Assembly: GCA_003555465.1 (NCBI GenBank)
Contig: PWIB01000046.1
Location: 1-47,986, forward strand
Length of the DNA: 47,986 bases
Direction of reading: 5' to 3'
Source: Candidatus Aenigmatarchaeota archaeon
Lineage (GTDB): Archaea; Aenigmatarchaeota; Aenigmatarchaeia; PWEA01
Shown here: positions 1-47,986 of the stretch, piece by piece
Position numbering within the stretch: the first letter of the stretch is position 1
Layout of the letters: every line of letters begins with the position of its first letter
Program-made: the position numbers and the translations under genes
The notes under the pieces: generated by a model
What the model was told of the DNA's origin: nothing
Seen by the model: only the letters and a program-made list of their open reading frames with translations
Database searches by the model: none

Positions 1-29
1 AGTAATAAACTTGGTCTCTGAAGCCTGAT

Positions 30-164
30 TCAACCCTGAAACCTTCCTTTACAGAGCTTACAACCCTCCTCAAGGACACAGTCCGAACATACCAAAGCTC
101 CACAGAAAGAACAGTTGCGCATTGCTTCGCTCTCCTTTCCACAGGACTGACAGATTCCGCTCAT
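30..164 (-). CDS. small zinc-ribbon protein (44 aa), below the ORF-track cut-off
   Basis: Manual reverse translation gives MSGICQSCGKESEAMRNCSFCGALVCSDCVLEEGCKLCKGRFQG, with 8 Cys. Its ATG (162-164) lies 1 nt after the stop of the upstream regulator gene, suggesting translational coupling. Confidence 0.4.
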   Translation of the reverse strand: MSGICQSCGKESEAMRNCSFCGALVCSDCVLEEGCKLCKGRFQG

Positions 165-165
165 A

Positions 166-654
166 CTAATCCCTTGGTATCTCAACCTCAGAAAGTTTAT
201 CAACGTACCTTTCCAGCCTCTTCATCTGCCTGTTCAGAGTGGTCAAGCCTTCAAGAATGCTATCAGAATCCTCGGAGTCAAACTCCTCAAGCTTGCCTTC
301 GTACTCTTCAAGGCTTTCTATAGTTCCTGCTATTGTCTTCTGTAGCTGTATAACTATAGCCTGTTTCAAACCCTCAAGTATGTCGCCCTCCATTTTCACA
401 TAAAGCTTTCTATCGCCCTTCTTCTTCACCTTTTCGATTATACCAAGGACCTCGAGCAGGTCAAGCGAAAGAGAAATGGAAGAAGAGCTGTAGCCGGTCT
501 CCTCTGAAAGCTCCTGGAGGGACATTTCATCGCCGTCCATTATAAGGGCTGCTATTATCCTTCCATGGATTTCATCGTAGCCTATCGAAGAAGCTGTGTT
601 TGAAAAGGAAGAATATATTTCGTCCTTTACGTCCTCGATGTCCTTATCTCCCAT
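166..654 (-). CDS. GbsR/MarR-type winged-helix transcriptional regulator
   Basis: 162 aa. IHGRIIAALIMDGDEMSLQELSEETGYSSSSISLSLDLLEVLGIIEKV is a typical wHTH of COG1510-like regulators. It has a C-terminal coiled coil. Confidence 0.6.
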   Translation of the reverse strand: MGDKDIEDVKDEIYSSFSNTASSIGYDEIHGRIIAALIMDGDEMSLQELSEETGYSSSSISLSLDLLEVLGIIEKVKKKGDRKLYVKMEGDILEGLKQAIVIQLQKTIAGTIESLEEYEGKLEEFDSEDSDSILEGLTTLNRQMKRLERYVDKLSEVEIPRD

Positions 655-745
655 ACTACCGTTCTAAACTTCTAAGTCATTGTTTTTAAGCTTTCAAGGA
701 GAAGTAAATTTAAAAGAGTCCGTAGAAAATAAGCTTAGTGAGAAA

Positions 746-886
746 ATGCCCGCTGAAGAAATTATTGACATGGAGTTTTTTGAACTCCTCTTCCAAGGGA
801 TAGTAGCCTTTCTGGTAGTTCTATTCCTAGTAGTTCTGACGTATGTTATTTACAGGCATTTCAAGAAGAGCGGAGATGAAGAGTAG
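746..886 (+). CDS. small single-pass membrane protein (internal ATG of ORF 680..886)
   Basis: Hydrophobic helix GIVAFLVVLFLVVLTYVIY. A TATA-like AAATTTAAAAG lies about 30 nt upstream of the ATG at 746. The TTG at 680 is less likely. Confidence 0.35.
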   Translation: MPAEEIIDMEFFELLFQGIVAFLVVLFLVVLTYVIYRHFKKSGDEE

Positions 887-949
887 AGTTTAACCGATAT
901 CTGACTGCGGAGATTTTATAAATCTAGAGCTCCATTCTTAGGTTGCATT

Positions 950-2953
950 ATGTCCAAGGAAAGGGTACTCATCACCTCTGCACTACCTTACATTCACGGA
1001 ATTCCACACCTAGGTAACATAATAACTTCGATACTTCCTGCGGACGTATATCACAGGTACCAGAGGCTAAAGGGTAAGAACTCCCTTTTTATCTGTGCCT
1101 CCGACTCACATGGAACTATGCATGAAATAGAGGCAAAGAAGGAAGGAGTAAAAACTGAAGAGCTGGTCTACGAAAGCCATGAAAAGGTAAGGTCTCTTCT
1201 CGAGGAATTCAACTTCGACTTCTCATACTACGGAATAACCGACTCCGAGCAAAACAGAAGTACAACGGAGCATATATTCCACAAGCTTGACGAGAACAAC
1301 TACATAGAGGAGAAAAGTATAGACGTGACCTACTGCAGGAACTGCGAGCAGTATCTCGCCGATCGGTGGATCGAGGGCGAGTGCCCCGAGTGTGGTGGCC
1401 TTGCAAGAGGTGACCAGTGCGACGACTGTGGGGAGCTCCTGGAACCGAAAGATATAATAGATCCATACTGCACACACTGCGGAAAGAAGGATATAGAGTT
1501 CAGGAAGTCAAAGCACCTCTTCCTTCAGCTAAACAAGTTTGAGGACTGGTTGAAGGAATGGATAGAAGGAAGGATGGGCAACAAGCTTACAAGAAGCGAA
1601 ACGCTTTCCTGGCTTAACGAAGGTCTGGAAGAAAGGTGCATATCAAGGGACGCTAGCTGGGGCTTCAGCATACCGAAGGAAGGATTTGAGGACAAAGTCT
1701 TTTACGTATGGTTCGACGCACCTATAGGATACATAGGCGCTACAAGGAGCTGGGCGGAGGAAAACAACGAGGACTGGGAGGAGTGGTGGAGGGACGACTC
1801 CATCGAGTACTTCCAGTTTATGGGAAAGGACAACATACCCTTCCACAGCATAATCTTCCCGAGCATGCTGAAAGGTACAGAGGAGCAATGGAACTTCGCC
1901 GACCATATAGTCGCTGGAAGCTTTATCCTTGCTGAAGACGTGAAGTTCTCAAAGAGCAGGGGAAAGGGGTTGAACCTTGAGACGGCGCTTGATGTAAGGA
2001 ACTCTGAATACTGGAGATACGTTCTTATGGCGCTCTACCCGAGAAACACAGACACAACCTTCTCCTGGGACGCCTTCAAGGAAAAGGTAAACAAAGAGCT
2101 CACTGACTCCTTCGGGAACTACGTCCATAGGATCCTGAAGTTCATAGACGAAAACTTCACCTCGGAAATTCCTGATGGTGAGATGGACGAAGAAGTTGCC
2201 CGTGAAGTAAGGGAGAAGATAGAAGAGATGGAAAGGGAACTGGAGGACTTCAGATTCAGGCAAGCAGTAAACAAGATAATAGAGATATCATCCCTGGGGA
2301 ACCAGTACTTCCAAAGAGAAGAACCTTGGAAAAAGATGGGCTCGGACCCTGAGGAGTGTAAAGATATAGTTTATACCTGTGCAAACATAGTCAGGTCCCT
2401 GGCAATAGTTTCCGATCCGTTCCTGCCAAAGACGGCGGAGAAGCTCTGGAGCTTTATTGGCATGGAAACGAATATACACGAGGAAAGTTGGACTAAGGCC
2501 AAAGAGTTCGATCTGAGAAGTAAAACTATAACCGAACCTGAACCGTTGTTTGAAAAAATAAAGGACGATGATATACCTGACTTTGACAACGAAAAGAATA
2601 AAAGCAAAAAACAAGGAGGTGAAGAAAATATGATTAGCTTTGATGAGTTCAAGGAGCTTGACATCAGAATCGGTGAGATTAAAGAGGTTGATGACATCGA
2701 GGGTTCCGACAACCTGCTGAAGTTCCAGATAGACGTAGGTGACGAAACGAAGCAGTCCGTCGGTGGTCTGAAGGGACATTACACAGAAGAGGAGCTTGTA
2801 GGTAGAAAGGTTCCTGTGCTTGTAAACCTCGAAACATCCGAACTGATGGGCGAGAAAAGCGAGTGTATGATTCTCGCGGCCGTTGTAGGAAACAAAGAGC
2901 CTGTGCTTCTTGAGCCAGAAAGGGATCTAGAGGCTGGAACAGGAGTCGCATAG
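950..2953 (+). CDS. metG: methionyl-tRNA synthetase with C-terminal tRNA-binding (Trbp111/EMAP-like) domain
   Basis: HIGH-type motif PHLGN, KMSKS-type motif KFSKS, and zinc knuckles CRNCEQ/CPECGG/CDDCG/CTHCG. The C-terminal OB domain reads DIRIGEIKEV...LLKFQIDVG. TATA TTTTATAAAT lies about 30 nt upstream. Confidence 0.95.
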   Translation: MSKERVLITSALPYIHGIPHLGNIITSILPADVYHRYQRLKGKNSLFICASDSHGTMHEIEAKKEGVKTEELVYESHEKVRSLLEEFNFDFSYYGITDSEQNRSTTEHIFHKLDENNYIEEKSIDVTYCRNCEQYLADRWIEGECPECGGLARGDQCDDCGELLEPKDIIDPYCTHCGKKDIEFRKSKHLFLQLNKFEDWLKEWIEGRMGNKLTRSETLSWLNEGLEERCISRDASWGFSIPKEGFEDKVFYVWFDAPIGYIGATRSWAEENNEDWEEWWRDDSIEYFQFMGKDNIPFHSIIFPSMLKGTEEQWNFADHIVAGSFILAEDVKFSKSRGKGLNLETALDVRNSEYWRYVLMALYPRNTDTTFSWDAFKEKVNKELTDSFGNYVHRILKFIDENFTSEIPDGEMDEEVAREVREKIEEMERELEDFRFRQAVNKIIEISSLGNQYFQREEPWKKMGSDPEECKDIVYTCANIVRSLAIVSDPFLPKTAEKLWSFIGMETNIHEESWTKAKEFDLRSKTITEPEPLFEKIKDDDIPDFDNEKNKSKKQGGEENMISFDEFKELDIRIGEIKEVDDIEGSDNLLKFQIDVGDETKQSVGGLKGHYTEEELVGRKVPVLVNLETSELMGEKSECMILAAVVGNKEPVLLEPERDLEAGTGVA

Positions 2954-2975
2954 AAGTGACCAGAAGCCAGCCACA

Positions 2976-4019
2976 TCAGTCAATTTTCTTTAGTTCGTAC
3001 TCTCTGCTGCCTAAACCTATCTTCTCTGCATGTTTAACCTGTATGTCCGGATTTACCATAACTTCTTTGAACATAAACTTGGACTTGCCTATGAGATCCA
3101 GACTGGCCTGATCTATAGCTACAGGGTCCTCTGAGACCAGAACACCTACGTCTTCCACGAAAGGTTCCTGCTTCTCATCGACACAGTCACACTTCTTTGT
3201 TATATTCAACAGGAAGCTGACAAAAAGAACCTTTCTTTCTTTAACTACACCCTTTGCATACTCGGCTATCCTCTTCTGAAGCTCCTTCCGCGAGCTTGAG
3301 GCCCATGGTATCTTCACAGCTCCCTCCGGACAGACAGCAATACAGCCTCCGCAGCCCACACACTTTTCGTGGTCTATTTCGGCCTGCTCAGAAGATAGCA
3401 AACCTTCTGAGGATATAGAAATCGCATCCTCGGGACAGTTCTCAACACATTTTCCACAGGCTACGCATTTCTTCCCTTTGATCTTCAGTTGAAAGGCATT
3501 GTGCATCTCCACCTTGCCTGCCTTGCTTCCTAGACCCATGCCGATGTTTTTCAGTGCTCCTCCGAAGCCACTTCCCAAATGGCCTGTAAAATGTGTTACT
3601 GCAAGCAGACAGTCGTAGTCCTGAAGAGCTCCACCAAGTCTAACCCTGTCGAATATATCTCCGTCTATCTCCACTTCCGTTTCTTCCCTACCTTTCTCGC
3701 CGTCAGCTATTACTATCGGCGCGAAATCAAAGCCGTTGTCTCTTGCAACTTTTTTGTGCGTAGAAGCAAGAGCTCGGGGGCTGTTATACAGTACTGTGCA
3801 GTCCATAAGGTCACAGGCTTCACCTTTCCCTTCAACAAGACTGTATATAGGCTCAACCCAACCAGGCTTCAGGTGCGTATCGCTGTCCCTCTCGCCGAAG
3901 TGCAACTTTAAAGCTATCTTCCTTCCATTGAAATCCTTAAGGAAAGGTTCTAACTTCTCAGCGATTTCTTCCGGATTAATGGACTCGACGTCGGTCTCCC
4001 AGAGGTATACGTCTGACAC
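2976..4019 (-). CDS. DUF362 domain protein with 2x[4Fe-4S] ferredoxin insert
   Basis: Two CxxCxxCxxxCP motifs (CVACGKCVENCP, CVGCGGCIAVCP) sit inside a DUF362-like scaffold (KIALKLHFGE...). GTG start. Confidence 0.8.
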   Translation of the reverse strand: MSDVYLWETDVESINPEEIAEKLEPFLKDFNGRKIALKLHFGERDSDTHLKPGWVEPIYSLVEGKGEACDLMDCTVLYNSPRALASTHKKVARDNGFDFAPIVIADGEKGREETEVEIDGDIFDRVRLGGALQDYDCLLAVTHFTGHLGSGFGGALKNIGMGLGSKAGKVEMHNAFQLKIKGKKCVACGKCVENCPEDAISISSEGLLSSEQAEIDHEKCVGCGGCIAVCPEGAVKIPWASSSRKELQKRIAEYAKGVVKERKVLFVSFLLNITKKCDCVDEKQEPFVEDVGVLVSEDPVAIDQASLDLIGKSKFMFKEVMVNPDIQVKHAEKIGLGSREYELKKID

Positions 4020-4057
4020 TTTACCAATCTATGGATGTTTTTCTTCAGTAAAAAGGT

Positions 4058-4076
4058 TTGGAAACGGAGTTTCCAA
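4058..4076. repeat. perfect 8-bp inverted repeat TTGGAAAC-GGA-GTTTCCAA
   Basis: Read directly. It lies 39-57 nt upstream of the DUF362 GTG start and about 80 nt downstream of the tRNA-Pro 3' end. On the minus strand it is followed by CCTTTTTAC. It shares its arm sequence with the hairpin at 41719-41740. Confidence 0.6.
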
Positions 4077-4143
4077 TACTTGAAAATCAACGACTTTCAA
4101 TATTGTGCTGTATTTTTCATGAACGTTTTTGCGACCGAAGGGA

Positions 4144-4152
4144 GTAAAAAGG
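4144..4152 (-). terminator. oligo-T tract directly after tRNA-Pro
   Basis: The minus strand reads ...CCA-GAACCTTTTTAC immediately 3' of the encoded CCA. Archaeal terminators are typically T-runs. Confidence 0.35.
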
Positions 4153-4155
4153 TTC

Positions 4156-4285
4156 TGGTGGGCCGGCCGTGATTTGTCCAAACCCAAGGTCCAGCCTTTT
4201 GGCTGAAACCTTTTCTAAAGGTTTCTTGAACACGGGTCTGGGCGCCCCGAACGCCCGATGCTAGTCCAGGCTACACCACCGGCCC
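4156..4285 (-). tRNA. tRNA-Pro (anticodon CGG) with a roughly 52-nt intron in the T-loop and an encoded CCA
   Basis: Minus strand reads GGGCCGG-TG-GTGT-AGCCTGGACTA-GCAT-C-GGGCG-TTCGGGG-CGCCC-AGAC-CCGTG-TTCAA[intron]AT-CACGG-CCGGCCC-A-CCA. Acceptor, anticodon and T stems pair perfectly, and the D stem pairs with 2 GU. G37 fits tRNA-Pro. Confidence 0.8.
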
Positions 4286-4310
4286 TGACATATTAACTTA
4301 TACCAAAGGG

Positions 4311-4318
4311 TTTAATAG
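4311..4318 (-). promoter_or_regulatory. TATA-like box for tRNA-Pro
   Basis: The minus strand reads CTATTAAA, 26-33 nt upstream of tRNA position 1. Confidence 0.4.
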
Positions 4319-4343
4319 GTTTGTTGGTAAGCTCTCCGAATCC

Positions 4344-4353
4344 ATTTAAATTT
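4344..4353 (+). promoter_or_regulatory. TATA box for mre11 (near-leaderless)
   Basis: ATTTAAATTT is centred about 30 nt upstream of the ATG at 4379, and no SD is present. The same TTTAAAT-type box recurs before many first genes in this window. Confidence 0.5.
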
Positions 4354-4378
4354 CAAACCACAAGTCTCTTTTGGAAAT

Positions 4379-5701
4379 ATGGCGAAGATAGCTGTTATAT
4401 CCGACCTGCATCTCGGTTTCAAGAAGGGGACGGAGAGGGAAGACGATCCGTTCGTCGCGGCGGAGAGAGCGCTCAAGAAGGCAGAGGAACTCGGCGCAGA
4501 CCTTATAGCTCTTCCTGGGGATATTTTTGACTCGAGACTGCCGAGACCGGAGCACTGGTCGCGGTTCATGGAGATGCTTTCCTCTCTGGAAGGCGAGAAA
4601 AATGTTGAGGTAACGAGGTCAGAAGGAAAGGAAGATATTCCTGAGAAAGCACTGAAAGGAATACCTGTAATAGCTATACACGGAACCCACGAAAGAAGGG
4701 GCCAGGGAATGAAGAACACGATAAAGGCGCTGGAAGACTCGAACTTTCTGGTTCATCTACACTGCAGTTCATTAGAACTTAAGGTAAACGGAGAAAAAAT
4801 AGGCGTACATGGAATGAGTGGCGTCCCGGAAAAGTACTCGAAGGACGTGCTAAAAAAATGGAGCCCTGAGCCCTTCGAGGACGCGTACAACGTATTCATG
4901 CTTCATCAAGATTTGGAGCAGTACATCTACAACCCTGTAAGTCCGCCGGAGCTGGGTCTGGAAGACCTGCCCAACGGCTTCGATCTTTACGTCTCAGGAC
5001 ACATACACTGGAAGGAGAGCACAGAGCTCAGAGGAAAGCCCTTCATAATTCCAGGAAGCCTGGTACCTACGCAGCTGAAGAAAAAGGAAGCTGAGAGGTC
5101 CAAGGGCTTCTACATGGTAAACACCGAAGAGAAAGAAATAGAGTTCGTTGAGGTTGAGCCGCCCAGAGAGTTCATATACGAGGAGTTGGAGTTCGAAGGG
5201 AAAGGTGTTGGAGAAATAGAGGAGGAGGTTGGTTCTGTTCTGGAGGAAAAGGGGTTTGAAAGCTATGAAAGGGACCCACTTGTACGGATAAAGATAAAGG
5301 GTGAGCTGCCGAAGGGCGTAAGCTCGAGTGACCTGAACCTGTCAACTATCAGGGAGAAGTACGACGACGTAGCTATAATCAGCTTTTCAGAGGACTTGAA
5401 GGAAAAAGGTATAGAAGAGAAGGTCCAGACCCTTCAGGACCTGAGAGAGGAGAAGCTTTCGGTTGATGAAATGGGTATGAAAATTCTGAGAGACAAGGTG
5501 AAGGAGGTCGAAGCAGGTATAGAACCAGACGCTGTCTTCGAGGATCTTGTGGAAGGAGAGCTTGAAAGCGCGCTTGACAAGATAAAGGAAATGGAGGTTG
5601 ACCACGGAGGAGAAGAGGCGGAGGGAGAAAGCGAAGATGTGGAGGAAGAGAAAGGCGAAGAATCAGAGGATACAGGCAATGCGGAATGGTGGAAGCAGTA
5701 G
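4379..5701 (+). CDS. mre11: Mre11 DNA double-strand-break repair nuclease (metallophosphoesterase) with acidic tail
   Basis: Phosphoesterase motifs are DLHLG, GDIFD, HGTHE, GHIH. The gene lies directly upstream of rad50. 440 aa with an E/D-rich C-terminus. Confidence 0.85.
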   Translation: MAKIAVISDLHLGFKKGTEREDDPFVAAERALKKAEELGADLIALPGDIFDSRLPRPEHWSRFMEMLSSLEGEKNVEVTRSEGKEDIPEKALKGIPVIAIHGTHERRGQGMKNTIKALEDSNFLVHLHCSSLELKVNGEKIGVHGMSGVPEKYSKDVLKKWSPEPFEDAYNVFMLHQDLEQYIYNPVSPPELGLEDLPNGFDLYVSGHIHWKESTELRGKPFIIPGSLVPTQLKKKEAERSKGFYMVNTEEKEIEFVEVEPPREFIYEELEFEGKGVGEIEEEVGSVLEEKGFESYERDPLVRIKIKGELPKGVSSSDLNLSTIREKYDDVAIISFSEDLKEKGIEEKVQTLQDLREEKLSVDEMGMKILRDKVKEVEAGIEPDAVFEDLVEGELESALDKIKEMEVDHGGEEAEGESEDVEEEKGEESEDTGNAEWWKQ

Positions 5702-5777
5702 TATAAAGTTTTAAATTCTTCCGGAAAGAGTTGTATGTGAAAAGTTGGTATTAAATATAAAATAAAGAGGTGAGAAT

Positions 5778-6281
5778 ATTAGAAAGACTTCTTTTGAGAA
5801 TCAGAGAGTAGGCATATTTGTCGATATACAGAACATGTACTACTCTGCAAAAAACCTTTACGACAGCAAGGTGGACTACTCGTCTTTGATAGAAGTGGCT
5901 ACGGACGACAGAGAACTGATAAGAGCTATGGCCTATGTTATCAAGGCAGAGACTCCTGACGAGGAGAACTTCTTCGAGGCCCTCGGCGAGATAGGATTCC
6001 AGGTCAAGAGAAAGGACCTCAAGGAGTTCAGAGGAGGCAACAAGAAGGGAGACTGGGATATGGGCATAGCAATCGATGCCATAAAGATGACAGACAGGAT
6101 AGACGTAGCTGTGCTTGTCACAGGCGACGGAGACTTCCGCTCTTTGGTAGAACACCTGAAGTCTGAAGGTGTACAGGTAGAGGTAATGTCCTTTGGGAAA
6201 TCTACGGCAGGGGAGCTTGTAGAAGCAGCCGATGTTTTCCTCAACATGGACAAGAAGAAGGACCTGTACCTCATGGACTGA
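5778..6281 (+). CDS. NYN/LabA-like (PIN-fold) nuclease domain protein, probable AUU start
   Basis: Motifs are GDWDMGIAIDA and TGDGDFRSLVEHLKSEG. The conserved first strand RVGIFVDIQN lies upstream of the first ATG (5835), in an in-frame region with no ATG, GTG or TTG. ATT at 5778 sits 4 nt after the SD GAGGTGA. Confidence 0.7.
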   Translation: MRKTSFENQRVGIFVDIQNMYYSAKNLYDSKVDYSSLIEVATDDRELIRAMAYVIKAETPDEENFFEALGEIGFQVKRKDLKEFRGGNKKGDWDMGIAIDAIKMTDRIDVAVLVTGDGDFRSLVEHLKSEGVQVEVMSFGKSTAGELVEAADVFLNMDKKKDLYLMD

Positions 6282-6295
6282 AATTCTGAGAAAAG

Positions 6296-8308
6296 ATGAT
6301 AACGGGACTGAAGCTTGAGAACTGGAAGAGTCACTCGGATTCAGAGTTCGAGTTTGGCAAAGGTACAAATGTTCTGGTAGGTGTCATGGGTTCAGGAAAG
6401 AGTTCGGTTCTGTCTGCAATTTCCTTCGCACTTTTCGGAACCTTTCCCTCGCACCGTTCGAGAGAGGTAACCCTGGACGACATAATAATGAACAGGCCAC
6501 AGAAGAAAGAAGAGGCAAAGGTCAAGCTAGAGTTTGAGATAGAGGGCCAGGAGTTCGAGATAGAAAGAGTTATAGCGAGGGGAAAAGGAACGAAGGAGGC
6601 AAGTATAAGGAAGGGCGGGGAGCTTCTTGATACAGGCCCTTCGAGGGTTACCGAACTTGTCGAGAAATACCTCAAGGTGGACTACAACCTATTCTCAAGA
6701 GCCGTTTACGCAGAGCAGGACGGCTTAGATAACTTTCTCGAGATAAGGAAGGGCGAGCGTATGAAAAAGATAGACGACCTTCTACAGATAGACAGGTTCG
6801 AGGAATGCAGGAGCAATGTAACTACTTTGACTAACCGGATGGAGGAGAGGATAAAGTCCAAGAAGAAGACAGTCGAGGAGATGGAGGAGCAGGAGGACTT
6901 CAGCAAGATCGAGGAACTGGAGGAAGAGATCGGAGAAATTAAAGAAGAAATGGAAGAGCTGGAAGAGAAGCTGGAAAGACTGGACGAGGAGTATCAGGAG
7001 AGAAAGGAAGAGATAGAAGAGCTTAGAGAAGGCCTTGATGAGATAAAAAAGCTTGAAAACAGAAAAAGCACTATAAAAGGCTCCATATCAAGCTTAGAAG
7101 ATGATATAGAGTCTTTGAAAGATGAAGCAGAGTTTTCAGAAGAAGAAGTTGACGAAAAGCTGGAGAAGAAGGAAAAAGAGTTGAAAGAGCTTGAAAACGA
7201 AAAAGAAGTGATCAAAGAAGATTTAGATGGTCTGGAGGACAAGCAAAAGGACAGAAAGATCAGGATAAAGGAGATTCAGAAGAAGATACAGAAGATAAAG
7301 GGCGTAGAAGGTAAGTGCCCTGTATGCGACAAGGAACTGGACGGGGATCACAAAAAAGAGTTACTAGAAGAGAGGAGAGAAAAGGTCTCAAAACTAGCCG
7401 GAGAGAAAGAAAAGTTGGAGAGCAGAATCGAGGAAAAGGAGTCAAAGCTGAAGGAAATTAACGAAAATAAGGAGGATCTGAAGGAAGAAAAAAGGAGTCT
7501 TGAAAGGAAAAAGGAGTCTCTGGATAAACTAGAAGAGAAGAAGGAGGATCTCAAGGAGAAGAAAGAGAAACTTCAGAATATATCCGAAGAGTTGGAGGAA
7601 AGGCAGGAAAAGTTCGATCGCGAAAAGATAGAAGAGAAACAGGAAAGAGTGAATGAAATTTCCGGTGAGAGGGAAAGGATAAAGGAGAGGGCAGAAAACA
7701 AGAAGGAGATCATGGAAGAAAGGAAGGGTGAGAAGGAGAAGTTAGAAGAAAGGAAGGAAAGGTTTGAGAAGTACAAAGAAGAAATAAAGAGTTCTGAAGG
7801 GTTGATTGAGGATTTAAAGAAGTTCAAGAGTGCTTTAAGTTCCACGCAGGAGCAGCTAAGAACAAAGTTCATAGAAGCCGTGAACAGCACTCTAACCAAA
7901 GTATGGGGCAGCTTATATCCATATGACGACTTTTCAGATCTTAGATTTACTATAAAGGAAGGTGACTACGAGCTCCAGTTCAAAAACAAAGGAAGCTGGC
8001 AGTCCGTAGAAGGTATAGCTTCAGGTGGTGAAAGGACCTCTGCATGCCTTGCCCTTAGAATTGCATTTGCCCTTGTCCTAGCTCCCAATCTACGCTGGCT
8101 TGTCCTCGACGAGCCCACCCACAACTTAGACAGACAGGCTGTAAAGGACCTCTCGGAACTTTTGAGGACAAGTGTTTCCGAGTTCGTTGACCAGGTTTTC
8201 CTGATAACCCACAACGAAACCATGGAGAACGCCGCAAGTTCGCATCTCTACAAGCTCAACAGAGACAAGCACAGAGACGAACCAACGGAAGTAGAAGAGA
8301 TAACCTAG
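6296..8308 (+). CDS. rad50: Rad50 ATPase (short form, 670 aa) with zinc hook
   Basis: Walker A GVMGSGKSS, central CPVC hook inside an E/K-rich coiled coil, signature SGGE, Walker B LVLDEP, His-loop ITHN. Confidence 0.9.
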   Translation: MITGLKLENWKSHSDSEFEFGKGTNVLVGVMGSGKSSVLSAISFALFGTFPSHRSREVTLDDIIMNRPQKKEEAKVKLEFEIEGQEFEIERVIARGKGTKEASIRKGGELLDTGPSRVTELVEKYLKVDYNLFSRAVYAEQDGLDNFLEIRKGERMKKIDDLLQIDRFEECRSNVTTLTNRMEERIKSKKKTVEEMEEQEDFSKIEELEEEIGEIKEEMEELEEKLERLDEEYQERKEEIEELREGLDEIKKLENRKSTIKGSISSLEDDIESLKDEAEFSEEEVDEKLEKKEKELKELENEKEVIKEDLDGLEDKQKDRKIRIKEIQKKIQKIKGVEGKCPVCDKELDGDHKKELLEERREKVSKLAGEKEKLESRIEEKESKLKEINENKEDLKEEKRSLERKKESLDKLEEKKEDLKEKKEKLQNISEELEERQEKFDREKIEEKQERVNEISGERERIKERAENKKEIMEERKGEKEKLEERKERFEKYKEEIKSSEGLIEDLKKFKSALSSTQEQLRTKFIEAVNSTLTKVWGSLYPYDDFSDLRFTIKEGDYELQFKNKGSWQSVEGIASGGERTSACLALRIAFALVLAPNLRWLVLDEPTHNLDRQAVKDLSELLRTSVSEFVDQVFLITHNETMENAASSHLYKLNRDKHRDEPTEVEEIT

Positions 8309-9868
8309 CTACATGAATGACTCTGCATCTTCCTCCCTCTGTTCGCTTTCATCCATGTACTGCTTAGCTGCTTCCTCGAGAGGCATACCCCTTTCGTTCT
8401 CCTTGCTCTTTCTCTCTCTGATCTGGGCAAAAAGAGGGTAGTTAACTGCTTCGCCAACTACAAAGGCCTCGCCTACCCGAAGAGAGGAGATGGTTTCAAG
8501 AACGTCACTTGTGAGGCCTTCGCTGCTTTTGCCTATATGATCCTGGTCGTAGGGATTTGTGATTCTCATTATTATCTTTGTGTTGCACTGTGAAAGCGCC
8601 GTCGTATCCAGCTTTATAGGCCTCTGTGATATCAGGCATAGAGAGGAATGGAACTTTCTTCCTTCCCGGGCTATCCTCTGTATAACAGGCCTTGAAAGAG
8701 CGTTTCTCCTCTTCTTGCCTTCAGGAACAAAGTTGTGAGCCTCCTCGAGGACAAAGAGGAATGGTGGTATCTCGCTGTTCTGTCTCTTGAAGAAAAGTTT
8801 TCTGGCCAGATAGGTTACGAGCATCTGCCTCTCCTCCAAGGAAGTAAGATCAGAGATATCTATTATTGCTGCTTCACCAGGACTCACAAGATCCTCCACA
8901 GGCGGATTGTCCGCGACTCCGAAAAGTCCTGTTCTCTCCAACTGAGAAATCTCAGAAATGAGAACTTCTTTGGTTGAGGACTTTATGGACTCGTCCTTGG
9001 CAACATAGTCCGCTATGTCCGAAAGGCTGTAGGTCTCACCGGACTTGTCCTTTTTTATCTCCCTTAAGATTCTCCCTATCTCCCTCCTCTGTGCTCCTGA
9101 GAGGTTTGGTTTAAGGTTGAAGAACAAAGAGGGTGTCAGGTTCGAGGCTCCTATCTTGAAGTCCTTGCCTCTAACAACCCTTGTTCTGCTCCTGTATTTC
9201 TCATCGTCTCCAAAGCCTATGTACTCGCCATGTGTATCTATTATTACAGTTCCTACCTGCCCCGAATCCTCGTCTCTGTCCAGAAGCTCCTCTATCATTA
9301 CAGAAGTCAGGTAGGACTTCCCTGCACCAGAGAGAGCAAGTATGGACATATGCTTCTGGAGAAGCCTCGTCATAGAAAGCTTGACAGGAAGTTCATGGTG
9401 ACCTACCGTTCCTATATGAAGACCGTCTTCGTTGTCCAGGCCTAGGAAATCAGAAAGTATATCCTCCTTTATCATCTTAACTTCGGTTCCAGGCGACGGC
9501 GGAAAGGTAGCGCGCCTTATCTGACCGTCGTTGTAAACTCCGAGGGGCCTTGCCTCACCCACGAGGTATTCCCATCTCTCCGCCGGAAAAATCTCAGTTA
9601 GCTTCTTGCCTTTACGCTCGTACTCGCGGACGGACTCTGCTCTGTCAAAGTACCGATTGGTTTTATAGATGTCCGAGACGCGGGCTATAAGCCTTCCTTC
9701 CTCGGAGCCGAGCATTATGAACTGGTTCTGTCTGACCGGAATGTCACCTGAGTCCTCGTCGATGACGAAGCTGAACTGCGACGCAGAAGGCCCATCGGGC
9801 GTTGAAATAACTGTTCCTATCTGTTCCGTCATATTAATCCTTGATAACATACTACTAAGTTTTCTCAT
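8309..9868 (-). CDS. herA: HerA-type hexameric DNA helicase/translocase
   Basis: N-terminal HAS-barrel-like region (IGTVISTPDGPSASQFSFVI), Walker A LSGAGKSY, Walker B VLEEAHNF. The true start may be the internal ATG at 9832 (MTEQIG...). Confidence 0.85.
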   Translation of the reverse strand: MRKLSSMLSRINMTEQIGTVISTPDGPSASQFSFVIDEDSGDIPVRQNQFIMLGSEEGRLIARVSDIYKTNRYFDRAESVREYERKGKKLTEIFPAERWEYLVGEARPLGVYNDGQIRRATFPPSPGTEVKMIKEDILSDFLGLDNEDGLHIGTVGHHELPVKLSMTRLLQKHMSILALSGAGKSYLTSVMIEELLDRDEDSGQVGTVIIDTHGEYIGFGDDEKYRSRTRVVRGKDFKIGASNLTPSLFFNLKPNLSGAQRREIGRILREIKKDKSGETYSLSDIADYVAKDESIKSSTKEVLISEISQLERTGLFGVADNPPVEDLVSPGEAAIIDISDLTSLEERQMLVTYLARKLFFKRQNSEIPPFLFVLEEAHNFVPEGKKRRNALSRPVIQRIAREGRKFHSSLCLISQRPIKLDTTALSQCNTKIIMRITNPYDQDHIGKSSEGLTSDVLETISSLRVGEAFVVGEAVNYPLFAQIRERKSKENERGMPLEEAAKQYMDESEQREEDAESFM

Positions 9869-10003
9869 TTACAAATGCTTTGGTTCTTCATTAGTTGAAG
9901 ATTAACAATATGTAGTTTAAGTTAAGGGCGACTGTGTTGTAAGAGTTCTCCACTTTGAAGCTGTGACTAAGGTCTTTAGAAAGGTCAGGGTGAGATGTAG
10001 TGC

Positions 10004-10020
10004 CTAAAATAAAAGAAAGG
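10004..10020 (-). terminator. T-rich tract after the Cys-array mini-gene
   Basis: The minus strand reads CCTTTCTTTTATTTTAGG directly after the stop at 10023. Confidence 0.3.
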
Positions 10021-10022
10021 GG

Positions 10023-10205
10023 TTACTGGAGTTCGTCCAGTCTTTCCTCTACTGCTTTGAGCTCTTTCTCTAGCTCCTCTTTGTACTCTTGGAGCCTCCT
10101 TGCTTTTTCTTCCTCAGTCCTGAACCTTCTCCAGCCGTGGTGTCCGCAGGTGCAGCCACAAGAACATCCACACGAGCAGCCGCAGTTGCAGTCTGTTCCG
10201 CACAT
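10023..10205 (-). CDS. Cys-array mini-protein (metallothionein-like N-terminus plus coiled-coil tail)
   Basis: The 60-aa sequence is MCGTDCNCGCSCGCSCGCTCGHHGW, then RRFRTEEEKARRLQEYKEELEKELKAVEERLDELQ. It has 9 Cys in the first 20 residues. TATA CTTTATATAG lies about 25 nt upstream of the ATG (leaderless geometry), and a T-tract follows the stop. Confidence 0.6.
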   Translation of the reverse strand: MCGTDCNCGCSCGCSCGCTCGHHGWRRFRTEEEKARRLQEYKEELEKELKAVEERLDELQ

Positions 10206-10225
10206 GGTATCACACAGTAACCTAC

Positions 10226-10248
10226 TATATAAAGTGAAGTATTTAAAT
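10226..10248. promoter_or_regulatory. back-to-back TATA boxes of a divergent promoter pair
   Basis: TATATAAA (serves the minus gene, ATG 10205) and TATTTAAAT (serves the plus gene, ATG 10301, with SD AGGTGA at 10291-10296). Confidence 0.45.
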
Positions 10249-10300
10249 CCAGAAGTTAACTAATGTAAAGGTACTGGGAAAAACTAAAGCAGGTGAACAG

Positions 10301-10654
10301 ATGTCCAAAAAGAACGAGGAATGTTGCTGCGAAGACAGCGTCTGTCTATGTTCGACGGAAGGAGTTTTAGATCTCATATCAAAGAAGTGGACCTTGTGTA
10401 TAGTAAACCATCTCGGAAGTAAAGAAGAGGGGTACAGGTTCAACGAGCTGGAGCGGTCCATGGACGGTATAAGCCCGAAGTCCCTTTCGAACAGACTGAA
10501 GGAAATGGAAGAACAAGGATTGGTGGAGCGGAAGGTGAAGGACACAAATCCACCGGAGGTCAGGTATATACTCACAGAAGACGGAAGAGAGATGAACGAA
10601 AAACTGAGACCGCTTCTGGAGTGGATAGATCAGAGAAGTGAAGGCGTGCTTTAA
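10301..10654 (+). CDS. HxlR/DUF24-family winged-helix regulator with Cys-rich N-terminus
   Basis: Core LDLISKKWTLCIVNHL...YRFNELERSMDGISPKSLSNRLKEMEEQGLVERKV...PPEVRYILTEDG is typical HxlR. The N-terminal ECCCEDSVCLC cluster is unusual. Confidence 0.8.
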   Translation: MSKKNEECCCEDSVCLCSTEGVLDLISKKWTLCIVNHLGSKEEGYRFNELERSMDGISPKSLSNRLKEMEEQGLVERKVKDTNPPEVRYILTEDGREMNEKLRPLLEWIDQRSEGVL

Positions 10655-10815
10655 AAACATAAATTCTACAACAAAGGAAAGGCACAAGGGAAATATCTGA
10701 GTTTATATTTGAGGAGTGAGAGGGACCACAGAAGTATACCAAGGCTCAAATCTTCAAACACAGACTTGATCGCAACATATAAAACATTAAATTAATGGAA
10801 GAAGTTAGAGGAAAC

Positions 10816-11340
10816 ATGTTGGAACTTGAGCGTACATTTCTGGCGAAGTACCTTCCTGAATTAGAAGGTTGTGAGAAGGTAAGGATAAAGGACATCTACG
10901 TTCCTGTAGATATGAAACATCCTGTTATAAGGATACGTATGAAAGGAGACAGCTACATGATAACCAAGAAGGAGCCGGAGGACGGTGATGCATCGGCACA
11001 GAACGAGTATACTATACCGCTCACCGAGGAGGAGTTCCGTGCCTTTGAGGGAGTAGAGGGAAAGGAGCTTGTCAAAGTCCGATACTACATGGACTGGAAG
11101 GAGAGGACGGCCGAAATAGACGTCTTCGGTGGAAAGCTTGAAGGGTTGGTTCTCGTGGACTTTGAATTTGACACAAAGGAAGAAAAGGAGAACTTTGAGC
11201 CTCCTGAGTTCTGCCTTGCAGATGTCACGCAGGAGGAGTTTATAGCTGGTGGCATGCTTTGCGGTAAGAGCTATGGAGATATAAAGAAAAAATTGGAAAA
11301 ATGGAACTACGAACCCGTGGGAACTGACCGCAATATATAA
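10816..11340 (+). CDS. CYTH-domain (triphosphate tunnel metalloenzyme) protein
   Basis: N-terminal MLELERTFL resembles the ExExK start of CYTH proteins, here ELERT. It also carries VIRIRMKG, VKVRYY and IDVFGGKLEGLVLVDFEF. The TATA position favours the ATG at 10816 over 10795. Confidence 0.7.
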   Translation: MLELERTFLAKYLPELEGCEKVRIKDIYVPVDMKHPVIRIRMKGDSYMITKKEPEDGDASAQNEYTIPLTEEEFRAFEGVEGKELVKVRYYMDWKERTAEIDVFGGKLEGLVLVDFEFDTKEEKENFEPPEFCLADVTQEEFIAGGMLCGKSYGDIKKKLEKWNYEPVGTDRNI

Positions 11341-11378
11341 AACCTTGAGGGAAAAAATAGTTGGAAGTTGGTGTCGAA

Positions 11379-11975
11379 ATGAAGATATTTGCGCTTGCGG
11401 ACCCGCACGGAAACATGAAGCTCTTGAGGGAAGTTCTGGACGAGGTCAACAGTAAAAACTACGACGTATTTCTCGGTCTGGGTGACTTCATGTCGAAGAA
11501 GTTTTTCTCAGAGCTCGTGACAAACCTCGACGTAGAGAAGAAGTCATTCATTCCTGGAAACAGGGACTACGGGATGAAGAAGCTCCCCTATCTTAAAAAT
11601 ACAGACAGCTTCGACTTTGATGGAATTAGGTTCGCAATGATAGGTTCACATCACTTCCCCAACCTCAAGGAAAAGGTAGTTGAGATGTTCGAGGATGTTG
11701 ACCCGGAAAGGGTCATAGTAGGTTCGCACGAGCCCCCTCAAAGGGCGAGGGACGAAGTACACAGCGGAGCGAGAATAGGTGTACCGGAATTCAGAGAAAT
11801 CATAGATGAAAAGCAGCCTATGGCGTGGTTGTGCGGACACGTGCATGAGGCAGAAGGTGTCTCGACGGTCGGGAACACAAAGGTAGTCAATGCAGCAGCT
11901 TCACAGGAAGTTATGGGCTACAGGCTTACCGTCGAAGACAACAAGCTTCAGGAAGTCAAAAGGCTGGAAAGATGA
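11379..11975 (+). CDS. calcineurin-like metallophosphoesterase
   Basis: Motifs are DPHG, LGDF, GNRDY, GSHEPP, CGHVHE. The likely start is MKIFALADPHG, an internal ATG of ORF 11361. Confidence 0.75.
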   Translation: MKIFALADPHGNMKLLREVLDEVNSKNYDVFLGLGDFMSKKFFSELVTNLDVEKKSFIPGNRDYGMKKLPYLKNTDSFDFDGIRFAMIGSHHFPNLKEKVVEMFEDVDPERVIVGSHEPPQRARDEVHSGARIGVPEFREIIDEKQPMAWLCGHVHEAEGVSTVGNTKVVNAAASQEVMGYRLTVEDNKLQEVKRLER

Positions 11976-12724
11976 AGTTTCTAAAGGAAAAGCCAGCTCT
12001 CCTCCTGGACGAGACTGACAAGAGAACTCTTGTTATAGGTGATCTGCACCTCGGTCTGGAGTACGAAATATACAAAAAAGGTATCTCTATCCCACCAAGA
12101 GTAGACAAACAGAAGGAGAGGATAAACAACCTCATTGGGAAAACCGAAGCCGAAAGAATCATACTTCTTGGCGACGTAAAACACAATGTTCCACAGACCT
12201 CTGTATCAGAAAAAGAAAGGCTTCCGCAGTTCTTTGAGGACCTTTCGCAAAGGGTTGAGGTAAAGATAACAAAGGGGAATCACGACGGAAATATAGAGAA
12301 ACTGGTGGAAGGCACAAATGTAGAAATAACGCCCACAGAAGGGTTCAGGGAAGGTAAGTTTTACTTCAACCACGGTCAGTCGTGGCCAGGTAAAGAGATA
12401 AAGGACTCAGAGATACTCATAAGAGGCCATTCACATCCTGCCGTTGAATTCAAAGACAGCCTCGGATTTTCTTCGACCGTTCCCTGCTGGGTAAGAGGCC
12501 CGACAAGGAGGAAGGTTATCGAGGGGAAATATGAAGAGGACGTGGACCTGGAAGAGATAATAATACTTCCGGCTTTCAATCAGCTTTTAACCGGGATGCC
12601 TATGAACAAAGAAGAGGGGAAGAATCTTTTAGGACCTATACTGGAAAACGAAGCTATGGATGTAGACGAATCAAAGGTTCACCTTCTCGATGGAACTTAT
12701 ATTGGAAAGCTCGAGGATCTTTAG
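11972..12724 (+). CDS. SbcD/Mre11-related archaeal phosphoesterase (paralog of 23079..23834)
   Basis: Motifs are GDLHLG, LLGDVKHN, GNHD, GHSHPAV, ILPAFN. A 4-nt ATGA overlap with the upstream gene indicates an operon. Confidence 0.75.
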   Translation: MKFLKEKPALLLDETDKRTLVIGDLHLGLEYEIYKKGISIPPRVDKQKERINNLIGKTEAERIILLGDVKHNVPQTSVSEKERLPQFFEDLSQRVEVKITKGNHDGNIEKLVEGTNVEITPTEGFREGKFYFNHGQSWPGKEIKDSEILIRGHSHPAVEFKDSLGFSSTVPCWVRGPTRRKVIEGKYEEDVDLEEIIILPAFNQLLTGMPMNKEEGKNLLGPILENEAMDVDESKVHLLDGTYIGKLEDL

Positions 12725-13803
12725 AAAGGTCTCTCGTCCCTCCTGAGCTTGTAAAGCGAAGGTACGTCGCCGACCTTGTCCTGTAAAGACGAATATATGA
12801 ACTGCAGTTCCTCCTCCTTCAGGCTTGCTCTCTTGTCTGCTTCAATAAGAACAGTCGGTATAGCATACTCCTCATTGTCGGCCGAAAGCGAAAGAAGCCT
12901 TGAAGCTACTCTGTCGGCTGTTTCAGCAGGGTCCTCCGAAGCGTAGAAGTCGACCCTCAGAGGTCTGTCGTATTTCGTAGCTTTGAGGTAAAAAGAGTAT
13001 ATGTTTTCAAGTATACTCTTTGGAAGATAGGACTTATCGAAATCATCACAGTATCGGAAATAAGATGTCCTCTCACCTTGTTTCAATACATGAAACAGAA
13101 GATTAGTATCTCTTGTTCCCTTTAGAATTTCCTTAAGCTTCCTTTTCTTTTCGCTTCTGACCCTTTCGAGTATATCGTCGGAAACTATCTTCGAGAACTT
13201 CCTTGACCTGGAATCCTCGGAAACTCCTGCCAGAAGGCAAGGTGGGTTGCTTAAAATTTTGTCGTATATCTCAACAACTTCTTCAAACTTCTCCTCGACA
13301 TCCGAACTATCGCCAGGATTGGTTGAGGGATGAGGTACTATAGAACCGTCCATTATAAGGAGGCTTAGATCCTCCCTGTCCATTGATTTCAGCGCAACGT
13401 TGGCTTCTATCTCCATCCTCTCAAGGTTGGCTGCCAGAGAAAAGTCCTCCCTTGAAAGAGGTTCAGTGAAAACAGAGAGCTTAGGCGTAGGCAGAGAACT
13501 GGGGAAGTAGCTTACGTTTTCCAACCCATCTTTAAACTCAAATACCACAGCTACAGCCTTGGTTAGAACCAGGTCGACAGCATGGTAAGACTTTTTAAGA
13601 AGGCCTCCGTCTATGCCACAGATGCTTTCGCCGTCCAGATCTGCTTCCTCCACCTCTATAGATATCTTCTTCTCAGGAATCTTTCTTCCTTCTATCTCTG
13701 CGTCCTTAACTTCTTGGAGAAAGTTCCCCAGTCTCTTCCTCTTGTTTTCCAGCCTCTCTACTTGTCCTGCTATATCGTCGAGTTCAGAAAGAATCTCCTG
13801 CAT
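12721..13803 (-). CDS. nurA: NurA-family nuclease
   Basis: NurA-like motifs are ICGIDGG...AVDLVL and LLIMDGSIVPHP, with a C-terminal IPTVLIEADK. It is 360 aa and genomically detached from herA. Confidence 0.7.
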   Translation of the reverse strand: MQEILSELDDIAGQVERLENKRKRLGNFLQEVKDAEIEGRKIPEKKISIEVEEADLDGESICGIDGGLLKKSYHAVDLVLTKAVAVVFEFKDGLENVSYFPSSLPTPKLSVFTEPLSREDFSLAANLERMEIEANVALKSMDREDLSLLIMDGSIVPHPSTNPGDSSDVEEKFEEVVEIYDKILSNPPCLLAGVSEDSRSRKFSKIVSDDILERVRSEKKRKLKEILKGTRDTNLLFHVLKQGERTSYFRYCDDFDKSYLPKSILENIYSFYLKATKYDRPLRVDFYASEDPAETADRVASRLLSLSADNEEYAIPTVLIEADKRASLKEEELQFIYSSLQDKVGDVPSLYKLRRDERPF

Positions 13804-13870
13804 AACTTAAATAAATCCTGCCAAATTAATAAAACTAGCCAGTATTATTTCAGCAGCGAGACCAGGTAAA

Positions 13871-14155
13871 ATGGACCATGAAATAATAAAGGAAGGTATA
13901 GAGAGGATCCGTGGGCTACCGACCTTTTCAAGGATACGTGATGAACTGAGAGAGAAGTTTGCTCTGAAAGTCGACGAGGTGGAGCTGGAGGAAAATCTGG
14001 ATGAAATGATGAGACAAGGAAAGATCAAAGAGAAGGAAACCACAATAAAGGGAGCTAGGTTCAAAGGATACACCGTAGTCGAGGAGGAAACGGAGGAAGA
14101 GGAAGAAGAGGAGAAATCAAAGGAAGAGGAGGTAATAGATGAGGTATTTGGCTGA
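13871..14155 (+). CDS. hypothetical small acidic protein (possible winged-helix)
   Basis: 94 aa. LDEMMRQGKIKEKETTIKGARFKGYTV looks like a helix plus wing, followed by a poly-E tail. Divergent from nurA. Confidence 0.4.
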   Translation: MDHEIIKEGIERIRGLPTFSRIRDELREKFALKVDEVELEENLDEMMRQGKIKEKETTIKGARFKGYTVVEEETEEEEEEEKSKEEEVIDEVFG

Positions 14156-14345
14156 AAATACACTTTCAATGGTAAAAATACTGAAAGATGGTAATTCAAA
14201 GTCTGGGCTAATGGGAAAGCTTATCAAGTTGTTTCTAGCAGGGCTTGTGTTTATTTTTATAACATGGCTACTATTCGGCGAGGCAATTCACCCCAAGCAA
14301 CTTATCCTTCTGCCGTTTTACGCTCTTATGGAGGCAGGTGCTTAG
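14139..14345 (+). CDS. hypothetical small membrane protein
   Basis: 68 aa with hydrophobic segments LFLAGLVFIFITWLLF and LILLPFYALM. A strong SD GAGGAGGT lies 5 nt before the ATG, overlapping the upstream gene's end. Confidence 0.45.
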   Translation: MRYLAENTLSMVKILKDGNSKSGLMGKLIKLFLAGLVFIFITWLLFGEAIHPKQLILLPFYALMEAGA

Positions 14346-14498
14346 TCACAGAAGCGTGTAGCTACTTTCCTTCTCGGGTCTGTTAACTTCATGGCAACCT
14401 TTGCACTTGGTAACCTTTTCAGAATCACGGGGATTTTTAACAAAACCAAGGTTAGCCCCATCAAGCTCACAACCACAGACGTCACACTTCAAAGCCAT
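14346..14498 (-). CDS. small zinc-ribbon protein (50 aa), below the ORF-track cut-off
   Basis: Manual reverse translation gives MALKCDVCGCELDGANLGFVKNPRDSEKVTKCKGCHEVNRPEKESSYTLL. CxxC...CxxC arrangement. The SD GGAGGTGA lies 5 nt upstream of the ATG. Confidence 0.55.
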   Translation of the reverse strand: MALKCDVCGCELDGANLGFVKNPRDSEKVTKCKGCHEVNRPEKESSYTLL

Positions 14499-14645
14499 AG
14501 CTTTCACCTCCTAACAACCTTTCAGAGAAAATCCTTTTCAAGATATTTCATATTTACCCTGTAGCTATATAAAATCTTTGTTGTTACCTTAAAGGAAATA
14601 AAGGTTCCATTAAAGCTTTTTAACGACCACTGATTAAGTTAATCT

Positions 14646-14972
14646 ATGCCTAAATGCAACAAATGTGGGAAAAGCTTTGACTCCGAGAAAGGTGTAAAAA
14701 TCCACAAATCACAGGTCCATGAAAAGGATTCTGAAAAAGCAAGCGAGGTAAAAACTATCAAGAACCTAGAAGTAAAGTCAGTAAAGCCCTGGCTACTTGC
14801 CGGCGTAATAATAATTCTGGGTGCAGCTCTAATACTGGTGTCTGGCGCCGAAGGCGAAATCGAGGAAGACAGCGAAGTAGACGAGTCCTTCAGCAGGGAC
14901 CTCAAACTTGTGGTCGATGAAAACGTAACAGATGACGATGTAGAGGAAGGTGATAACCATTCCGAGGGATGA
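14646..14972 (+). CDS. membrane-anchored C2H2-type zinc-finger protein
   Basis: CNKCGKSFDSEKGVKIHKSQVH fits C-x2-C-x12-H-x4-H. It is followed by the TM helix WLLAGVIIILGAALILV and an acidic tail. Confidence 0.5.
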   Translation: MPKCNKCGKSFDSEKGVKIHKSQVHEKDSEKASEVKTIKNLEVKSVKPWLLAGVIIILGAALILVSGAEGEIEEDSEVDESFSRDLKLVVDENVTDDDVEEGDNHSEG

Positions 14973-15285
14973 TGATAAGAGAAGGGCGCCTGCAGTACAC
15001 AAAAAAATCGAAAACATAGAGGAAGGAGATATAAGGGTAGCTGTAATAGGCACCGTTGTTGACAAGGGCGAAACCAAAGTAGTGGTCGATGACGGCACGG
15101 GAAGCATTGACATAGGCTTTGATCTTTCCAAGGATTTAGGAAAGTTCGATGAAGGTGGTCTTGTAAGGGCCGTCGGAAGGCCTTCAAATGGCTCAATGGA
15201 CGGAGAAGCCATACAGGACTTCGAGGACTTCGATGTAGAACTCTACAGAAAGACAAAGGACAGACTGAAAGAGCTCAGGGATTGA
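14950..15285 (+). CDS. OB-fold nucleic-acid-binding protein
   Basis: IENIEEGDIRVAVIGTVVDKGETKVVVDDGTGSIDIGF is a typical tRNA/helicase-type OB-fold start. GTG start overlaps the upstream gene by 23 nt in another frame. Confidence 0.5.
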   Translation: MITIPRDDDKRRAPAVHKKIENIEEGDIRVAVIGTVVDKGETKVVVDDGTGSIDIGFDLSKDLGKFDEGGLVRAVGRPSNGSMDGEAIQDFEDFDVELYRKTKDRLKELRD

Positions 15286-15325
15286 AGTTTCTAAAGATAA
15301 AAGTCTCACCGACATAAATATAACT

Positions 15326-16657
15326 ATGCCAGGCAAGACTCCTGTAAAGAAGGTAAGTGCGAAGAAAGCAAGGAAGAAGGTAAAGACCTTTTCTGAAGAA
15401 GTAGCTCCAAAGCTAGACCCTAAAGCCAGGAACATGTGCCTGAAATGCCGCGGAACCAAGAAGCTTTGTGGTAAGGAAAAATGTCCCGTTCTACAGAAAT
15501 ATTACTCACAGGTCGGTGACGAGAAGAAGAAAAAGTTCGATACCAAGGAGATAGAAGGTAATTCGCCGCCCTCTGTTTTTATTGGAAGGTACAACTACCC
15601 GAAGGTAAACGTTGGTCCTCTCGTTCCTCCTGAAAAGGGCGATACGTCCGTTTATTCTCGTCCTGAGAAGTGGTTCGGAACTGCAGAAATGAACGATATC
15701 ATAGAGATGAGAGGAAATCTTGCAAGAGGGAAGAAAAAGCTCACCAGCGACGTGAAGATAAACAATATTGGAAGGGACGAGCAGGAACTGAGATACCTCG
15801 CTCTGTCAAAGAACCCTGCCGAAACAGAGGTAAAGTTCAAGAAGAATCTCAACGAATCCATGAAGCTTGATGGAAGGTCGCAGCCGCATGGACCTTCCGG
15901 ACCCATGGAATCATTCAAAAGAGGAACTATGAGCTCAGACCAGCGCCTGGAAAAGGTGTTCTACGACAAAGACCTCAAAGCCAACAAAGCCGTGAAGAAA
16001 TTATACAGCAAAGGCGTTTCTGTCTCAAGAATACAGGATATATTTGCAGTTGGTGGAACCGGAATCAAGGAAAAAAGAAAGTTTGTACCAACCAGGTGGA
16101 GTATAACAGCTGTGGACGACATTCTAGGTAAAGACATGAGGAAAAGCGTTAAAACGTATCAAAGGATAAACGAGTGGCGCGTATATAAAACCAACTACCT
16201 TGACAATCAATGGGTAGTCGTGTTTACTCCTGAAACTTGGCGCTACGAGCTAATAGAAGCCTTCTACCCAGAGACGACATGGAATCCTTCAAAGGACTCA
16301 ATAACGATATTCGGAGACCATGAGGAGTTCGACGGGAGAGACGATTATGCTTCCATAGGAGGGTGTTATTACGCTGCTAGGCTCGCAGTACTCGAAAAAC
16401 TTGAAGAGGAAAGGAGGCAGGCCGGTGTCCTTGTGCTGAGGGAGGCGAGACCGGGATACATACTTCCTGTAGGGGTCTGGTTGACGAGAGAATCTATAAG
16501 AAACGCTCTGGGAGCAAGGCCCCGAAAATTTAATTCTTCTGAGGAAGTGTTGGGATTCATCAGGCAACTAACAGACCTGTCTTTAGATGAATGGGTGTCA
16601 GTCTCGAGGCTACTCAAAACCAGAGAAAAGCAAAGGACAATCGAATCTTATCTTTGA
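15326..16657 (+). CDS. nreA: Nre-family DNA repair protein (NreA-like, DUF650/DUF651)
   Basis: It has an N-terminal CLKCRGTKKLCGKEKCP cysteine motif, FIGRYNYP, a C-terminal CYYAARLAVLE and PVGVWLTRESIRNAL. 443 aa. Assigned from recalled family features. Confidence 0.7.
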   Translation: MPGKTPVKKVSAKKARKKVKTFSEEVAPKLDPKARNMCLKCRGTKKLCGKEKCPVLQKYYSQVGDEKKKKFDTKEIEGNSPPSVFIGRYNYPKVNVGPLVPPEKGDTSVYSRPEKWFGTAEMNDIIEMRGNLARGKKKLTSDVKINNIGRDEQELRYLALSKNPAETEVKFKKNLNESMKLDGRSQPHGPSGPMESFKRGTMSSDQRLEKVFYDKDLKANKAVKKLYSKGVSVSRIQDIFAVGGTGIKEKRKFVPTRWSITAVDDILGKDMRKSVKTYQRINEWRVYKTNYLDNQWVVVFTPETWRYELIEAFYPETTWNPSKDSITIFGDHEEFDGRDDYASIGGCYYAARLAVLEKLEEERRQAGVLVLREARPGYILPVGVWLTRESIRNALGARPRKFNSSEEVLGFIRQLTDLSLDEWVSVSRLLKTREKQRTIESYL

Positions 16658-16659
16658 AT

Positions 16660-18165
16660 CACAGACAAAATAACTCAGAAAGTTCGTAAGAAAACAACAT
16701 TGGGGAGCTTTTTAAGAAATTTGAAATAATTATGCCTTTTCCCATATAACTTTTCGTCCGTCCTTACCAACCCTTTTTATTAAATTCTCCTCTTCTAAAT
16801 GCAAGAGGTGCTCTCTGAGAGAAGCTGGGCGTATGTTTAATTTTGTAGCCAGTTCGTTCGCTGTGTTTAAATCTTTCTCCAGAAATTTAATTATCAACTC
16901 TTTTGTTTTCCCAGGTGGTCTCCTATCCCATTTTCTATTCTTCCTGCGGATGAATTGCTCTAAATAAGCCATCTTAGACGCCAGGTCACAAGTCGGAAAT
17001 TCCTTGGAAAGCGACTTGATATCCTTATAAAATTGCGGAAGACTCTCCGATGAGATAATCAACCTATATGTATCAAATTTACCGTATCTATACTTTTTAT
17101 TTATAGAGGTTTTATAGCCCAGCTTCCGGGCTATTTGAAAAATATCTTTAGCAAGTTCACAATTTTTAGAATATATTTCTAAAGCATCGCTCATATGACC
17201 ATCATCAACTATGAAGGCGGCCAAACCGGCAACAAGAAATTTTTTAGGAAGAGTTTTAATGTGCTCAGGAATTCCTATGGATGAAGAGAGTTCACCTTCA
17301 TAAAAATGGTGTATGTAGAATTGTGTAATGGGACGGGGTATTAACAATTTACTATTTTCGTAGATTCGGACCTCAAAATCTCCAAAACATTTCCTTAACT
17401 TTTTTTCGAAGTTCTTCAAATTAACTGTATTGGTTTGTCTGTAGTGAGATTGATCGGTGCCCGTCCCTATATGACCATCACCGCAGAAATGGAAAAGTAC
17501 TGATACCATTTCAGGTGTAAAAAGCACCGGTAAGTTTGGGTCGTTCACCCGCAACGAATTTCCAGAAGCAGCATAGTATTCTATTTCCTTTTCTGCTTTT
17601 TTCATTAATTTATTGTCCGGGCTAGAAGAATCTGAAAGAAGTTTTGAAATTTCTATCAGGACCCACAATGGAATATTCACCTCGATTGTTTTCTCTTTAG
17701 TCTTTTTGAGTCCAACTCTCCAAGAACGAAAATTGGATGTATTATAGTTGCGTTCAATGCCGTATTTTTCGGCCCTCTGATTGATAAGAAAGACAAAGTC
17801 CTTGATTACAAAGTTGTCTTTAATAATAGAAAATATCCTCTTCCTGAATTCATCATTTAGGCGAATAAATATCTCAGTAGGCGGAAATTCCCATATGTGA
17901 ACTTCTTTGTATTTTTCTTCCATGCCTTCGTTATTCTCACGAGTGTTTAAGTACCTTTTGGTCATTGGAATATTTAGGAATCGGAACTGTCTGGAACGTC
18001 CGCGAGTCCGTGAGGAACGCCCTGGAAAAGAAACCAATAAAGTTTGAAAACAGAGAAAAGACGTCCGAACATCTGAAACAAGCGTTCGACCTCGAATTAG
18101 GCCAGTGACTCTCCGTTTCCAAGCTACTGAAAAGTAGGGAGAAACAGGAAGACCTAAGGTCCTTT
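16660..18165. mobile_element. low-GC island carrying a free-standing LAGLIDADG-type gene (possible selfish or foreign insertion)
   Basis: Hand counts on 60-nt samples give 30% GC at 17041-17100 and at 17341-17400. Flanking genes give 48% (18301-18360) and 55% (16381-16440). The encoded protein is basic, unlike the acidic neighbours. No terminal repeats were found. Confidence 0.35.
16730..18037 (-). CDS. double-motif LAGLIDADG homing-endonuclease-like protein with C-terminal winged-helix
   Basis: The two dodecapeptide-like motifs are VLFHFCGDGHIG and LVAGLAAFIVDDGHMS, about 90 aa apart. The C-terminal wHTH reads ELATKLNIRPASLREHLLHLEEENLIKRVG. The true start is probably internal (MTKRYL at 17965 or MEEKYK at 17923). 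Confidence 0.65.
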   Translation of the reverse strand: MVSFPGRSSRTRGRSRQFRFLNIPMTKRYLNTRENNEGMEEKYKEVHIWEFPPTEIFIRLNDEFRKRIFSIIKDNFVIKDFVFLINQRAEKYGIERNYNTSNFRSWRVGLKKTKEKTIEVNIPLWVLIEISKLLSDSSSPDNKLMKKAEKEIEYYAASGNSLRVNDPNLPVLFTPEMVSVLFHFCGDGHIGTGTDQSHYRQTNTVNLKNFEKKLRKCFGDFEVRIYENSKLLIPRPITQFYIHHFYEGELSSSIGIPEHIKTLPKKFLVAGLAAFIVDDGHMSDALEIYSKNCELAKDIFQIARKLGYKTSINKKYRYGKFDTYRLIISSESLPQFYKDIKSLSKEFPTCDLASKMAYLEQFIRRKNRKWDRRPPGKTKELIIKFLEKDLNTANELATKLNIRPASLREHLLHLEEENLIKRVGKDGRKVIWEKA

Positions 18166-18167
18166 GT

Positions 18168-19262
18168 CTAGAACCTCAGTTCCAAGATGTCTTCGTCCTT
18201 CAGTTCATGGTCTTCCCCGACCTTCTGTCCCGGAAACTTTGCGCTTTCACCCCAGACCTTGGCATAGCTCAGTTCGCCGGTAAAATCTTTGCTTAACTCG
18301 TCCATTACTTCCTCCACGGTCGAACCTTCACAGACTATAAGAGGTTCGTCCTTGTCAGGTTCCTTTCCTCTCTCCTTCATGTAAACCCTCATAAGCCCAA
18401 GGCCTTTCCATAACCTTTCCTTGAACTCTTCCAGGTTTTCATGCTCTTCAGCGGAGACAAAGATCCAGTCCTCGTTGTCGTTTTTCAGACGCTCAAGCTC
18501 GCCTTCATCCATATCATCCGTTTTGTTGAGGCATACAACACCGGGCATATACACCCTGTTGTTCATCAACCCGTCTATGAACTCGTCCAAGGTCACATCC
18601 TCTCTAACAACTACCTTGCAGTTAACGAAGCCATGATCCCTCAAAACCTTTTCCATAGTCTCTTCGTCCAGGTTCACGTCCTTTGTAGTCGATATCTCTA
18701 TCCCGCCTTCACCCCTTTCAAACACGTCCATGTCAGGAGGTTCTTTGTTCAGCCTTACTCCGTTTTGGTACAGTTCCTCTTCCATCTCCTCGACCATTTC
18801 CATTTTTTCTATATCTGTTACCAGCACTACCATATCCGAACTTCTTACGACAGATAGAACCTGCTTACCGCCGCCTCTGTCCTCGGCAGCGCCGCTTATA
18901 AGACCCGGAACGTCCAGTATCTGTATGTTAGCTCCCTTGTAGTCCATCATACCAGGAACTACTTCCAGGGTTGTGAACTCGTACCCAGCCACTTCAGAAT
19001 CAGCATTCGTCAGGCTATTCAAAAGGGTGGACTTACCTACAGAGGGAGGACCAACCAGAGAAACGGTTGCATCGCCTCTTTGCTTTACGGCATAGCCCTG
19101 TCCTGAGGCCTGGCTCTCCTTCTCCTTCTGCTCCTTTTTTTCTTTAAGTCGTGCTATCTTCGCCTTCAGCCGTCCGCGTTCAGTCTCCGTGGACTTGTTC
19201 ACAGGCGTCTCTCTTAGCTTCTCCTTCGTTTTTTCTATTTCCTTTTCTATGGACATAACCAA
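18168..19262 (-). CDS. DRG/Rbg-type GTPase with TGS domain
   Basis: G1 GPPSVGKSTLLN, G3 DVPGLI, G4 LNKTD, and a C-terminal TGS-like YAKVWGESAKFPGQKVGEDHELKDEDILEL. The likely ATG is at 19256. Confidence 0.85.
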   Translation of the reverse strand: MVMSIEKEIEKTKEKLRETPVNKSTETERGRLKAKIARLKEKKEQKEKESQASGQGYAVKQRGDATVSLVGPPSVGKSTLLNSLTNADSEVAGYEFTTLEVVPGMMDYKGANIQILDVPGLISGAAEDRGGGKQVLSVVRSSDMVVLVTDIEKMEMVEEMEEELYQNGVRLNKEPPDMDVFERGEGGIEISTTKDVNLDEETMEKVLRDHGFVNCKVVVREDVTLDEFIDGLMNNRVYMPGVVCLNKTDDMDEGELERLKNDNEDWIFVSAEEHENLEEFKERLWKGLGLMRVYMKERGKEPDKDEPLIVCEGSTVEEVMDELSKDFTGELSYAKVWGESAKFPGQKVGEDHELKDEDILELRF

Positions 19263-19399
19263 ACTTTCAGACGAGAAGGTTTTAAAGGTTGTGTCCGTCA
19301 GAAACCGCCGAGTAAGTAAATAATAAGAGCCGTAGCGACACCAACGAGAAGCAAATAGTCCGTGAAAAGGATTTTAAGTCTTGAAAATGACCTTTAGTT

Positions 19400-20200
19400 A
19401 TGAAAATTAAAGAGGTTGAATGCAAATCCGTTCTATCGGATACGAAGCTTTATGGACTGGACTACTCATTGAATCCTTACACTGGATGTGGACATTCGTG
19501 TGCCTACTGCTACGCAGTCTTTATGAAAAAGTTCACCGGGCACGAAGAGGACTGGGGAAGCTTTGTAGACGTTAAGGTAAACGCACCCGAAGTTTTGGAT
19601 AAGGAGGTTCGTAAAAAAGAAAAGGGTTCAGTGCTTCTGTCCTCGGTAACCGACGCCTACCAACCCCTGGAAGAGGAATATGAAATTACGAGGGAAATCC
19701 TTGAGATACTCCAAGAAAACGGCTTCAACGTAAGTATACTTACAAAGAATGACCTTGTACTCCGGGATATGGACATCCTGAAGAGGTTCGACCATGGAAG
19801 TCTGTCCATTGGTTTCACGATAAATTTTCTGAGTGAAGGTGATAGGAAGTTATGGGAGCCCGGAGCCTCTAAAATAGACGAAAGGATAGAGGCTCTGAGA
19901 AGGCTGGAGGAAGAAGGAATTCCTACCTACGTGCACGTTGGTCCCTGGCTGGAGGGTATAACCAATCTGGAGAAAATACTGAACAGAGTGGAAGATTATG
20001 TCTACGACTTCCAGGTCGAAAACCTAAATACGAAAAGGAAGCAAGTTATAAAGAGAATTATCAGAAAGAACTATCCCGGACTCGAAGAGAGGTACAAAAA
20101 AATTATGAAAAATCCCAAAAAGCACAACAGACGACTGGAAGGAGAGATAGAGAAGCTCAGGAAGAATACGGAGGTTCCGCTACAACTTTACATAGACTGA
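19400..20200 (+). CDS. SPL-family radical SAM protein (DNA photolyase-like)
   Basis: CGHSCAYCY is a CxxxCxxC cluster preceded by NPYTGC. Size is 266 aa. Confidence 0.75.
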   Translation: MKIKEVECKSVLSDTKLYGLDYSLNPYTGCGHSCAYCYAVFMKKFTGHEEDWGSFVDVKVNAPEVLDKEVRKKEKGSVLLSSVTDAYQPLEEEYEITREILEILQENGFNVSILTKNDLVLRDMDILKRFDHGSLSIGFTINFLSEGDRKLWEPGASKIDERIEALRRLEEEGIPTYVHVGPWLEGITNLEKILNRVEDYVYDFQVENLNTKRKQVIKRIIRKNYPGLEERYKKIMKNPKKHNRRLEGEIEKLRKNTEVPLQLYID

Positions 20201-20258
20201 TTCGGTATACAAAAGACTTATATAACTACTTCAATCAATATTTACAGAAGGTGTTAAG

Positions 20259-21011
20259 ATGTTCAAAGCAAAGCTATCGGATCCTTCACTACTGAAGAAC
20301 TCTGTAGACACTATATCGGAACTAATCCATGAGGGACTTTTCAAGATAGACTCAGAATCCCTCTACATGAGGGCTGCAGACAGAGCTACAGTAGCTGTAG
20401 TCGACTTCGAACTTAAAAAGGACGCCTTTGAAGAGTTCGAATGCGATGAAGAAACGAAGATAGGCGTAAACCTTGAAAGTCTGCTGGACATTCTCAAAAG
20501 AGCTAAGAAAGACGATAGTCTGGTGCTTGAGCTTTCAGAGGACGAGTCCAGACTAAAGATATCAATAGGCGACGGTACAAAGAGGGACTTCGAGATGCCA
20601 CTCCTTTCTATATCAGAAGGAGAGGTACCGGAGACCAAGCAGCTTGATTTCACAGCAGAGATGGAACTGAAGAGCTCGGTTCTAAGTAAAGGAATAGCCG
20701 ATGCAGAGATCGTCGCAGACTCCGTCCTTTTCAAGGCAGAGAAGGAAAGCCTCACGCTTGTAGCCGACAGTGACTCAGGGAGCGTTGAAGCGAAGACAGG
20801 AAAAGGTTCTGAAGATCTAATGGAGATAAAGGTCGATGAAGAGACGGAAAGCAGATACCCGTTAGAATATCTGAAGAAGATGCTCAAGGCCTCAAAGATA
20901 TCCGACGTGGCTTCTCTCAAGTTTGGAAACGACTATCCCATGGAGCTGAAGTTTGAGGAGCCAGGTCAGATAAAGATATCCTTTGTTCTTGCTCCCCGCG
21001 TCGAGGACTAG
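20259..21011 (+). CDS. pcn: PCNA sliding clamp
   Basis: 250 aa. MFKAKLSDPSLLKNSVDTISELIHEGLFKIDSESLYMRAADRATVAVVDFEL is a typical PCNA N-terminus. SD AGGTG is present. Confidence 0.9.
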   Translation: MFKAKLSDPSLLKNSVDTISELIHEGLFKIDSESLYMRAADRATVAVVDFELKKDAFEEFECDEETKIGVNLESLLDILKRAKKDDSLVLELSEDESRLKISIGDGTKRDFEMPLLSISEGEVPETKQLDFTAEMELKSSVLSKGIADAEIVADSVLFKAEKESLTLVADSDSGSVEAKTGKGSEDLMEIKVDEETESRYPLEYLKKMLKASKISDVASLKFGNDYPMELKFEEPGQIKISFVLAPRVED

Positions 21012-21040
21012 AGTGTGGGATCTGATTCGGGGCGGTTGAA

Positions 21041-22309
21041 ATGGATAGAAAGGAGGTTATAGACTACTACAGTAAGGAAGAGGTAGTCCGTTCTATACTC
21101 AGCGCTTCAGAAAACAGAGAGGTAAGTGGAACGCTATCCAGTGGAGGCTATACCTCAAGACCAAACGTTCTTCAGTACACAAGCGATCTGGAGGAAATGG
21201 TGAAAAAGGGCTGTGTAGCTTTCCATGGCTCTGTGGAAAGATGGAAGAACGCGATGAAGCTCGACACGAAGATGAGAAAGGATGACATGGACAGGCTTAG
21301 AAGGGGCTGGGATCTTATTCTAGATATAGACTCTGACATAGGCTTAGAGGGTGCAAAGATGGCCCTCAAAAGGATTGTAGACCTTCTCAAGGACTACGGA
21401 ATAGAAAACTACGGCATGAAGTTCTCCGGGAGAAGAGGTTTCCACATAGTCGTTCCGTGGAAGGCCTTTCCGGAAAGAGTCGACTTCGAAAGGACCGAAG
21501 AACAGTTTCCTGAGATACCGCAGGCTATAGCGACCTTCATTAGAGAAGAGATAAAACCAGATCTTCTCCAGGACCTGATAGACCTCAAGGGCTCGTTCCA
21601 CAAGCTCTCCGAGGAGCTGGAGGGGCATGCAGATAGAATGACGCCCTTTGCCTTCGTAGACGTCGAGAAGGACTGGGGAAAGAGACATCTTTTCAGGCTG
21701 CCCTACTCCTTGCATGACAGCACATGGCTGGTTTCGTATCCTTTAAAGGAGGAGGAGATAGACGGCTTCGAGATGGAAGACGCCGAACCTGAAAACGTTG
21801 AACTAGGAAGGGATTTCATAAAGGATGTGGAGAAGGGGTGTGCCAAGGACCTGGTAGTCGACGCGATGAACTGGATGAGCAAGAGGAGGAAGAAGGAAGA
21901 GGACAAAGACGGAGAGGAAGAGGTAGATGAAATAAAGCCCGAGGATCCAATTCCTGAAGAGAGGTTCCCGCCCTGTATAAAACATATACTTGAAGGCCTT
22001 TCGGACGGGAGGAAAAGAAGTGTGTTTATTCTGATAACCTTCCTGAGGAGGATGAGCTGGGACTGGGAGAAGGTCGAGGAAAAGCTGGAGGAATGGAACG
22101 ATAAAAACGATCCGCCGCTGAGCGAGAACTACATAAATACACAGATTAAATGGTTCAAGAGACAGGACAGGAAAATTGTGGCTCCATCTTGCGACAACGA
22201 CCTCTATTACAAGTCATTCGGAGTCTGCGACCCAGACGAAAAGTGCAAGCAAGGGACAGAAGAGATACAGATAAAGAACCCCATGGTCTATCCGTTCAAA
22301 AAGAAATAA
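21041..22309 (+). CDS. DNA primase, fused PriS catalytic domain plus PriL C-terminal Fe-S domain
   Basis: PriS motifs are LILDIDSD, FSGRRGFHIVVPW and RLPYSLH. The PriL-CTD-like part has FPPCIKHILEGLSDGRKRSVFILITFL and three further Cys (APSC, GVC, EKC). Confidence 0.85.
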   Translation: MDRKEVIDYYSKEEVVRSILSASENREVSGTLSSGGYTSRPNVLQYTSDLEEMVKKGCVAFHGSVERWKNAMKLDTKMRKDDMDRLRRGWDLILDIDSDIGLEGAKMALKRIVDLLKDYGIENYGMKFSGRRGFHIVVPWKAFPERVDFERTEEQFPEIPQAIATFIREEIKPDLLQDLIDLKGSFHKLSEELEGHADRMTPFAFVDVEKDWGKRHLFRLPYSLHDSTWLVSYPLKEEEIDGFEMEDAEPENVELGRDFIKDVEKGCAKDLVVDAMNWMSKRRKKEEDKDGEEEVDEIKPEDPIPEERFPPCIKHILEGLSDGRKRSVFILITFLRRMSWDWEKVEEKLEEWNDKNDPPLSENYINTQIKWFKRQDRKIVAPSCDNDLYYKSFGVCDPDEKCKQGTEEIQIKNPMVYPFKKK

Positions 22310-22341
22310 GTTATTTAACTTTCACTGGAAAATGTTAAGAT

Positions 22342-23082
22342 ATGTCAGAGGAAGAGGACAGCGCTATAACATTCGAGACCTTCAGGAAGTTCCAGAGGAA
22401 GGAGAAGAAAAACGAGAAGCTACAGGAGCTTCCCGACGACTTTTTCGGTACCTGCGTCCAATGGATAAACAGGAAAGAGGAGAAGTTCGAGGAGAAGAGG
22501 GACTCAGCACTCATAAGGGAAATAGAAAACGTCAAAAGTATCGTGAGAGATATATTTGAAAGGAGGCGGAGGAAAATTCTACTGCTTGCTCTCCACTCCG
22601 TAAGAAGTAAAAAGGTTTCGAAGAACCTTCTGCCCGAGGAAAAGGAGTTCTTTGAGAGCACAGTAAAGAATCTAAGACAACTCGAAGAGAATCTTCTCGA
22701 GAGAGTACTGAAAGGCGAGGAGCCGGAAACTTCCGAGGAGGAAACGGAGGAAACGGAAGAAGAGGAGTTAGAAGAAGAGGTTGAAACGGAGGAAGGAGAA
22801 GAAAAAGTAGAAGAGGAAGTTAAAGGAAGTAGAGAAGAAGAAAAAGGAGAGGAGGAAGATAAGGGTGAGGTCAAGACCAGGAAGATCGGTGAAGAGAAAC
22901 AGATGGAAGTTGAGACCTCTCAAGGACAAAAACTTGTCCGTATAACCGACGGTGTAGATAGATTTGTAGCCACCGATGACAACGAGTACGGTCCTTTGGA
23001 GGAGGGGGATATAGTTACTCTACCAAATGATGTAGCTGAGCTTCTTATAGATAAGGAAAAGGCAAAGGAATCAGATATTTAA
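22342..23082 (+). CDS. GINS subunit (Gins51/15-like) with long acidic linker
   Basis: The A-domain-like part is FRKFQRKEKKNEKLQELPDDFF...IENVKSIVRDIFERRRRKILLLA. The B-domain-like part is LVRITDGVDRFVATDDNEYGPLEEGDIVTLPNDVAELLIDKEKA. It is adjacent to the primase, as in many archaea. Confidence 0.65.
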   Translation: MSEEEDSAITFETFRKFQRKEKKNEKLQELPDDFFGTCVQWINRKEEKFEEKRDSALIREIENVKSIVRDIFERRRRKILLLALHSVRSKKVSKNLLPEEKEFFESTVKNLRQLEENLLERVLKGEEPETSEEETEETEEEELEEEVETEEGEEKVEEEVKGSREEEKGEEEDKGEVKTRKIGEEKQMEVETSQGQKLVRITDGVDRFVATDDNEYGPLEEGDIVTLPNDVAELLIDKEKAKESDI

Positions 23083-23834
23083 TCAAGGCTCAGTTCCTTT
23101 AATTCAGGAAAGTGGAATAGCCCAGCTTCTCTATCGACTCCGATGGCTCTCATGCTCCCGACATCTACAACTTCACTAAGAACTGGTGAAGCCAGTTCCT
23201 CATCGGTGATGTTAACTCTGGAACCTTCGGCAAGCTTAGAGAAAGCCGGTAGAACTATAATCTTCTCTTCACTCTCATTTTCACCGTAAAGAAAACACGG
23301 AATCTTCTCACTAACTCCTATCTCATCCTCAAGGGTCACTGCAGGGTGTTCATGCCCCATTACAAGAAAATCGAATTCCTTACCTTCTAAAACATCTTCA
23401 CTGTCGCCATGGATAAATAAGATGTTATCAATCAGAAAATGGGTCTCAAGCCGAACGTTATCGTAGTCCTCTACAGGATAGATAAGATAGTTGTCGTGGT
23501 TTCCCTTTACCAGAAATATTTCCTCGACCCTTCCACTGAGAAACTCAACCAGCTCCTTTACCTCTTCTCTTTCTCCCCTGGAAGCTTCCGAGAACTCGTG
23601 CTTTACATCGCCGCAAATCACCAACCTCCCGGGTTCCTTATCCTTGCAGATATCATCAAGCTCCTCCTTCAGCTCCTCAAGCTGAAACTTAGGCATGTAT
23701 ACACCCGAATCTGCCAAAAGCGACTCCATACCAAGGTGAAAGTCCGAAAGGACAAGCGTATCGATATCATCTATGTAGAGAGCCGGGTAGTTACCTACGG
23801 TCTCAAACCTGTCAAAAATCCTAATCCGTATCAC
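23079..23834 (-). CDS. SbcD/Mre11-related metallophosphoesterase (Lhr-associated MPE type)
   Basis: Motifs are SDFHLG, ICGDVKHEF, GNHDNYL, GHEHPAV, VLPAFSKL. It overlaps the lhr stop by 14 nt (operon). Confidence 0.75.
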   Translation of the reverse strand: MIRIRIFDRFETVGNYPALYIDDIDTLVLSDFHLGMESLLADSGVYMPKFQLEELKEELDDICKDKEPGRLVICGDVKHEFSEASRGEREEVKELVEFLSGRVEEIFLVKGNHDNYLIYPVEDYDNVRLETHFLIDNILFIHGDSEDVLEGKEFDFLVMGHEHPAVTLEDEIGVSEKIPCFLYGENESEEKIIVLPAFSKLAEGSRVNITDEELASPVLSEVVDVGSMRAIGVDREAGLFHFPELKELSLD

Positions 23835-26442
23835 CTATCCTCTCCATGACCCTTTCGTGCATATTTTGAAGCCTCTTCTTCTTGTCCTCCAGCTTCATCA
23901 CGTCGCTCTGGTTCTGAAGAACGAGGTTGTGGGCAAAGGGCGAAGGTACGTCGGTCTCGATAACCCTGTATTCCTTTTGCCCCTCTTCCAGACCTTCTAC
24001 GATATCTTCAGCATGTTCTATATCCATATAGTCCTCAATTATCTCCCTGTAGGTTTCCTTTATTATAGGGAACTCCTTGTCAATCTTTTCAGCTGCAGAG
24101 AGAAGAAAGTGTGACTTCATCTGCTGTTTTCCAACGGAAAGTTTGTTACCCTTGTAGTTGCGCAGTATCATAAGAGCCCTTGAAGCGACATGGCGGAACC
24201 TCCTTTTCATAAGCTCGGTCTTCCTGACTGCCTTCTTCAGGGTCTCTCTCATATCACTCCCGAAGACCCCATTCATAAGTTGATCTACATCGACCTTCTC
24301 CTCGGGACAGATAAGAACGAAGCCGTGGTCGTCTACGACTATACCTACGTTTGAGCCAACTTCTTCGGAGAGGACTCTTGCGAAGACTCTGCAGAGGGCA
24401 TCGTTGACCTTTCTGCCGTAAATAGTGTGAAATACAAGGGAAAGCCTTTCACCGTCTCTGTTCTTCTCGATTACTATCTCATCGTCTGTAGGAATTTCAC
24501 CCACGTACCTGTACTGCTCCTCGAGGTAGGAGGTTATAGATGAAGATGTATTTTCATCAAGGTAGTAGTTATCCAGTAGCCAGTCCTTGACTTCATCAGC
24601 CCCCTTACCTTCCTCAAGCATGCCTTTTATCCTGGAGTTGAGTCTTCCTATCTTCTTACCCAAATCGTAGGAAAGTGGAAGCATCTCGGAGTACCATGAA
24701 GGTACGGTAGGGGACTTATCAGGTCTTTCATCGACATACACCTTCATTCCTCTCGCGTACTTGAACTCGTAGGTTTCGCCTCCATGGACGAAGACATCTC
24801 CCTTTGTAAGCCTGTCCAAGAACTCCTCGTCTAGCGTCCCGACCAGTCTCTCGTCACCTCTAGTAAAAACTCGGAAGGCCGACTCGTCAGGTATAGTTCC
24901 TATGTTTGTCATGTAGATAACCCTTGTCATCTTTCCCCTCCTACCGAATACACGTTCGCCGTCCTCGTCTTCGTCTATCCATATCTTCCCGTAGACGTTC
25001 TGATCCTCCAAGGAAGCGTGCTCCCCTGCGACGTACTTCATAGTCTTTTCATAGTCCTCCTCAGACAGTCCGTGGAAAGTATAGCTTTTACGGACCGTCT
25101 CAAGAGCTTCCTTGAACTTCCATTTCCTGTTACAGGCCATCCCAACTATATGCTGTGACAGGACATCCAAACAGTTCCTTGGTATTCTCACGCGGTCAAG
25201 CTCCTCTTCTTTCGCAGCCCTCATCATCTCCGTGCACTCCAAGGCGTCGTCCCTGTCCATGACAATAACACGACCTTTGGGGTTCTCGTGAAGCTTGTGG
25301 CCTGAGCGTCCTATGCGTTGTATAGCACGGGAAACGCCCTTGGGTGAAGACAGCTGCAAGACCAGATCTATGTTACCTATATCGATACCTAGCTCGAGGG
25401 ATGTAGAAGTTACAGCTGCCTTGAGATCGCCCCTCTTCAGACTTTCCTCGACCTCAAGTCTCTTTTCTCTGCTCATCGAGGAATGGTGGGCCCCGATGTT
25501 TTCACCGTAGCTGTCCGGGTGTTTTCTCTTCAGGTTTTTGACGACTCTTTCCGTAGCTGCTCTAGTATTAGTAAAGATAAGCGTGGTCTCGTGGTCCTGG
25601 ACAAGTTCGTGTATCCTCTCGTACATCCTTGCATTAGTCTCATCTGGAGGTGTATGGATAAGATCCTCCGTAGGGGAAAGAACCTGTAGATCCATATCCT
25701 GTGAAGCTGTGGTGTTAACAACGTTGCAGTTTCTCGGCTCTCCGTTTTCGTATCCCACGAGGAACTTACCTATCTCCTCAATTGGTGCCTGTGTAGCAGA
25801 AAGTCCTATCCTCGTAAGCTCGTTTTCGCACATTCTCTCCAGCCTTTCCAGCGAAAGGGAAAGATGTGAGCCTCTTTTGCCGCTAGCTATGCTGTGTATT
25901 TCATCGACTATAACGTACTCAAGGCTCTTCATTTTTTCCTTAAACTTGGGCGCGTTCAGAACTATTCCGAGTGTTTCAGGAGTCGTTATCAGTATGTGCG
26001 GCGGCTCCTTCAACATCTTCTGCCTTTCCTTGGAGGGTGTGTCACCGGTCCTTACGGCGCTCCTCACTTCAGGGACCTCGTAGCCGAGCTCTTCGGCCTT
26101 TTGCTTTATCTCCTTCCTTGGAACCTTCAGGTTCCTCTGTATATCGTTACCCAAAGCCCGGAGCGGTGAAACATAAAGAGCGTAGACCTTGTCCTCCAGT
26201 TCGTCCCTGTCGCCACGGAGAAACAGATCGTTGAGTATCGACAGAAAGGCGGAGAGCGTCTTACCGCTTCCCGTGGGAGCAGAGATCAAGGAGTTCTCGT
26301 TCCTGTGGATAAGGTCGAAGGAGTAGCGCTGTGGTGGTGTGAGTTCCTCGAACCTGTCGTTAAACCACTCCTTGACGTAAGGCTCAAACTGTTCAGGAAG
26401 CTCTTCCTCTGCGTGTTCGTTTTGAAGTATATCAACTGGCAT
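23821..26442 (-). CDS. lhr: Lhr-family DEAH-box helicase (Lhr-core size, 873 aa)
   Basis: Motif I APTGSGKT, motif II DEIH, motif VI QRIGRSGH, and a long C-terminal DEAD-associated region. A TATA box (TTTTAAATAT on the minus strand; CATATTTAAAAG as written on the plus strand) lies about 25 nt upstream. Confidence 0.9.
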   Translation of the reverse strand: MPVDILQNEHAEEELPEQFEPYVKEWFNDRFEELTPPQRYSFDLIHRNENSLISAPTGSGKTLSAFLSILNDLFLRGDRDELEDKVYALYVSPLRALGNDIQRNLKVPRKEIKQKAEELGYEVPEVRSAVRTGDTPSKERQKMLKEPPHILITTPETLGIVLNAPKFKEKMKSLEYVIVDEIHSIASGKRGSHLSLSLERLERMCENELTRIGLSATQAPIEEIGKFLVGYENGEPRNCNVVNTTASQDMDLQVLSPTEDLIHTPPDETNARMYERIHELVQDHETTLIFTNTRAATERVVKNLKRKHPDSYGENIGAHHSSMSREKRLEVEESLKRGDLKAAVTSTSLELGIDIGNIDLVLQLSSPKGVSRAIQRIGRSGHKLHENPKGRVIVMDRDDALECTEMMRAAKEEELDRVRIPRNCLDVLSQHIVGMACNRKWKFKEALETVRKSYTFHGLSEEDYEKTMKYVAGEHASLEDQNVYGKIWIDEDEDGERVFGRRGKMTRVIYMTNIGTIPDESAFRVFTRGDERLVGTLDEEFLDRLTKGDVFVHGGETYEFKYARGMKVYVDERPDKSPTVPSWYSEMLPLSYDLGKKIGRLNSRIKGMLEEGKGADEVKDWLLDNYYLDENTSSSITSYLEEQYRYVGEIPTDDEIVIEKNRDGERLSLVFHTIYGRKVNDALCRVFARVLSEEVGSNVGIVVDDHGFVLICPEEKVDVDQLMNGVFGSDMRETLKKAVRKTELMKRRFRHVASRALMILRNYKGNKLSVGKQQMKSHFLLSAAEKIDKEFPIIKETYREIIEDYMDIEHAEDIVEGLEEGQKEYRVIETDVPSPFAHNLVLQNQSDVMKLEDKKKRLQNMHERVMERIGDTD

Positions 26443-26565
26443 GGTTTCACCGGGTTCATATTTAAAAGTGTCGGAACAGTATTAAGAAGTGCCTTTAACT
26501 TGGAGCGATAGATTTAAAAGTTTCAAAGTTGCACAAAGTTCAGTCCGAAAAAATAAGGTGAAACT

Positions 26566-26859
26566 ATGAAAATACCTGAAAGACAGAGGAAATACTGCCC
26601 AAAATGTGACCAGCACACAGAGCACAAGGTAAGAAGAGAAAGTCAGGGACCGCGGCTGAACCCTTCAGCAAACTCAAAGGGCGAAAGGAAGAGTGGAAGA
26701 AGGCAGAAGGGTTACGGAAACAGTGGCAAGTCTTCAAAGCAGGTCAGTGGCGAGAAGCCTACGAGGAGGGTTGACCTCCGCTACGAGTGCCAGGAATGTG
26801 GCAAAGAACAGACCATTGGAAAGGGCTTCCGTGTAAAGAGACTTGAAATAGAAAGGTGA
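26566..26859 (+). CDS. rpl44e: ribosomal protein L44e (eL42)
   Basis: MKIPERQRKYCPKCDQHTEHKV...RYECQECGKEQT zinc ribbon. SD AAGGTGA lies 4 nt upstream. Confidence 0.9.
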   Translation: MKIPERQRKYCPKCDQHTEHKVRRESQGPRLNPSANSKGERKSGRRQKGYGNSGKSSKQVSGEKPTRRVDLRYECQECGKEQTIGKGFRVKRLEIER

Positions 26860-26863
26860 TCTT

Positions 26864-27046
26864 ATGAATAAAGAAGAACCGAAATCAAAGTTTCTGAAGA
26901 TATCCTGTTCGGAGTGTGAAAACGAGCAGATCATATTCAATAAGCCTACCAATACTGTACAATGTCTTGACTGCGAATCCACACTTTGTGATCCAACTGG
27001 TGGAATGGGAAAAATCCAGTCCAAGATAGAAGAGGTATTCAGGTGA
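26864..27046 (+). CDS. rps27e: ribosomal protein S27e
   Basis: FLKISCSECENEQIIFNKPTNTVQCLDCESTL zinc ribbon, 60 aa. Confidence 0.9.
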   Translation: MNKEEPKSKFLKISCSECENEQIIFNKPTNTVQCLDCESTLCDPTGGMGKIQSKIEEVFR

Positions 27047-27050
27047 TTAG

Positions 27051-27818
27051 GTGGTAAGAAGGCAGGCGGACTTCCCATCACAAGGGGAGCTAGTTATCGG
27101 TACAGTAAAGGAAATAAATCCTAATTCTGTTTTCGTGGAGCTTGAGGAATACGAAAAGGAAGGCATGATCCACATATCAGAAATTGCAAAGAAGTGGGTC
27201 CGTGATATAAGGGACTGGGTCTCGGTCGATGAAAAGATTGTCTGTAGAGTCAAGGAGGTAAGAGAGAAGAAGGACCAGATAGATCTCTCCCTCAAAGAGG
27301 TAAGTGACAGAGACAAGAACAGAAGGATGCAAACATGGAAAAGAGATGAAAGGGGTGAGGAATTTCTTGAGAGTCTCGCAGAGGACAACGATCTTTCACT
27401 TGATGAAGCCTACGATAAAATTGGCTACGAGCTTCAGGAAAACTTCAAGGATATGCTGGAGCCCTTTGAAATAGCTGTCAGGAAAGGTGAAGAAGAGCTT
27501 CAAAAGAGAGGGTTAGAAGAAGACTGGACAGGCGAAATAAAGCAAGTCGGCGAAGAGAACATAAGACGTAAGAAGAAGGAGCTTACGGAAAGATTCAATC
27601 TGAAAGTACCTGAGCCCAAAGGTGTGGAAATTATAAAGGAAGCTCTCAACAAGGTTATGGATTCCCAGGGTGTAGAGTTCAGGTATATCTCTGCCCCGGA
27701 GTACGAGATAAAGAAGGAGGCACGGGACCTCAAGGAGGCCGAGAAGTCCATTGAAAGGTCCATTGAAGAGTTAGAGGAGGAGCTACAGGGAAATGACTTT
27801 GAGCTCCAGAAGTTATAG
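27051..27818 (+). CDS. eif2a: translation initiation factor aIF2 alpha
   Basis: The S1 domain reads GELVIGTVKEINPNSVFVELEEYEKEGMIHISEIAKKWVRDIRD. GTG start follows the SD AGGTGA. Confidence 0.9.
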   Translation: MVRRQADFPSQGELVIGTVKEINPNSVFVELEEYEKEGMIHISEIAKKWVRDIRDWVSVDEKIVCRVKEVREKKDQIDLSLKEVSDRDKNRRMQTWKRDERGEEFLESLAEDNDLSLDEAYDKIGYELQENFKDMLEPFEIAVRKGEEELQKRGLEEDWTGEIKQVGEENIRRKKKELTERFNLKVPEPKGVEIIKEALNKVMDSQGVEFRYISAPEYEIKKEARDLKEAEKSIERSIEELEEELQGNDFELQKL

Positions 27819-27922
27819 TGGTTAATATACTGACTGAAATATTTCTAGGAAAACTTGTTTCCATAAATATGTTTTCTTCCACAAAAAAGCTTAAATAGAA
27901 AGGAGACTATTCCTTGTCTGAG

Positions 27923-27938
27923 TCCCCACATGTAGTGG
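27923..27938. promoter_or_regulatory. NrdR-box-like site 1
   Basis: TCCCCACATGTAGTGG contains the palindromic arms CCCAC/GTGGG. It shares the 9-mer ACATGTAGT with site 2 and matches the recalled NrdR consensus acaCwAtATaTwGtgt at about 10 of 16 positions. Confidence 0.5.
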
Positions 27939-27942
27939 GTTC

Positions 27943-27950
27943 TTTAAATT
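27943..27950 (+). promoter_or_regulatory. TATA box of the nrdR-nrdD-nrdG operon
   Basis: TTTAAATT lies between the two NrdR-box-like sites, about 55 nt upstream of the nrdR ATG. Confidence 0.5.
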
Positions 27951-27954
27951 GAAG

Positions 27955-27970
27955 CCACAACATGTAGTAG
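27955..27970. promoter_or_regulatory. NrdR-box-like site 2
   Basis: CCACAACATGTAGTAG is offset exactly 32 bp from site 1 and overlaps the expected transcription start. Confidence 0.5.
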
Positions 27971-28001
27971 TCACAGACCAATAGTAAAAGGGAATGATAA
28001 G

Positions 28002-28442
28002 ATGAAATGTCCAACATGCTCATCCGAAACCAGGGTTCTCGAATCCCGTGATATTTCTGACTCCACAGCCATAAGGAGAAGGAGAGAGTGTAAGGACTGT
28101 GAGCATAGATTTACAACATACGAGAGGCCGGAACTTTCAGTGAGAGTAGTGAAGAAGGACGGTACCAGAGAAGAGTTCGACCAGGACAAGCTCAAGAAGG
28201 GAATAATGAAGTCCTGTGAGAAGAGGCCTGTAAGCAATGAGGACGTAGAAGAATTGATAAGGAATGTCGTCAAGAAGATAAGGAGGAAGGGCATCAACGA
28301 AATCGATTCAACAGAGATAGGCAGCCTGGTTATGGAGGAGCTAAAGGATCTGGACAAGGTGGCTTACATACGTTTCGCTTCGGTTTACAAATCTTTCGAT
28401 CTCGAAAGCTTAGAAAAAGAAATAAAAACAATCAAAAGGTGA
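28002..28442 (+). CDS. nrdR: NrdR transcriptional repressor (Zn ribbon plus ATP-cone)
   Basis: MKCPTCSSETRVLESRD...RRRRECKDCEHRFTTYE is the canonical NrdR N-terminus. An ATP-cone follows. Confidence 0.9.
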   Translation: MKCPTCSSETRVLESRDISDSTAIRRRRECKDCEHRFTTYERPELSVRVVKKDGTREEFDQDKLKKGIMKSCEKRPVSNEDVEELIRNVVKKIRRKGINEIDSTEIGSLVMEELKDLDKVAYIRFASVYKSFDLESLEKEIKTIKR

Positions 28443-28447
28443 TTCCA

Positions 28448-30583
28448 ATGAGTTTTGAAGCTATCAAAAAACGTGACGGTACCATTGAAAAATTCGACAA
28501 AAGCAAGATAACAAATGCGATATGGGAGGCTGCGCAGGCAGTTGGTGGTACAAACAAGGATCTCTCCAAAAAGCTTTCAGATGAAGTAGTTGAAAGACTG
28601 GAAAAGGAGCTTGGTGAAAATGAAATTCCTACCGTCGAGCAGGTACAGGACAATGTAGAGAAAACTCTCGTAGAAAACGGCCACTACAAGACAGGTAAGG
28701 CATATATTCTATACAGAAGCCAGCATGAAGAGCTCAGGAAGTTCCATGAGCTTATGAGCAACGTTTCTCTAGTAGAAAACTACGTAAAGGAAAACGACTG
28801 GCGAGTAAAGGAAAATTCAAACATGAGCTATTCACTACAGGGCCTGAACGTCCATGTAACAGACAAGATAATCAGAAAGTACTGGTTGCAGAAGATCTAC
28901 CCGCCTGAAGTAAGGAAGAGGCACAACGAAGGTTTCTTCCATATCCATGATCTAGGAACATTAGGCCCTTACTGTGTAGGATGGGACATAAAGGACCTTT
29001 TAGTTAATGGTTTCAAAGGCGTCAGGGGAAAGATAGAGTCAAAACCTGCTAGCCATTTCGACGTAGCTCTACTGCAGCTGGTTAACTTCCTTTACACTTT
29101 ACAGGGTGAAGCTGCAGGTGCACAGGCAGTGTCGAACTTCGACACATACTTCGCTCCTTTCATACACTACGATGATCTCAGCTACGATGAAGTAAAGCAG
29201 GCTATGCAGAAGTTTCTGTACAATATGAACGTTCCTACAAGGGTAGGCTTCCAGACTCCTTTCACAAACCTTACGATGGATCTAGAAGTTCCTGAAATGA
29301 TGGAGGACGAGCCTGTCATAATAGGCGGGGAGCAGAAGGACAAGACATACGGTGAGTTCCAGGAAGAGATGGATATGCTGAACAGAGCCTTCGCCGAAGT
29401 CATGATGGAAGGAGACGCAAAAGGAAGGCCTTTTACCTTCCCGATACCGACCTACAACATAACAAACGACTTCGACTGGGACAATGAGGTCCTCGACCCG
29501 GTCTGGAAGATGACAGCAAAGTATGGAATACCTTACTTCTCAAACTTCGTTAACTCAGACATGAGCCCTGACGACGCCAGATCCATGTGCTGCAGACTGA
29601 GACTGGACAACAGAGAGCTGAAGAAGAGGGGAGGTGGACTGTTTGGATCAAATCCACTCACAGGATCAATTGGTGTAGTAACGATGAACCTCCCAAGGAT
29701 GGCTTACCTATCCGAGGACGAGGACGAGTTCTTCGAGATGTTGGGAGAGCACATGAAGCTAGGAAAGGACAGCCTTGTACTCAAGAGAGAAGTCCTTGAG
29801 AAGTTCACCGAAAAGGGACTTTATCCCTACTCCAAGTTCTACCTTAGAAACATAAAGGATTCACAGGGCTCCTACTGGGAAAACCACTTCTCTACAATAG
29901 GACTAATAGGGATGAACGAGGCAGCACTGAACCTCAAGGACGCTTCAATAAGCACAGAGGAAGGCCACGACTTCGCTGAAAGAGTCCTCGAGTTCATGAG
30001 GGAGAAGATAGCAGACTTCCAGGAGGAAACAGGTTCTATATTCAACCTGGAGGCGACCCCTGCAGAAGGTTCAAGCTACAGGTTAGCTAGAAACGACAAG
30101 AAGGAATTCCCTGATATGAAGGTCTACAACACCTCGGAACTTGGTGACTCCGAACCGATCTATACGAACTCCACGCAGCTCCCGTTCGGAGAAACAGAAG
30201 ACCTGTTCGAAGCGCTGGACCACCAGGAACCTCTTCAAACGAAGTACACCGGAGGTACGGTTTTCCACGCATGGCTAGGTGAGAAGATGCCTTCCATCGA
30301 GTCGACGAAGAAGCTAGTCAAAAAGATATCCGAAGACTACAGTCTTCCGTACTACACGCTAACACCGAGCTTCTCTGTCTGTCCAACACACGGCTACCTT
30401 TCCGGAGAAAAGGAGGTCTGCCCCAAATGTAAGAAGGAGGGAGAAAGGACCAAGTGTGAAGTGTACTCCAGGGTAGTCGGCTACCTTAGACCGAAGGAAC
30501 AGTGGAATCCAGGAAAGCAGGAGGAGTTCGAAGACAGATCAGACTACTCAAAGGAAGTAACTCCTGAGGCCGAGGTTTCCTGA
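28448..30583 (+). CDS. nrdD: anaerobic ribonucleoside-triphosphate reductase (class III)
   Basis: N-terminal ATP-cone (IKKRDGTIEKFDKSKI), active-site SMCCRL, C-terminal Zn site CPTHGY...CPKC, and glycyl-radical motif RVVGYL. The ATG at 28448 follows SD AGGTGAT, so the GTG at 28439 is less likely. Confidence 0.92.
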   Translation: MSFEAIKKRDGTIEKFDKSKITNAIWEAAQAVGGTNKDLSKKLSDEVVERLEKELGENEIPTVEQVQDNVEKTLVENGHYKTGKAYILYRSQHEELRKFHELMSNVSLVENYVKENDWRVKENSNMSYSLQGLNVHVTDKIIRKYWLQKIYPPEVRKRHNEGFFHIHDLGTLGPYCVGWDIKDLLVNGFKGVRGKIESKPASHFDVALLQLVNFLYTLQGEAAGAQAVSNFDTYFAPFIHYDDLSYDEVKQAMQKFLYNMNVPTRVGFQTPFTNLTMDLEVPEMMEDEPVIIGGEQKDKTYGEFQEEMDMLNRAFAEVMMEGDAKGRPFTFPIPTYNITNDFDWDNEVLDPVWKMTAKYGIPYFSNFVNSDMSPDDARSMCCRLRLDNRELKKRGGGLFGSNPLTGSIGVVTMNLPRMAYLSEDEDEFFEMLGEHMKLGKDSLVLKREVLEKFTEKGLYPYSKFYLRNIKDSQGSYWENHFSTIGLIGMNEAALNLKDASISTEEGHDFAERVLEFMREKIADFQEETGSIFNLEATPAEGSSYRLARNDKKEFPDMKVYNTSELGDSEPIYTNSTQLPFGETEDLFEALDHQEPLQTKYTGGTVFHAWLGEKMPSIESTKKLVKKISEDYSLPYYTLTPSFSVCPTHGYLSGEKEVCPKCKKEGERTKCEVYSRVVGYLRPKEQWNPGKQEEFEDRSDYSKEVTPEAEVS

Positions 30584-31269
30584 TGAAAATAGGCGGGCTA
30601 CAGAAGTTCACAGTCACGGACTATCCGGGCAAGATATCCTGTATAGTCTTCACCATAGGCTGTAACTTCCGCTGTCCCTTTTGTCAGAACAGCCAGCTCG
30701 TCACAGAAGAAGCAAGTCAAATGCCTTCCGAAAAGGTGTTTGAGTTCCTCGAGAAGAGGAAGGACCAGCTCGAAGGCGTTACAGTCACGGGAGGTGAGCC
30801 ACTGATACAGAACGGCTTCTTCGATTTTCTGGAGAAGGTCAAGGGACTGGGCTACGACATCAAGCTTGACACAAATGGAAGTGTACCAGGTGAGCTGAAG
30901 AGGGTAGTAAGGAAAGGGCTCGTGGACTACGTCGCCATGGACATAAAGGCACCTGTCCGGGAGTACGAAAAGGCCTGTGGCGTAAAGGTCAACAGAGACA
31001 AGATAGAAGAAAGCATTGATTATATCCTAGGCATGGATTCATACGAGTTCAGGACTACAGCTGTCCCTACTATCATCGATGAAAAGGCAATAGACCAGAT
31101 AGCGAAGAGGATAGAAGGTGCTGAGAAGTTCTACATACAACAGTTCGAAACGAAGAACACCCTGGACAAGGACTACAGCGACCTCGAAAGCTTTCCTGAA
31201 AAGAAGCTTAAGAAGTTCAAGGAGATAGCAGAAAGGTACGTACAGAGCTGTGAAGTGAGAAACGTGTGA
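30583..31269 (+). CDS. nrdG: anaerobic RNR activating radical-SAM enzyme
   Basis: CNFRCPFCQN cluster and GVTVTGGEPL. It overlaps the nrdD stop by 1 nt. Confidence 0.88.
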   Translation: MKIGGLQKFTVTDYPGKISCIVFTIGCNFRCPFCQNSQLVTEEASQMPSEKVFEFLEKRKDQLEGVTVTGGEPLIQNGFFDFLEKVKGLGYDIKLDTNGSVPGELKRVVRKGLVDYVAMDIKAPVREYEKACGVKVNRDKIEESIDYILGMDSYEFRTTAVPTIIDEKAIDQIAKRIEGAEKFYIQQFETKNTLDKDYSDLESFPEKKLKKFKEIAERYVQSCEVRNV

Positions 31270-31271
31270 AG

Positions 31272-31280
31272 ATTTAAATT
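31272..31280 (+). promoter_or_regulatory. TATA box for nop10 (leaderless geometry)
   Basis: ATTTAAATT is centred about 28 nt upstream of the ATG at 31305. Confidence 0.5.
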
Positions 31281-31304
31281 CTTTCGCACAGAAAGCTACC
31301 TGGT

Positions 31305-31463
31305 ATGAAGCTAAAGAAGTGCAGGAACTGTGGAATTTACACCTTAGGATCAAAATGCAAAAAGTGCGACGAAGACACCTCGGAGCCACGACCAGGCCCG
31401 TTTTCACCTGAAGATAAGCACGGAAAACACAGAAGGAAGGAAAAGCTTAAAAAGGAAGGATAA
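31305..31463 (+). CDS. nop10: H/ACA RNP protein Nop10 (52 aa), below the ORF-track cut-off
   Basis: Manual translation gives MKLKKCRNCGIYTLGSKCKKCDEDTSEPRPGPFSPEDKHGKHRRKEKLKKEG. The Zn ribbon plus the P-x-FSPEDK-x-G-x-x-RR signature is typical of Nop10. Confidence 0.85.
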   Translation: MKLKKCRNCGIYTLGSKCKKCDEDTSEPRPGPFSPEDKHGKHRRKEKLKKEG

Positions 31464-31482
31464 AGCTTTAATAGGGGATAAG

Positions 31483-32280
31483 ATGGAAACCGAACTGAAT
31501 ATAATTGAGGAACCGGATCTTGAAGATCCTGTATTAATAGAAGGACTGCCGGGGATAGGAAACGTAGGAAGGATAGCAGCAGAGTACATGATAAAACATC
31601 TCGATACAAAAAAGTTCGCTGAACTTTACTCTTCACATTTCATGCCTATAGTTCTAATAGACGACGACGAGGTATCGTTGCTCAAGTTCGAGTTCTATTA
31701 CTGGAATAACGACGATGGTAAGGATCTAATATTCCTTATAGGTGACTCGCAGGCAGGAAAAGAAGGTAGCAGTGGCCATTTCGATGTGGCCGAGAAGGTC
31801 CTAGACCTTGCGGAGAAGTTCAACGTAAGCAGAATAATAACTCTTGGTGGTTACAGCACAGGAGATATCGGTGAAGAGATGGAAGAAGGTCCCGAGGTCC
31901 TGGGAGCAGTAACCCATAGTGAGATGATAGACGAGTTCAAGGACTCCGGTATAAACTTTGAGGACACGGACTCAAACATAGGTATGATTGTAGGTGGAAC
32001 AGGACTCCTCCTGGGAATGGCAAAGAAGAGAGGGATGGAAGGACTTTGTCTTATGGGAGAGACCGCAGGTTTCCCAATACTCACAGATCCGAAGTCAGCT
32101 GAGGGCGTAGTTGAGATAGTTTCGGATATCCTAGATATCGGAATTCCTCTCGAAGATATGGAGGAAAAGGTAGAGGAGATGGAGGACTTCCTCAACAAAC
32201 TCGAAGGCCTACAAAAGAAAAGCATGAAACAGATGGAAGGTGGCGACGACGAGGAGGAGAAACTCAGGTACATAGGATGA
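31483..32280 (+). CDS. PAC2-family (proteasome assembly chaperone-like, COG1938) protein
   Basis: LIEGLPGIGNVGRIAAEYMI is the family N-terminal motif. The gene occupies the conserved position after nop10. Confidence 0.75.
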   Translation: METELNIIEEPDLEDPVLIEGLPGIGNVGRIAAEYMIKHLDTKKFAELYSSHFMPIVLIDDDEVSLLKFEFYYWNNDDGKDLIFLIGDSQAGKEGSSGHFDVAEKVLDLAEKFNVSRIITLGGYSTGDIGEEMEEGPEVLGAVTHSEMIDEFKDSGINFEDTDSNIGMIVGGTGLLLGMAKKRGMEGLCLMGETAGFPILTDPKSAEGVVEIVSDILDIGIPLEDMEEKVEEMEDFLNKLEGLQKKSMKQMEGGDDEEEKLRYIG

Positions 32281-32289
32281 GGTGAAAAT

Positions 32290-32493
32290 ATGGGATTTCT
32301 TGATTTTGAAGGTATGACCCGGTTTGAGAAGGCCAGGATAATTTCCACAAGGTCTCTGCAGATAGCCATGGGTGCACCGCCTCTCATAGACGAAGAAGCC
32401 GGAATGGACCCCATAGGGACAGCGAGAAAGGAGTTTGAAGAGGGCGTAGTTCCACTGACAGTGAAACACAAAGAGCCTCCGAAGATGGAGTGA
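32290..32493 (+). CDS. rpoK: RNA polymerase subunit K (Rpo6)
   Basis: TRFEKARIISTRSLQIAMGAPPLI is the conserved Rpb6/RpoK core. Confidence 0.85.
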   Translation: MGFLDFEGMTRFEKARIISTRSLQIAMGAPPLIDEEAGMDPIGTARKEFEEGVVPLTVKHKEPPKME

Positions 32494-32536
32494 CGACGGT
32501 AAGATATTTAAATTTATCAACAATAAGTTGGGTATC

Positions 32537-33124
32537 ATGACTGATTTAATGGAAAGAGAAAAGTACGTCGATTCAGGAGTACATCTGGGCATGAGGAAGA
32601 GGTCCAAGGAGATGAAGGACTTTATTTTCAAGACCAGGCCCGACGGTCTCTCAATAATAAACATAGAAAAGATCGACAGTAGGATAGACGTGGCTTCGTC
32701 CTTTCTGAGTAGATTCGACAAGATAATGTTCGCCGGAAGGAAGGAAGGTGCAGTACCTGTTCTCAAGCTCGTCGATGAAGCGACTGATTTTGAGGTGGAA
32801 TACGGTAGATTTATGCCCGGGACTCTAACGAATCCATCCTTCGACGACTACACCGAACCCGACGTACTTGTCGTCGTGGATCCAATAATCGACGAACAGG
32901 CTGTCTCGGAAGCGATAAAGAAGAGGATTCCTGTTGTAGCTGTCTGTGATAGCTTCACAAACCTCGACTACGTAGATCTTATAATTCCAGGGAACAACAA
33001 GGGCAGAAAGAGCCTCGGTGCAATATTTTATCTTCTCACCAGGGAAATCCTCAAGAAGAAAGAAGAAATAGAGGAAGGCGAGTTTGGATACGAACTATCT
33101 GACTTCACAGGCGAAGAGGAGTAG
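32537..33124 (+). CDS. rps2: ribosomal protein S2 (uS2)
   Basis: YVDSGVHLGMRKRSKEMKDFIFKTRPDGLSIINIEK. TATA ATATTTAAATT lies 27 nt upstream of the ATG at 32537, so the TTG at 32528 is less likely. Confidence 0.9.
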   Translation: MTDLMEREKYVDSGVHLGMRKRSKEMKDFIFKTRPDGLSIINIEKIDSRIDVASSFLSRFDKIMFAGRKEGAVPVLKLVDEATDFEVEYGRFMPGTLTNPSFDDYTEPDVLVVVDPIIDEQAVSEAIKKRIPVVAVCDSFTNLDYVDLIIPGNNKGRKSLGAIFYLLTREILKKKEEIEEGEFGYELSDFTGEEE

Positions 33125-33168
33125 GCTTCTATATTTATTAATCTCAAGACCAATTTATTCTAGGGTGT

Positions 33169-34026
33169 TTGAATATTATAATACGTAACTCAGCCGCTGC
33201 TGGACAGTTCTATCCTAGGAGCTCCGGTGACATAGAATCAATGATAGACAAGTTCTCGAGGAGAGCAGACGTAAAAAAGAAGGATGTTCTGGGAGGTGTT
33301 GTCCCTCACGCAGGCTACATGTACTGCGGCAAAACTCAGGCCCACGTATACGAATCCATACTGGAGGACACAAACACTTTCGTTATACTGGGACCCAACC
33401 ACTCGAAGCAAGGGACATCGGAAGCAATAATGACAAACGGACTGTGGAAAACGCCTCTCGGCGGCGCAAGAATTAACACTGAGCTCGCCGAAGCGATACT
33501 GGGGAACTCAGACTATCTCGAGGACGACTACACGGCACACAATCAGGAGCACTCGATAGAGGTCCAAATTCCGTGGTTACAGAAAAAGTTCAGAGACTTT
33601 AACTTCGTTCCAATTTCTATGAGCGAACACGACCTCGACAGAGGAAGAGATATAGGAAAGGCTATAAGGAAGGCTAAAGAAGAAACCTCGGAGAAGTTCG
33701 TGGTGCTAGCATCCTCTGATTTTACCCATTTCGGGACCTCCTACGGCTACAGGCCTGTTAGCGGAGGAATAGGAAAGAAGCTTGACTACATAAAAAAGAT
33801 AGACACCGAAGCGGCTTCGGCCATAGAAAAGCTCTCTCCTGAAACGTTCGTTGACACGGTCGAAAGGTACGACTCGCCGATATGTGGTGTAGGTCCTATA
33901 TCTGCGCTTCTCTACTACCTCGAGGACCTATCAAGCGGCGGTGAACTCCTTGACTACTCGACTTCCTATGAGGTATCGAAGAACGAAGACTCTATAGTAG
34001 GATACTGCGGAATAGTTATGGAATGA
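33169..34026 (+). CDS. MEMO1-family / AmmeMemoRadiSam system protein B
   Basis: AAGQFYP, VVPHAGYMYCG, GPNH, and EHSIEVQIPWLQ. TTG start lies 30 nt after TATA TATATTTATTAA. Confidence 0.85.
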   Translation: MNIIIRNSAAAGQFYPRSSGDIESMIDKFSRRADVKKKDVLGGVVPHAGYMYCGKTQAHVYESILEDTNTFVILGPNHSKQGTSEAIMTNGLWKTPLGGARINTELAEAILGNSDYLEDDYTAHNQEHSIEVQIPWLQKKFRDFNFVPISMSEHDLDRGRDIGKAIRKAKEETSEKFVVLASSDFTHFGTSYGYRPVSGGIGKKLDYIKKIDTEAASAIEKLSPETFVDTVERYDSPICGVGPISALLYYLEDLSSGGELLDYSTSYEVSKNEDSIVGYCGIVME

Positions 34027-34030
34027 TCAT

Positions 34031-35713
34031 ATGAATGAAGAAGTAAAGGAAAGTATAAGGAAGTACGCGCTTCGAAACGCGCTACAGCACGACGGACAGG
34101 CAAATGTAAATGCTGTTCTCGGAGGAGTCATGTCCGACCACGATGTAGAGCCAAAGGACATAATAGAAAAGATACAGGAAGTTGTTGGGGAAGTTAACGA
34201 CCTTCCAATGGAAGAACAGGAGGAAAGGGCAGAAGAAATGGGTGTCGTCCTAGAAACAAAAAAGGAGGAAAGCGAAGAACTGCCTGAACTTCCAGGTGAG
34301 GAGGAAGGCAACGTAATAACCAGGGCAGCTCCAAACCCGAACGGACCCTTCCACCTCGGCAACAGCAGAGCTTACATCCTATCGTATATTTACGCCAACA
34401 GAAACAACGGGAGGTTTATACTCAGGTACGACGACACAAATCCATCGAGCCCGGAGAAGTCACCAAAAGAGAAGTTCTACAGGTGGATAGAGGAGGACCT
34501 CGAATGGCTCGGCTGTAAGCCTGATCTGATCATAAAAGCGTCGGACAGGCTCGACATATACTACGAGTTCGCCTACGAGCTCCTAGAAGAAGAGAAAGCC
34601 TACGTATGTACCTGCGATCCTCAAAAATGGAAGGGTCTCAGAGACGAAGGTAAGCCATGCCCCTGCAGAACTAAAGGTTCAGAAGAGCATGTGGACAGAT
34701 GGCACAAAATGCAGGACGGGGGCTACGATGAGGGCGATGCGGTAGTGAGGATAAAAACAGATATAGAACACAAGGACCCGGCTCAGAGGGACTGGCCCGC
34801 CTTCAGAATACTGAAGGATCATAACCATCCACACGTTTCACAGGACTACGTTGTTTGGCCACTCTACAACTTTGCTTCGGCAATAGACGACCACGAACTC
34901 AACGTTACGCACATATTCAGAGCTGAGGAGCACTCAACAAACACGGAAAACCAGAAGCATCTCTACGAACATCTGGGTTGGGAGTATCCGAACACAGCCC
35001 ACCACGGCTTTCTATCCCTTAAGGGAGCAGTGCTCTCTACAAGCACTATAAGAAACGGTATAGAAAGCGGCAAGTACATGGGCTGGGACGACCCGAGGCT
35101 AGGTACGATAAGAGCGCTACGGAGACGTGGATTCCAGCCGGAGGCTATACACAAGCTCATAAAGAAATACGGAGTAAAGAGTTCCAACGCCGAGGTCTCC
35201 ATGGAAGAGTTCACCAGCATCAACAGGAAGATCGTTGATCCCGAAGCGCTCAGATACTTCTTCGTGAAGGATCCTGTAAAGATAAATGTGGAAGGTGCGG
35301 ATAAAGAAGGAAAAGTAGACCTTCCGGTGCATCCCGAAAAAGAAGGTACGAGGGAGCTGGAAGTCTCCGACGCGTTCTTCGTCGAAAGAGAGGATCTTGA
35401 GTCCAACCGTGGCGAAACGATCAGGCTCAAAGGACTTTACAACATAGAAGTTCCTGAAGAAGGCAAAGAATGCGAATACGCAGGCGACGAAATAATACAG
35501 GAAATGGCAAAGATACACTGGCTTCCTGAAGGAGAAGGAGAAACAGTCGAAGGAGAGGTCGTGATGCCAAGCTCCGAGACGGAAAAAGGAATGGTAGAGA
35601 AAAACGTTCTGGATGAAGAAGAAGGCAACGTTCTGCAGTTCGAGAGGTTTGGATTCGTGAGACTGGACGAGAAGGAAGGAGAAAAGGCGAAGTTCTGGTT
35701 CACACACAAATAA
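34031..35713 (+). CDS. gltX: glutamyl-tRNA synthetase (archaeal type)
   Basis: RAAPNPNGPFHLGNSRA (HIGH region) and VLSTS (KMSKS-like). 560 aa. Confidence 0.9.
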   Translation: MNEEVKESIRKYALRNALQHDGQANVNAVLGGVMSDHDVEPKDIIEKIQEVVGEVNDLPMEEQEERAEEMGVVLETKKEESEELPELPGEEEGNVITRAAPNPNGPFHLGNSRAYILSYIYANRNNGRFILRYDDTNPSSPEKSPKEKFYRWIEEDLEWLGCKPDLIIKASDRLDIYYEFAYELLEEEKAYVCTCDPQKWKGLRDEGKPCPCRTKGSEEHVDRWHKMQDGGYDEGDAVVRIKTDIEHKDPAQRDWPAFRILKDHNHPHVSQDYVVWPLYNFASAIDDHELNVTHIFRAEEHSTNTENQKHLYEHLGWEYPNTAHHGFLSLKGAVLSTSTIRNGIESGKYMGWDDPRLGTIRALRRRGFQPEAIHKLIKKYGVKSSNAEVSMEEFTSINRKIVDPEALRYFFVKDPVKINVEGADKEGKVDLPVHPEKEGTRELEVSDAFFVEREDLESNRGETIRLKGLYNIEVPEEGKECEYAGDEIIQEMAKIHWLPEGEGETVEGEVVMPSSETEKGMVEKNVLDEEEGNVLQFERFGFVRLDEKEGEKAKFWFTHK

Positions 35714-35812
35714 GATATTTTATTTCAGGTGGGTTCTCTCTAAACTTTTAAATATTTACTTCCCATAGAAATGTTAGCTCATTTTGAATCAGAGGTTTCC
35801 GAAAAGATGAAA

Positions 35813-35843
35813 ATCACTGATGAAATAAAAAACGAGAGGTGAT
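35813..35843 (+). promoter_or_regulatory. candidate K-turn/K-loop in the L7Ae 5' leader, sequestering the SD
   Basis: The C-helix pairs ATCACT (35813-18) with GGTGAT (35838-43, the SD itself). A 3-nt bulge GAT follows, then tandem GA (35822-23) opposite GA (35836-37). The bulged strand reads CUGAUGA, like a box C. Confidence 0.5.
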
Positions 35844-35846
35844 TGG

Positions 35847-36218
35847 ATGACAGACTATGTAAAGTTTGACGTTTCAGAAGAACTGGAAGATACGACACTT
35901 GAAGCACTTGAAACAGCAAGAGCTACAGGGAAGCTCAGCATCGGTACGAACGAGGTAACAAAGGCTGTTGAAAGAGGCAACGCAGACTTGGTTATAATAG
36001 CCGAAGATGTCGATCCTCCAGAAGTAGTAATGCACCTACCAGCTATCTGTGAGGAAAAGTCGATTCCTTACAGCTTCGTAGGAAAGAAGGAAGAGCTTGG
36101 TAGAGCTTGTGGCCTTACGGTCCAAACGGCCTCGGCAGCTATAACTGAAGTAGGGGACGCAGAAGGTCTTATAGAAGAGGTTGTAGACGAGGTAAAAACT
36201 TTAAAAACTACAGAGTAA
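35847..36218 (+). CDS. rpl7ae: ribosomal protein L7Ae
   Basis: [46 protein letters not shown] is the canonical L7Ae core. SD GAGGTGA lies 4 nt upstream. Confidence 0.92.
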
Positions 36219-36229
36219 AATGATGCGCT

Positions 36230-36427
36230 ATGGCAGAAGAAGCTGTTCCAGGAAAAGTAGTTCAGATTTTAGGTAGAAGCGGTGTCGGTGATGTCACCGC
36301 AGTTAGATGTAAGGTTCTCGAAGGACATGACGAAGGTAAAGTGCTCACGAGAAACGTGATGGGTCCCGTAAAGAAAGGGGACATCCTTATGCTCAAAGAA
36401 ACAGAAATGGAATCCGGTGGAAGGTAA
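36230..36427 (+). CDS. rps28e: ribosomal protein S28e
   Basis: [23 protein letters not shown]...[21 protein letters not shown]. It holds the conserved position after L7Ae. Confidence 0.88.
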
Positions 36428-36439
36428 AAAAGTGATAAA

Positions 36440-36595
36440 ATGGAATGTACATTCTGCGGTGAAAAGATAGACAAGGGTGAAGGAAAGATAGTCGTGGATA
36501 AAACTGGAAAGAGTTTCTTCTACTGCTCTTCAAAGTGCGAGAAAAACCATCAAAAGTTAGGCAGAGAACCAAAAAACACAGACTGGGTGAAATAA
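36440..36595 (+). CDS. rpl24e: ribosomal protein L24e (51 aa), below the ORF-track cut-off
   Basis: Manual translation gives MECTFCGEKIDKGEGKIVVDKTGKSFFYCSSKCEKNHQKLGREPKNTDWVK, the canonical L24e zinc motif. It completes the L7Ae-S28e-L24e string. Confidence 0.85.
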   Translation: MECTFCGEKIDKGEGKIVVDKTGKSFFYCSSKCEKNHQKLGREPKNTDWVK

Positions 36596-36596
36596 T

Positions 36597-37244
36597 ATGA
36601 AGTTTCTTATCTTTGGTCCACCTGGTTCCGGGAAAGGAACCTACTCTTCTGAAATCGAGGATAAAATAGACGTAGAACACATAGCTACAGGGGACATGTT
36701 CAGGGAAGCCGTAAAGAAGGACACGGAACTCGGAAACAAAGTAGAGGAATACCTTGACAAAGGCGAGCTAGTTCCCGACGAACTGGTAAATGAGGTCGTG
36801 AGGGAAAAGCTCAAGGAAATCGGAATGGAAGGATTTATACTTGACGGCTACCCGAGGACTGTAGAACAGGCAAAGTTCCTTGAGGAGCTTGTCGATATAG
36901 ACGCTCTAATACTCCTAGACGTCACAGACGATATAATAATCGAGCGTCTTTCTTCAAGAAGGATCTGCAAGGAATGTGGTGAAGTTTTCAACAAGCTGTT
37001 CAATCCACCTGAAGAAGAAGGTATATGTGACGAGTGTGGAGGGGAGCTTTACCAGAGGAAGGACGACAAGCCAGAAGTAATCAAGGACAGGATAGAGACC
37101 TATGAGGAGAGATCAGAGCCTGTTATAAGCTATTTTGAAGACAAGATTCCGTTTGTAGTTAACAAGTGCAGAGAAGCCAACGCACCGATTGATGGAATGG
37201 TCAACAACATAATAGAAGGACTTGAGGAAAAGGGTCTTGTCTAG
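36597..37244 (+). CDS. adk: adenylate kinase (long form with zinc lid)
   Basis: P-loop GPPGSGKGT, and lid CKECG...CDECGG. Confidence 0.92.
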   Translation: MKFLIFGPPGSGKGTYSSEIEDKIDVEHIATGDMFREAVKKDTELGNKVEEYLDKGELVPDELVNEVVREKLKEIGMEGFILDGYPRTVEQAKFLEELVDIDALILLDVTDDIIIERLSSRRICKECGEVFNKLFNPPEEEGICDECGGELYQRKDDKPEVIKDRIETYEERSEPVISYFEDKIPFVVNKCREANAPIDGMVNNIIEGLEEKGLV

Positions 37245-38707
37245 CTCTTCAGAAGACCTTTGTTTTTGGCATATTTTCCATAGGATTCAAACTCCAGTAG
37301 TTCCTCGTCTTCTTTTCCGATCCAGGAGTCAACACTCCTCTTCTTCTCTTTCTGTTTTTCCTTTATCTTTTCCGTAACAGTTATATCGAAGGCGTCGGAG
37401 CCTGCACCTGATCCGTAGGAAGTAACAAAGATCCTCTCGCCAGGCGAAGCCTGGTCAAATATTCTACATAAACCAAGAGGAACGCAAGCAGAGTAGGTAT
37501 TTCCTATCCAGTCAACAACTATAGTCGGTTCTATCTGCTCCTCGGTGAAGCCAAGCCTCTTACCTACTTTCCGTGGAAACTTCCTGTTAGGTTGATGGAA
37601 CAAAGCGTAGTCATAGTCTTCAGGTTCAGTTCCTTGTTTTTTCATAAGTCTCTCGGCGGCTTCCTCTATGTGTTTGAAGTAAGCCGGCTCACCAGTGAAA
37701 CGTCCAAAATGAACCGGAAACTCCTCTGCTTCGCCACGGACAAAATCAGGAGTATCTGAAGTAAAGGACTCGTAAGCGTTTATAATCGCAATTGGGTCCT
37801 TTGAACCTACGAGCAAAGCAGCTGAACCATCACCTGCAGTATATTTTAAGGCGTCTCCAGGCCTCGCCTGCGATGAATCAGAACCTATAGCAAGGCCGTA
37901 GTTTATGGTCCCAGCCTTTACAGAGTCATGTGCATCTATAATAGCCTGGGTCCCAGCTTTGCAGGCAAACTCAAAGTCTACGCACTGCTCATCGGAACCG
38001 ATAAGCTCGGCAACGACAGAAGCTGTAGGCTTCACAGCGTAGGGATGAGACTCCGATCCCACCATTATCTTACCTATATTCGAAGGGTCGACATCGTTAG
38101 TTTCGAGACAGTTAAGGGCGGAGTTCATAGCGTAGGATCCTGGGTCCTCCCATTTTCCAGGGAAGCTCTTAACGAGACCTTCAACATCTTCGCCCCATAC
38201 CTCTCCTATCTCCTCTGATTTTATCCTCTTACGTGGAACGTAAACTCCGTAATCAACTATCCCTACACCTTGTTTCGGTTCGCAACTTCCCTCGGACGGT
38301 TGAGGCGAATGATAATCCCTCTTCTTTTTCCATAGATAGGTGTAGAACCTTACCTCGTTTGAAATCCCGAGAAGCCCTATTTCTGCTTCGACCTCCTCGC
38401 CTGTAACCCTTTCATCAGTATCTATAATACCAGGGGCTTTGAAATCAAGTCCCTCAAGGCTTACAAGTCCGACGGAATAAGGAATTTTCTCATCGAGGTT
38501 GAAGTCTGAAGTGGATTTTCTTACAACAGATGAGGAGTAAACCTTGCCTCTCTTAGGGAGGTCGGTTTTACTCAACTGACCCTCTCTACCACAGTCGCTA
38601 CAGAAGTTCCTTGATGAAAGGTATATTTTTCCACAGTTTTTACACTCCTTTCCCTTCAGATATCTCAAATCCAAGGTTCTTCTGTATTCAGGTGCAGTTC
38701 TCTCCAT
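37241..38707 (-). CDS. DUF35 (Zn-ribbon/OB) fused to HMG-CoA synthase
   Basis: The N-terminal part is CKNCGKIYLSSRNFCSDCG plus an OB-like segment GKVYSSSVV...YSVGLVSLEG. The HMGCS core follows, with VGIVDYGVYVP, catalytic EFACKAGT, and GDGSAALLVG. Confidence 0.85.
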   Translation of the reverse strand: MERTAPEYRRTLDLRYLKGKECKNCGKIYLSSRNFCSDCGREGQLSKTDLPKRGKVYSSSVVRKSTSDFNLDEKIPYSVGLVSLEGLDFKAPGIIDTDERVTGEEVEAEIGLLGISNEVRFYTYLWKKKRDYHSPQPSEGSCEPKQGVGIVDYGVYVPRKRIKSEEIGEVWGEDVEGLVKSFPGKWEDPGSYAMNSALNCLETNDVDPSNIGKIMVGSESHPYAVKPTASVVAELIGSDEQCVDFEFACKAGTQAIIDAHDSVKAGTINYGLAIGSDSSQARPGDALKYTAGDGSAALLVGSKDPIAIINAYESFTSDTPDFVRGEAEEFPVHFGRFTGEPAYFKHIEEAAERLMKKQGTEPEDYDYALFHQPNRKFPRKVGKRLGFTEEQIEPTIVVDWIGNTYSACVPLGLCRIFDQASPGERIFVTSYGSGAGSDAFDITVTEKIKEKQKEKKRSVDSWIGKEDEELLEFESYGKYAKNKGLLKS

Positions 38708-38714
38708 ATTATCC

Positions 38715-39935
38715 TCAAGGTTTTCTCAAAAGACTTACTACAGCCGTTCCACCGCTGCCTCCAACGTTGTGTGTGATCCCCACCTCGGCACCATCGACCT
38801 GCCTTTCACCGGCTTCTCCTCTAAGCTGCTCTGTAATTTCAACGGCCTGGGCTATTCCTGTCGCACCTACAGGATGTCCCTTTGCCTTCAGTCCGCCGGA
38901 TGTATTTACAAACAGCTCTCTTCCGTCTGGAAGCTCGTAGGGAACAGGAGCCTCGTTTTCACTGCAGTCCTTCAAACTCTTCTCTATCCATTTCCAGGCC
39001 TTCTTTTTGGGATAAAATCCAAGGTCTTCGAGGGCCAGTACCTCTGCAATAGAAAAGCAGTCATGTACCTCAGCAATGTCGACGTCTTCAGGTCCTAAGC
39101 CAGAGGAATCGTAAACACGCTCGGCTGCCTTTTGTGTTGAAACAAGGGTAAGTATATCCTCCCTTTCGTAAAGCGCTATAGAATCGTTTACACCTTCGAC
39201 GTCCTCAATAACAACGTAATCCGCACCCAGTTCCTCTGCCTTTCTCACCGTCGTCAATAAGACAGCGGCAGCACCGTCGGCTATGCCGGAAGAGTTAAGC
39301 AGCTTTGTTGGGCTGGCAACCGGAAAGGAGTTTTTAACCTTGTCGTGTGAAACCTCGAAGGGGTACTGCGCCCTTGGGTTCTTCGAAGCGTGCTTATGGC
39401 TCTTTACTGCTATGTGGTCAAAGTCCTCCTCTGTAGCTTCTGTCTCCTCAAGGTATCTATCCTTCAACATGCCGTAAAGTGCTGGAAAGGTGAAGCCAAC
39501 CTCCTTTCCCATATCTGAAGCAGCGCTAAGTATTTTTGTTGCCTCGTCTGTGGACTTGTCTGTCATTTTCTCAAAGCCACCTGCCATGACAATCCTGTCT
39601 TCATCGTGATGAGCTCCAGCAAGTACATCATTAAAAGAGGCTTCCAGGGCGAGGCCGCCTGAAGAACATGCTCCCTCTATCCTTCTACCTAGTATCTGTG
39701 ACTCAGGGTTACTGTCAAATACTTCGGAGAAAACCTTCGAGGCTGTATGCTCCTGACCTCCAAACATACCGAGGGACATATTACCAAGGAAGAACTTCTC
39801 TATGTCGTTCTTCTTTATTCCTGCGTCCTCCAGAGCTTCGAGTCCTGCCTCTTCTACCAGTTCGACCCAGGAACGGTCCCAGAGTTCACCGAACTCCGTA
39901 TGACCTACGCCGATGACAGCTACCTTCTCTTTCAT
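38715..39935 (-). CDS. acetyl-CoA acetyltransferase (archaeal thiolase)
   Basis: Active-site EGACSSGG and C-terminal HNVGGSGG. It lies directly upstream of the HMGCS gene. Confidence 0.88.
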   Translation of the reverse strand: MKEKVAVIGVGHTEFGELWDRSWVELVEEAGLEALEDAGIKKNDIEKFFLGNMSLGMFGGQEHTASKVFSEVFDSNPESQILGRRIEGACSSGGLALEASFNDVLAGAHHDEDRIVMAGGFEKMTDKSTDEATKILSAASDMGKEVGFTFPALYGMLKDRYLEETEATEEDFDHIAVKSHKHASKNPRAQYPFEVSHDKVKNSFPVASPTKLLNSSGIADGAAAVLLTTVRKAEELGADYVVIEDVEGVNDSIALYEREDILTLVSTQKAAERVYDSSGLGPEDVDIAEVHDCFSIAEVLALEDLGFYPKKKAWKWIEKSLKDCSENEAPVPYELPDGRELFVNTSGGLKAKGHPVGATGIAQAVEITEQLRGEAGERQVDGAEVGITHNVGGSGGTAVVSLLRKP

Positions 39936-40007
39936 TAGGTTGTATTAATAGTCCGGGGCTTAAAAATCTTTCGACAAAAGAAACACAGTGTATAGTACAT
40001 CTGTCGA

Positions 40008-41252
40008 TTACTTCTTCACAATACCGTAACCGATCAGACGCCACTTGTTCTCGATCTGACGTGAAATAGCTATCCTATCACCCATATCCATACATACAGG
40101 AAGCTTCAGCTTGACTTCTGCCTCCTCGTTTCCATCGACTACTCTTGCAGAAGTAACAACACCTGCGGTCTTTGATGTGCCTGCTGTAAGCATAAGCGGT
40201 TCGTTAGTTTTGATCTCCTCTACCTTCCTTTCTCCTTCGATTCCTGCGACCTTGTCAAAAGTATGGATTTCAAGTGTAAGTTCCTCTATAAGGTCAGGTA
40301 GCTCACCTGGATAGCCCACGACTGAGCCTGAGAAGTTGTCACTTTTAGTAAAGGAAGGGTCTAGCTTCGTCTGGATTCCAAGAAGTCCTCCCGGTCCTGC
40401 CTTATCCAAGCTTTTACCGATCTTCTCCATAGCAACTATCTCAGTCTTTACGGGTTGCATCCCGTCGTCCTTTCGGATCCCGGGCCTTATCTCTATCTCA
40501 TCTCCCACGCTCAGCTCGCCATGTACAAGACTTCCGCCGATCACTCCTCCTTTAATATCGTCAATCTCGGTACCTGGCTTGTTAACATCGAAGGATCTGG
40601 CCACCATCATCTTAGGACTTGCTTCAGGATCTCTCTCGGGCGTAGGTATCTCCTCCTCCATAGCCTGTAAAACTGCATCGACGTTGACTCTCTGCAGAGC
40701 AGATACAGGTACTATCGGAGCGTCCTCTGCAACTGTCCCCTTGACGAACTCCTTTATCTCCTCATAGCTTTCCCTTGCTCTCTCCTCGGAAACCGAATCT
40801 ATTTTGTTCTGGACTATAACAATATTGTCTATACCGGCTATATCCAAGGTTTTCAGATGCTCTGCTGTCTGAGGCTGTGGACAAGGCTCATCGGCAGATA
40901 TAACAAAAAGACAGCCATCCATCAAAGCAGCTCCTGACAGAACAGTTCCCATAAGGGTCTTGTGGCCAGGTACGTCAACAAGTGATATGGTTCTCTGTGG
41001 CTCCGTATCTTCAAAGCAGGTAGGACACTTATCAGTGGTACAGTAACAGTTGGGCTCATCACAGTCCTCACATTTGTATATAGTCGCGTCCGCGTAACCG
41101 AGCCTTATAGTTATCCCTCTCTTTATTTCTTCGGAATGTGTATCGGCCCACTTGCCAGAAATAGCCTGAGCTAACGTACTCTTCCCATGGTCTACATGGC
41201 CCATTAAACCTATATTCACCTTTGGTATGAGCCTTTCATCTAGTTCTTCCAT
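40008..41252 (-). CDS. eif2g: translation initiation factor aIF2 gamma
   Basis: GHVDHGKSTL, DVPGH, QNKID, and a Zn-knuckle CEDCDEPNCYCTTDKCPTC. Confidence 0.92.
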   Translation of the reverse strand: MEELDERLIPKVNIGLMGHVDHGKSTLAQAISGKWADTHSEEIKRGITIRLGYADATIYKCEDCDEPNCYCTTDKCPTCFEDTEPQRTISLVDVPGHKTLMGTVLSGAALMDGCLFVISADEPCPQPQTAEHLKTLDIAGIDNIVIVQNKIDSVSEERARESYEEIKEFVKGTVAEDAPIVPVSALQRVNVDAVLQAMEEEIPTPERDPEASPKMMVARSFDVNKPGTEIDDIKGGVIGGSLVHGELSVGDEIEIRPGIRKDDGMQPVKTEIVAMEKIGKSLDKAGPGGLLGIQTKLDPSFTKSDNFSGSVVGYPGELPDLIEELTLEIHTFDKVAGIEGERKVEEIKTNEPLMLTAGTSKTAGVVTSARVVDGNEEAEVKLKLPVCMDMGDRIAISRQIENKWRLIGYGIVKK

Positions 41253-41263
41253 ATCGATCCCGT

Positions 41264-41680
41264 TTATTCTTCCTCTTCAGTTTCCTCTTCCTCAGTTTCC
41301 TCAGAACCAAGAAGCTCATCTATGCTTTCAGCGTCGCTATCTTTGTCGACGACCTTTACATTTACCTGAACTATGTCCTCTGAAATCACTTCTCCTCTAA
41401 CTGACTTCCTTCTCTTTACACCGCTGTCTTCGGGTCTGTAGCCAGGACCGTCGCTCATCAGAACTCTTCTGAGGCCGCTTCCATTAACTCCCTTTCTCAT
41501 AGGGAAGCCCTCTTCATCACTTCCTCCTGTGACTTCAAGACTGTATCCTTCTAAGCCAACAAGAGAGCCGTTGAACACTTCACCTAGCTCAGTACCTATC
41601 AGAGGAGTTGCTTCTTTCTCCACCTGCCAAGACCTGCCCTCCTGAGGATCGGAAATGCTTATCTTGAAAATATCAATCAC
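41264..41680 (-). CDS. rps6e: ribosomal protein S6e with acidic tail
   Basis: FKISISDPQEGRSWQVE...GFPMRKGV is the canonical S6e signature. GTG start. Confidence 0.88.
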   Translation of the reverse strand: MIDIFKISISDPQEGRSWQVEKEATPLIGTELGEVFNGSLVGLEGYSLEVTGGSDEEGFPMRKGVNGSGLRRVLMSDGPGYRPEDSGVKRRKSVRGEVISEDIVQVNVKVVDKDSDAESIDELLGSEETEEEETEEEE

Positions 41681-41697
41681 CTCGCCCAGATCAGTTT

Positions 41698-41740
41698 CTT
41701 GAAAACAAAGTTTTCAAGTTTGGAAACAAGCGTTTCCAAA
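41698..41740. repeat. two abutting perfect 9-bp hairpins (CTTGAAAAC-AAA-GTTTTCAAG; TTTGGAAAC-AAGC-GTTTCCAAA)
   Basis: Read directly. They lie 18-60 nt upstream of the S6e GTG start and downstream of TATA-like CTATTTAAAG (41774-41783), so they fall in the presumed 5' leader. The arm of the second hairpin equals the arm of the 4058-4076 palindrome. Confidence 0.7.
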
Positions 41741-41795
41741 TCATCTCCGGGCATTGTTCAAAGACATAGCAAGCTATTTAAAGATTACGGGGTTC

Positions 41796-41936
41796 TCACA
41801 CTTCTGACTTGTATTGTTCTAGCTTCCTCTGTACGTAAGATTCAGGATCTTCTTCTCCACCTGTCTTTCTCAACAAATCAGAATCCATCCCGTTTTCTTT
41901 ATATGTCTCATATCTCCCACTGGGTGAATCGGTCAT
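41796..41936 (-). CDS. possible unannotated acidic mini-protein (46 aa)
   Basis: Manual reverse translation gives MTDSPSGRYETYKENGMDSDLLRKTGGEEDPESYVQRKLEQYKSEV. An AT-rich TATA-like sequence lies upstream. No recognisable family. Confidence 0.25.
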   Translation of the reverse strand: MTDSPSGRYETYKENGMDSDLLRKTGGEEDPESYVQRKLEQYKSEV

Positions 41937-41979
41937 GTTATCACTGTATAATTACAACTTATTACTTAAATAGTTTTCC

Positions 41980-43713
41980 CTATCCGTACTTGTCCTCGAT
42001 TACTTCTTGAAGAACGTTCTTCTCGCCCTTTGAAAGCATATCCTCAAGCTCTTCGAGCTTCCTTATATCCCTATCCGAGAGGAGATTGTAAAGGACGTCG
42101 CCTTCCTCCACCTGCCTACCTACAGTTACCTTGCTTATGGATACCGCGACCCTGTCTCCACCCTCTGCTTTTTCCACGGGAACATTTTCGTCCTGTATCT
42201 CCCTTATAGTTCCTATTCTTTTTCCATCCTTTACGAGATCGTAACCAGGCTTTATTACGCCGTCTATCACATCACAGCCGACAACTGCAGGCTTCCTCTG
42301 CCTGAAAACGTAGCCAGGTAGAAGACGGATCTTCCCGGGTCTGGTAACCTCTTCCAGCTTCTTCCTCCTTATCTCTTCCTTCTTCTTCTCCTTCCACTCC
42401 TCGTACTCCTCGACCAGCCTGTAAACAACGGAGCTGGAAAATATCTCAACGTCTTCTTCGCACATCTCAGCGGCCTCTGTTACCTCAACGTTGAAAGCGA
42501 ATATGCCTCTCTGGAGCGGGTCTTCAACTGAGCTAGCTTCCATGACGTCCTTCCGTGTAACGTCGCCTATCGACGCCTTCATTATAGGAATATCCTTGTC
42601 CTCAAGCATGTTTATTATCCCCTCAAGGCTACCTAACGTATCGGCCTTTACCACGATGCCCTCACCCTCGGACTCCATTTCAATATCTCCGACCTCTTCC
42701 TTCAGTTCTTCGAGAGCCTTCTCTGAGTTTCCCTCGGGACCAAGGCTCTGAAGAGGTGAACCAGCAACAACCTTGTCGAGATCAGGTCCGGATATCTTAA
42801 CTCCTGAAGCCGCCTTGACTTCGTCGACGTTCTTGAACTTCTTCTCCGTCCGCAGCTCCTCCAGCTCTCTCGGCTTCAAAAGGGCCTTTATCTTTGATAC
42901 AACTGGCTCTTCGCCGCCGACAACGAGCTCGTCGCCCCTCCTCATGACACCTTCGTACAGTATAACGTCCAGGGTAGTTCCAAGACCCTTTGATTCCTTG
43001 ACCTCAAGGACCGTGCCCTTTCCGACATCCGACCTCAGCTCCAGTTCATCGGAAAGATATTTCTGAGAAAGCCCTATAAGTACTGCAAGCAGATCAGGAA
43101 TTCCCTCCCCTGTGAGACCGGAAACAGGAACTATAGCTACCTTATCCCTGAAGTCATCTACCCTGTCAAAACGGTCCGCGGTGACGTCCATTTCGGAGAG
43201 GTCGCCTATAAGCTCGTATACCTTTTCGTCAAGCTTGTTCCTCACCTTCTCCCTTTGTTTGTTGTAGGTTTCAGTGAAGCAGGCACCTTCAACGGAGTTC
43301 CAGCCACGTATCTTGTCGGTCTTAGTAGCAGCAACAACAAAAGGTGTGTTGAACTCCTTGAGAAACTTCAAGGACTCTTTAGTCTGTGGCTTAAAACCTT
43401 CGTTTACATCGACAACAAGAACAGCAAGATCGGATACCGATCCTCCTCTCTTTCTCAAAGTTGTAAAGGCTTCGTGGCCAGGAGTATCTATAAACAGAAG
43501 TCCAGGGACCTGGATGTCTTCAGAGGAGAGAAGACCTCCACAGAGACTTCTTACAACATCAAGGGTGATCTCAGTGGCTCCTATATGCTGGGTTATACCT
43601 CCCGCCTCGCCAGAAGCTACCTTTGTCTCTCTTATCCGATCGAGTATAGTCGTCTTTCCGTGGTCCACGTGTCCTAGGACCGAAATTATAGGCTGTCTTC
43701 TTTCTTCCGGCAT
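41980..43713 (-). CDS. infB: translation initiation factor aIF5B
   Basis: GHVDHGKTT, DTPGHEAF, ATKTDK. The ATG at 43713 lies 6 nt after SD GGAGGTG, so the TTG at 43722 is less likely. Confidence 0.9.
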   Translation of the reverse strand: MPEERRQPIISVLGHVDHGKTTILDRIRETKVASGEAGGITQHIGATEITLDVVRSLCGGLLSSEDIQVPGLLFIDTPGHEAFTTLRKRGGSVSDLAVLVVDVNEGFKPQTKESLKFLKEFNTPFVVAATKTDKIRGWNSVEGACFTETYNKQREKVRNKLDEKVYELIGDLSEMDVTADRFDRVDDFRDKVAIVPVSGLTGEGIPDLLAVLIGLSQKYLSDELELRSDVGKGTVLEVKESKGLGTTLDVILYEGVMRRGDELVVGGEEPVVSKIKALLKPRELEELRTEKKFKNVDEVKAASGVKISGPDLDKVVAGSPLQSLGPEGNSEKALEELKEEVGDIEMESEGEGIVVKADTLGSLEGIINMLEDKDIPIMKASIGDVTRKDVMEASSVEDPLQRGIFAFNVEVTEAAEMCEEDVEIFSSSVVYRLVEEYEEWKEKKKEEIRRKKLEEVTRPGKIRLLPGYVFRQRKPAVVGCDVIDGVIKPGYDLVKDGKRIGTIREIQDENVPVEKAEGGDRVAVSISKVTVGRQVEEGDVLYNLLSDRDIRKLEELEDMLSKGEKNVLQEVIEDKYG

Positions 43714-43801
43714 TTTCAACACCTCCTATACATATAGTGCTAGCGGGAGTCATTCCTACACTATAATTCCGGCGAAGATATTTAAAAATAGTCAGATCAT
43801 G

Positions 43802-44566
43802 TCAGTGCGCATGTGGAACGTAAAGCTCGATAAGAACCATGACTCCTATGCCTACGAGGAACATCAACATAATTAAGAGGTTTTCTAACTTATTGTCTTC
43901 TTCAGGGTGTATCTCAGGAATCAGATCTGCTGCGCCTATATATACAAAGCCTCCTGCTGCAAAGGCTATAAGGTAGACAGGACTAATAAAGTCCCTGAGA
44001 AAGTAGGCAAGCAGGCCACCAGGAACTATCATAAGAGCAGCCAGGAAGTTGACTGTAAGTGCCTTCACCTTCTTCCAGCCTCCCTTGACTAAGATTCCAA
44101 AGTTCCCGAGTTCCTGTGGAATCTCATGGGCTGCAACTGCAAATGTGGTTGCTACACCCAATGAGAAGTCGACTAGGAACGAACCTCCGATGATGAGTCC
44201 GTCGACAAGGTTGTGTATACTGTCAGAAACAAGTATAAGATAGCTGAAAGGCTCCTTGGAATGTTCTTCAGGTGGTTTATGACAGTGATGCCACTGAAGG
44301 AACTCCTCAAGGATAAAGAAGAACACGAGACCTGAAAGGATGAAAAGGGGCGCCTCAAGATGTCCGTGCCCGGCTTCTAGGTCGTGGAAAACTTCCGGTA
44401 TAAGATGAAGGAAAGCACCACCTATGAGAGTTCCTGCAGCAAAGGAAACCAGCAGTAGTAATATCTTCTTGAACGTTCTCTCCTTCAGGGCAAGAGTAAA
44501 TATACCTATCCACGCGAGCACTGCCACACCAAAGGTAGCTCCCAGGATCCATGTGATCTCGCTCAT
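43802..44566 (-). CDS. ZIP-family divalent metal (zinc) transporter
   Basis: [13 protein letters not shown] signature, a His-rich loop ([10 protein letters not shown]), and multiple TM helices. Confidence 0.85.
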
Positions 44567-44741
44567 ACCCTGGGCTATAAAAGATCAGGATATAAATATA
44601 TTTATTACGTCAAAAAACGAGGATACATTTATAAAATCGTCGAACAATGCTTTAGCTAAAGATCAGTCTGCATCATTTAAAAGAATTTAAAACTTTTAAA
44701 CAATGAGAGACAATTAATTATCCTAGTTTCAGGGTGTGTAT

Positions 44742-45275
44742 ATGGAACAGATAAGAATACATGGACGTGGTGGTCAGGGTTCTGTTACTATGGCTTCCAT
44801 GCTTGCAAAGGCTGCCTTTGAATCAGGGAAGGAAGCTCAAGGTTTTCCGTCCTTCGGTGTTGAAAGGCTTGGAGCACCAATAGAAGCCTTCGTAAGAATA
44901 GACGACAGGGAAATAACCGACAGAAGTCAGGTATACGAGCCTGATATTGTTATAGTCCAGGACCCGACGCTCATAGAGCTCGTAGACGTCGAGGAAGGTC
45001 TCGATGAGGACGGAATAATGGTAGTAAATACATCAGAAGATGTGGACGATTTAAACCTGGAAACCGAAGCAGAGGTAGTCGCAGTCGACGCCACAAATAT
45101 AGCTTTGGAGCATCTCGGCAAACCTATAATGAATACAGCCCTGTGTGGAGCCTTCGCCAAGGTGACAGGACTGGTTGAAAAGGGAAGTATGGCAAAGGTT
45201 ATAGAAGAAACGTTCGAAGGTGAGATAGGTGAAAAGAACGTCAAAGCTATGGAAGAGGCATATGAGGTGTGTTGA
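44742..45275 (+). CDS. porG: pyruvate/2-oxoacid:ferredoxin oxidoreductase gamma subunit
   Basis: IRIHGRGGQGSVTMASMLAKAAF is the family N-terminus. The ATG at 44742 follows GGGTG. Confidence 0.85.
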   Translation: MEQIRIHGRGGQGSVTMASMLAKAAFESGKEAQGFPSFGVERLGAPIEAFVRIDDREITDRSQVYEPDIVIVQDPTLIELVDVEEGLDEDGIMVVNTSEDVDDLNLETEAEVVAVDATNIALEHLGKPIMNTALCGAFAKVTGLVEKGSMAKVIEETFEGEIGEKNVKAMEEAYEVC

Positions 45276-45560
45276 ATGACCAAAGATCCATACGAAGACC
45301 TAAAGATAAGTACGGGAGCTGTAACAGATCCGAAGACCACACTGGTAAATAAGACAGGAAGCTGGAGGTCGGAAAGGCCTGTCATAGACCACGAAAAGTG
45401 TGTCATGTGCGGCAAATGCGAAACCTTCTGTCCGGATATGGCAGTGAAGGAAACGGACGAAGGCAAGGTCGAGGTCGACCTGGAGTACTGTAAAGGTTGT
45501 GCAATATGCGCCGAAGAATGTCCCGTAAACGCTATTGTAATGGAAAAGGAGGAGAAATGA
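45276..45560 (+). CDS. porD: 2-oxoacid:ferredoxin oxidoreductase delta subunit (2x[4Fe-4S])
   Basis: CVMCGKCETFCP and CKGCAICAEECP. Confidence 0.85.
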   Translation: MTKDPYEDLKISTGAVTDPKTTLVNKTGSWRSERPVIDHEKCVMCGKCETFCPDMAVKETDEGKVEVDLEYCKGCAICAEECPVNAIVMEKEEK

Positions 45561-45561
45561 T

Positions 45562-46779
45562 ATGGAAAAGATGTTGACAGGCTATGATGCAGTCGCAGAA
45601 GCTGTCAAGGCTTGTAATCCCGATGTTATTCCTGCCTATCCAATAACGCCTCAGACAGATATTGTAGAAAAGATAAGTGAGATGGTAGCAGACGGAGAGC
45701 TGACAAGTGAGTACGTCAGAGTTGACAGCGAGTTCAACGCCGCTTCCACTGCATTAGGAGCTAGTGCAGCCGGAGCAAGGATCTTTACAGCCACGTGTTC
45801 CCAAGGACTTAAGCTTATGAGCGAGCCGCTCTTCAGCGCCTCGGGTATGAGACTACCTCTTGTTCTGGGTATTGCAAACAGAAGTCTTTCCGCGCCGCTC
45901 AGCATCTGGGGTGACCATACAGATACTTTCGCTGAAAGAGACGGTGGTATGATCCAGTTCTACGCCGAAGACGTTCAGGAAGCCATGGACAATATAGCTT
46001 TAGCGTACCGAGTAGCCGAAGACAAAGAAATTTCACTTCCTGCTCTTTCCTGCCTCGACGGTTTTATACTGACGCATGTACAGGAGAAGGTCGATGCTTT
46101 CACAGAAAAAGAGATAAAGGAGTTCCTTCCTGAAAGGGATCCTGTACACACGCTTGACCCATCTGACCCTACGACGATGGGAGCCTACGCAAGACCGGAA
46201 CACTGGACCGAAACCAGGTACGAGGTACACAAGGCCGTGAAGAGAGCCAAGGACAAGATAGGCGAGGCTGTGGAGGATTTTGCTGATATATTCGACAGAG
46301 AATACGGCTTGGAGCACAGCGGACTAGTGGAAACGTACAGATCCGAAGATGCCGACGTAATTATCGTGGCTCTGGGAAGCGTATGCGGAACGATAAGATA
46401 CGTAATCGACGAATACAGAGACAAGGGCGAAAAGGTAGGTCTCGTTAGACCAAGGGTCTACAGGCCGTTCCCAAAAGAAGAGCTGAACAAGGTACTGGAG
46501 GACGCAGAAGCCATAGCTGTTATGGAGAAGGACGTATCTTTAGGTTACCAGGGCGGCTTGGCGATAGACCTCAAGTCCTCACTCTACTCCAACGGAACCA
46601 TGATACCGGTACTTAACTACATCGTTGGCTTAGCGGGAAGAGACGTTACAAAGGATAACATAAGGAAAGTTGTAGAGGAAACAAAGGATGTAAGAGGAAA
46701 GGATCCGAGGGATGTGGAGGAAGAAGAGAGGTGGGAACCACTAAGAGATGAGCTTTTGTCAGGTGATAAAGATGACTGA
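45562..46779 (+). CDS. porA: 2-oxoacid:ferredoxin oxidoreductase alpha subunit
   Basis: LTGYDAVAEAVKACNPDVIPAYPITPQT is the family N-terminus. 405 aa. Confidence 0.88.
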   Translation: MEKMLTGYDAVAEAVKACNPDVIPAYPITPQTDIVEKISEMVADGELTSEYVRVDSEFNAASTALGASAAGARIFTATCSQGLKLMSEPLFSASGMRLPLVLGIANRSLSAPLSIWGDHTDTFAERDGGMIQFYAEDVQEAMDNIALAYRVAEDKEISLPALSCLDGFILTHVQEKVDAFTEKEIKEFLPERDPVHTLDPSDPTTMGAYARPEHWTETRYEVHKAVKRAKDKIGEAVEDFADIFDREYGLEHSGLVETYRSEDADVIIVALGSVCGTIRYVIDEYRDKGEKVGLVRPRVYRPFPKEELNKVLEDAEAIAVMEKDVSLGYQGGLAIDLKSSLYSNGTMIPVLNYIVGLAGRDVTKDNIRKVVEETKDVRGKDPRDVEEEERWEPLRDELLSGDKDD

Positions 46780-47698
46780 AGACAAGTTCAAAAGAGACGA
46801 AGATCTATTCTGTCCTGGACACAGGGCCTGTCCGGGATGTGGAGCCGCGCTGGCTTCGAAGCTGGTCACAGAAGCTACAGGACCACAGACTATACTCTCT
46901 ATGCCTACAGGCTGCATGGAAGTAACTACTACGCCTTATCCGGAAAGCGCCTGGGGCGTGAGCTGGATACACAACATTTTCGAAAACGCTGCTTCTGTAG
47001 CAGGCGGGGTAGAGACAGCCTACAGAGCCTTTGACAAAAGGGATAAGAAAGGATACATGGACCATGACGACGTGAACTTTGTAGTTATGGCGGGTGACGG
47101 GGCAACCTTCGACATAGGTATAAGAAGTCTAAGTGGAATGATGGAAAGGGGACACGACGTACTTTACATATGTTACGACAACGAGGCCTACATGAATACA
47201 GGTATACAGAGAAGTAGCAGCACACCTATAGGTGCAGCCACTACGACTAGCCCTGCCGGTGAGGAAAGTCTGGGTGAAGATATTCACAAAAAGGACATGC
47301 CGAGTATAGCTGCTGCACACGGCCTGGAGTACGTAGCTACCGCAAGCGTCGCGTATCCCGAGGACTTCAAAAACAAGGTTGAAAAGGCACTGGAGATAGA
47401 AGGTCCCAAGTATATACAGGTCTTCGCGCCCTGTCCACGGGGCTGGAGACATGACTCCAGGAACTCAGTGGAAATTGCAAGGTTAGCGGTACAGACAGGC
47501 ATGTACCCGATCTACGAGATGGAAGACGGAGAGATAACCAACGTAAAGGAGGTCAAGGACAGGAAGCCTGTCGAGGATTACCTGAAGGCGCAGGGAAGGT
47601 TCAAACACCTCTTCGAGAAGGACGAAGGCGAGGAAGTAATCAAGGACCTCCAGAAAATTGCTGACGTGAACGCCGAGGAGCTTGGAATAGACAAGTAA
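46772..47698 (+). CDS. porB: 2-oxoacid:ferredoxin oxidoreductase beta subunit (TPP-binding)
   Basis: CPGHRACPGCG and MAGDGATFDIG TPP motif. The ATG at 46772 lies 5 nt after SD AGGTGAT and overlaps the porA stop. Confidence 0.88.
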   Translation: MTEDKFKRDEDLFCPGHRACPGCGAALASKLVTEATGPQTILSMPTGCMEVTTTPYPESAWGVSWIHNIFENAASVAGGVETAYRAFDKRDKKGYMDHDDVNFVVMAGDGATFDIGIRSLSGMMERGHDVLYICYDNEAYMNTGIQRSSSTPIGAATTTSPAGEESLGEDIHKKDMPSIAAAHGLEYVATASVAYPEDFKNKVEKALEIEGPKYIQVFAPCPRGWRHDSRNSVEIARLAVQTGMYPIYEMEDGEITNVKEVKDRKPVEDYLKAQGRFKHLFEKDEGEEVIKDLQKIADVNAEELGIDK

Positions 47699-47986
47699 CT
47701 ACTCCAGTATTTCTATATCATCTGTCTTTCCATCGCCGTCTCTGTCCAATCCCTTTATGACTCTGTAAAACTCCTCTCCCCGTGTATAACCATCAAAGAC
47801 CTTTTCAGGCTGCTGCGTTGCCGCAAGGATACAGGTCTTTGTTCCTTCGAAGTCAAGACCCGAAAGAAGTATCCTCTTGTGTCCGTTCTTCTCTATCTTT
47901 GCGATGAGACCGAGGTTTTCGTCAGAATAACTGTTACCGGTTCTGTCAGAAACTATCTTCCAGGTCTTCTCCCAGTCAAAGCGAAC
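47699..47986 (-). CDS. 3' end of an unidentified CDS running off the window, with an EF-hand-like calcium loop
   Basis: Manual reverse translation gives 95 codons open to the window edge, ending ...YRVIKGLDRDGDGKTDDIEILE-stop. DRDGDGKTDDIE fits the 12-residue DxDxDG...E loop. Confidence 0.45.
   Translation of the reverse strand, partial: VRFDWEKTWKIVSDRTGNSYSDENLGLIAKIEKNGHKRILLSGLDFEGTKTCILAATQQPEKVFDGYTRGEEFYRVIKGLDRDGDGKTDDIEILE

Follow-up and report, generated by a model that had tools for sequence, protein, structure and literature searches.

A predicted 52-nt intron in the T-loop of the tRNA-Pro(CGG) gene of an Aenigmatarchaeota archaeon

The tRNA-Pro(CGG) gene and its interrupted T-loop

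The window analyzed here, a stretch of 47,986 nucleotides from Candidatus Aenigmatarchaeota archaeon (contig PWIB01000046.1 of assembly GCA_003555465.1), carries a gene for tRNA-Pro(CGG) on its minus strand (Table 1). The acceptor stem has 7 bp (GGGCCGG/CCGGCCC) and is followed by U8 and G9. Two of the four pairs in the D arm (GUGU/GCAU) are G-U pairs, and the anticodon arm (GGGCG/CGCCC) closes the loop UUCGGGG, which places the anticodon CGG before G37. A 4-nt variable region, the T stem CCGUG/CACGG, the discriminator A73 and an encoded CCA complete the molecule. In the T-loop, UUCAA is followed by 52 extra nucleotides and then by AU. The initial annotation had drawn the four cloverleaf arms on this strand, with a T arm split by about 52 nt inside the loop, away from 37/38, and with a CCA encoded in the genome. 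Our reading of the sequence agrees on each of these points, and the arms are also recognized by ARAGORN in the intron-deleted form.

Table 1. Features of the tRNA-Pro(CGG) locus in the window. Arrows mark predicted cuts.
Feature	Positions	Strand	Remarks
tRNA-Pro(CGG) gene, including intron	4156-4285	minus	encoded CCA, 4156-4158
5' exon, tRNA positions 1-58	4226-4285	minus	anticodon CGG, 4247-4249
52-nt intron	4174-4225	minus	between T-loop nucleotides 58 and 59
3' exon, tRNA positions 59-76	4156-4173	minus	T-loop AU, 3' strands of T stem and acceptor stem, A73, CCA
Promoter-like sequence, AAACCC-TTTGGTATAAG	4297-4313	minus	12-28 nt upstream of the tRNA 5' end; appears to resemble the A-rich/TATA-like boxes before other tRNA genes of the host
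3' trailer	4113-4155	minus	directly after CCA; T5 run, 4146-4150; ~90% like the first 42 nt of the host tRNA-Ser(CGA) T-loop intron
H1, exon strand of the 4-bp central helix, GUUC	4228-4231	minus	G53 U54 U55 C56; pairs with 4176-4179
H2, intron strand of the central helix, GGAC	4176-4179	minus	
5' bulge, AA↓G	4225-4227	minus	cut predicted at 4226/4225 from the BHB rule (after the second bulge nucleotide)
Enlarged 3' bulge, AA↓AUC	4171-4175	minus	5 nt; cut predicted at 4174/4173
h', 5' strand, AAACCU	4219-4224	minus	pairs with 4180-4185; begins the intron rod helix
h', 3' strand, GGGUUU	4180-4185	minus	h' has 6 bp
28-nt hairpin-plus-tail module	4198-4225	minus	hairpin, 4205-4225; tail, AGCCAAA; start of the intron; common to other tRNA introns and other archaeal contexts
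Second small hairpin, AGCC-AAAA-GGCU	4193-4204	minus	4 bp

With the insert in place, ARAGORN found no tRNA in the whole window, and Rfam gave no match at the gathering score, nor any around the site at E-values up to 10. When positions 4174-4225 were deleted in silico, ARAGORN called a 78-nt tRNA-Pro(cgg) with a normal cloverleaf. This product is identical at 78/78 positions to the intronless tRNA-Pro(CGG) of G001, a congener of the host (60/60 in the 5' exon and 18/18 in the 3' exon). The 130-nt stretch 4156-4285, intron included, folds far better than shuffled versions of itself (z = -4.6; none of 200 shuffles was as good).

The Rfam model RF00005 also misses the intronless tRNA-Pro(CGG) of G001 (G001:C13, L002:4-81), even at E-values up to 1; ARAGORN calls this gene. 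The UGG isoacceptor, identical at 68 of 75 positions with all 7 differences in the anticodon arm, scores 49.5 bits with the same model. The miss is probably a filter effect, and tRNA-Pro(CGG) can thus escape Rfam even without an intron.

The T5 run in the trailer is a probable terminator. In the congeners G002 and G007, the trailer (GAACC, the T5 run and ACUCCC...CGCAAAAACGUUCAUGAAAAA) is conserved at the corresponding place. The tRNA-Ser(CGA) gene whose intron it resembles lies at C4:22093-22315, and related pieces occur in introns on contigs C9, C27 and C40. By sequence similarity, the trailer appears to be a second module common to tRNA trailers and introns.

Predicted splice motif and splicing enzymes

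Bulge-helix-bulge (BHB) arrangements were sought at the intron junctions while the cloverleaf arms were held fixed. The scan returned one register with cuts that give a normal tRNA, in which helix h is a 4-bp T stem (CCGU/ACGG). In this register, at 58/59, both predicted cuts lie 2 nt past the 4-bp central helix on opposite strands, and the T-loop of the product is UUCAAAU. The 5' bulge has 3 nt. The departures from a strict hBHBh' motif are a 3' bulge of 5 nt instead of 3 and the pair G53-C61, which must open. As modeled, the junction motif is a relaxed BHB and not a strict one. The initial annotation had proposed to look for a BHB motif by folding the region; such a motif does form at the junctions, in this relaxed form with the top T-stem pair opened. 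A strict BHB at 59/60 on an intact T stem was rejected, because the four bases ahead of a 3-nt bulge before U60 do not allow pairing with UUCA.

The same scan found a second register, shifted by one base (UUCA/UGGA), which would leave a 9-nt T-loop. In the cloverleaf context, the computed fold energies are -43.8 kcal/mol for the 58/59 register, which gives the normal tRNA, -44.4 kcal/mol for the shifted register, -45.9 kcal/mol for a rod with an open internal loop and -44.2 kcal/mol for the two local hairpins of the initial annotation. The 58/59 register is thus within ~2 kcal/mol of the best cloverleaf-compatible fold, and the plain rod slightly exceeds both registers in stability. The rod helix prevails in the ensemble of T arm and intron, where P(A62-U106) is 0.66 versus 0.005 for the closing pair of the first hairpin, the 5' arm of which pairs preferentially with the 3' end of the insert. 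The pairs of either register have probabilities of 0.24-0.35. Since the 58/59 register would regenerate the intronless allele of G001 base for base, it is taken as the working register.

The initial annotation had described two perfect hairpins inside the insert. Both are present, the first with 9 bp. However, the energies and pair probabilities rule them out as the fold relevant to splicing, which is predicted to be the long-range rod helix. The first hairpin is still the conserved module discussed below.

The following course of splicing is proposed. In the precursor, G53-U54-U55-C56 and a GGAC situated close to the intron's 3' end would form the 4-bp central helix, and the first intron bases past the 3-nt bulge AA↓G would pair with GGGUUU, so that the rod-like helix of the intron starts there. 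The 3' splice site would be situated two bases after the central helix, within the 5-nt bulge AA↓AUC. EndA would cut both bulges and RtcB would join the exons, yielding the 7-nt T-loop.

One gene for EndA was found in the host genome (C61:1130-2209, L021). It encodes a protein of 360 aa with two PF02778 and two PF01974 domains in the order N-C-N-C, and among PDB structures it matches 5x89 (E = 4e-35) and 3iey_A (E = 2e-25) best. In the C-terminal repeat, the catalytic Tyr and His are present and are separated by an insertion, KKGQKSPDE, whose counterpart in N. equitans alpha is IPKKGKRSERE in the alignment; M. jannaschii, A. fulgidus and M. kandleri lack it. Ser aligns to the third triad position of this repeat, with Lys one residue later (RSK). 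The N repeat has kept Tyr and His and has no Lys (RSN). On the type of EndA, which the initial annotation had named as a point to check, profiles and alignment point to a single tandem N-C-N-C enzyme with a Nanoarchaeum-like loop insertion. An EndA of the epsilon2 type was rejected, as the gene has two repeats and not three units and 4fz2 is a weak match that ranks only seventh.

A DPANN-specific loop of EndA has been linked with disrupted tRNA genes (Kaneta et al., 2018; PMC5829648). The insertion in the host enzyme may correspond to loop L3 of that study. Taken together with the many non-canonical introns of the host, the same work suggests that this EndA may be able to cut relaxed, non-canonical motifs. 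Among the 61 genomes of the class searched, the majority encode EndA in one single-unit gene of 180-240 aa and some in adjacent pairs of genes, and the fused form occurs in the host genus and in G024. A tandem (alpha'2) EndA has been stated to be missing in DPANN (Kaneta et al., 2018; PMC5829648). The host enzyme is a natural fusion of a beta-like and an alpha-like repeat, and relatives with adjacent split genes point to a fused alpha-beta origin.

RtcB is also present (PF01139, 472.7 bits; contig C60:1491-4211). The match falls into two pieces (profile positions 1-103 and 48-426) that lie ~1.2 kb apart in one open frame of 960 aa, and the gene looks as if it were interrupted by an intein. BHB-like junctions, an EndA with a Nanoarchaeum-like loop insertion and RtcB together support the original proposal of a non-canonical tRNA intron that needs a splicing endonuclease, here in a DPANN-type archaeon.

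Host tRNA introns, locus history and the hairpin-plus-tail module

The host assembly (G000) comprises 632 kb in 62 contigs with 46% G+C and is rated 90% complete; its genus is a small-genome DPANN lineage. Plain ARAGORN found 9 tRNA genes, and 25 were found when anticodon-loop introns were allowed. RF00005 has 18 matches, which in a genome that is 90% complete implies that intron-hidden tRNA genes are the rule in this host. Because tRNA-Pro(CGG) is invisible to both ARAGORN and Rfam, standard annotation would report it, and most tRNAs of the host, as lacking. Recognition of the insert as a BHB-type intron corrects this apparent absence.

To find further T-loop introns, a script searched for T stems interrupted after UUCRA and followed by a matching acceptor stem. 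Such introns were found in tRNA-Gln(UUG) on C27 (49 nt; the gene has three introns altogether), tRNA-Gly(CCC) on C9 (51 nt), tRNA-Ser(CGA) on C4 (62 nt) and a Ser-like class II gene, also on C4 (40 nt). With the proline gene included, at least five tRNA genes of the host carry T-loop introns. When the T stem is enforced, the four other introns fold into the T stem, an internal loop of 6-7 by 6-7 nt and a long rod. Read as a BHB, this fold would have U54-U55-C56-R57/NGRA as helix H, the bulges AA↓R and AA↓U, and a splice site at 59/60. Site 59/60 corresponds structurally to 37/38 of the anticodon arm, and the proline intron has the same design one base to the 5' side. The T-loop intron of tRNA-Gln(UUG) occurs in seven genomes of two genera (G000, G001, G003, G004, G005, G007 and, in the second genus, G008), in which the junction pairings are kept and the interior differs. 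As searches with ARAGORN, RF00005 and the T-loop-intron script found no uninterrupted tRNA-Gln(UUG) gene, the conservation of this intron provides good, if indirect, evidence for the removal of T-loop introns in vivo.

Another tRNA gene, at C18:4015-4146 (L172), has an intact T arm, the acceptor stem GCCCGGA/UCCGGGC and a GCCA end. It is missed by ARAGORN and Rfam, presumably owing to introns in the D and anticodon regions.

The initial annotation had supposed that this may be the sole tRNA decoding CCG and that its splicing would then be essential. The 90%-complete assembly yielded no second gene for tRNA-Pro(CGG), and CCG accounts for 21% of the proline codons (7.4 per thousand of all codons). 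An intact gene for tRNA-Pro(GGG) lies on C14. tRNA-Pro(UGG), on C60, has two non-canonical introns, a 47-nt intron in the D-loop and a 20-nt insert at 53/54. The case for an essential role is weakened, because tRNA-Pro(UGG) could read CCG by wobble, and the splicing of tRNA-Pro(CGG) is thus not provably indispensable.

The tRNA-Pro(UGG) locus (C60:14901-15049 and 15927-15945, L171) is unusual in its own right. Its D-loop intron has the same sequence as that in the tRNA-Pro(CGG) of G002 and G003. Its T stem is different (AGGAG/CUCCU), and ~880 bp, including an AT-rich stretch that holds an open frame on the opposite strand, separate it from the original 3' end (AUCACGGCCGGCCCA) downstream. The arrangement suggests the integration of an element that supplied the tRNA with a new 3' end.

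The genes flanking tRNA-Pro(CGG) are common to G002, G003, G005, G006 and G007, with 70-78% DNA identity, which identifies the tRNA loci as orthologous. All five syntenic orthologs have a D-loop intron (after position 17) and an uninterrupted T-loop, and the gene of G007 has a compensated change in the anticodon stem. The G001 gene, which is intronless, lies at a contig end. tRNA-Pro(CGG) was thus found in six of the seven congeners searched (G001-G003 and G005-G007). Of the 41 genomes searched, the host alone has the T-loop insert in tRNA-Pro(CGG), the exon-junction pattern had no match in metagenome contigs, and exact-protein look-ups of both flanking genes returned no other assembly that carries them. 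The simplest reading of these sequences is that the host lineage lost the D-loop intron and, probably recently, gained the T-loop intron. One syntenic gene thus occurs in three states across sister species: intronless, with a D-loop intron and with a T-loop intron.

The first 28 nt of the proline intron match the T-loop intron of the G001 tRNA-Gln(UUG) at 27/28 positions. The host tRNA-Gln intron is ~94% identical to the T-loop intron of the G001 tRNA-Ser(CGA), while orthologous tRNA-Gln introns differ inside. Similar introns are therefore found in different tRNAs and positions and are more alike than orthologous introns, as is characteristic of a transposing intron family. The three-state locus and an intron front end common to unrelated tRNAs provide material for studies of how archaeal tRNA genes gain and exchange introns.

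The shared front end is a hairpin with a short tail, GAAACC-TTTAGAAAA-GGTTTC plus A-G/T-CCAAA. Variants of the same layout open four other host introns at base 1 or 2, namely the tRNA-Gln(UUG) T-loop intron, the 37/38 introns of tRNA-Val(CAC) and tRNA-Cys and one D-arm intron, so that the module is present in five host introns at four positions. A loose pattern of the layout has seven matches in the genome, five of them in these tRNA introns, versus ~1 expected in shuffles. The arms covary (AAACC/GGTTT, AAGCC/GGCTT, AACCC/GGGTT, GAAGC/GCTTC and GCAGC/GTTGC), and the loop varies (AGA, CG and CGAGG). Just before H2, the proline and glutamine introns repeat the 3' arm of the hairpin, which means that the 5' arm can switch partners and form the BHB helix h'. 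The resemblance of the hairpin to the A-rich/TATA-like boxes before host tRNA genes led us to consider a BRE/TATA promoter. The loop varies while the arms covary and five of the seven matches lie in tRNA introns, and the element is more probably a hairpin than a TATA box.

The exact 21-mer occurs in 16 metagenome contigs. In the 15 fully flanked matches, the next seven bases (A, T, C, C, A, A, A) are conserved in 11-15 of 15, the conservation ends after the module tail and there is none upstream. As conservation is confined to the hairpin and 7 nt, the unit is 28 nt long with sharp borders. In metagenomes and public genomes, the contexts of the module include sites immediately behind stop codons or behind tRNA genes, the Lys-rich tails of proteins, where it is read in frame as KPLEKVSSK, and, in Methanobacterium contigs, the neighborhood of duplicated starts of an RNase J-like gene. 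DPANN and methanogen contigs are among those that carry it. Matches to a shorter module pattern in bacteria were many, at chance level for the 596-Gb collection by our estimate (~70).

In the Methanobacterium-type contigs (L100:5680-5930, L190 and L191), the module lies between two ~95% identical copies of the gene start. The duplicated part comprises the ribosome-binding site and the first ~55 nt of the RNase J-like gene (MSVEVIAIGGYEEVGKN...), and it looks as if this start had been duplicated by an insertion. In G070 (contig C52, L042, ~1320-2020 in the minus-strand view), tandem arrays of a hairpin plus AGCAAAA surround a tRNA-Lys(UUU) gene. The T-loop intron of this gene is one such unit (35 nt), and there are two larger copies with two extra loop hairpins.

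We know of no feature that would support the module as a CRISPR repeat, a dif site or an IS200/IS605 end. A paper on omega-RNA (PMC12558985) is unrelated to the module. The reading of the module that we favor, tentatively and at less than even odds, is a small mobile palindromic element that would be excisable by EndA at the RNA level, the proline intron having been caught at an early stage of its birth. On entering the T-loop, the element would have brought along a strand able to pair with the universal UUCR. Every tRNA T-loop, or an anticodon loop containing UUCR, could then serve as a landing site, and EndA would repair the RNA. If this is true, the module would be the long-sought vehicle of archaeal tRNA intron gain.

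Competing explanations and comparison with known systems

The best explanation, to which we assign a probability of about 0.78, is a working tRNA-Pro(CGG) gene with a recently acquired 52-nt T-loop intron that is spliced by EndA and RtcB, where we infer both the cleavage register and the splicing. The intron may have arrived by way of a mobile hairpin-plus-tail cassette that uses the universal T-loop UUCR as its exon pairing partner. As the intron is found in only one genome among 41, selection has had little time to test it. The same restriction to the host would be expected of a fresh pseudogene, in which a mobile hairpin element has entered the T-loop, the precursor is unspliced or mis-spliced and CCG is read by tRNA-Pro(UGG), a gene for which exists. 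The 5-nt 3' bulge, the equally stable register with a 9-nt T-loop, a junction one base off the four 59/60 T-loop introns of the host and the occurrence of the same 28-nt element where an intron role is impossible also fit a pseudogene. On the other hand, the exons match the intronless G001 gene without a single change, neither the promoter-like box nor the T5 run is damaged, and tRNA-Pro(CGG) was found in six of the seven congeners searched. Moreover, the insert supplies the exon-pairing GGAC and the second copy of the 3' arm, GGGUUU, exactly where a BHB needs them, which is unexpected of a random insertion. A pseudogene is therefore regarded as unlikely.

A variant of the spliced gene would be one in which EndA uses both registers and produces the normal tRNA together with a form with a larger T-loop (UUCAAGAAU). 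A one-base slip in an A-rich stretch separates the two registers, which are isoenergetic, with pair probabilities of 0.24-0.35 for either, and both conform to the EndA rule of symmetric cuts across a 4-bp helix. A product with a 9-nt T-loop would probably be discarded by tRNA quality control, which counts against mixed splicing, and we give it little credence. Even less probable is an assembly artefact, by which the 52 nt would have been mis-assembled into a tRNA gene of a metagenome bin. The bin has 62 contigs and the element is repeated in other tRNA genes, both of which would fit an artefact. However, the insert is situated inside a 48-kb contig with both flanks syntenic with congeners, its 3' half is unique in the genome, its junctions are base-precise and BHB-compatible, and the same architecture recurs in four other tRNA genes.

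The spliced T-loop intron has its nearest counterparts in ARMAN-2 (Candidatus Micrarchaeum acidiphilum), where pre-tRNA-Cys(GCA) has an intron at 59/60 with a relaxed hBH motif and pre-tRNA-Pro(GGG) has introns at 53/54 and 59/60 (Fujishima et al., 2011; PMC3239211). The two cases share a DPANN host, an intron in the T-loop, proline tRNA included, a BHB on the T arm, relaxed or strict, and an endonuclease of broadened specificity, which in our host is a prediction. They differ in that the proline intron described here lies at 58/59, offset by one base to the 5' side of the site that matches 37/38 in structure, and has a 5-nt 3' bulge. In addition, the host is of the Aenigmatarchaeota type, and its EndA is a two-repeat fusion instead of the three-unit epsilon2 enzyme. 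Intron sites at 53/54, 56/57 and 59/60 have been listed for archaea (PMC4090602).

As to the enzyme, the C repeat of the host EndA aligns with the alpha subunit of N. equitans (3IEY), including the insertion between the catalytic Tyr and His. With its beta-like repeat followed by an alpha-like one, the protein also has the layout of the engineered alpha-beta fusion of the M. kandleri EndA (5X89; Kaneta et al., 2018; PMC5829648). Unlike that construct, the host fusion is natural, with Ser as the third triad residue of the C repeat and Lys next to it (RSK), and with RSN in the N repeat.

In Thermoproteales, related introns in different tRNA genes and positions have been described as "large-scale intron transposition" (Sugahara, 2008; Fujishima, 2010; as related in PMC4090602 and bioRxiv 10.64898/2026.10.13.758758), a process that is reported as almost absent in Asgard archaea (bioRxiv 10.64898/2026.10.13.758758). 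The match of the proline intron to the G001 tRNA-Gln intron over its first 28 nt and that of the host tRNA-Gln intron to the G001 tRNA-Ser(CGA) intron are of the same kind. In contrast to Thermoproteales, the host is a DPANN archaeon with a small genome and another EndA architecture, and what the introns have in common is a discrete 28-nt hairpin-plus-tail unit, found outside tRNA genes as well. Descriptions of T-loop introns in DPANN date back to 2011. What the proline intron adds is the 58/59 offset with a 5-nt bulge, and also particular to it are the contrast of presence and absence among syntenic orthologs and the shared 28-nt front end.

Follow-up and report, generated by a model that had tools for sequence, protein, structure and literature searches.

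A divergent gene pair in the Aenigmatarchaeota contig

The window, by which we mean the whole 47,986-nucleotide contig of a Candidatus Aenigmatarchaeota archaeon that was analysed, contains two divergently oriented genes in the midst of a Rad50/HerA/NurA repair cluster. On the minus strand, positions 10023–10205 (stop codon included) encode a mini-protein of 60 amino acids that was present in the ORF list, and on the plus strand, positions 10301–10654 encode a winged-helix regulator of 117 amino acids belonging to the HxlR/DUF24 family (PF01638). The start codons are 95 nt apart (10206–10300), as an earlier note on this DNA had described. No metal transporter adjoins the pair in the window.

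Translation of the minus-strand ORF gives MCGTDCNCGCSCGCSCGCTCGHHGWRRFRTEEEKARRLQEYKEELEKELKAVEERLDELQ. It contains 9 Cys, none of them beyond residue 20, confirming the earlier note's account of a 60-residue protein with 9 Cys in 20 residues. Comparison of four Aenigmatarchaeota orthologs, those in L005, L006 and L007 among them, gave dN/dS values of 0.04–0.25 at dS of approximately 1–2.9. These ratios, together with hundreds of homologs, indicate that the mini-ORF is a real gene, and a chance or antisense ORF was therefore rejected. The 87-aa ORF on the opposite strand (10000–10263, plus strand) is a low-complexity mirror of the mini-protein coding strand. Tandem Repeats Finder detected no DNA-level tandem repeat in the Cys array, and a recent horizontal insertion received no compositional support, GC and GC3 of both genes being near the values of their neighbours. 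From 4 nt past the stop codon the minus strand carries the T-tract noted earlier, TTTCTTTTATTTT (10006–10018), which by its sequence is a plausible archaeal oligo-T terminator. A scan for sigma-70 promoters and hairpin terminators is irrelevant to archaea, and the two 'terminators' that it returned lie inside the mini-protein ORF on the wrong strand.

The mini-protein family

The mini-protein is divided into two parts. Codons 1–25 (10131–10205, minus strand) form a Cys/His-rich head, MCGTDCNCGCSCGCSCGCTCGHHGW, in which the 9 Cys are arranged as C-x-C repeats; this is the putative metal-thiolate binding region. Codons 26–60 and the stop codon (10023–10130, minus strand) encode a conserved tail consisting of an RRF-x-T motif followed by an amphipathic helix, putatively a coiled-coil or oligomerisation module. 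In the AF2 model of the window protein the head has a pLDDT of about 48–52, i.e. it is disordered without ligand, and the tail helix (residues 31–59) has a pLDDT of 95–98. R26, Y41 and E48 of the tail are invariant among 108 family members.

The earlier note had proposed a homolog search for the mini-protein. An exhaustive profile search yielded 836 cluster representatives at E≤1e-3, including 39 at E≤1e-10; a search for related loci with a 4-member alignment found only 11 metagenome loci. The window protein scores 72.9 bits against the local family HMM. The family carries no annotation, and its members share one architecture, a hypervariable Cys/His/Gly/Met head joined to a conserved helix of 33–45 aa. 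Among 259 members the heads are 8–73 residues long and consist of 22% Gly, 17% Cys, 12% His and 5% Met, with a median of 5 Cys per head; CxC occurs in 240 of the 259 and four or more His in 110, and the tails are almost without Cys. Some variants have few Cys and many His or Met, and HGHHKKGH runs or MGMHHG repeats are found in some heads. On account of this composition, the prevalence of CxC and the variants with His or Met repeats, the heads look, by their sequences, more like metal ligands than like redox buffers. The tail, on the other hand, speaks against a purely passive metal sponge, for which it is not obvious why 35 residues of helix, with R, Y and E invariant, should have been conserved.

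The tail had been said to recall DUF5320-type proteins. This part of the claim stood, at the level of a sub-threshold match. DUF5320 (PF17253) is an uncharacterised small-protein family, and literature searches found no description of its function. Residues 22–59 of the window protein, the C-terminal region with the RRF motif and helix, align to profile positions 58–99 of 99, placing a charged C-terminal helix after an Arg-rich motif as in DUF5320 (in the AF2 model, helix 31–59). The score of the window protein is 19.6 bits against a gathering threshold of 27, and orthologs score 16–20 bits. DUF5320 was the commonest Pfam match: of the 108 members scanned, 27 gave it at E≤0.01. The lowest E-value was 2.3e-5, and every score lay below the gathering score. 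One ortholog (P0002) is named 'DUF5320 domain-containing' by NCBI. None of the 120 database homologs listed has a Pfam domain on record. The Cys array had been regarded as an oddity with respect to DUF5320, whose canonical heads are rich in Gly, Met and Pro and are not Cys arrays; this did not hold, such heads being the standard architecture of the family to which the mini-protein belongs. At 60 aa with 9 Cys, the mini-protein has the small size and very high content of Cys in CxC/CC motifs that mark the metallothionein functional class. It matched none of the metallothionein models in Pfam. Among 108 members only P0002 matched one, Metallothio_2 (24.9 versus 23 bits), and that match is likely to be driven by composition.

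The regulator and its cysteine cluster

The product of the plus-strand ORF begins with MSKKNEECCCEDSVCLC, in which the arm ECCCEDSVCLC reported previously is found. The assignment to the HxlR family is firm: PF01638 is matched with a score of 80.3 bits (cutoff 20.8; E=1e-22), residues 25–112 covering profile positions 1–86 of 91. The AF2 model (mean pLDDT 84, above 90 in the winged-helix core) has the HxlR fold, with four helices, two strands and a long helix at 93–115, and 14 PDB entries were matched by sequence with E-values of 1e-14 to 1e-10, e.g. 3df8, 7bze (HxlR), 4hqm (QsrR), 5hs7 (YodB) and 4a5m (YybR). Against the ArsR/SmtB models the protein scored far under the cutoffs (HTH_5, 12.8 bits; HTH_metalloreg, 15.4 bits).

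The unusual Cys cluster picked out in the earlier note proved to be a conserved subfamily signature. Codons 8–17 (10322–10351, plus strand) encode CCCEDSVCLC, with C8, C9, C15 and C17 as putative sensing ligands. All 27 subfamily members compared have C8, C9 and C17, and C15 is conserved in at least 90% of them; C10 is specific to Aenigmatarchaeota. A further Cys in helix 1, at codon 33 in the sequence W-T-L-C-I (10397–10399, plus strand), is invariant in the subfamily and is Leu in most outgroup HxlRs. A tight HxlR subfamily is thus marked by the signature CC-x(2-6)-C-L-C plus C33. AF2 models the arm as a small β-hairpin (strands 9–11 and 14–16) at low to moderate confidence. C17 lies before helix 1, as expected of an HxlR protein, and aligns with the Cys of 'FNCE' in Bacillus subtilis HxlR, which we take to be Cys11, the sensing Cys. 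To our knowledge all characterised HxlR/DUF24 regulators sense electrophiles, oxidants or aldehydes (formaldehyde), not metals, and we know of no description of a metal-sensing HxlR. Literature searches for HxlR with metallothionein, or for HxlR with copper or mercury in archaea, found none.

The control region between the genes

The shared control region (10206–10300) contains several conserved blocks when 20 pairs are aligned (alignment A4). Nearest to the mini-protein gene, and 2 nt before its ATG, is TATCAC on the plus strand, GTGATA on the mini-protein strand (10208–10213); it occupies columns 9–14, which are invariant or nearly so, and may be an SD-like or initiator element. On the same strand TTTATATA (10226–10233), 20 nt before the ATG, is the putative TATA box at leaderless distance. 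A central BRE/TATA-like block, GAAGTATTTAAA (10236–10247), has the family consensus AAAGTATWTAAA and lies about 35 nt from the mini-protein ATG; its columns 38–48 are invariant or nearly so in the 20 pairs. The central block and the GTGATA element are conserved across all pairs, and the block is also present in the pairs L058, L066 and L043–L046. At the other end, 3 nt before the HxlR ATG, is the Shine-Dalgarno-like AGGTGAA (10291–10297, plus strand), in nearly invariant columns 92–98. The TATA-like sequence of the earlier note is present here. As a general feature leaderless transcription was not supported by the comparison of loci: a TATA-like sequence at the position of TTTATATA is confined to the Aenigmatarchaeota loci and missing from Thermoplasmata, and SD-like motifs precede both genes.

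A dyad, TTAAATC-CAGA-AGTTAAC (10243–10260), overlaps the central block. Its family consensus is [T/A]TAAAyy-N4-rGTTTA[A/T], and its position does not vary among 30 pairs; 19 of these matched at 9 or more of 10 positions, compared with 3.9% of shuffles. The copy in the window is imperfect and was not the top-scoring site in the dyad scan. Judged by sequence the dyad is ambiguous: it may be an operator for HxlR that overlaps the TATA box, or else a pair of TATA boxes in inverted orientation. A generic search for 9-mer palindromes as operators gave top matches that were inconsistent across loci. An apparent two-arm covariation to the left of the TATA box failed on inspection, and just the fixed-position dyad survived.

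Conservation of the pair and neighbouring genes

The earlier note had pointed to conservation of the pair in relatives as a check, and the pair was found in several archaeal lineages. Of the 36 loci of the 5-Cys subfamily that were informative, 20 have a divergent mini-ORF, positive with the family HMM, upstream of the HxlR gene. Among these are all 3 Aenigmatarchaeota loci; the others are from Thermoplasmata-type MAGs and one labelled Thermococci. In nearly all pairs the start-to-start gap is 93–100 nt. The pair also occurs in neighbourhoods unrelated to that of the window (L002). Related CxC-type HxlRs are likewise paired with mini-protein genes in an archaeal contig (L058), Woesearchaeota (L059), Bathyarchaeia (L066, L071–L074), Methanohalophilus (L041), Methanocellaceae (L043) and two further Thermoplasmata-type MAGs (L045, L046). 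When the mini-protein genes were taken as the starting point, a divergent HxlR gene was found in 10 of 18 distinct informative contexts, and an ArsR or PadR gene just upstream in 2. A mini-protein gene adjoining HxlR was absent from about 16 of the 36 subfamily loci, and the 2.5 kb flanking the HxlR genes of Methanosarcina and Nitrososphaera yielded none. The sample of neighbourhoods behind these counts is small and non-random.

Genes for metal handling are found beside several of these regulators and mini-protein genes. In Nitrososphaera gargensis the gene order is HxlR, a CC-containing membrane protein and MerA (TIGR02053, 590 bits versus a cutoff of 454). The Methanosarcina HxlR gene lies among genes for an HMA P-type ATPase, three HMA-domain proteins and a YHS protein, a copA/copZ-like set; the one HMA-domain protein scanned passes TIGR00003. 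Within 2.5 kb of the pair in L058 are a YHS P-type ATPase, a YHS protein and an LMWPc protein. An ArsP_1 permease gene directly follows the mini-protein gene in L013, with ArsR nearby; L068 has the order PadR, mini-protein, transporter of the chromate-efflux family; an ABC exporter follows the mini-protein gene in L066; and CorA, MgtE and Nramp transporters are encoded near it in L061. In L057 a relative of the mini-protein gene is paired with an ArsR gene directly upstream, and this ArsR itself has a mini-like module fused at its end (CSCRCHGVRRF, then a helix), with a score of 17.8 bits against the family HMM. At subfamily loci lacking the mini-protein gene, the neighbours include an ArsR-like protein by a NiFe hydrogenase, DUF2703, Cupin_2 with a Fer4 protein, a DsbD/AhpC fusion and a thioredoxin-reductase-like protein. 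The neighbours of the HxlR genes at these loci would fit thiol-redox stress equally well.

Discussion

The earlier note proposed a thiol or metal module. Comparative gene context favours the metal half of this proposal. On balance, and with considerable reserve, we think that the two genes probably form a module against stress from thiophilic metals or metalloids, composed of a metal(loid)-responsive repressor and a metallothionein-like binder. We infer DNA binding and repression by the HxlR protein, the metal signal and its identity, and metal binding by the peptide. A dimer of the HxlR-family protein would occupy the 95-nt control region, at or beside the central TATA box, and so repress the mini-protein gene and probably also its own. 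A soft metal or metalloid, such as Cu(I), Hg(II), Cd/Zn or As(III), would be coordinated by the Cys cluster of the regulator, the ligands being the helix-1 Cys and, in the N-terminal arm, the CC and C-x-C motifs, and coordination would release the protein from DNA. The mini-protein thus induced would bind the metal through its disordered Cys-array head, and its helix would either oligomerise the protein or attach it to a partner, for example an exporter.

An oxidant, an electrophile or sulfane sulfur might instead be the signal, perceived through disulfide formation or S-alkylation as in YodB, HypR and QsrR, with the mini-protein serving as a sacrificial thiol buffer or persulfide carrier. This is where clear membership of HxlR/DUF24 would lead, C17 standing at the redox/electrophile-sensing Cys of that family. 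The DsbD/AhpC-redoxin fusion, DUF2703, thioredoxin-reductase-like and HdrB-like CCG proteins near subfamily members point the same way, as does the origin of the host MAGs in soda-lake and hypersaline sediments, which we take to be sulfidic. However, a thiol buffer makes little sense of heads in which His and Met abound as well, and which in some variants have few Cys and many His or Met. The same clade of HxlRs lies beside merA and copA/copZ-like genes, and metal(loid) exporters adjoin mini-protein genes; a reactive-thiol or reactive-sulfur module, both as to what the HxlR senses and as to what the mini-protein does, therefore seems to us unlikely.

We regard it as quite improbable that the mini-protein is a DUF5320-type factor for the assembly or trafficking of Fe-S or other metalloclusters, its Cys array holding a cluster transiently in company with NifX/NifB-like carriers and Mrp/MinD-type Fe-S ATPases. 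DUF5320 is indeed the best Pfam match, and the name given to P0002 agrees with it, but no member tested reached the gathering score. In Woesearchaeota L059 a Nitro_FeMo-Co protein and two CbiA/ParA-Fer4 ATPases are encoded 1.5–4 kb from the pair, and a NifU-like gene lies near P0004; the NifX/ATPase cluster, however, occurs in only one sampled context and does not adjoin the pair there. Detoxification or buffering accords better than a housekeeping scaffold with a dedicated repressor of the stress type and with a hypervariable head of 8 to 73 residues. The ArsR fusion of L057, the usual position of mini-protein genes beside a winged-helix regulator gene of the HxlR, ArsR or PadR family and the invariant R, Y and E of the tail could all be explained if the mini-protein served as a regulatory subunit that senses metal, either a co-repressor or an anti-repressor; its coiled-coil tail would pair with such regulators, and its Cys head would receive the signal and act in trans. 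We consider this very improbable. The fusion was seen only once and scores weakly, the HxlR of the window has the normal C-terminal helix of its family and no mini-like tail, and adjacency is more simply explained by a regulator lying next to its target gene. In a bolder form, to which we give little credence, the mini-protein would be a detachable metal-sensing subunit, its Cys/His head capturing metal and its helix then associating with itself or with a winged-helix regulator so as to switch transcription. Such a module could be free-standing, as it is here, or fused, as in the L057 ArsR. If that were true, it would represent a widespread new class of trans-acting small-protein co-regulators in archaea and bacteria, and its partner would be a previously unrecognised metal-sensing branch of HxlR.

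Should the two-gene metal stress module be correct, it would give a function to a family of 'hypothetical' mini-proteins comprising 836 or more sequence clusters, and would make the Cys-cluster branch of HxlR a candidate regulator of archaeal merA, copA/copZ-like and metal-buffering genes. Since Nitrososphaera gargensis and Methanosarcina carry related regulators, the claims can be tested in cultured organisms. The short modular peptides may also be of use as metal-binding tags or parts of biosensors.

Comparison with known systems

We know of no characterised metallothionein-type system in archaea. The earlier note's author knew of no such module in archaea, and literature searches found neither an archaeal metallothionein-type system nor a module of HxlR with a Cys-rich mini-protein. 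The regulator resembles HxlR, YodB and HypR/YybR of B. subtilis and QsrR of Staphylococcus aureus in its membership of PF01638 and in having a Cys at the sensing position. Known members of HxlR/DUF24 have one N-terminal Cys, sometimes with a distal partner, whereas the subfamily described here has four to five clustered Cys and neighbourhoods that point to metals. CxC and additional Cys on a flexible N-terminal arm of a dimeric winged-helix repressor recall CopY, in which CxCx4CxC binds Cu(I)/Zn, and CadC/ArsR, with sites made up of the N-terminal arm and CxC; these belong to other protein families and carry the motif elsewhere in the fold, so that the likeness is a lead only. The mini-protein resembles the small His/Cys-rich metal-storage peptides Hpn and Hpn-like of Helicobacter pylori and MymT of Mycobacterium, which are likewise very small cytosolic proteins in which His and Cys predominate and CC and CxC pairs occur, and the Thermoplasmata orthologs, with HGHHKKGHH runs and CCC and CSCG motifs, look particularly close to them. 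No homology to these peptides was detected by sequence, and they have neither a conserved coiled-coil tail nor an HxlR partner.

The closest parallel in layout is SmtB/SmtA of Synechococcus PCC 7942, a metal-sensing repressor and a divergently transcribed metallothionein. The regulator here is of the HxlR/DUF24 family rather than ArsR/SmtB, and the hosts are archaea; the mini-protein differs from SmtA in its conserved helical tail, and no bacterial metallothionein model was matched in the scan of 108 members. In both cases a Cys-rich protein of about 56–60 aa and a winged-helix regulator are encoded divergently around an operator-promoter region of about 100 bp, here 95 nt long and in nearly all pairs 93–100 nt, with conserved blocks. 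The logic proposed for the archaeal pair, metal-dependent derepression of a metal-binding peptide, would likewise be that of SmtB/SmtA.

The divergent pair and its surroundings

Two divergent genes separated by 95 nt were found in the window, exactly as the earlier note had described them. The mini gene (10023-10205, minus strand) encodes the 60-aa mini-protein MCGTDCNCGCSCGCSCGCTCGHHGWRRFRTEEEKARRLQEYKEELEKELKAVEERLDELQ, whose translation has nine cysteines, every one within residues 1-20; a T-tract begins 4 nt past its stop codon. The HxlR/DUF24 gene (10301-10654, plus strand) encodes a 117-aa protein with the N-terminus MSKKNEECCCEDSVCLC, scoring 80.3 bits against PF01638 (cutoff 20.8).

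The pair is enclosed in an archaeal DNA-repair cluster (6296-13803) consisting of genes for a Rad50-like SMC protein (6296-8308), HerA (8309-9868), two calcineurin-like phosphoesterases (11361-12724) and NurA (12721-13803). The same repair-gene order is present at Aenigmatarchaeota locus L001, and neither GC nor GC3 gave any sign of recent insertion of the pair. Directly 3′ of the HxlR gene lies a 181-aa ORF (10795-11340, plus strand) with no Pfam match at E ≤ 1; in L001 the equivalent position is occupied by a 174-aa ORF, also without a Pfam match. An 87-aa Ser/Leu-rich ORF antisense to the mini gene (10000-10263, plus strand) is almost certainly no gene, being a low-complexity mirror of the coding strand.

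The mini-protein family

Orthologs of the mini gene in three Aenigmatarchaeota MAGs (L005, L006/L001 and L007) differ from it mostly at synonymous positions, with dN/dS of 0.04-0.25 at dS of approximately 1-2.9. A word-indexed search with the mini-protein returned four relatives; among 1.84 billion cluster representatives, searched exhaustively with a profile, 836 matched at E ≤ 1e-3 and 39 of these at E ≤ 1e-10, almost all of them 44-105 aa long. Judged by its sequence conservation the mini-ORF is a genuine gene, as had been proposed.

All relatives share a single architecture of N-terminal head and C-terminal tail. The heads are hypervariable: 259 of them range from 8 to 73 residues (median 30) and consist of 22% Gly, 17% Cys, 12% His and 5% Met, with CxC in 240, CxCxC in 133 and at least four His in 110. 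The tail is near-constant, 33-45 residues long and scarcely contains Cys, following the pattern [WF]RRF-x-T-x-EEK...L-E-x-Y...L-x-K-E-L-x-A-V-E-E-R-I-x-E-L; R26, Y41 and E48 of the mini-protein are invariant in the family alignment. AlphaFold2 predicts a disordered head (pLDDT ~50) and one confident helix, residues 31-59 (pLDDT 95-98), in which the spacing of hydrophobic residues every 3-4 positions appears to us coiled-coil-like. In Thermoplasmata the heads are greatly expanded, combining runs of HGHHKKGHH with blocks of CCC and CSCG, and the mini ORFs of L012, L014, L033 and L038 reach 104-108 aa. Met/His repeats or Gly/Met stretches take the place of such heads in other lineages (proteins P0214, with four copies of MGMHHGQGG, and P0182). 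The heads seem to evolve by gain and loss of repeats while the tail stays fixed.

DUF5320 is the Pfam model closest to the family; it matches the tail alone and never reaches the gathering score (19.6 bits for the window protein, gathering score 27; E ≤ 0.01 in 27 of 108 members). Metallothionein models matched none of the members scanned except the ortholog P0002, where the match is likely driven by composition. In the large database the listed members are labelled 'hypothetical protein' and have no recorded Pfam domain. The loose DUF5320 likeness in the earlier note therefore holds for the tail, below threshold; the Cys array, which had been set apart from DUF5320, is no oddity when joined to this tail, because all relatives have this architecture. 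Array and tail together are the hallmark of a large unannotated family of small proteins on the edge of DUF5320.

The HxlR subfamily

When the window HxlR was used as a database query, scores dropped sharply from at least 128 bits to 106 bits, delimiting a subfamily of approximately 29 clusters. Its signature is CC-x(2-6)-C-L-C-[PST]-x-E-G plus an additional cysteine in helix 1 (W-[AT]-[IL]-C-I); cysteines 8, 9, 17 and 33 never vary, and conservation of C15 reaches at least 90%. The N-terminal Cys cluster, previously noted as unusual, is a subfamily signature; the third Cys of the window's 'CCC' occurs in Aenigmatarchaeota sequences alone. A wider archaeal clade, which takes in Methanosarcina, Nitrososphaera, Bathyarchaeia, Woesearchaeota and Asgard sequences, keeps C-x-C-P, with auxiliary cysteines as an N-terminal C-x4-C or a C-terminal CxxxxC or CxC. 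C17 aligns with the sensing cysteine of Bacillus subtilis HxlR. In the AlphaFold2 model the winged-helix core is confident, and the Cys arm forms a small beta-hairpin of low to moderate confidence.

Conservation of the pair

With a local HMM of the mini family run over HxlR-anchored loci in named genomes, a divergent upstream mini-ORF was present at 20 of 36 informative subfamily loci. All three Aenigmatarchaeota loci are among them; the others come from soda-lake and hypersaline sediment MAGs of Thermoplasmata type, save for one MAG with the label Thermococci. Start-to-start gaps were 93-100 nt in nearly all pairs. The mini-ORF also lies divergently upstream of four more distant HxlRs of the wider, CxC-type clade (Methanohalophilus, Methanocellaceae and two Thermoplasmata-type MAGs), and was found at none of five bacterial HxlR loci. 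When mini genes were the starting point, a divergent HxlR gene was present in 10 of 18 distinct informative contexts, including archaeal contig L058, the L059 MAG of Woesearchaeota and the contigs L066 and L071-L074 of Bathyarchaeia type; two further contexts had an ArsR or PadR gene immediately upstream. Because the neighbourhoods of the pair in L002 and L003 are unlike that in the window, the linkage is more than synteny. The pair is strongly conserved, and the co-occurrence that the earlier note had suggested looking for is real.

On Thermoplasmata contig CAZHUM010000013.1 a complete 5-Cys HxlR (L009) stands without a mini gene; approximately 10 kb away a mini gene adjoins a stretch matching only HxlR residues 1-42 (L056:2607-3126), which may be a decayed or diverged second copy.

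The divergent control region

On the mini-gene strand, TATA-like boxes lie 20 nt (TTTATATA) and 35 nt (TTTAAATA) 5′ of the mini ATG. The TATA box at leaderless distance pointed out earlier is present in the window, but is confined to Aenigmatarchaeota sequences in an alignment of 20 intergenic regions. Four elements are conserved in this alignment: a central, invariant AAAGTATWTAAA, resembling a BRE plus TATA box; G-x-AGTTTA, approximately 5 nt beyond it; TATCAC (GTGATA on the mini strand), 2 nt from the mini ATG and resembling a Shine-Dalgarno or initiator element; and AGGTGAA, preceding the HxlR ATG. A dyad, [T/A]TAAAyy-N4-rGTTTA[A/T], occupies an identical position in 30 of 30 pairs examined and matches at nine or more of 10 positions in 19 of them, compared with 3.9% of shuffles. 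Since the TATA box forms its left arm, the dyad could be an operator through which a repressor competes with TBP/TFB or, just as plausibly, a pair of TATA boxes placed back to back.

Metal and redox genes at related loci

In cultured archaea the CxC-type HxlR clade adjoins soft-metal genes. At the Nitrososphaera gargensis locus (L083:2501-4876, CP002408.1) an HxlR bearing the C-terminal motif AHCSC comes first, then a 92-aa membrane protein beginning MFCC, then MerA (TIGR02053 equivalog, 590 bits, cutoff 454); upstream are two membrane proteins with Cys pairs and a gene of redoxin/SCO1-like type. The arrangement resembles a mer operon, here archaeal and equipped with an HxlR-type regulator. 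A Methanosarcina CxC-type HxlR (ICLCPLEG; L080:1-4100, DUJU01000078.1) is surrounded by an HMA-domain P-type ATPase, three HMA-domain proteins, of which the one scanned was above the TIGR00003 cutoff, and a YHS protein, whose gene is in the related locus L081. One of the three is CopZ-like, with GMSCGHC, and L080 also has a CbiA/ParA/ArsA-like ATPase; the locus forms a heavy-metal island in which no mini-protein gene is present.

Mini genes themselves have comparable neighbours: a YHS-domain P-type ATPase, a YHS protein and an LMWPc protein within 2.5 kb in L058; a chromate-efflux-family transporter downstream and PadR upstream in L068; an ABC exporter downstream in L066; CorA, MgtE and Nramp transporters nearby in L061-L065. 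In L013, a Thermoplasmata MAG, an ArsP_1 permease (352 aa, 250 bits) lies directly downstream on the same strand, with a small ArsR gene past it (coordinates 1491-2903, minus, and 917-1213, plus); on the other side of HxlR are split ArsP_1-like genes, one with a putative Fe-S domain.

Other subfamily loci have thiol-redox neighbours, among them a DsbD/AhpC fusion, DUF2703, a thioredoxin-reductase-like protein and Cupin_2 with a Fer4 protein, and one Woesearchaeota locus has a NifX-like and Fe-S ATPase cluster nearby. In L021, L022 and L030 the divergent partner of HxlR is not the mini-protein but a Cys-rich DUF2703 protein (83-92 bits; sub-threshold NCBIfam match, 'DF family (seleno)protein'), which this regulator may target in its place.

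In L057 an ArsR-family regulator (3518-3931, plus strand) lies directly upstream of a mini gene (4001-4261). Its C-terminus, ...CSCRCHGVRRFRGKRL...LKKYEKKLERELEDVRGQVFEIE, scores 17.8 bits with the family HMM, resembles a fused Cys motif, RRF and helix of the mini type, and may be a Rosetta-stone link of the mini-module to wHTH regulators.

Interpretation

The best-supported model, which we think on balance probable, is that the pair forms a putative module for thiophilic metals or metalloids. A metal would release an HxlR-family repressor that has a four-to-five-Cys site, derepressing a metallothionein-like peptide whose helix would oligomerise it or dock it to a partner. Alternatively, HxlR might sense redox state, electrophiles or reactive sulfur, with the mini-protein as a thiol buffer; we consider this unlikely, chiefly because His and Met accompany Cys in the heads, HGHH and MGMHHG repeats among them. 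For the mini-protein to be an accessory to Fe-S or other metalloclusters, in the manner of DUF5320, seems quite improbable. That it acts in trans as a regulatory factor is raised by the mini-like module ending the L057 ArsR, and strikes us as very unlikely.

Comparison with known systems

Systems of a repressor with a metal-binding peptide, and thiol-based sensing by HxlR proteins, are already known. The novelty lies in the parts and in how they are combined: a branch of HxlR with a Cys cluster and ties to metal genes, and a Cys/His mini-protein family with a coiled-coil tail, widespread in archaea and present in bacteria. No account of what DUF5320 does, of HxlR together with metallothionein, or of archaeal HxlR in connection with copper or mercury came up in a literature search of limited coverage, in line with the earlier note, which knew of no such module described in archaea. 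Cultured organisms with related regulators make the system testable. In its proposed logic and its layout, the pair would be analogous to cyanobacterial SmtB/SmtA.

What the first reader, a model, noticed from the sequence alone, without database searches (positions are those of the whole stretch)
16660..18165. Low-GC island with a free-standing LAGLIDADG-wHTH gene wedged between nreA and the DRG GTPase
Hand-counted 60-nt samples inside the gene are 30% GC, against 48-55% in the flanking genes. The protein is basic and rich in K, N, I and F, whereas the host proteome is acidic. It carries two LAGLIDADG-like motifs (FHFCGDGHIG and AGLAAFIVDDGHMS) at the usual spacing. It also has an unassigned N-terminal region of about 170 aa and a C-terminal winged helix. 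It is not inside an intron or an intein. It may be a recently acquired selfish endonuclease, or a domesticated LAGLIDADG-fold DNA-binding regulator.
Basis: partly seen in the sequence, partly recalled or inferred. Interest (0 to 1): 0.6.

Follow-up and report, generated by a model that had tools for sequence, protein, structure and literature searches.

The report
Homing endonuclease cassette replacing nreA's tail
A selfish 1.5-kb DNA cassette, made of a free-standing LAGLIDADG homing endonuclease gene plus a foreign spare copy of the last 58 codons of the DNA-repair gene nreA, has inserted into nreA of this tiny archaeal genome and pushed the original gene tail aside, a spreading strategy so far described mainly in fungal mitochondria.

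Summary
The gene (16730..17923, minus strand, 397 aa) has 36.7% GC against a genome mean of 46.0%. It is the third-lowest of 470 ORFs, and its pI is 9.4 against a proteome median of 4.85. It is a double-motif LAGLIDADG enzyme with both catalytic acids conserved, a C-terminal winged helix, and a confidently folded N-terminal domain with no known structural match.

Positions 17995..18171 hold the displaced native 3' end of nreA, with one in-frame TGA. The tail now fused to nreA (16481..16657) is foreign. So a 1,508-bp cassette sits in nreA after codon 385.

- Five same-family genomes show the empty site; only one other species of the genus carries the cassette.
- Between those two species the cassette has pS 0.22, while five flanking core genes have pS 0.72-0.84. 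The cassette therefore moved horizontally.
- In all 19 distinct relatives examined across DPANN archaea, the gene abuts the nreA 3' end. Four other lineages keep tail remnants.

The best reading is an nreA-specific homing endonuclease that spreads by gene-tail replacement. It is a new variant of a known kind (fungal mitochondrial mORFs). Cleavage itself is untested. An earlier first-reader note (e1-1474335) recorded the same family on another genome.

The parts
15326..16480 (+). Native 5' part of nreA (codons 1-385). It ends with the conserved ...PGYILPVGVW.
   Evidence: Pfam Nre_N and Nre_C match. This part is 90% identical at protein level to the nearest HEG-less species G007. From about 16316 to 16480 the DNA is closer to the other carrier G002 than to G007, which suggests a co-conversion tract.
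16475..16480 (+). GTCTGG (Val-Trp codons) at the left junction. The same hexamer recurs at the right junction.
   Evidence: Read directly from the sequence.
16481..16657 (+). Foreign nreA 3' end carried by the cassette: 58 codons plus stop, LTRESIRNAL...KQRTIESYL*. It is in frame with native nreA and keeps a C-terminal PIP box (QRTIESYL).
   Evidence: It is only 41% identical to the G007 tail although the upstream part is 90% identical. dS is 0.24 against G002, like the HEG and unlike the flanks. Only the two carrier species have this tail in a 5.8-billion-protein search. The need for the PIP motif comes from PMC4929162.
16658..16729 (.). AT-rich spacer (29% GC) between the convergent stops of nreA and the endonuclease gene.
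   Evidence: It is about 90% identical between the two carrier species.
16730..17923 (-). Free-standing LAGLIDADG homing endonuclease gene (397 aa from MEEKY). An upstream in-frame ATG at 17965 would give 411 aa; the TTG at 18037 is unlikely to be the start.
   Evidence: ORF. Homologues start at the MEEKY-equivalent position. Residues 1-15 of the 411-aa form have pLDDT below 50. dN/dS is 0.19 against G002.
17522..17917 (-). N-terminal domain (about 132 aa; invariant H, W, F-P, PLW..E..K). It is confidently folded but has no known fold match. It is presumed to be an extra DNA-binding module.
   Evidence: AF2 pLDDT 93.3. No Foldseek match in PDB (best E 2.7) or BFVD (best E 0.16). It is found at the N-terminus of 129 protein clusters at 50% identity.
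16991..17521 (-). Double LAGLIDADG core. Motif 1 is SVLFHFCGDGHIG (17465..17503; catalytic Asp codon 17477..17479). Motif 2 is FLVAGLAAFIVDDGHM (17192..17239; catalytic Asp codon 17201..17203).
   Evidence: Pfam LAGLIDADG_3 is above its cut-off. Foldseek matches I-DmoI (TM 0.58-0.68), the TliVMA intein HE, PI-SceI and I-Tsp061I. GDG is invariant, and D/E at the motif-2 position is conserved in 22/22 and 19/19 sequences. Coordinates were checked.
16733..16918 (-). C-terminal winged helix-turn-helix (ArsR/MarR-like).
   Evidence: Pfam HTH_5 scores 21.4 bits against a cut-off of 22. A profile search hits ZitR/AdcR/ArsR structures at E 9e-5. AF2 gives an H-H-H-beta-beta arrangement.
17924..17988 (-). 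Upstream region of the endonuclease gene at the right edge of the cassette, with a TATA-like TAAATATT (plus-strand AATATTTA at 17969..17976).
   Evidence: Sequence only. Promoter function is inferred, not tested.
17989..17994 (+). GTCTGG at the right junction, a repeat of 16475..16480.
   Evidence: Identity to G002 falls from about 0.9 to about 0.65 just past this point.
17995..18171 (+). Displaced native nreA 3' end: 58 codons plus stop, NVRESVRNAL...GQ*LSVSKLLKSREKQEDLRSFV*, with an in-frame TGA at 18106..18108 replacing the conserved Trp. It is a pseudogene remnant.
   Evidence: It is 72% identical to the G007 tail and 47% identical to the tail now in use. It matches the Nre_C HMM at 41.4 bits. 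Its stop overlaps the DRG stop (CTAG), as in the empty sites.
18168..19262 (-). DRG/Obg-family GTPase gene, the original convergent neighbour of nreA.
   Evidence: Pfam MMR_HSR1, MMR_HSR1_Xtn and TGS. It abuts nreA directly in G001, G003, G005 and G008.

Best explanation
Window 16481..17988 is a 1,508-bp mobile cassette. It consists of (i) a foreign copy of the last 58 codons of nreA, (ii) a short AT-rich spacer, and (iii) on the opposite strand, a free-standing monomeric double-motif LAGLIDADG homing endonuclease with an extra N-terminal domain and a C-terminal winged helix, plus its own upstream region.

Inferred mechanism:
- The enzyme recognises the highly conserved nreA sequence that encodes ...PVGVW|NVRE... 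in a cassette-free genome and cuts it.
- The break is repaired from a cassette-bearing copy. The nreA body serves as the left homology arm, and the donor's displaced nreA tail serves as the right arm.
- The cassette is thereby copied in after codon 385.
- nreA stays functional because the cassette supplies a substitute tail in frame, including the C-terminal PCNA-binding PIP box. No intron or intein splicing is needed.
- The resident tail is pushed downstream, is no longer translated, and decays.
- The new junctions no longer carry the target, so the carrier is immune.

Shown here: the chimeric gene, the displaced tail, the empty sites, horizontal movement of the cassette, the constant insertion point across the family, the fold, and the conserved catalytic residues.

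Inferred: cleavage activity, the exact target, the repair pathway, and the roles of the N-terminal and wHTH domains as extra DNA-binding modules.
For: 1. Chimeric nreA. NreA residues 1-385 are 90% identical to the nearest species G007. Residues 386-443 are only 41% identical, whereas the untranslated remnant at 17995..18171 is 72% identical to the G007 tail.

2. Presence and absence.
- Only G000 and G002 of the 8 species of the genus carry the gene.
- G001, G003 and G005 (same genus) and G008 (sister genus) have nreA and the DRG gene convergent with abutting stops.
- G007 has the native tail.
- nreA is a single-copy gene in 56 of 61 relatives. Only the two carriers have a second, partial Nre_C match.

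3. Horizontal movement.
- Between G000 and G002 the HEG has pS 0.22 (dS 0.27) and the foreign tail has dS 0.24.
- The nreA body, DRG, rSAM, PCNA, primase and the remnants have pS 0.72-0.84, which is saturated.
- Identity is about 0.9 inside the cassette and drops sharply to about 0.65 at 17995.
- The left edge is graded, with a stretch of about 150 bp where G000 is closer to G002 than to its sister G007. This is co-conversion-like.

4. Site specificity across the family.
- In all 19 distinct homologous loci, from Woesearchaeota, Iainarchaeota, Nanoarchaeota and other DPANN MAGs (40-89% identity), the gene is convergent with and abuts or overlaps the 3' end of nreA. The other flank varies.
- Displaced nreA tails lie upstream of the HEG in four further distinct loci besides G002: L035, L036, L043 and L030 (the same contig as L038). 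In L035 and L036 they start at the same codon.

5. The enzyme.
- Pfam LAGLIDADG_3 is above threshold.
- The AF2 model has pLDDT 89.6 and matches I-DmoI, I-Tsp061I, PI-SceI and the TliVMA intein HE.
- The catalytic Asp of motif 1 and the Asp/Glu of motif 2 are conserved in all members.
- dN/dS is 0.19.

6. Composition is foreign for this genome.

7. The substitute tail keeps a PIP box. That motif is essential for NreA function in Haloferax (PMC4929162).
Against: - No cleavage assay exists, and the target sequence is only inferred from the insertion point.
- The strict linkage to nreA in every lineage, the overlapping 3' ends and the wHTH would also fit a dedicated nreA-associated DNA-binding partner.
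- Most distant loci show no remnant, so mobility is directly evidenced only in some lineages.
- The donor of the foreign tail was not found.
- No copy was found on viral contigs, so the vehicle between cells is unknown.
- All genomes are MAGs.
Confidence: 0.85

Rival explanations
1. Domesticated LAGLIDADG-fold DNA-binding protein (WhiA-like). It would regulate nreA or work with it, and would be inherited as part of an nreA module. Its endonuclease activity would be irrelevant or lost.
For: - It sits next to nreA in all 19 loci examined, often with overlapping 3' ends.
- It has a C-terminal wHTH.
- It is under purifying selection, dN/dS 0.19.
- WhiA appears among the structural matches.
Against: - It is absent from 6 of the 7 other species of the genus and from most relatives that have nreA.
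- Both catalytic acids are conserved in every member, unlike WhiA.
- Native nreA tails are displaced in several lineages.
- The cassette is far younger than its flanks.
Confidence: 0.07
2. The cassette did arrive by homing, but the endonuclease in this genome is now a stranded, inactive or decaying passenger. It would be at the late stage of the homing cycle and would no longer move.
For: - The native remnant, which would be the right homology arm, has already acquired a stop.
- Many distant loci have lost the remnant altogether.
- No activity data exist.
Against: - The ORF is intact in both carrier species, with dN/dS 0.19 and all catalytic and family-invariant residues present.
- Most species of the genus still offer empty sites.
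Confidence: 0.06
3. Assembly or binning artefact: a low-GC fragment from another organism joined into this MAG contig.
For: The genome is a 62-contig MAG, and the segment is compositionally foreign.
Against: - The same architecture, with the same junctions, occurs in independently assembled contigs from JGI, ENA, Logan and NCBI for the sister carrier. Eleven contigs carry the protein, up to 97 kb long.
- The junctions fall in frame within a codon series of nreA.
- The remnant matches the host lineage.
Confidence: 0.02

Closest known systems
Mobile endonuclease ORFs (mORFs) of fungal mitochondria that create hybrid genes: Allomyces macrogynus atp6; Glomus atp6, atp9, cox2 and nad3 (PMC3630166, which cites the Allomyces work)
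   Same: - An endonuclease ORF is inserted in the 3' part of a conserved gene.
- The element carries a foreign C-terminal coding segment fused in frame to the native gene body.
- The native C-terminus is displaced downstream of the ORF and is unused.
- The native tail clusters with relatives, while the inserted tail does not.
   Different: - The host here is an archaeal (DPANN) chromosome, not a mitochondrion.
- The endonuclease is on the opposite strand with its own upstream region, not in phase or co-transcribed with the host gene.
- The target is the repair gene nreA.
- The enzyme has an extra N-terminal domain of unknown fold and a C-terminal wHTH.
Archaeal intron-encoded LAGLIDADG enzymes I-DmoI and I-Tsp061I
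   Same: Monomeric double-motif LAGLIDADG fold (Foldseek TM 0.58-0.68 normalised to the target), with an acidic residue at the end of each motif.
   Different: Those enzymes are about 180-200 aa and lie inside rRNA introns. This one is free-standing, twice as long with two added domains, and targets a protein-coding gene. No intron RNA was detected.
Intein-borne endonuclease domains (PI-SceI, TliVMA intein) and, from general knowledge, the yeast HO endonuclease as a free-standing derivative with an added DNA-binding domain
   Same: These are the best structural matches, and the Pfam family LAGLIDADG_3 is typical of inteins. Like HO, this is a free-standing LAGLIDADG enzyme with an appended C-terminal DNA-binding module.
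   Different: No Hint or splicing domain is present. The N-terminal domain is alpha/beta with no match to Hint. Host-gene function is preserved by tail replacement, not by protein splicing.
Free-standing homing endonucleases of T4-like phages (Seg and Mob proteins; intronless homing, e.g. PMC2790892)
   Same: The gene lies between or within host genes without an intron or intein. It is mobilised together with flanking DNA by double-strand-break repair, and flanks are co-converted.
   Different: Those are GIY-YIG or HNH enzymes in phage genomes, and they do not carry a replacement for part of the target gene.
WhiA (bacterial LAGLIDADG plus HTH regulator)
   Same: A LAGLIDADG double domain followed by a C-terminal helix-turn-helix. 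WhiA is present among the fold matches.
   Different: From general knowledge, WhiA has lost the catalytic acids and is a vertically inherited core gene. Here the acids are conserved and the gene is sporadic.

Membership tests
LAGLIDADG homing endonuclease (monomeric, double-motif) | Two LAGLIDADG motifs about 90-100 residues apart in one chain | tested here: met
   SVLFHFCGDGHIG and FLVAGLAAFIVDDGHM are 92 residues apart. Pfam LAGLIDADG_3 scores 28.3 bits against a cut-off of 22.5.
LAGLIDADG homing endonuclease (monomeric, double-motif) | Acidic metal-binding residue at the end of each motif | tested here: met
   The Asp of GDG is invariant. Asp or Glu is present at the motif-2 position in 22/22 and 19/19 family members.
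LAGLIDADG homing endonuclease (monomeric, double-motif) | Tandem alpha-beta-beta-alpha-beta-beta-alpha fold | tested here: met
   The AF2 model has pLDDT 89.6. Foldseek probability is 1.00 to I-DmoI, I-Tsp061I, PI-SceI and the TliVMA intein HE.
LAGLIDADG homing endonuclease (monomeric, double-motif) | Site-specific double-strand cleavage of a long target at the insertion site | not testable with these tools
   This needs a biochemical assay on the empty-site nreA sequence.
LAGLIDADG homing endonuclease (monomeric, double-motif) | Mobility: presence/absence polymorphism at one precise site, with phylogeny discordant with the host | tested here: met
   Empty sites in G001, G003, G005 and G008. 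Cassette pS is 0.22 against flank pS 0.72-0.84. The insertion codon is the same in distant lineages.
mORF-type gene-tail-replacement elements (fungal mitochondria) | Foreign C-terminal coding segment fused in frame to the native gene, with the native C-terminus displaced downstream of the endonuclease ORF | tested here: met
   Described for mORFs in PMC3630166.
mORF-type gene-tail-replacement elements (fungal mitochondria) | Endonuclease ORF on the same strand as the host gene, in phase or co-transcribed with it | tested here: not met
   The endonuclease is convergent with nreA on the opposite strand.
mORF-type gene-tail-replacement elements (fungal mitochondria) | Resides in a mitochondrial genome | tested here: not met
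   The genome is archaeal: Nre, archaeal PCNA, primase and GINS neighbours, and DPANN MAG titles.
Intein- or intron-encoded endonuclease | Embedded in Hint splicing domains or in a self-splicing or bulge-helix-bulge intron RNA | tested here: not met
   No Hint or intein Pfam match. No Rfam match at E up to 1 in 16000..18600. The ORF is on the strand opposite to the interrupted gene.
WhiA-like domesticated LAGLIDADG-HTH regulators | Loss of the catalytic acids, and vertical inheritance as a core gene | tested here: not met
   The acids are conserved. The gene is present in 2 of 8 species of the genus. The wider N-domain family is present in 24 of 371 genomes of the phylum.

The most novel reading that the evidence does not exclude
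This gene may be the best-preserved example of a large, undescribed DPANN-wide superfamily of free-standing LAGLIDADG endonucleases. The superfamily has about 129 clusters at 50% identity and occurs in 24 of 371 genomes of the phylum.

Its members share a new N-terminal DNA-binding fold and a C-terminal wHTH. Each subfamily appears tied to one end of a particular housekeeping gene:
- the nreA 3' end;
- the tRNA-splicing endonuclease endA 3' end (4 loci);
- the alaS 5' side (3 loci);
- a Hel308-like helicase (2 loci);
- UPF0047 (with a displaced tail);
- RtcB.

These elements would spread by replacing the end of the gene. That would be a general, splicing-free way for homing endonucleases to colonise protein-coding genes of cellular chromosomes.
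Probability: 0.5. Interest if true: 0.75.

Novelty: new variant of a known kind. Interest (0 to 1): 0.62.

Why it matters
Homing endonucleases in archaea are known from rRNA and tRNA introns and from inteins, where splicing hides the insertion.

**A third solution in a cellular archaeal chromosome.** The element carries a spare gene tail, so the host gene is repaired at the DNA level. This strategy has been described for fungal mitochondrial mORFs.

**What this locus provides:**
- a concrete, testable enzyme and target pair: the protein, and the conserved PVGVW|NVRE-coding site of nreA;
- a natural record of interspecies transfer in ultra-small DPANN genomes, where routes of gene flow are poorly understood;
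- a confidently folded new domain attached to a LAGLIDADG scaffold, which is of interest for engineering long-target nucleases.

**Annotation consequences.** The case explains chimeric nreA genes and the orphan 'Nre_C' mini-ORFs that pipelines call, such as the 68-aa gene in the JGI record.

Tried and rejected
- **TTG start at 18037 (435 aa).** Rejected. That stretch overlaps the nreA remnant, homologues start at the MEEKY-equivalent position, and residues before it are disordered in the model.
- **Intein or intron reading.** Rejected.
- **Other copies in the genome.** None found.
- **N-terminal domain.** No Pfam or NCBIfam match. No PDB sequence match. No Foldseek match in PDB or BFVD.
- **Donor of the foreign nreA tail.** Only the two carriers share it in the 5.8-billion-protein collection.
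- **Viral carriers.** No relative in IMG/VR.
- **Partial Nre_C matches in G012 and G056.** These looked like further remnants but are genes cut by contig ends.
- **Remnants near distant loci.** None detected for L026-L029 and L031, nor for the four endA-linked paralogues.
- **Literature.** No paper in the held library combines LAGLIDADG with NreA, or describes a free-standing archaeal LAGLIDADG-wHTH enzyme.
Full report
**Observation**

The region between the nreA stop (16657) and the stop of the DRG-family GTPase gene (18168) holds one long minus-strand ORF.

- Its GC is 0.367, against 0.460 for the 632-kb, 62-contig genome. This gives z = -3.8 against 5,582 same-length windows, of which 0.5% are as low.
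- It ranks 3rd-lowest in GC and 8th-lowest in GC3 among 470 ORFs of at least 150 aa.
- Its product has pI 9.4 in a proteome with median pI 4.85.
60-nt windows average 0.367, and the flanks are 0.457 and 0.483. The island is nevertheless real.

Annotation of the protein and its neighbours:

- Pfam gives LAGLIDADG_3 above its cut-off and a borderline ArsR-type HTH at the C-terminus.
- The neighbours are NreA (Nre_N plus Nre_C) and an MMR_HSR1/TGS GTPase.
- NCBIfam adds only weak C-terminal HTH-regulator matches, all far below their cut-offs.

On the plus strand, 17995..18171 reads NVRESVRNALEKKPIKFENREKTSEHLKQAFDLELGQ*LSVSKLLKSREKQEDLRSFV*. This is a second copy of the last 58 codons of nreA, with a TGA where the conserved Trp should be.

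- It matches the Nre_C model at 41.4 bits.
- Its stop overlaps the DRG stop (CTAG). That is exactly how nreA and the DRG gene abut in relatives lacking the endonuclease gene.
- The functional nreA is a chimera. Residues 1-385 are 90% identical to the closest species (G007). Residues 386-443 are only 41% identical. The untranslated remnant is 72% identical to the G007 tail.
- The break lies immediately after ...PGYILPVGVW. The hexamer GTCTGG, which encodes Val-Trp, stands at both junctions: 16475..16480 and 17989..17994.
- The inserted DNA is therefore 16481..17988, 1,508 bp at 37% GC. It comprises a foreign nreA tail (16481..16657), a 72-bp spacer at 29% GC, the endonuclease gene, and 65 bp upstream of it with a TATA-like TAAATATT.

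**Presence, absence and age**

- Among 60 relatives, only one other species of the genus (G002, 89% protein identity) has the gene.
- G001, G003 and G005 (same genus) and G008 (sister genus) show the empty site, with nreA and the DRG gene convergent and touching.
- G007 has the native tail, followed by an unrelated 177-aa ORF.
- nreA is a near-universal single-copy gene, present in 56 of 61 relatives. Only G000 and G002 have an extra partial Nre_C match.
- G002 has the same architecture, including its own native-like remnant, which is still open.
- G000 is closer to G007 than to G002: NreA body 90% against 82%, and DRG 78% against 74%.
- Between G000 and G002 the endonuclease gene has pS 0.22 (dS 0.27) and the foreign tail has dS 0.24. 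The nreA body, DRG, radical-SAM, PCNA and primase genes, and the two remnants, have pS 0.72-0.84, which is saturated.

The cassette in the two species therefore shares a much more recent ancestor than the genomes do. It moved horizontally and displaced each species' own tail.

Boundaries of the shared segment:

- Sliding identity between the two loci is about 0.9 across the cassette. It falls to about 0.65 within a few bases of 17995.
- On the left the change is gradual. For about 150 bp upstream of the junction (about 16316..16480), G000 is closer to G002 than to its sister G007. This is what a co-conversion tract from double-strand-break repair would look like.

**Family-wide behaviour**

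- A word-indexed search found 29 homologues at 39-100% identity.
- A scan of one genome per species found 15 loci in Woesearchaeota, Iainarchaeota, Nanoarchaeota, a 'Hadarchaeota'-labelled MAG and unclassified DPANN archaea.
- In every locus with enough sequence, the gene is convergent with nreA and abuts or overlaps its 3' end. The other neighbour differs from locus to locus: DRG, SplB-like radical SAM, HxlR, LeuA and others. This held for all 7 loci from look-ups and all 14 from the genome scan. Three contigs recur in both sets, so 18 distinct loci besides the window, 19 in all.
- Displaced nreA tails lie upstream of the endonuclease gene in G002 and in four further distinct loci: L035, L036, L043 and L030 (the same contig as L038). 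In L035 and L036 the remnant starts at the same codon as here, right after GV[FW].
- The junction lies in one of the most conserved stretches of NreA, P[VL]GVW-x-V-RE. Cassette-free alleles in this class read NV, QV, VV and so on at the two following codons. The two carriers read LT.

**The protein**

The probable start is MEEKY (17923), giving 397 aa. Homologues start there, and the 14 extra residues of the 411-aa form are disordered.

The AlphaFold2 model built from a 22-sequence alignment has pLDDT 89.6. It shows three parts.

1. *N-terminal alpha/beta domain of about 132 aa.* Modelled alone, it has pLDDT 93.3. It has no significant structural neighbour in PDB or BFVD and no Pfam match.
2. 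*Tandem LAGLIDADG core.* It matches I-DmoI (TM 0.58-0.68), I-Tsp061I, PI-SceI and the TliVMA intein endonuclease, with WhiA further down the list.
3. *MarR/ArsR-like winged helix*.

The metal-binding acids are the Asp of GDG and the Asp/Glu of D[DE][GA]. They are conserved in all 22 and all 19 aligned members down to 38% identity. dN/dS between the two carrier species is 0.19. These features argue for a working nuclease rather than a decayed or domesticated one.

**Mechanism (inferred)**

- The enzyme cuts the conserved nreA site in a cassette-free chromosome.
- Repair copies the cassette from a carrier. The nreA body is the left homology arm. The carrier's displaced tail, which is homologous to the recipient's own tail, is the right arm.
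- The recipient ends up with nreA body, foreign tail, spacer, endonuclease gene and its own (or a mosaic) tail as a new remnant.
- The foreign tail keeps the reading frame and ends in a PIP box (QRTIESYL; native QENLKSFI-type; remnant QEDLRSFV). The C-terminal PIP motif is required for NreA function in Haloferax volcanii (PMC4929162), so the insertion should be close to neutral.
- Neither junction restores the full target, which would protect carriers.
- One corollary follows. Once the remnant decays or is deleted, as in several distant loci, precise homing loses its right arm and the element is stranded.

**Comparison with what is known**

- The architecture matches the 'mORF' elements of fungal mitochondria. 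The Allomyces macrogynus atp6 hybrid and the Glomus atp6, atp9, cox2 and nad3 hybrids have an inserted foreign C-terminus, an endonuclease ORF and a displaced native C-terminus (PMC3630166).
- The differences are an archaeal chromosome, an opposite-strand endonuclease gene with its own upstream region, a different target, and two added domains.
- The core fold and the Pfam family are closest to intein-borne enzymes. However, there is no Hint domain and no intron RNA.
- Searches of the held literature found no description of an NreA-linked or free-standing archaeal LAGLIDADG-wHTH enzyme.
- I therefore class it as a new variant of a known kind.

**Beyond the finding**

- A profile of the N-terminal domain finds 129 clusters at 50% identity among 1.84 billion representatives. 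Nearly all carry the domain at the N-terminus. Most full-length members are 320-520 aa; many shorter entries look like fragments.
- Sampled members keep GDG and DEG and a C-terminal wHTH.
- In 371 genomes of the phylum, 24 carry such a gene, some with up to three copies.
- None of the 26 distant loci is next to nreA. They recur beside other housekeeping genes:
  - convergent with, and overlapping, the 3' end of the tRNA-splicing endonuclease gene in four genera;
  - directly upstream of alaS in three genomes, of a Hel308-like helicase in two, of radical-SAM genes in two, and of rtcB in one.
- One locus (L086) sits at the 3' end of a UPF0047 gene. A displaced copy of that gene's last 30 codons lies just upstream of the endonuclease gene (E 7.7e-7), and the local GC falls to 0.30.
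- A short possible remnant of 13 aa is seen in L102.

This suggests a broader class of gene-end-replacing homing elements in DPANN archaea, but only the nreA subfamily was examined in depth.

**Rivals**

- *WhiA-like domesticated partner of nreA.* This would explain the strict linkage and the wHTH. It does not explain the sporadic distribution, the retained catalytic acids, the displaced tails or the young age of the cassette.
- *Stranded, inactive copy.* This cannot be excluded without an assay, but the intact ORFs and dN/dS of 0.19 argue against it.
- *Assembly artefact.* This is unlikely, because the same junctions recur in independent assemblies from four sources.

**Limits**

- All genomes are MAGs.
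- The donor of the foreign tail and the vehicle of transfer are unknown.
- An earlier first-reader note of this scan (e1-1474335) described the same family on the 'Hadarchaeota' MAG. I confirmed that locus here as L026/L033.

Noticed in passing
L089, L096, L098, L101 (G184, G257, G115, G153): Distant paralogues with the same N-domain / LAGLIDADG / wHTH build are convergent with, and overlap, the 3' end of the tRNA-splicing endonuclease gene (endA) in four different genera. No displaced endA tail was detected.
   Followed up: partly
L086 (G342) 249..1940: A paralogue (706..1851, minus strand, GC 0.30) overlaps the 3' end of a UPF0047 gene. A displaced copy of that gene's last 30 codons (LLDFDTRDREREIVLQIIGD*) lies at 1851..1940. 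This is the same tail-replacement design on a different target.
   Followed up: partly
L097, L099, L103 (alaS); L008, L083 (Hel308-like helicase); L085, L100 (radical SAM); L092 (rtcB): Other paralogues sit directly upstream of, and co-directional with, these housekeeping genes, often with overlapping stop and start. Whether these are 5'-end replacements or something else was not examined.
   Followed up: no
L017 (G007) 2816..3349, minus strand: The closest HEG-less species has an unrelated acidic 177-aa ORF between nreA and the DRG gene. The nreA/DRG gap therefore accepts other insertions.
   Followed up: no
L043 465..2595: In one Woesearchaeota contig, a reverse-transcriptase-like ORF (YVDD motif) and a 303-aa ORF lie between the displaced nreA tail (62..208) and the endonuclease gene (3013..4224).
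   Followed up: no
L030/L038 4477..5593: In this carrier the nreA match is split into two pieces about 11 nt apart in different frames, and is called as separate ORFs. It is either a frameshifted nreA or a sequencing error.
   Followed up: no
window 17048..17050 (residue 306 of the 411-aa form): The database protein flagged as the window's own (P0001) has Leu where the window encodes Ser. This is a single-residue difference between assemblies of the same population.
   Followed up: partly
window 15326..21011: nreA lies close to a SplB-like radical-SAM gene (19400..20200) and PCNA (20259..21011). In L026 and L031 the endonuclease gene sits between nreA and the SplB-like gene, splitting the nre-splB pairing noted in PMC4929162.
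   Followed up: partly

Follow-up and report, generated by a model that had tools for sequence, protein, structure and literature searches.

Two 16-bp sites located upstream of the nrdR-nrdD-nrdG genes of a Candidatus Aenigmatarchaeota archaeon are, judging from their sequence, the probable operator of NrdR, the repressor whose gene comes first in this set. The host belongs to the DPANN archaea and its assembly amounts to 632 kb, with a completeness of approximately 90%. The sites were found in contig PWIB01000046.1 (hereafter the window, i.e. the whole stretch of 47,986 nucleotides that was analysed), in the intergenic region 27819-28001 that separates the gene of aIF2-alpha (27051-27818) from nrdR-nrdD-nrdG. 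NrdR is well studied in bacteria. It has been reported in 22% of archaeal genomes (PMC13584703) and is described as controlling ribonucleotide reductase (RNR) genes in 'some archaea' (PMC9110341; PMC13584703). Our search of the literature yielded no archaeal study of NrdR, whether experimental or at the level of promoters, and nothing relevant on NrdR in connection with either DPANN or an archaeal TATA box. The locus described here, together with its relatives, places the operator relative to the archaeal BRE and TATA elements. The corresponding features are collected in Table 1.

Table 1. Features of the nrdR-nrdD-nrdG locus (positions in the window) and two NrdR-reductase fusions of related genomes (positions in their own loci).
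Feature	Position	Strand	Description
Core promoter P1 (predicted)	27883-27897	+	A-rich BRE AAAAAAG (27883-27889) and TATA box CTTAAATA (27890-27897)
P1 transcription start (putative)	27918-27922	+	28-32 nt from 27890; T27919/G27920 pyrimidine/purine step
NrdR box 1 (predicted), TCCCCACATGTAGTGG	27923-27938	.	15.7 bits; 6/6 conserved positions; kept in relatives
Linker, 16 bp	27939-27954	.	contains TTTAAATT (27943-27950); sequence varies within the genus
NrdR box 2 (predicted), CCACAACATGTAGTAG	27955-27970	.	16.8 bits; 6/6 positions; almost invariant in the genus
Rest of 5' leader (putative)	27971-28001	+	block TCACAGACCAATAGTAAAAGGG (27971-27992); Shine-Dalgarno-like GGGAATGAT (27990-27998)
nrdR, 146 aa	28002-28442	+	Zn_ribbon_NrdR PF22811 (5.6e-17), ATP-cone PF03477 (6.4e-25)
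nrdD, class III ribonucleotide reductase	28448-30583	+	Pfam NRDD (1.2e-198) and ATP-cone
nrdG, radical-SAM activase	30583-31269	+	Pfam Radical_SAM and Fer4_12
L118 fusion, 820 aa	L118:442-2901	-	Zn_ribbon_NrdR, two ATP-cones, NRDD
L119 fusion, 903 aa	L119:301-3009	+	Zn_ribbon_NrdR, one ATP-cone, class II RNR

A mutational study by the Sjöberg group has defined the NrdR operator as two partially palindromic 16-bp boxes separated by a linker of 15-16 bp, which sets the box centres 31-32 bp apart. Within each box there is strong conservation at six positions (C4, A6, A8, T9, T11 and G13), C4 and G13 being critical, and the published minimum for the A/T content between these two positions is 63% (PMC13584703). 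All these published sequence features were found in both boxes of the present locus. Direct reading of the sequence gives an offset of 32 bp from box 1 to box 2. The six conserved positions are all present in each box, in the register of the original prediction, and the segment between C4 and G13 has five A/T out of eight in box 1, exactly at the 63% limit, and six out of eight in box 2. Both boxes precede nrdR-nrdD-nrdG, at a distance of 32-79 nt, and the genome has a cognate nrdR. The two boxes have in common the 9-mer ACATGTAGT, which occurs nowhere else in the window (0.11 occurrences expected). Coordinates, spacing and shared 9-mer are therefore as originally proposed, and the arrangement is the canonical tandem of NrdR operators.

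Could such a resemblance be fortuitous? A symmetric matrix was built from the ten verified boxes of Escherichia coli and Streptomyces coelicolor only (Table 1 of PMC13584703), and the whole 632-kb genome was scanned with it, using as background 30 genomes simulated with a first-order Markov model. Boxes 2 and 1, in this order, are the best single sites genome-wide, the third reaching 13.0 bits. One box alone is unremarkable because the best single site of the simulated genomes averages 15.2 bits, and a single box of 15-17 bits is expected once in a genome of this size. This is the argument in favour of chance, and it does not extend to the pair: its score, 32.5 bits, is twice that of the runner-up pair of the genome (16.2 bits), while the best pairs of the simulated genomes have a mean of 15.6 bits (standard deviation 2.2) and a maximum of 20.9 bits. 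The pair thus stands about 7.7 standard deviations over the simulated maxima; it is also placed directly upstream of nrdR, and is kept across the phylum. Chance resemblance is effectively refuted by the simulation, and the distinctness from background expected by the original prediction is borne out. Within the 632-kb genome no further candidate NrdR target pair exceeds 16.2 bits, and the sequence is consistent with a canonical NrdR regulon made of a single operon, on an archaeal promoter.

Two sites considered as a possible third box were rejected. TCCATAAATATGTTTT (27860-27875) is weak, has a non-canonical spacing of 63 bp and is kept only among close species. The same is true of AGACTATTCCTTGTCT (27904-27919), with 6.8 bits and a spacing of 19 bp. 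This latter site is flanked by the TATA box on one side and by box 1, only 3 bp away, on the other, and it has C4, A6, T11 and G13; it recurs in four close relatives and is missing in more distant ones.

The genes downstream of the boxes are tightly coupled. The open frame of nrdD begins at a GTG (28439), its probable start being the ATG at 28448, behind the Shine-Dalgarno sequence GGTGAT, and the start of nrdG overlaps the stop of nrdD by 1 nt (junction TGATG). Because nrdR, nrdD and nrdG follow the boxes in this way, autoregulation of the three genes would be the natural reading of the sequence, as first suggested. This nrdD is the only RNR gene found in the assembly, where class I and class II enzymes were searched for and none was found. 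The NrdR protein itself matches the solved structures of its E. coli (E = 2.6e-39) and S. coelicolor (E = 2.9e-31) counterparts, and it retains both CxxC pairs, the RRRR motif and the base-contacting Arg.

Judged by sequence, the closest known system is the autoregulated nrdRJ operon of S. coelicolor. There too, nrdR comes first in an RNR operon, two 16-bp boxes are found upstream with a linker of 15-16 bp, and the repressor likewise combines a zinc ribbon with an ATP-cone. Box 1 of nrdRJ, TCCCCACATCTAGTGG, is the site present in the cryo-EM NrdR-DNA complex (PDB 7P3F series; PMC9110341), and it is identical to box 1 of the archaeon at 15 of its 16 bases. There are also differences: the archaeal boxes are associated with a BRE/TATA promoter and the TBP, TFB and RNA polymerase (RNAP) machinery, and the reductase is of class III (nrdDG) and not of class II. 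The repressors differ at one base-contacting position. In S. coelicolor, Asp15 contacts conserved G-C pairs of the box (PMC9110341), whereas the archaeal protein has a Glu, E14 (28041-28043), at the place of this base-contacting Asp, within the family motif VLESR; a Glu is present at this position in one other family (VIETR), while Asp is found in the rest of the archaeal and bacterial sequences examined. The substitution counts against the explanation favoured below. In E. coli, the box pairs of nrdAB, nrdDG and nrdHIEF share the same consensus and linker length (PMC12176259; PMC13584703). The functional pair of nrdAB is located downstream of the core promoter (PMC12176259), similar to the geometry proposed below. 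By contrast, E. coli nrdR is encoded elsewhere and controls three operons, while in the archaeon a single operon would be controlled, comprising the repressor's own gene.

The place of the promoter was the weak point of the original prediction, which took TTTAAATT, in the linker, as the only TATA-like element, and supposed that NrdR on the two bracketing boxes occluded TBP and TFB. This geometry is probably wrong. A promoter motif, caaaAnaTTTAAATA, was derived from 375 upstream regions of the host genome, and its best BRE/TATA match in the intergenic region is acaaaaaagCTTAAATA (27881-27897), which scores 7.1 and comprises CTTAAATA with its A-rich BRE. The linker element has a full score of only 3.9, because it has no BRE flank, even though its core score is comparable to that of P1 (9.9 vs. 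9.3). Conservation points in the same direction. All eight members of the genus and family have kept the P1 BRE/TATA, 33-34 bp before the start of box 1, and in the alignment of the eight sequences the BRE/TATA, both boxes and the block that follows box 2 are conserved while the linker is variable. TTTAAATT is found in this genome only, with a degraded form in the closest relative, and it is missing in six of the eight family members despite their conserved boxes and P1. Box 1 begins 25 bp past the end of the conserved TATA box; the pair encloses only the non-conserved linker element. It is most likely the conserved BRE/TATA (27883-27897) that acts as promoter.

To locate the start of transcription we used a calibration internal to the genome. 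Distances counted from the TATA box's first base to the start codon become abruptly frequent at 28-32 nt, with a mode at 30, the pattern expected for leaderless genes. Applied to position 27890, this calibration places the P1 start at about 27918-27922, at the upstream edge of box 1. It implies an 82-nt leader, unusually long in a genome where most TATA-to-ATG distances fall within 28-68 nt. The linker element, 59 nt from the ATG, is at a common distance, the second common distance class of the genome. This, together with its core score, gives some credit to the idea that the promoter, or a second, species-specific one (P2), is TTTAAATT itself, with a start at about 27973, NrdR on the flanking boxes bending the DNA and occluding TBP and TFB. 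TATA-like words are also present in the linkers of a few other loci (L015, L010 and L012), and the identical octamer is found downstream of the operon: a small gene after nrdG, apparently nop10, has it 33 nt before its ATG at 31306 (31272-31308), a spacing that fits a leaderless transcript, so that the octamer probably works as a TATA box there. We find this alternative unlikely, however. Besides the missing BRE flank and the absence from most family members, the linker is in any case rich in A/T, and bacterial NrdR binds irrespective of its sequence (PMC13584703); furthermore, the best TATA box is upstream of box 1 in 39 of 42 loci of the phylum, in which a box-TATA-box layout was to be looked for according to the original prediction.

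This wider comparison involved 201 sampled genomes of Aenigmatarchaeota, among which NrdR was detected in 104. With a threshold of at least 20 bits and an offset of 30-33 bp, box pairs were found upstream of 38 of 49 nrdR loci across the phylum, and the presence of boxes before orthologous operons is thereby confirmed; by sample, they were seen in 15 of the 20 loci of the class sample and in 23 of 30 further loci. The sites of many relatives are textbook boxes, such as ACACAATATATTGTGT. A control inspired by phylogenetic profiling considered nrdD loci of genomes lacking a detected NrdR: seven such loci, from five genomes of the same class, have no pair of this strength, their best scores ranging from -7.6 to 6.2 bits. 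Two of the genomes where no NrdR was found (G011 and G018, L122-L127) have two nrdD paralogues each, with frames of approximately 680-700 aa and 790 aa, and no NrdR boxes were found upstream of either paralogue. Throughout the phylum the best TATA-like element precedes the start of box 1 by 13-34 bp; it outscores the linker in 17 of 19 and in 22 of 23 loci. The operator is thus downstream of the TATA box both here and across the phylum, and with the predicted start it would cover the start site. In a phylogenetic tree of NrdR, 49 archaeal sequences and their 30 closest bacterial counterparts split at one branch (support 93/69), the tree being unrooted and the bacterial sample biased; with this single-branch split, there is no sign of repeated recent transfer in this bacterial sample.

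It could be argued that the palindromes of the boxes work as hairpins of the RNA leader, or that they bind a regulator other than NrdR. A 5-bp hairpin is indeed possible in box 1, and the leader of this genome, taken alone, folds somewhat better than shuffled sequences (z = -2.4). Yet, a conserved RNA structure is not supported in the leader: the consensus fold over eight relatives reaches -2.5 kcal/mol and involves the box 1 palindrome only, with a positive, hence unfavourable, covariation term. In addition, an RNA role leaves unexplained why the exact NrdR consensus positions are present, why the boxes are phased at 31-32 bp and why they co-occur with nrdR. We deem it highly improbable. Two other conserved segments flank the promoter and the boxes. 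Immediately behind box 2, the leader carries the block TCACAGACCAATAGTAAAAGGG, which hardly varies among members of the genus (GTYACAGGTYRATAGTAAAA) and is unique in the genome. Just upstream of the BRE, conservation of the block AAAACTTGTTTCCATAAATATGTTTTC (27850-27876) extends over the genus and, in part, to the sister genus; this block might represent either the T-rich region where the aIF2-alpha gene terminates, or an upstream element. The two blocks were considered as a recurring regulatory motif and rejected, each being unique in the genome.

Returning to the NrdR operator with P1 as its promoter, the explanation which we regard as the best, and as likely, combines the operator, this promoter, a block of RNAP and an autoregulatory loop. 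By homology with the S. coelicolor and E. coli proteins, an NrdR tetramer loaded with dATP and ATP would bind both boxes simultaneously; the boxes are three helical turns apart. Transcription would start near 27920 from the P1 BRE/TATA. Since the boxes are downstream of this conserved element and the linker TATA is not conserved, bound NrdR would most likely occupy the segment from about +3 to +51. With NrdR on the boxes, binding of TBP and TFB would still be possible. The position of the boxes, at and after the predicted start, argues for exclusion of RNAP or for a block in early elongation: recruitment of the polymerase, formation of the open complex or early elongation would be impeded, and it is probably RNAP, not the TATA-binding factors, that is blocked. 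With plentiful dATP, nrdR-nrdD-nrdG would be shut off, closing a negative autoregulatory loop.

There are archaeal precedents for this type of control. MDR1 in Archaeoglobus, as well as LrpA and Phr in Pyrococcus, have their binding sites downstream of the TATA box and prevent RNAP from being recruited. As with these regulators, the operator of the present locus is downstream of BRE/TATA, over what would be the start site, so that binding of TBP and TFB is possible. However, they belong to unrelated families (DtxR, Lrp and wHTH), and the mechanism proposed for NrdR is deduced from the position of its boxes.

A further feature of the relatives is the association of NrdR with the reductase within a same polypeptide. 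Among the 104 genomes with NrdR, approximately 20 have the zinc ribbon of this protein inside an open frame of 536-1635 aa. Seven of these long frames were translated and four were completed to stop codons. In-frame NrdR-reductase fusions appear to be present in L118, L119, L120 and L121, and also in L092, L095, L105, L107, L112, L114 and L115. One type associates Zn_ribbon_NrdR, two ATP-cones and NRDD in 820-858 aa; another associates Zn_ribbon_NrdR, one ATP-cone and a class II RNR in 903 aa. Of the four fusions of full length, three are preceded by canonical box pairs of 26-31 bits, and the fusion enzyme may repress its own gene. A literature search on NrdR-RNR fusions yielded no paper.

Considering the phylum as a whole, we lean, if only slightly, towards the view that NrdR has long been resident in Aenigmatarchaeota and was fitted there in one way, with BRE/TATA always upstream and exclusion or stalling of the polymerase after binding of TBP and TFB; in some lineages it has fused to the reductase, which would then repress its own gene. 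Box 1 would occupy the stretch that begins shortly after the TATA box and reaches into the first 20 transcribed bases, with box 2 in the leader. From the standpoint of annotation, the locus would be an ordinary bacterial-type feedback switch, with a canonical one-operon NrdR regulon. What it offers is a concrete, testable prediction of the way in which sensing of dATP and ATP would be linked to transcription in an archaeon of reduced DPANN genome, whose sole RNR depends on it. If this phylum-wide view is true, it would provide a clean nucleotide-switchable system to study how a repressor of bacterial type affects the initiation machinery of archaea.
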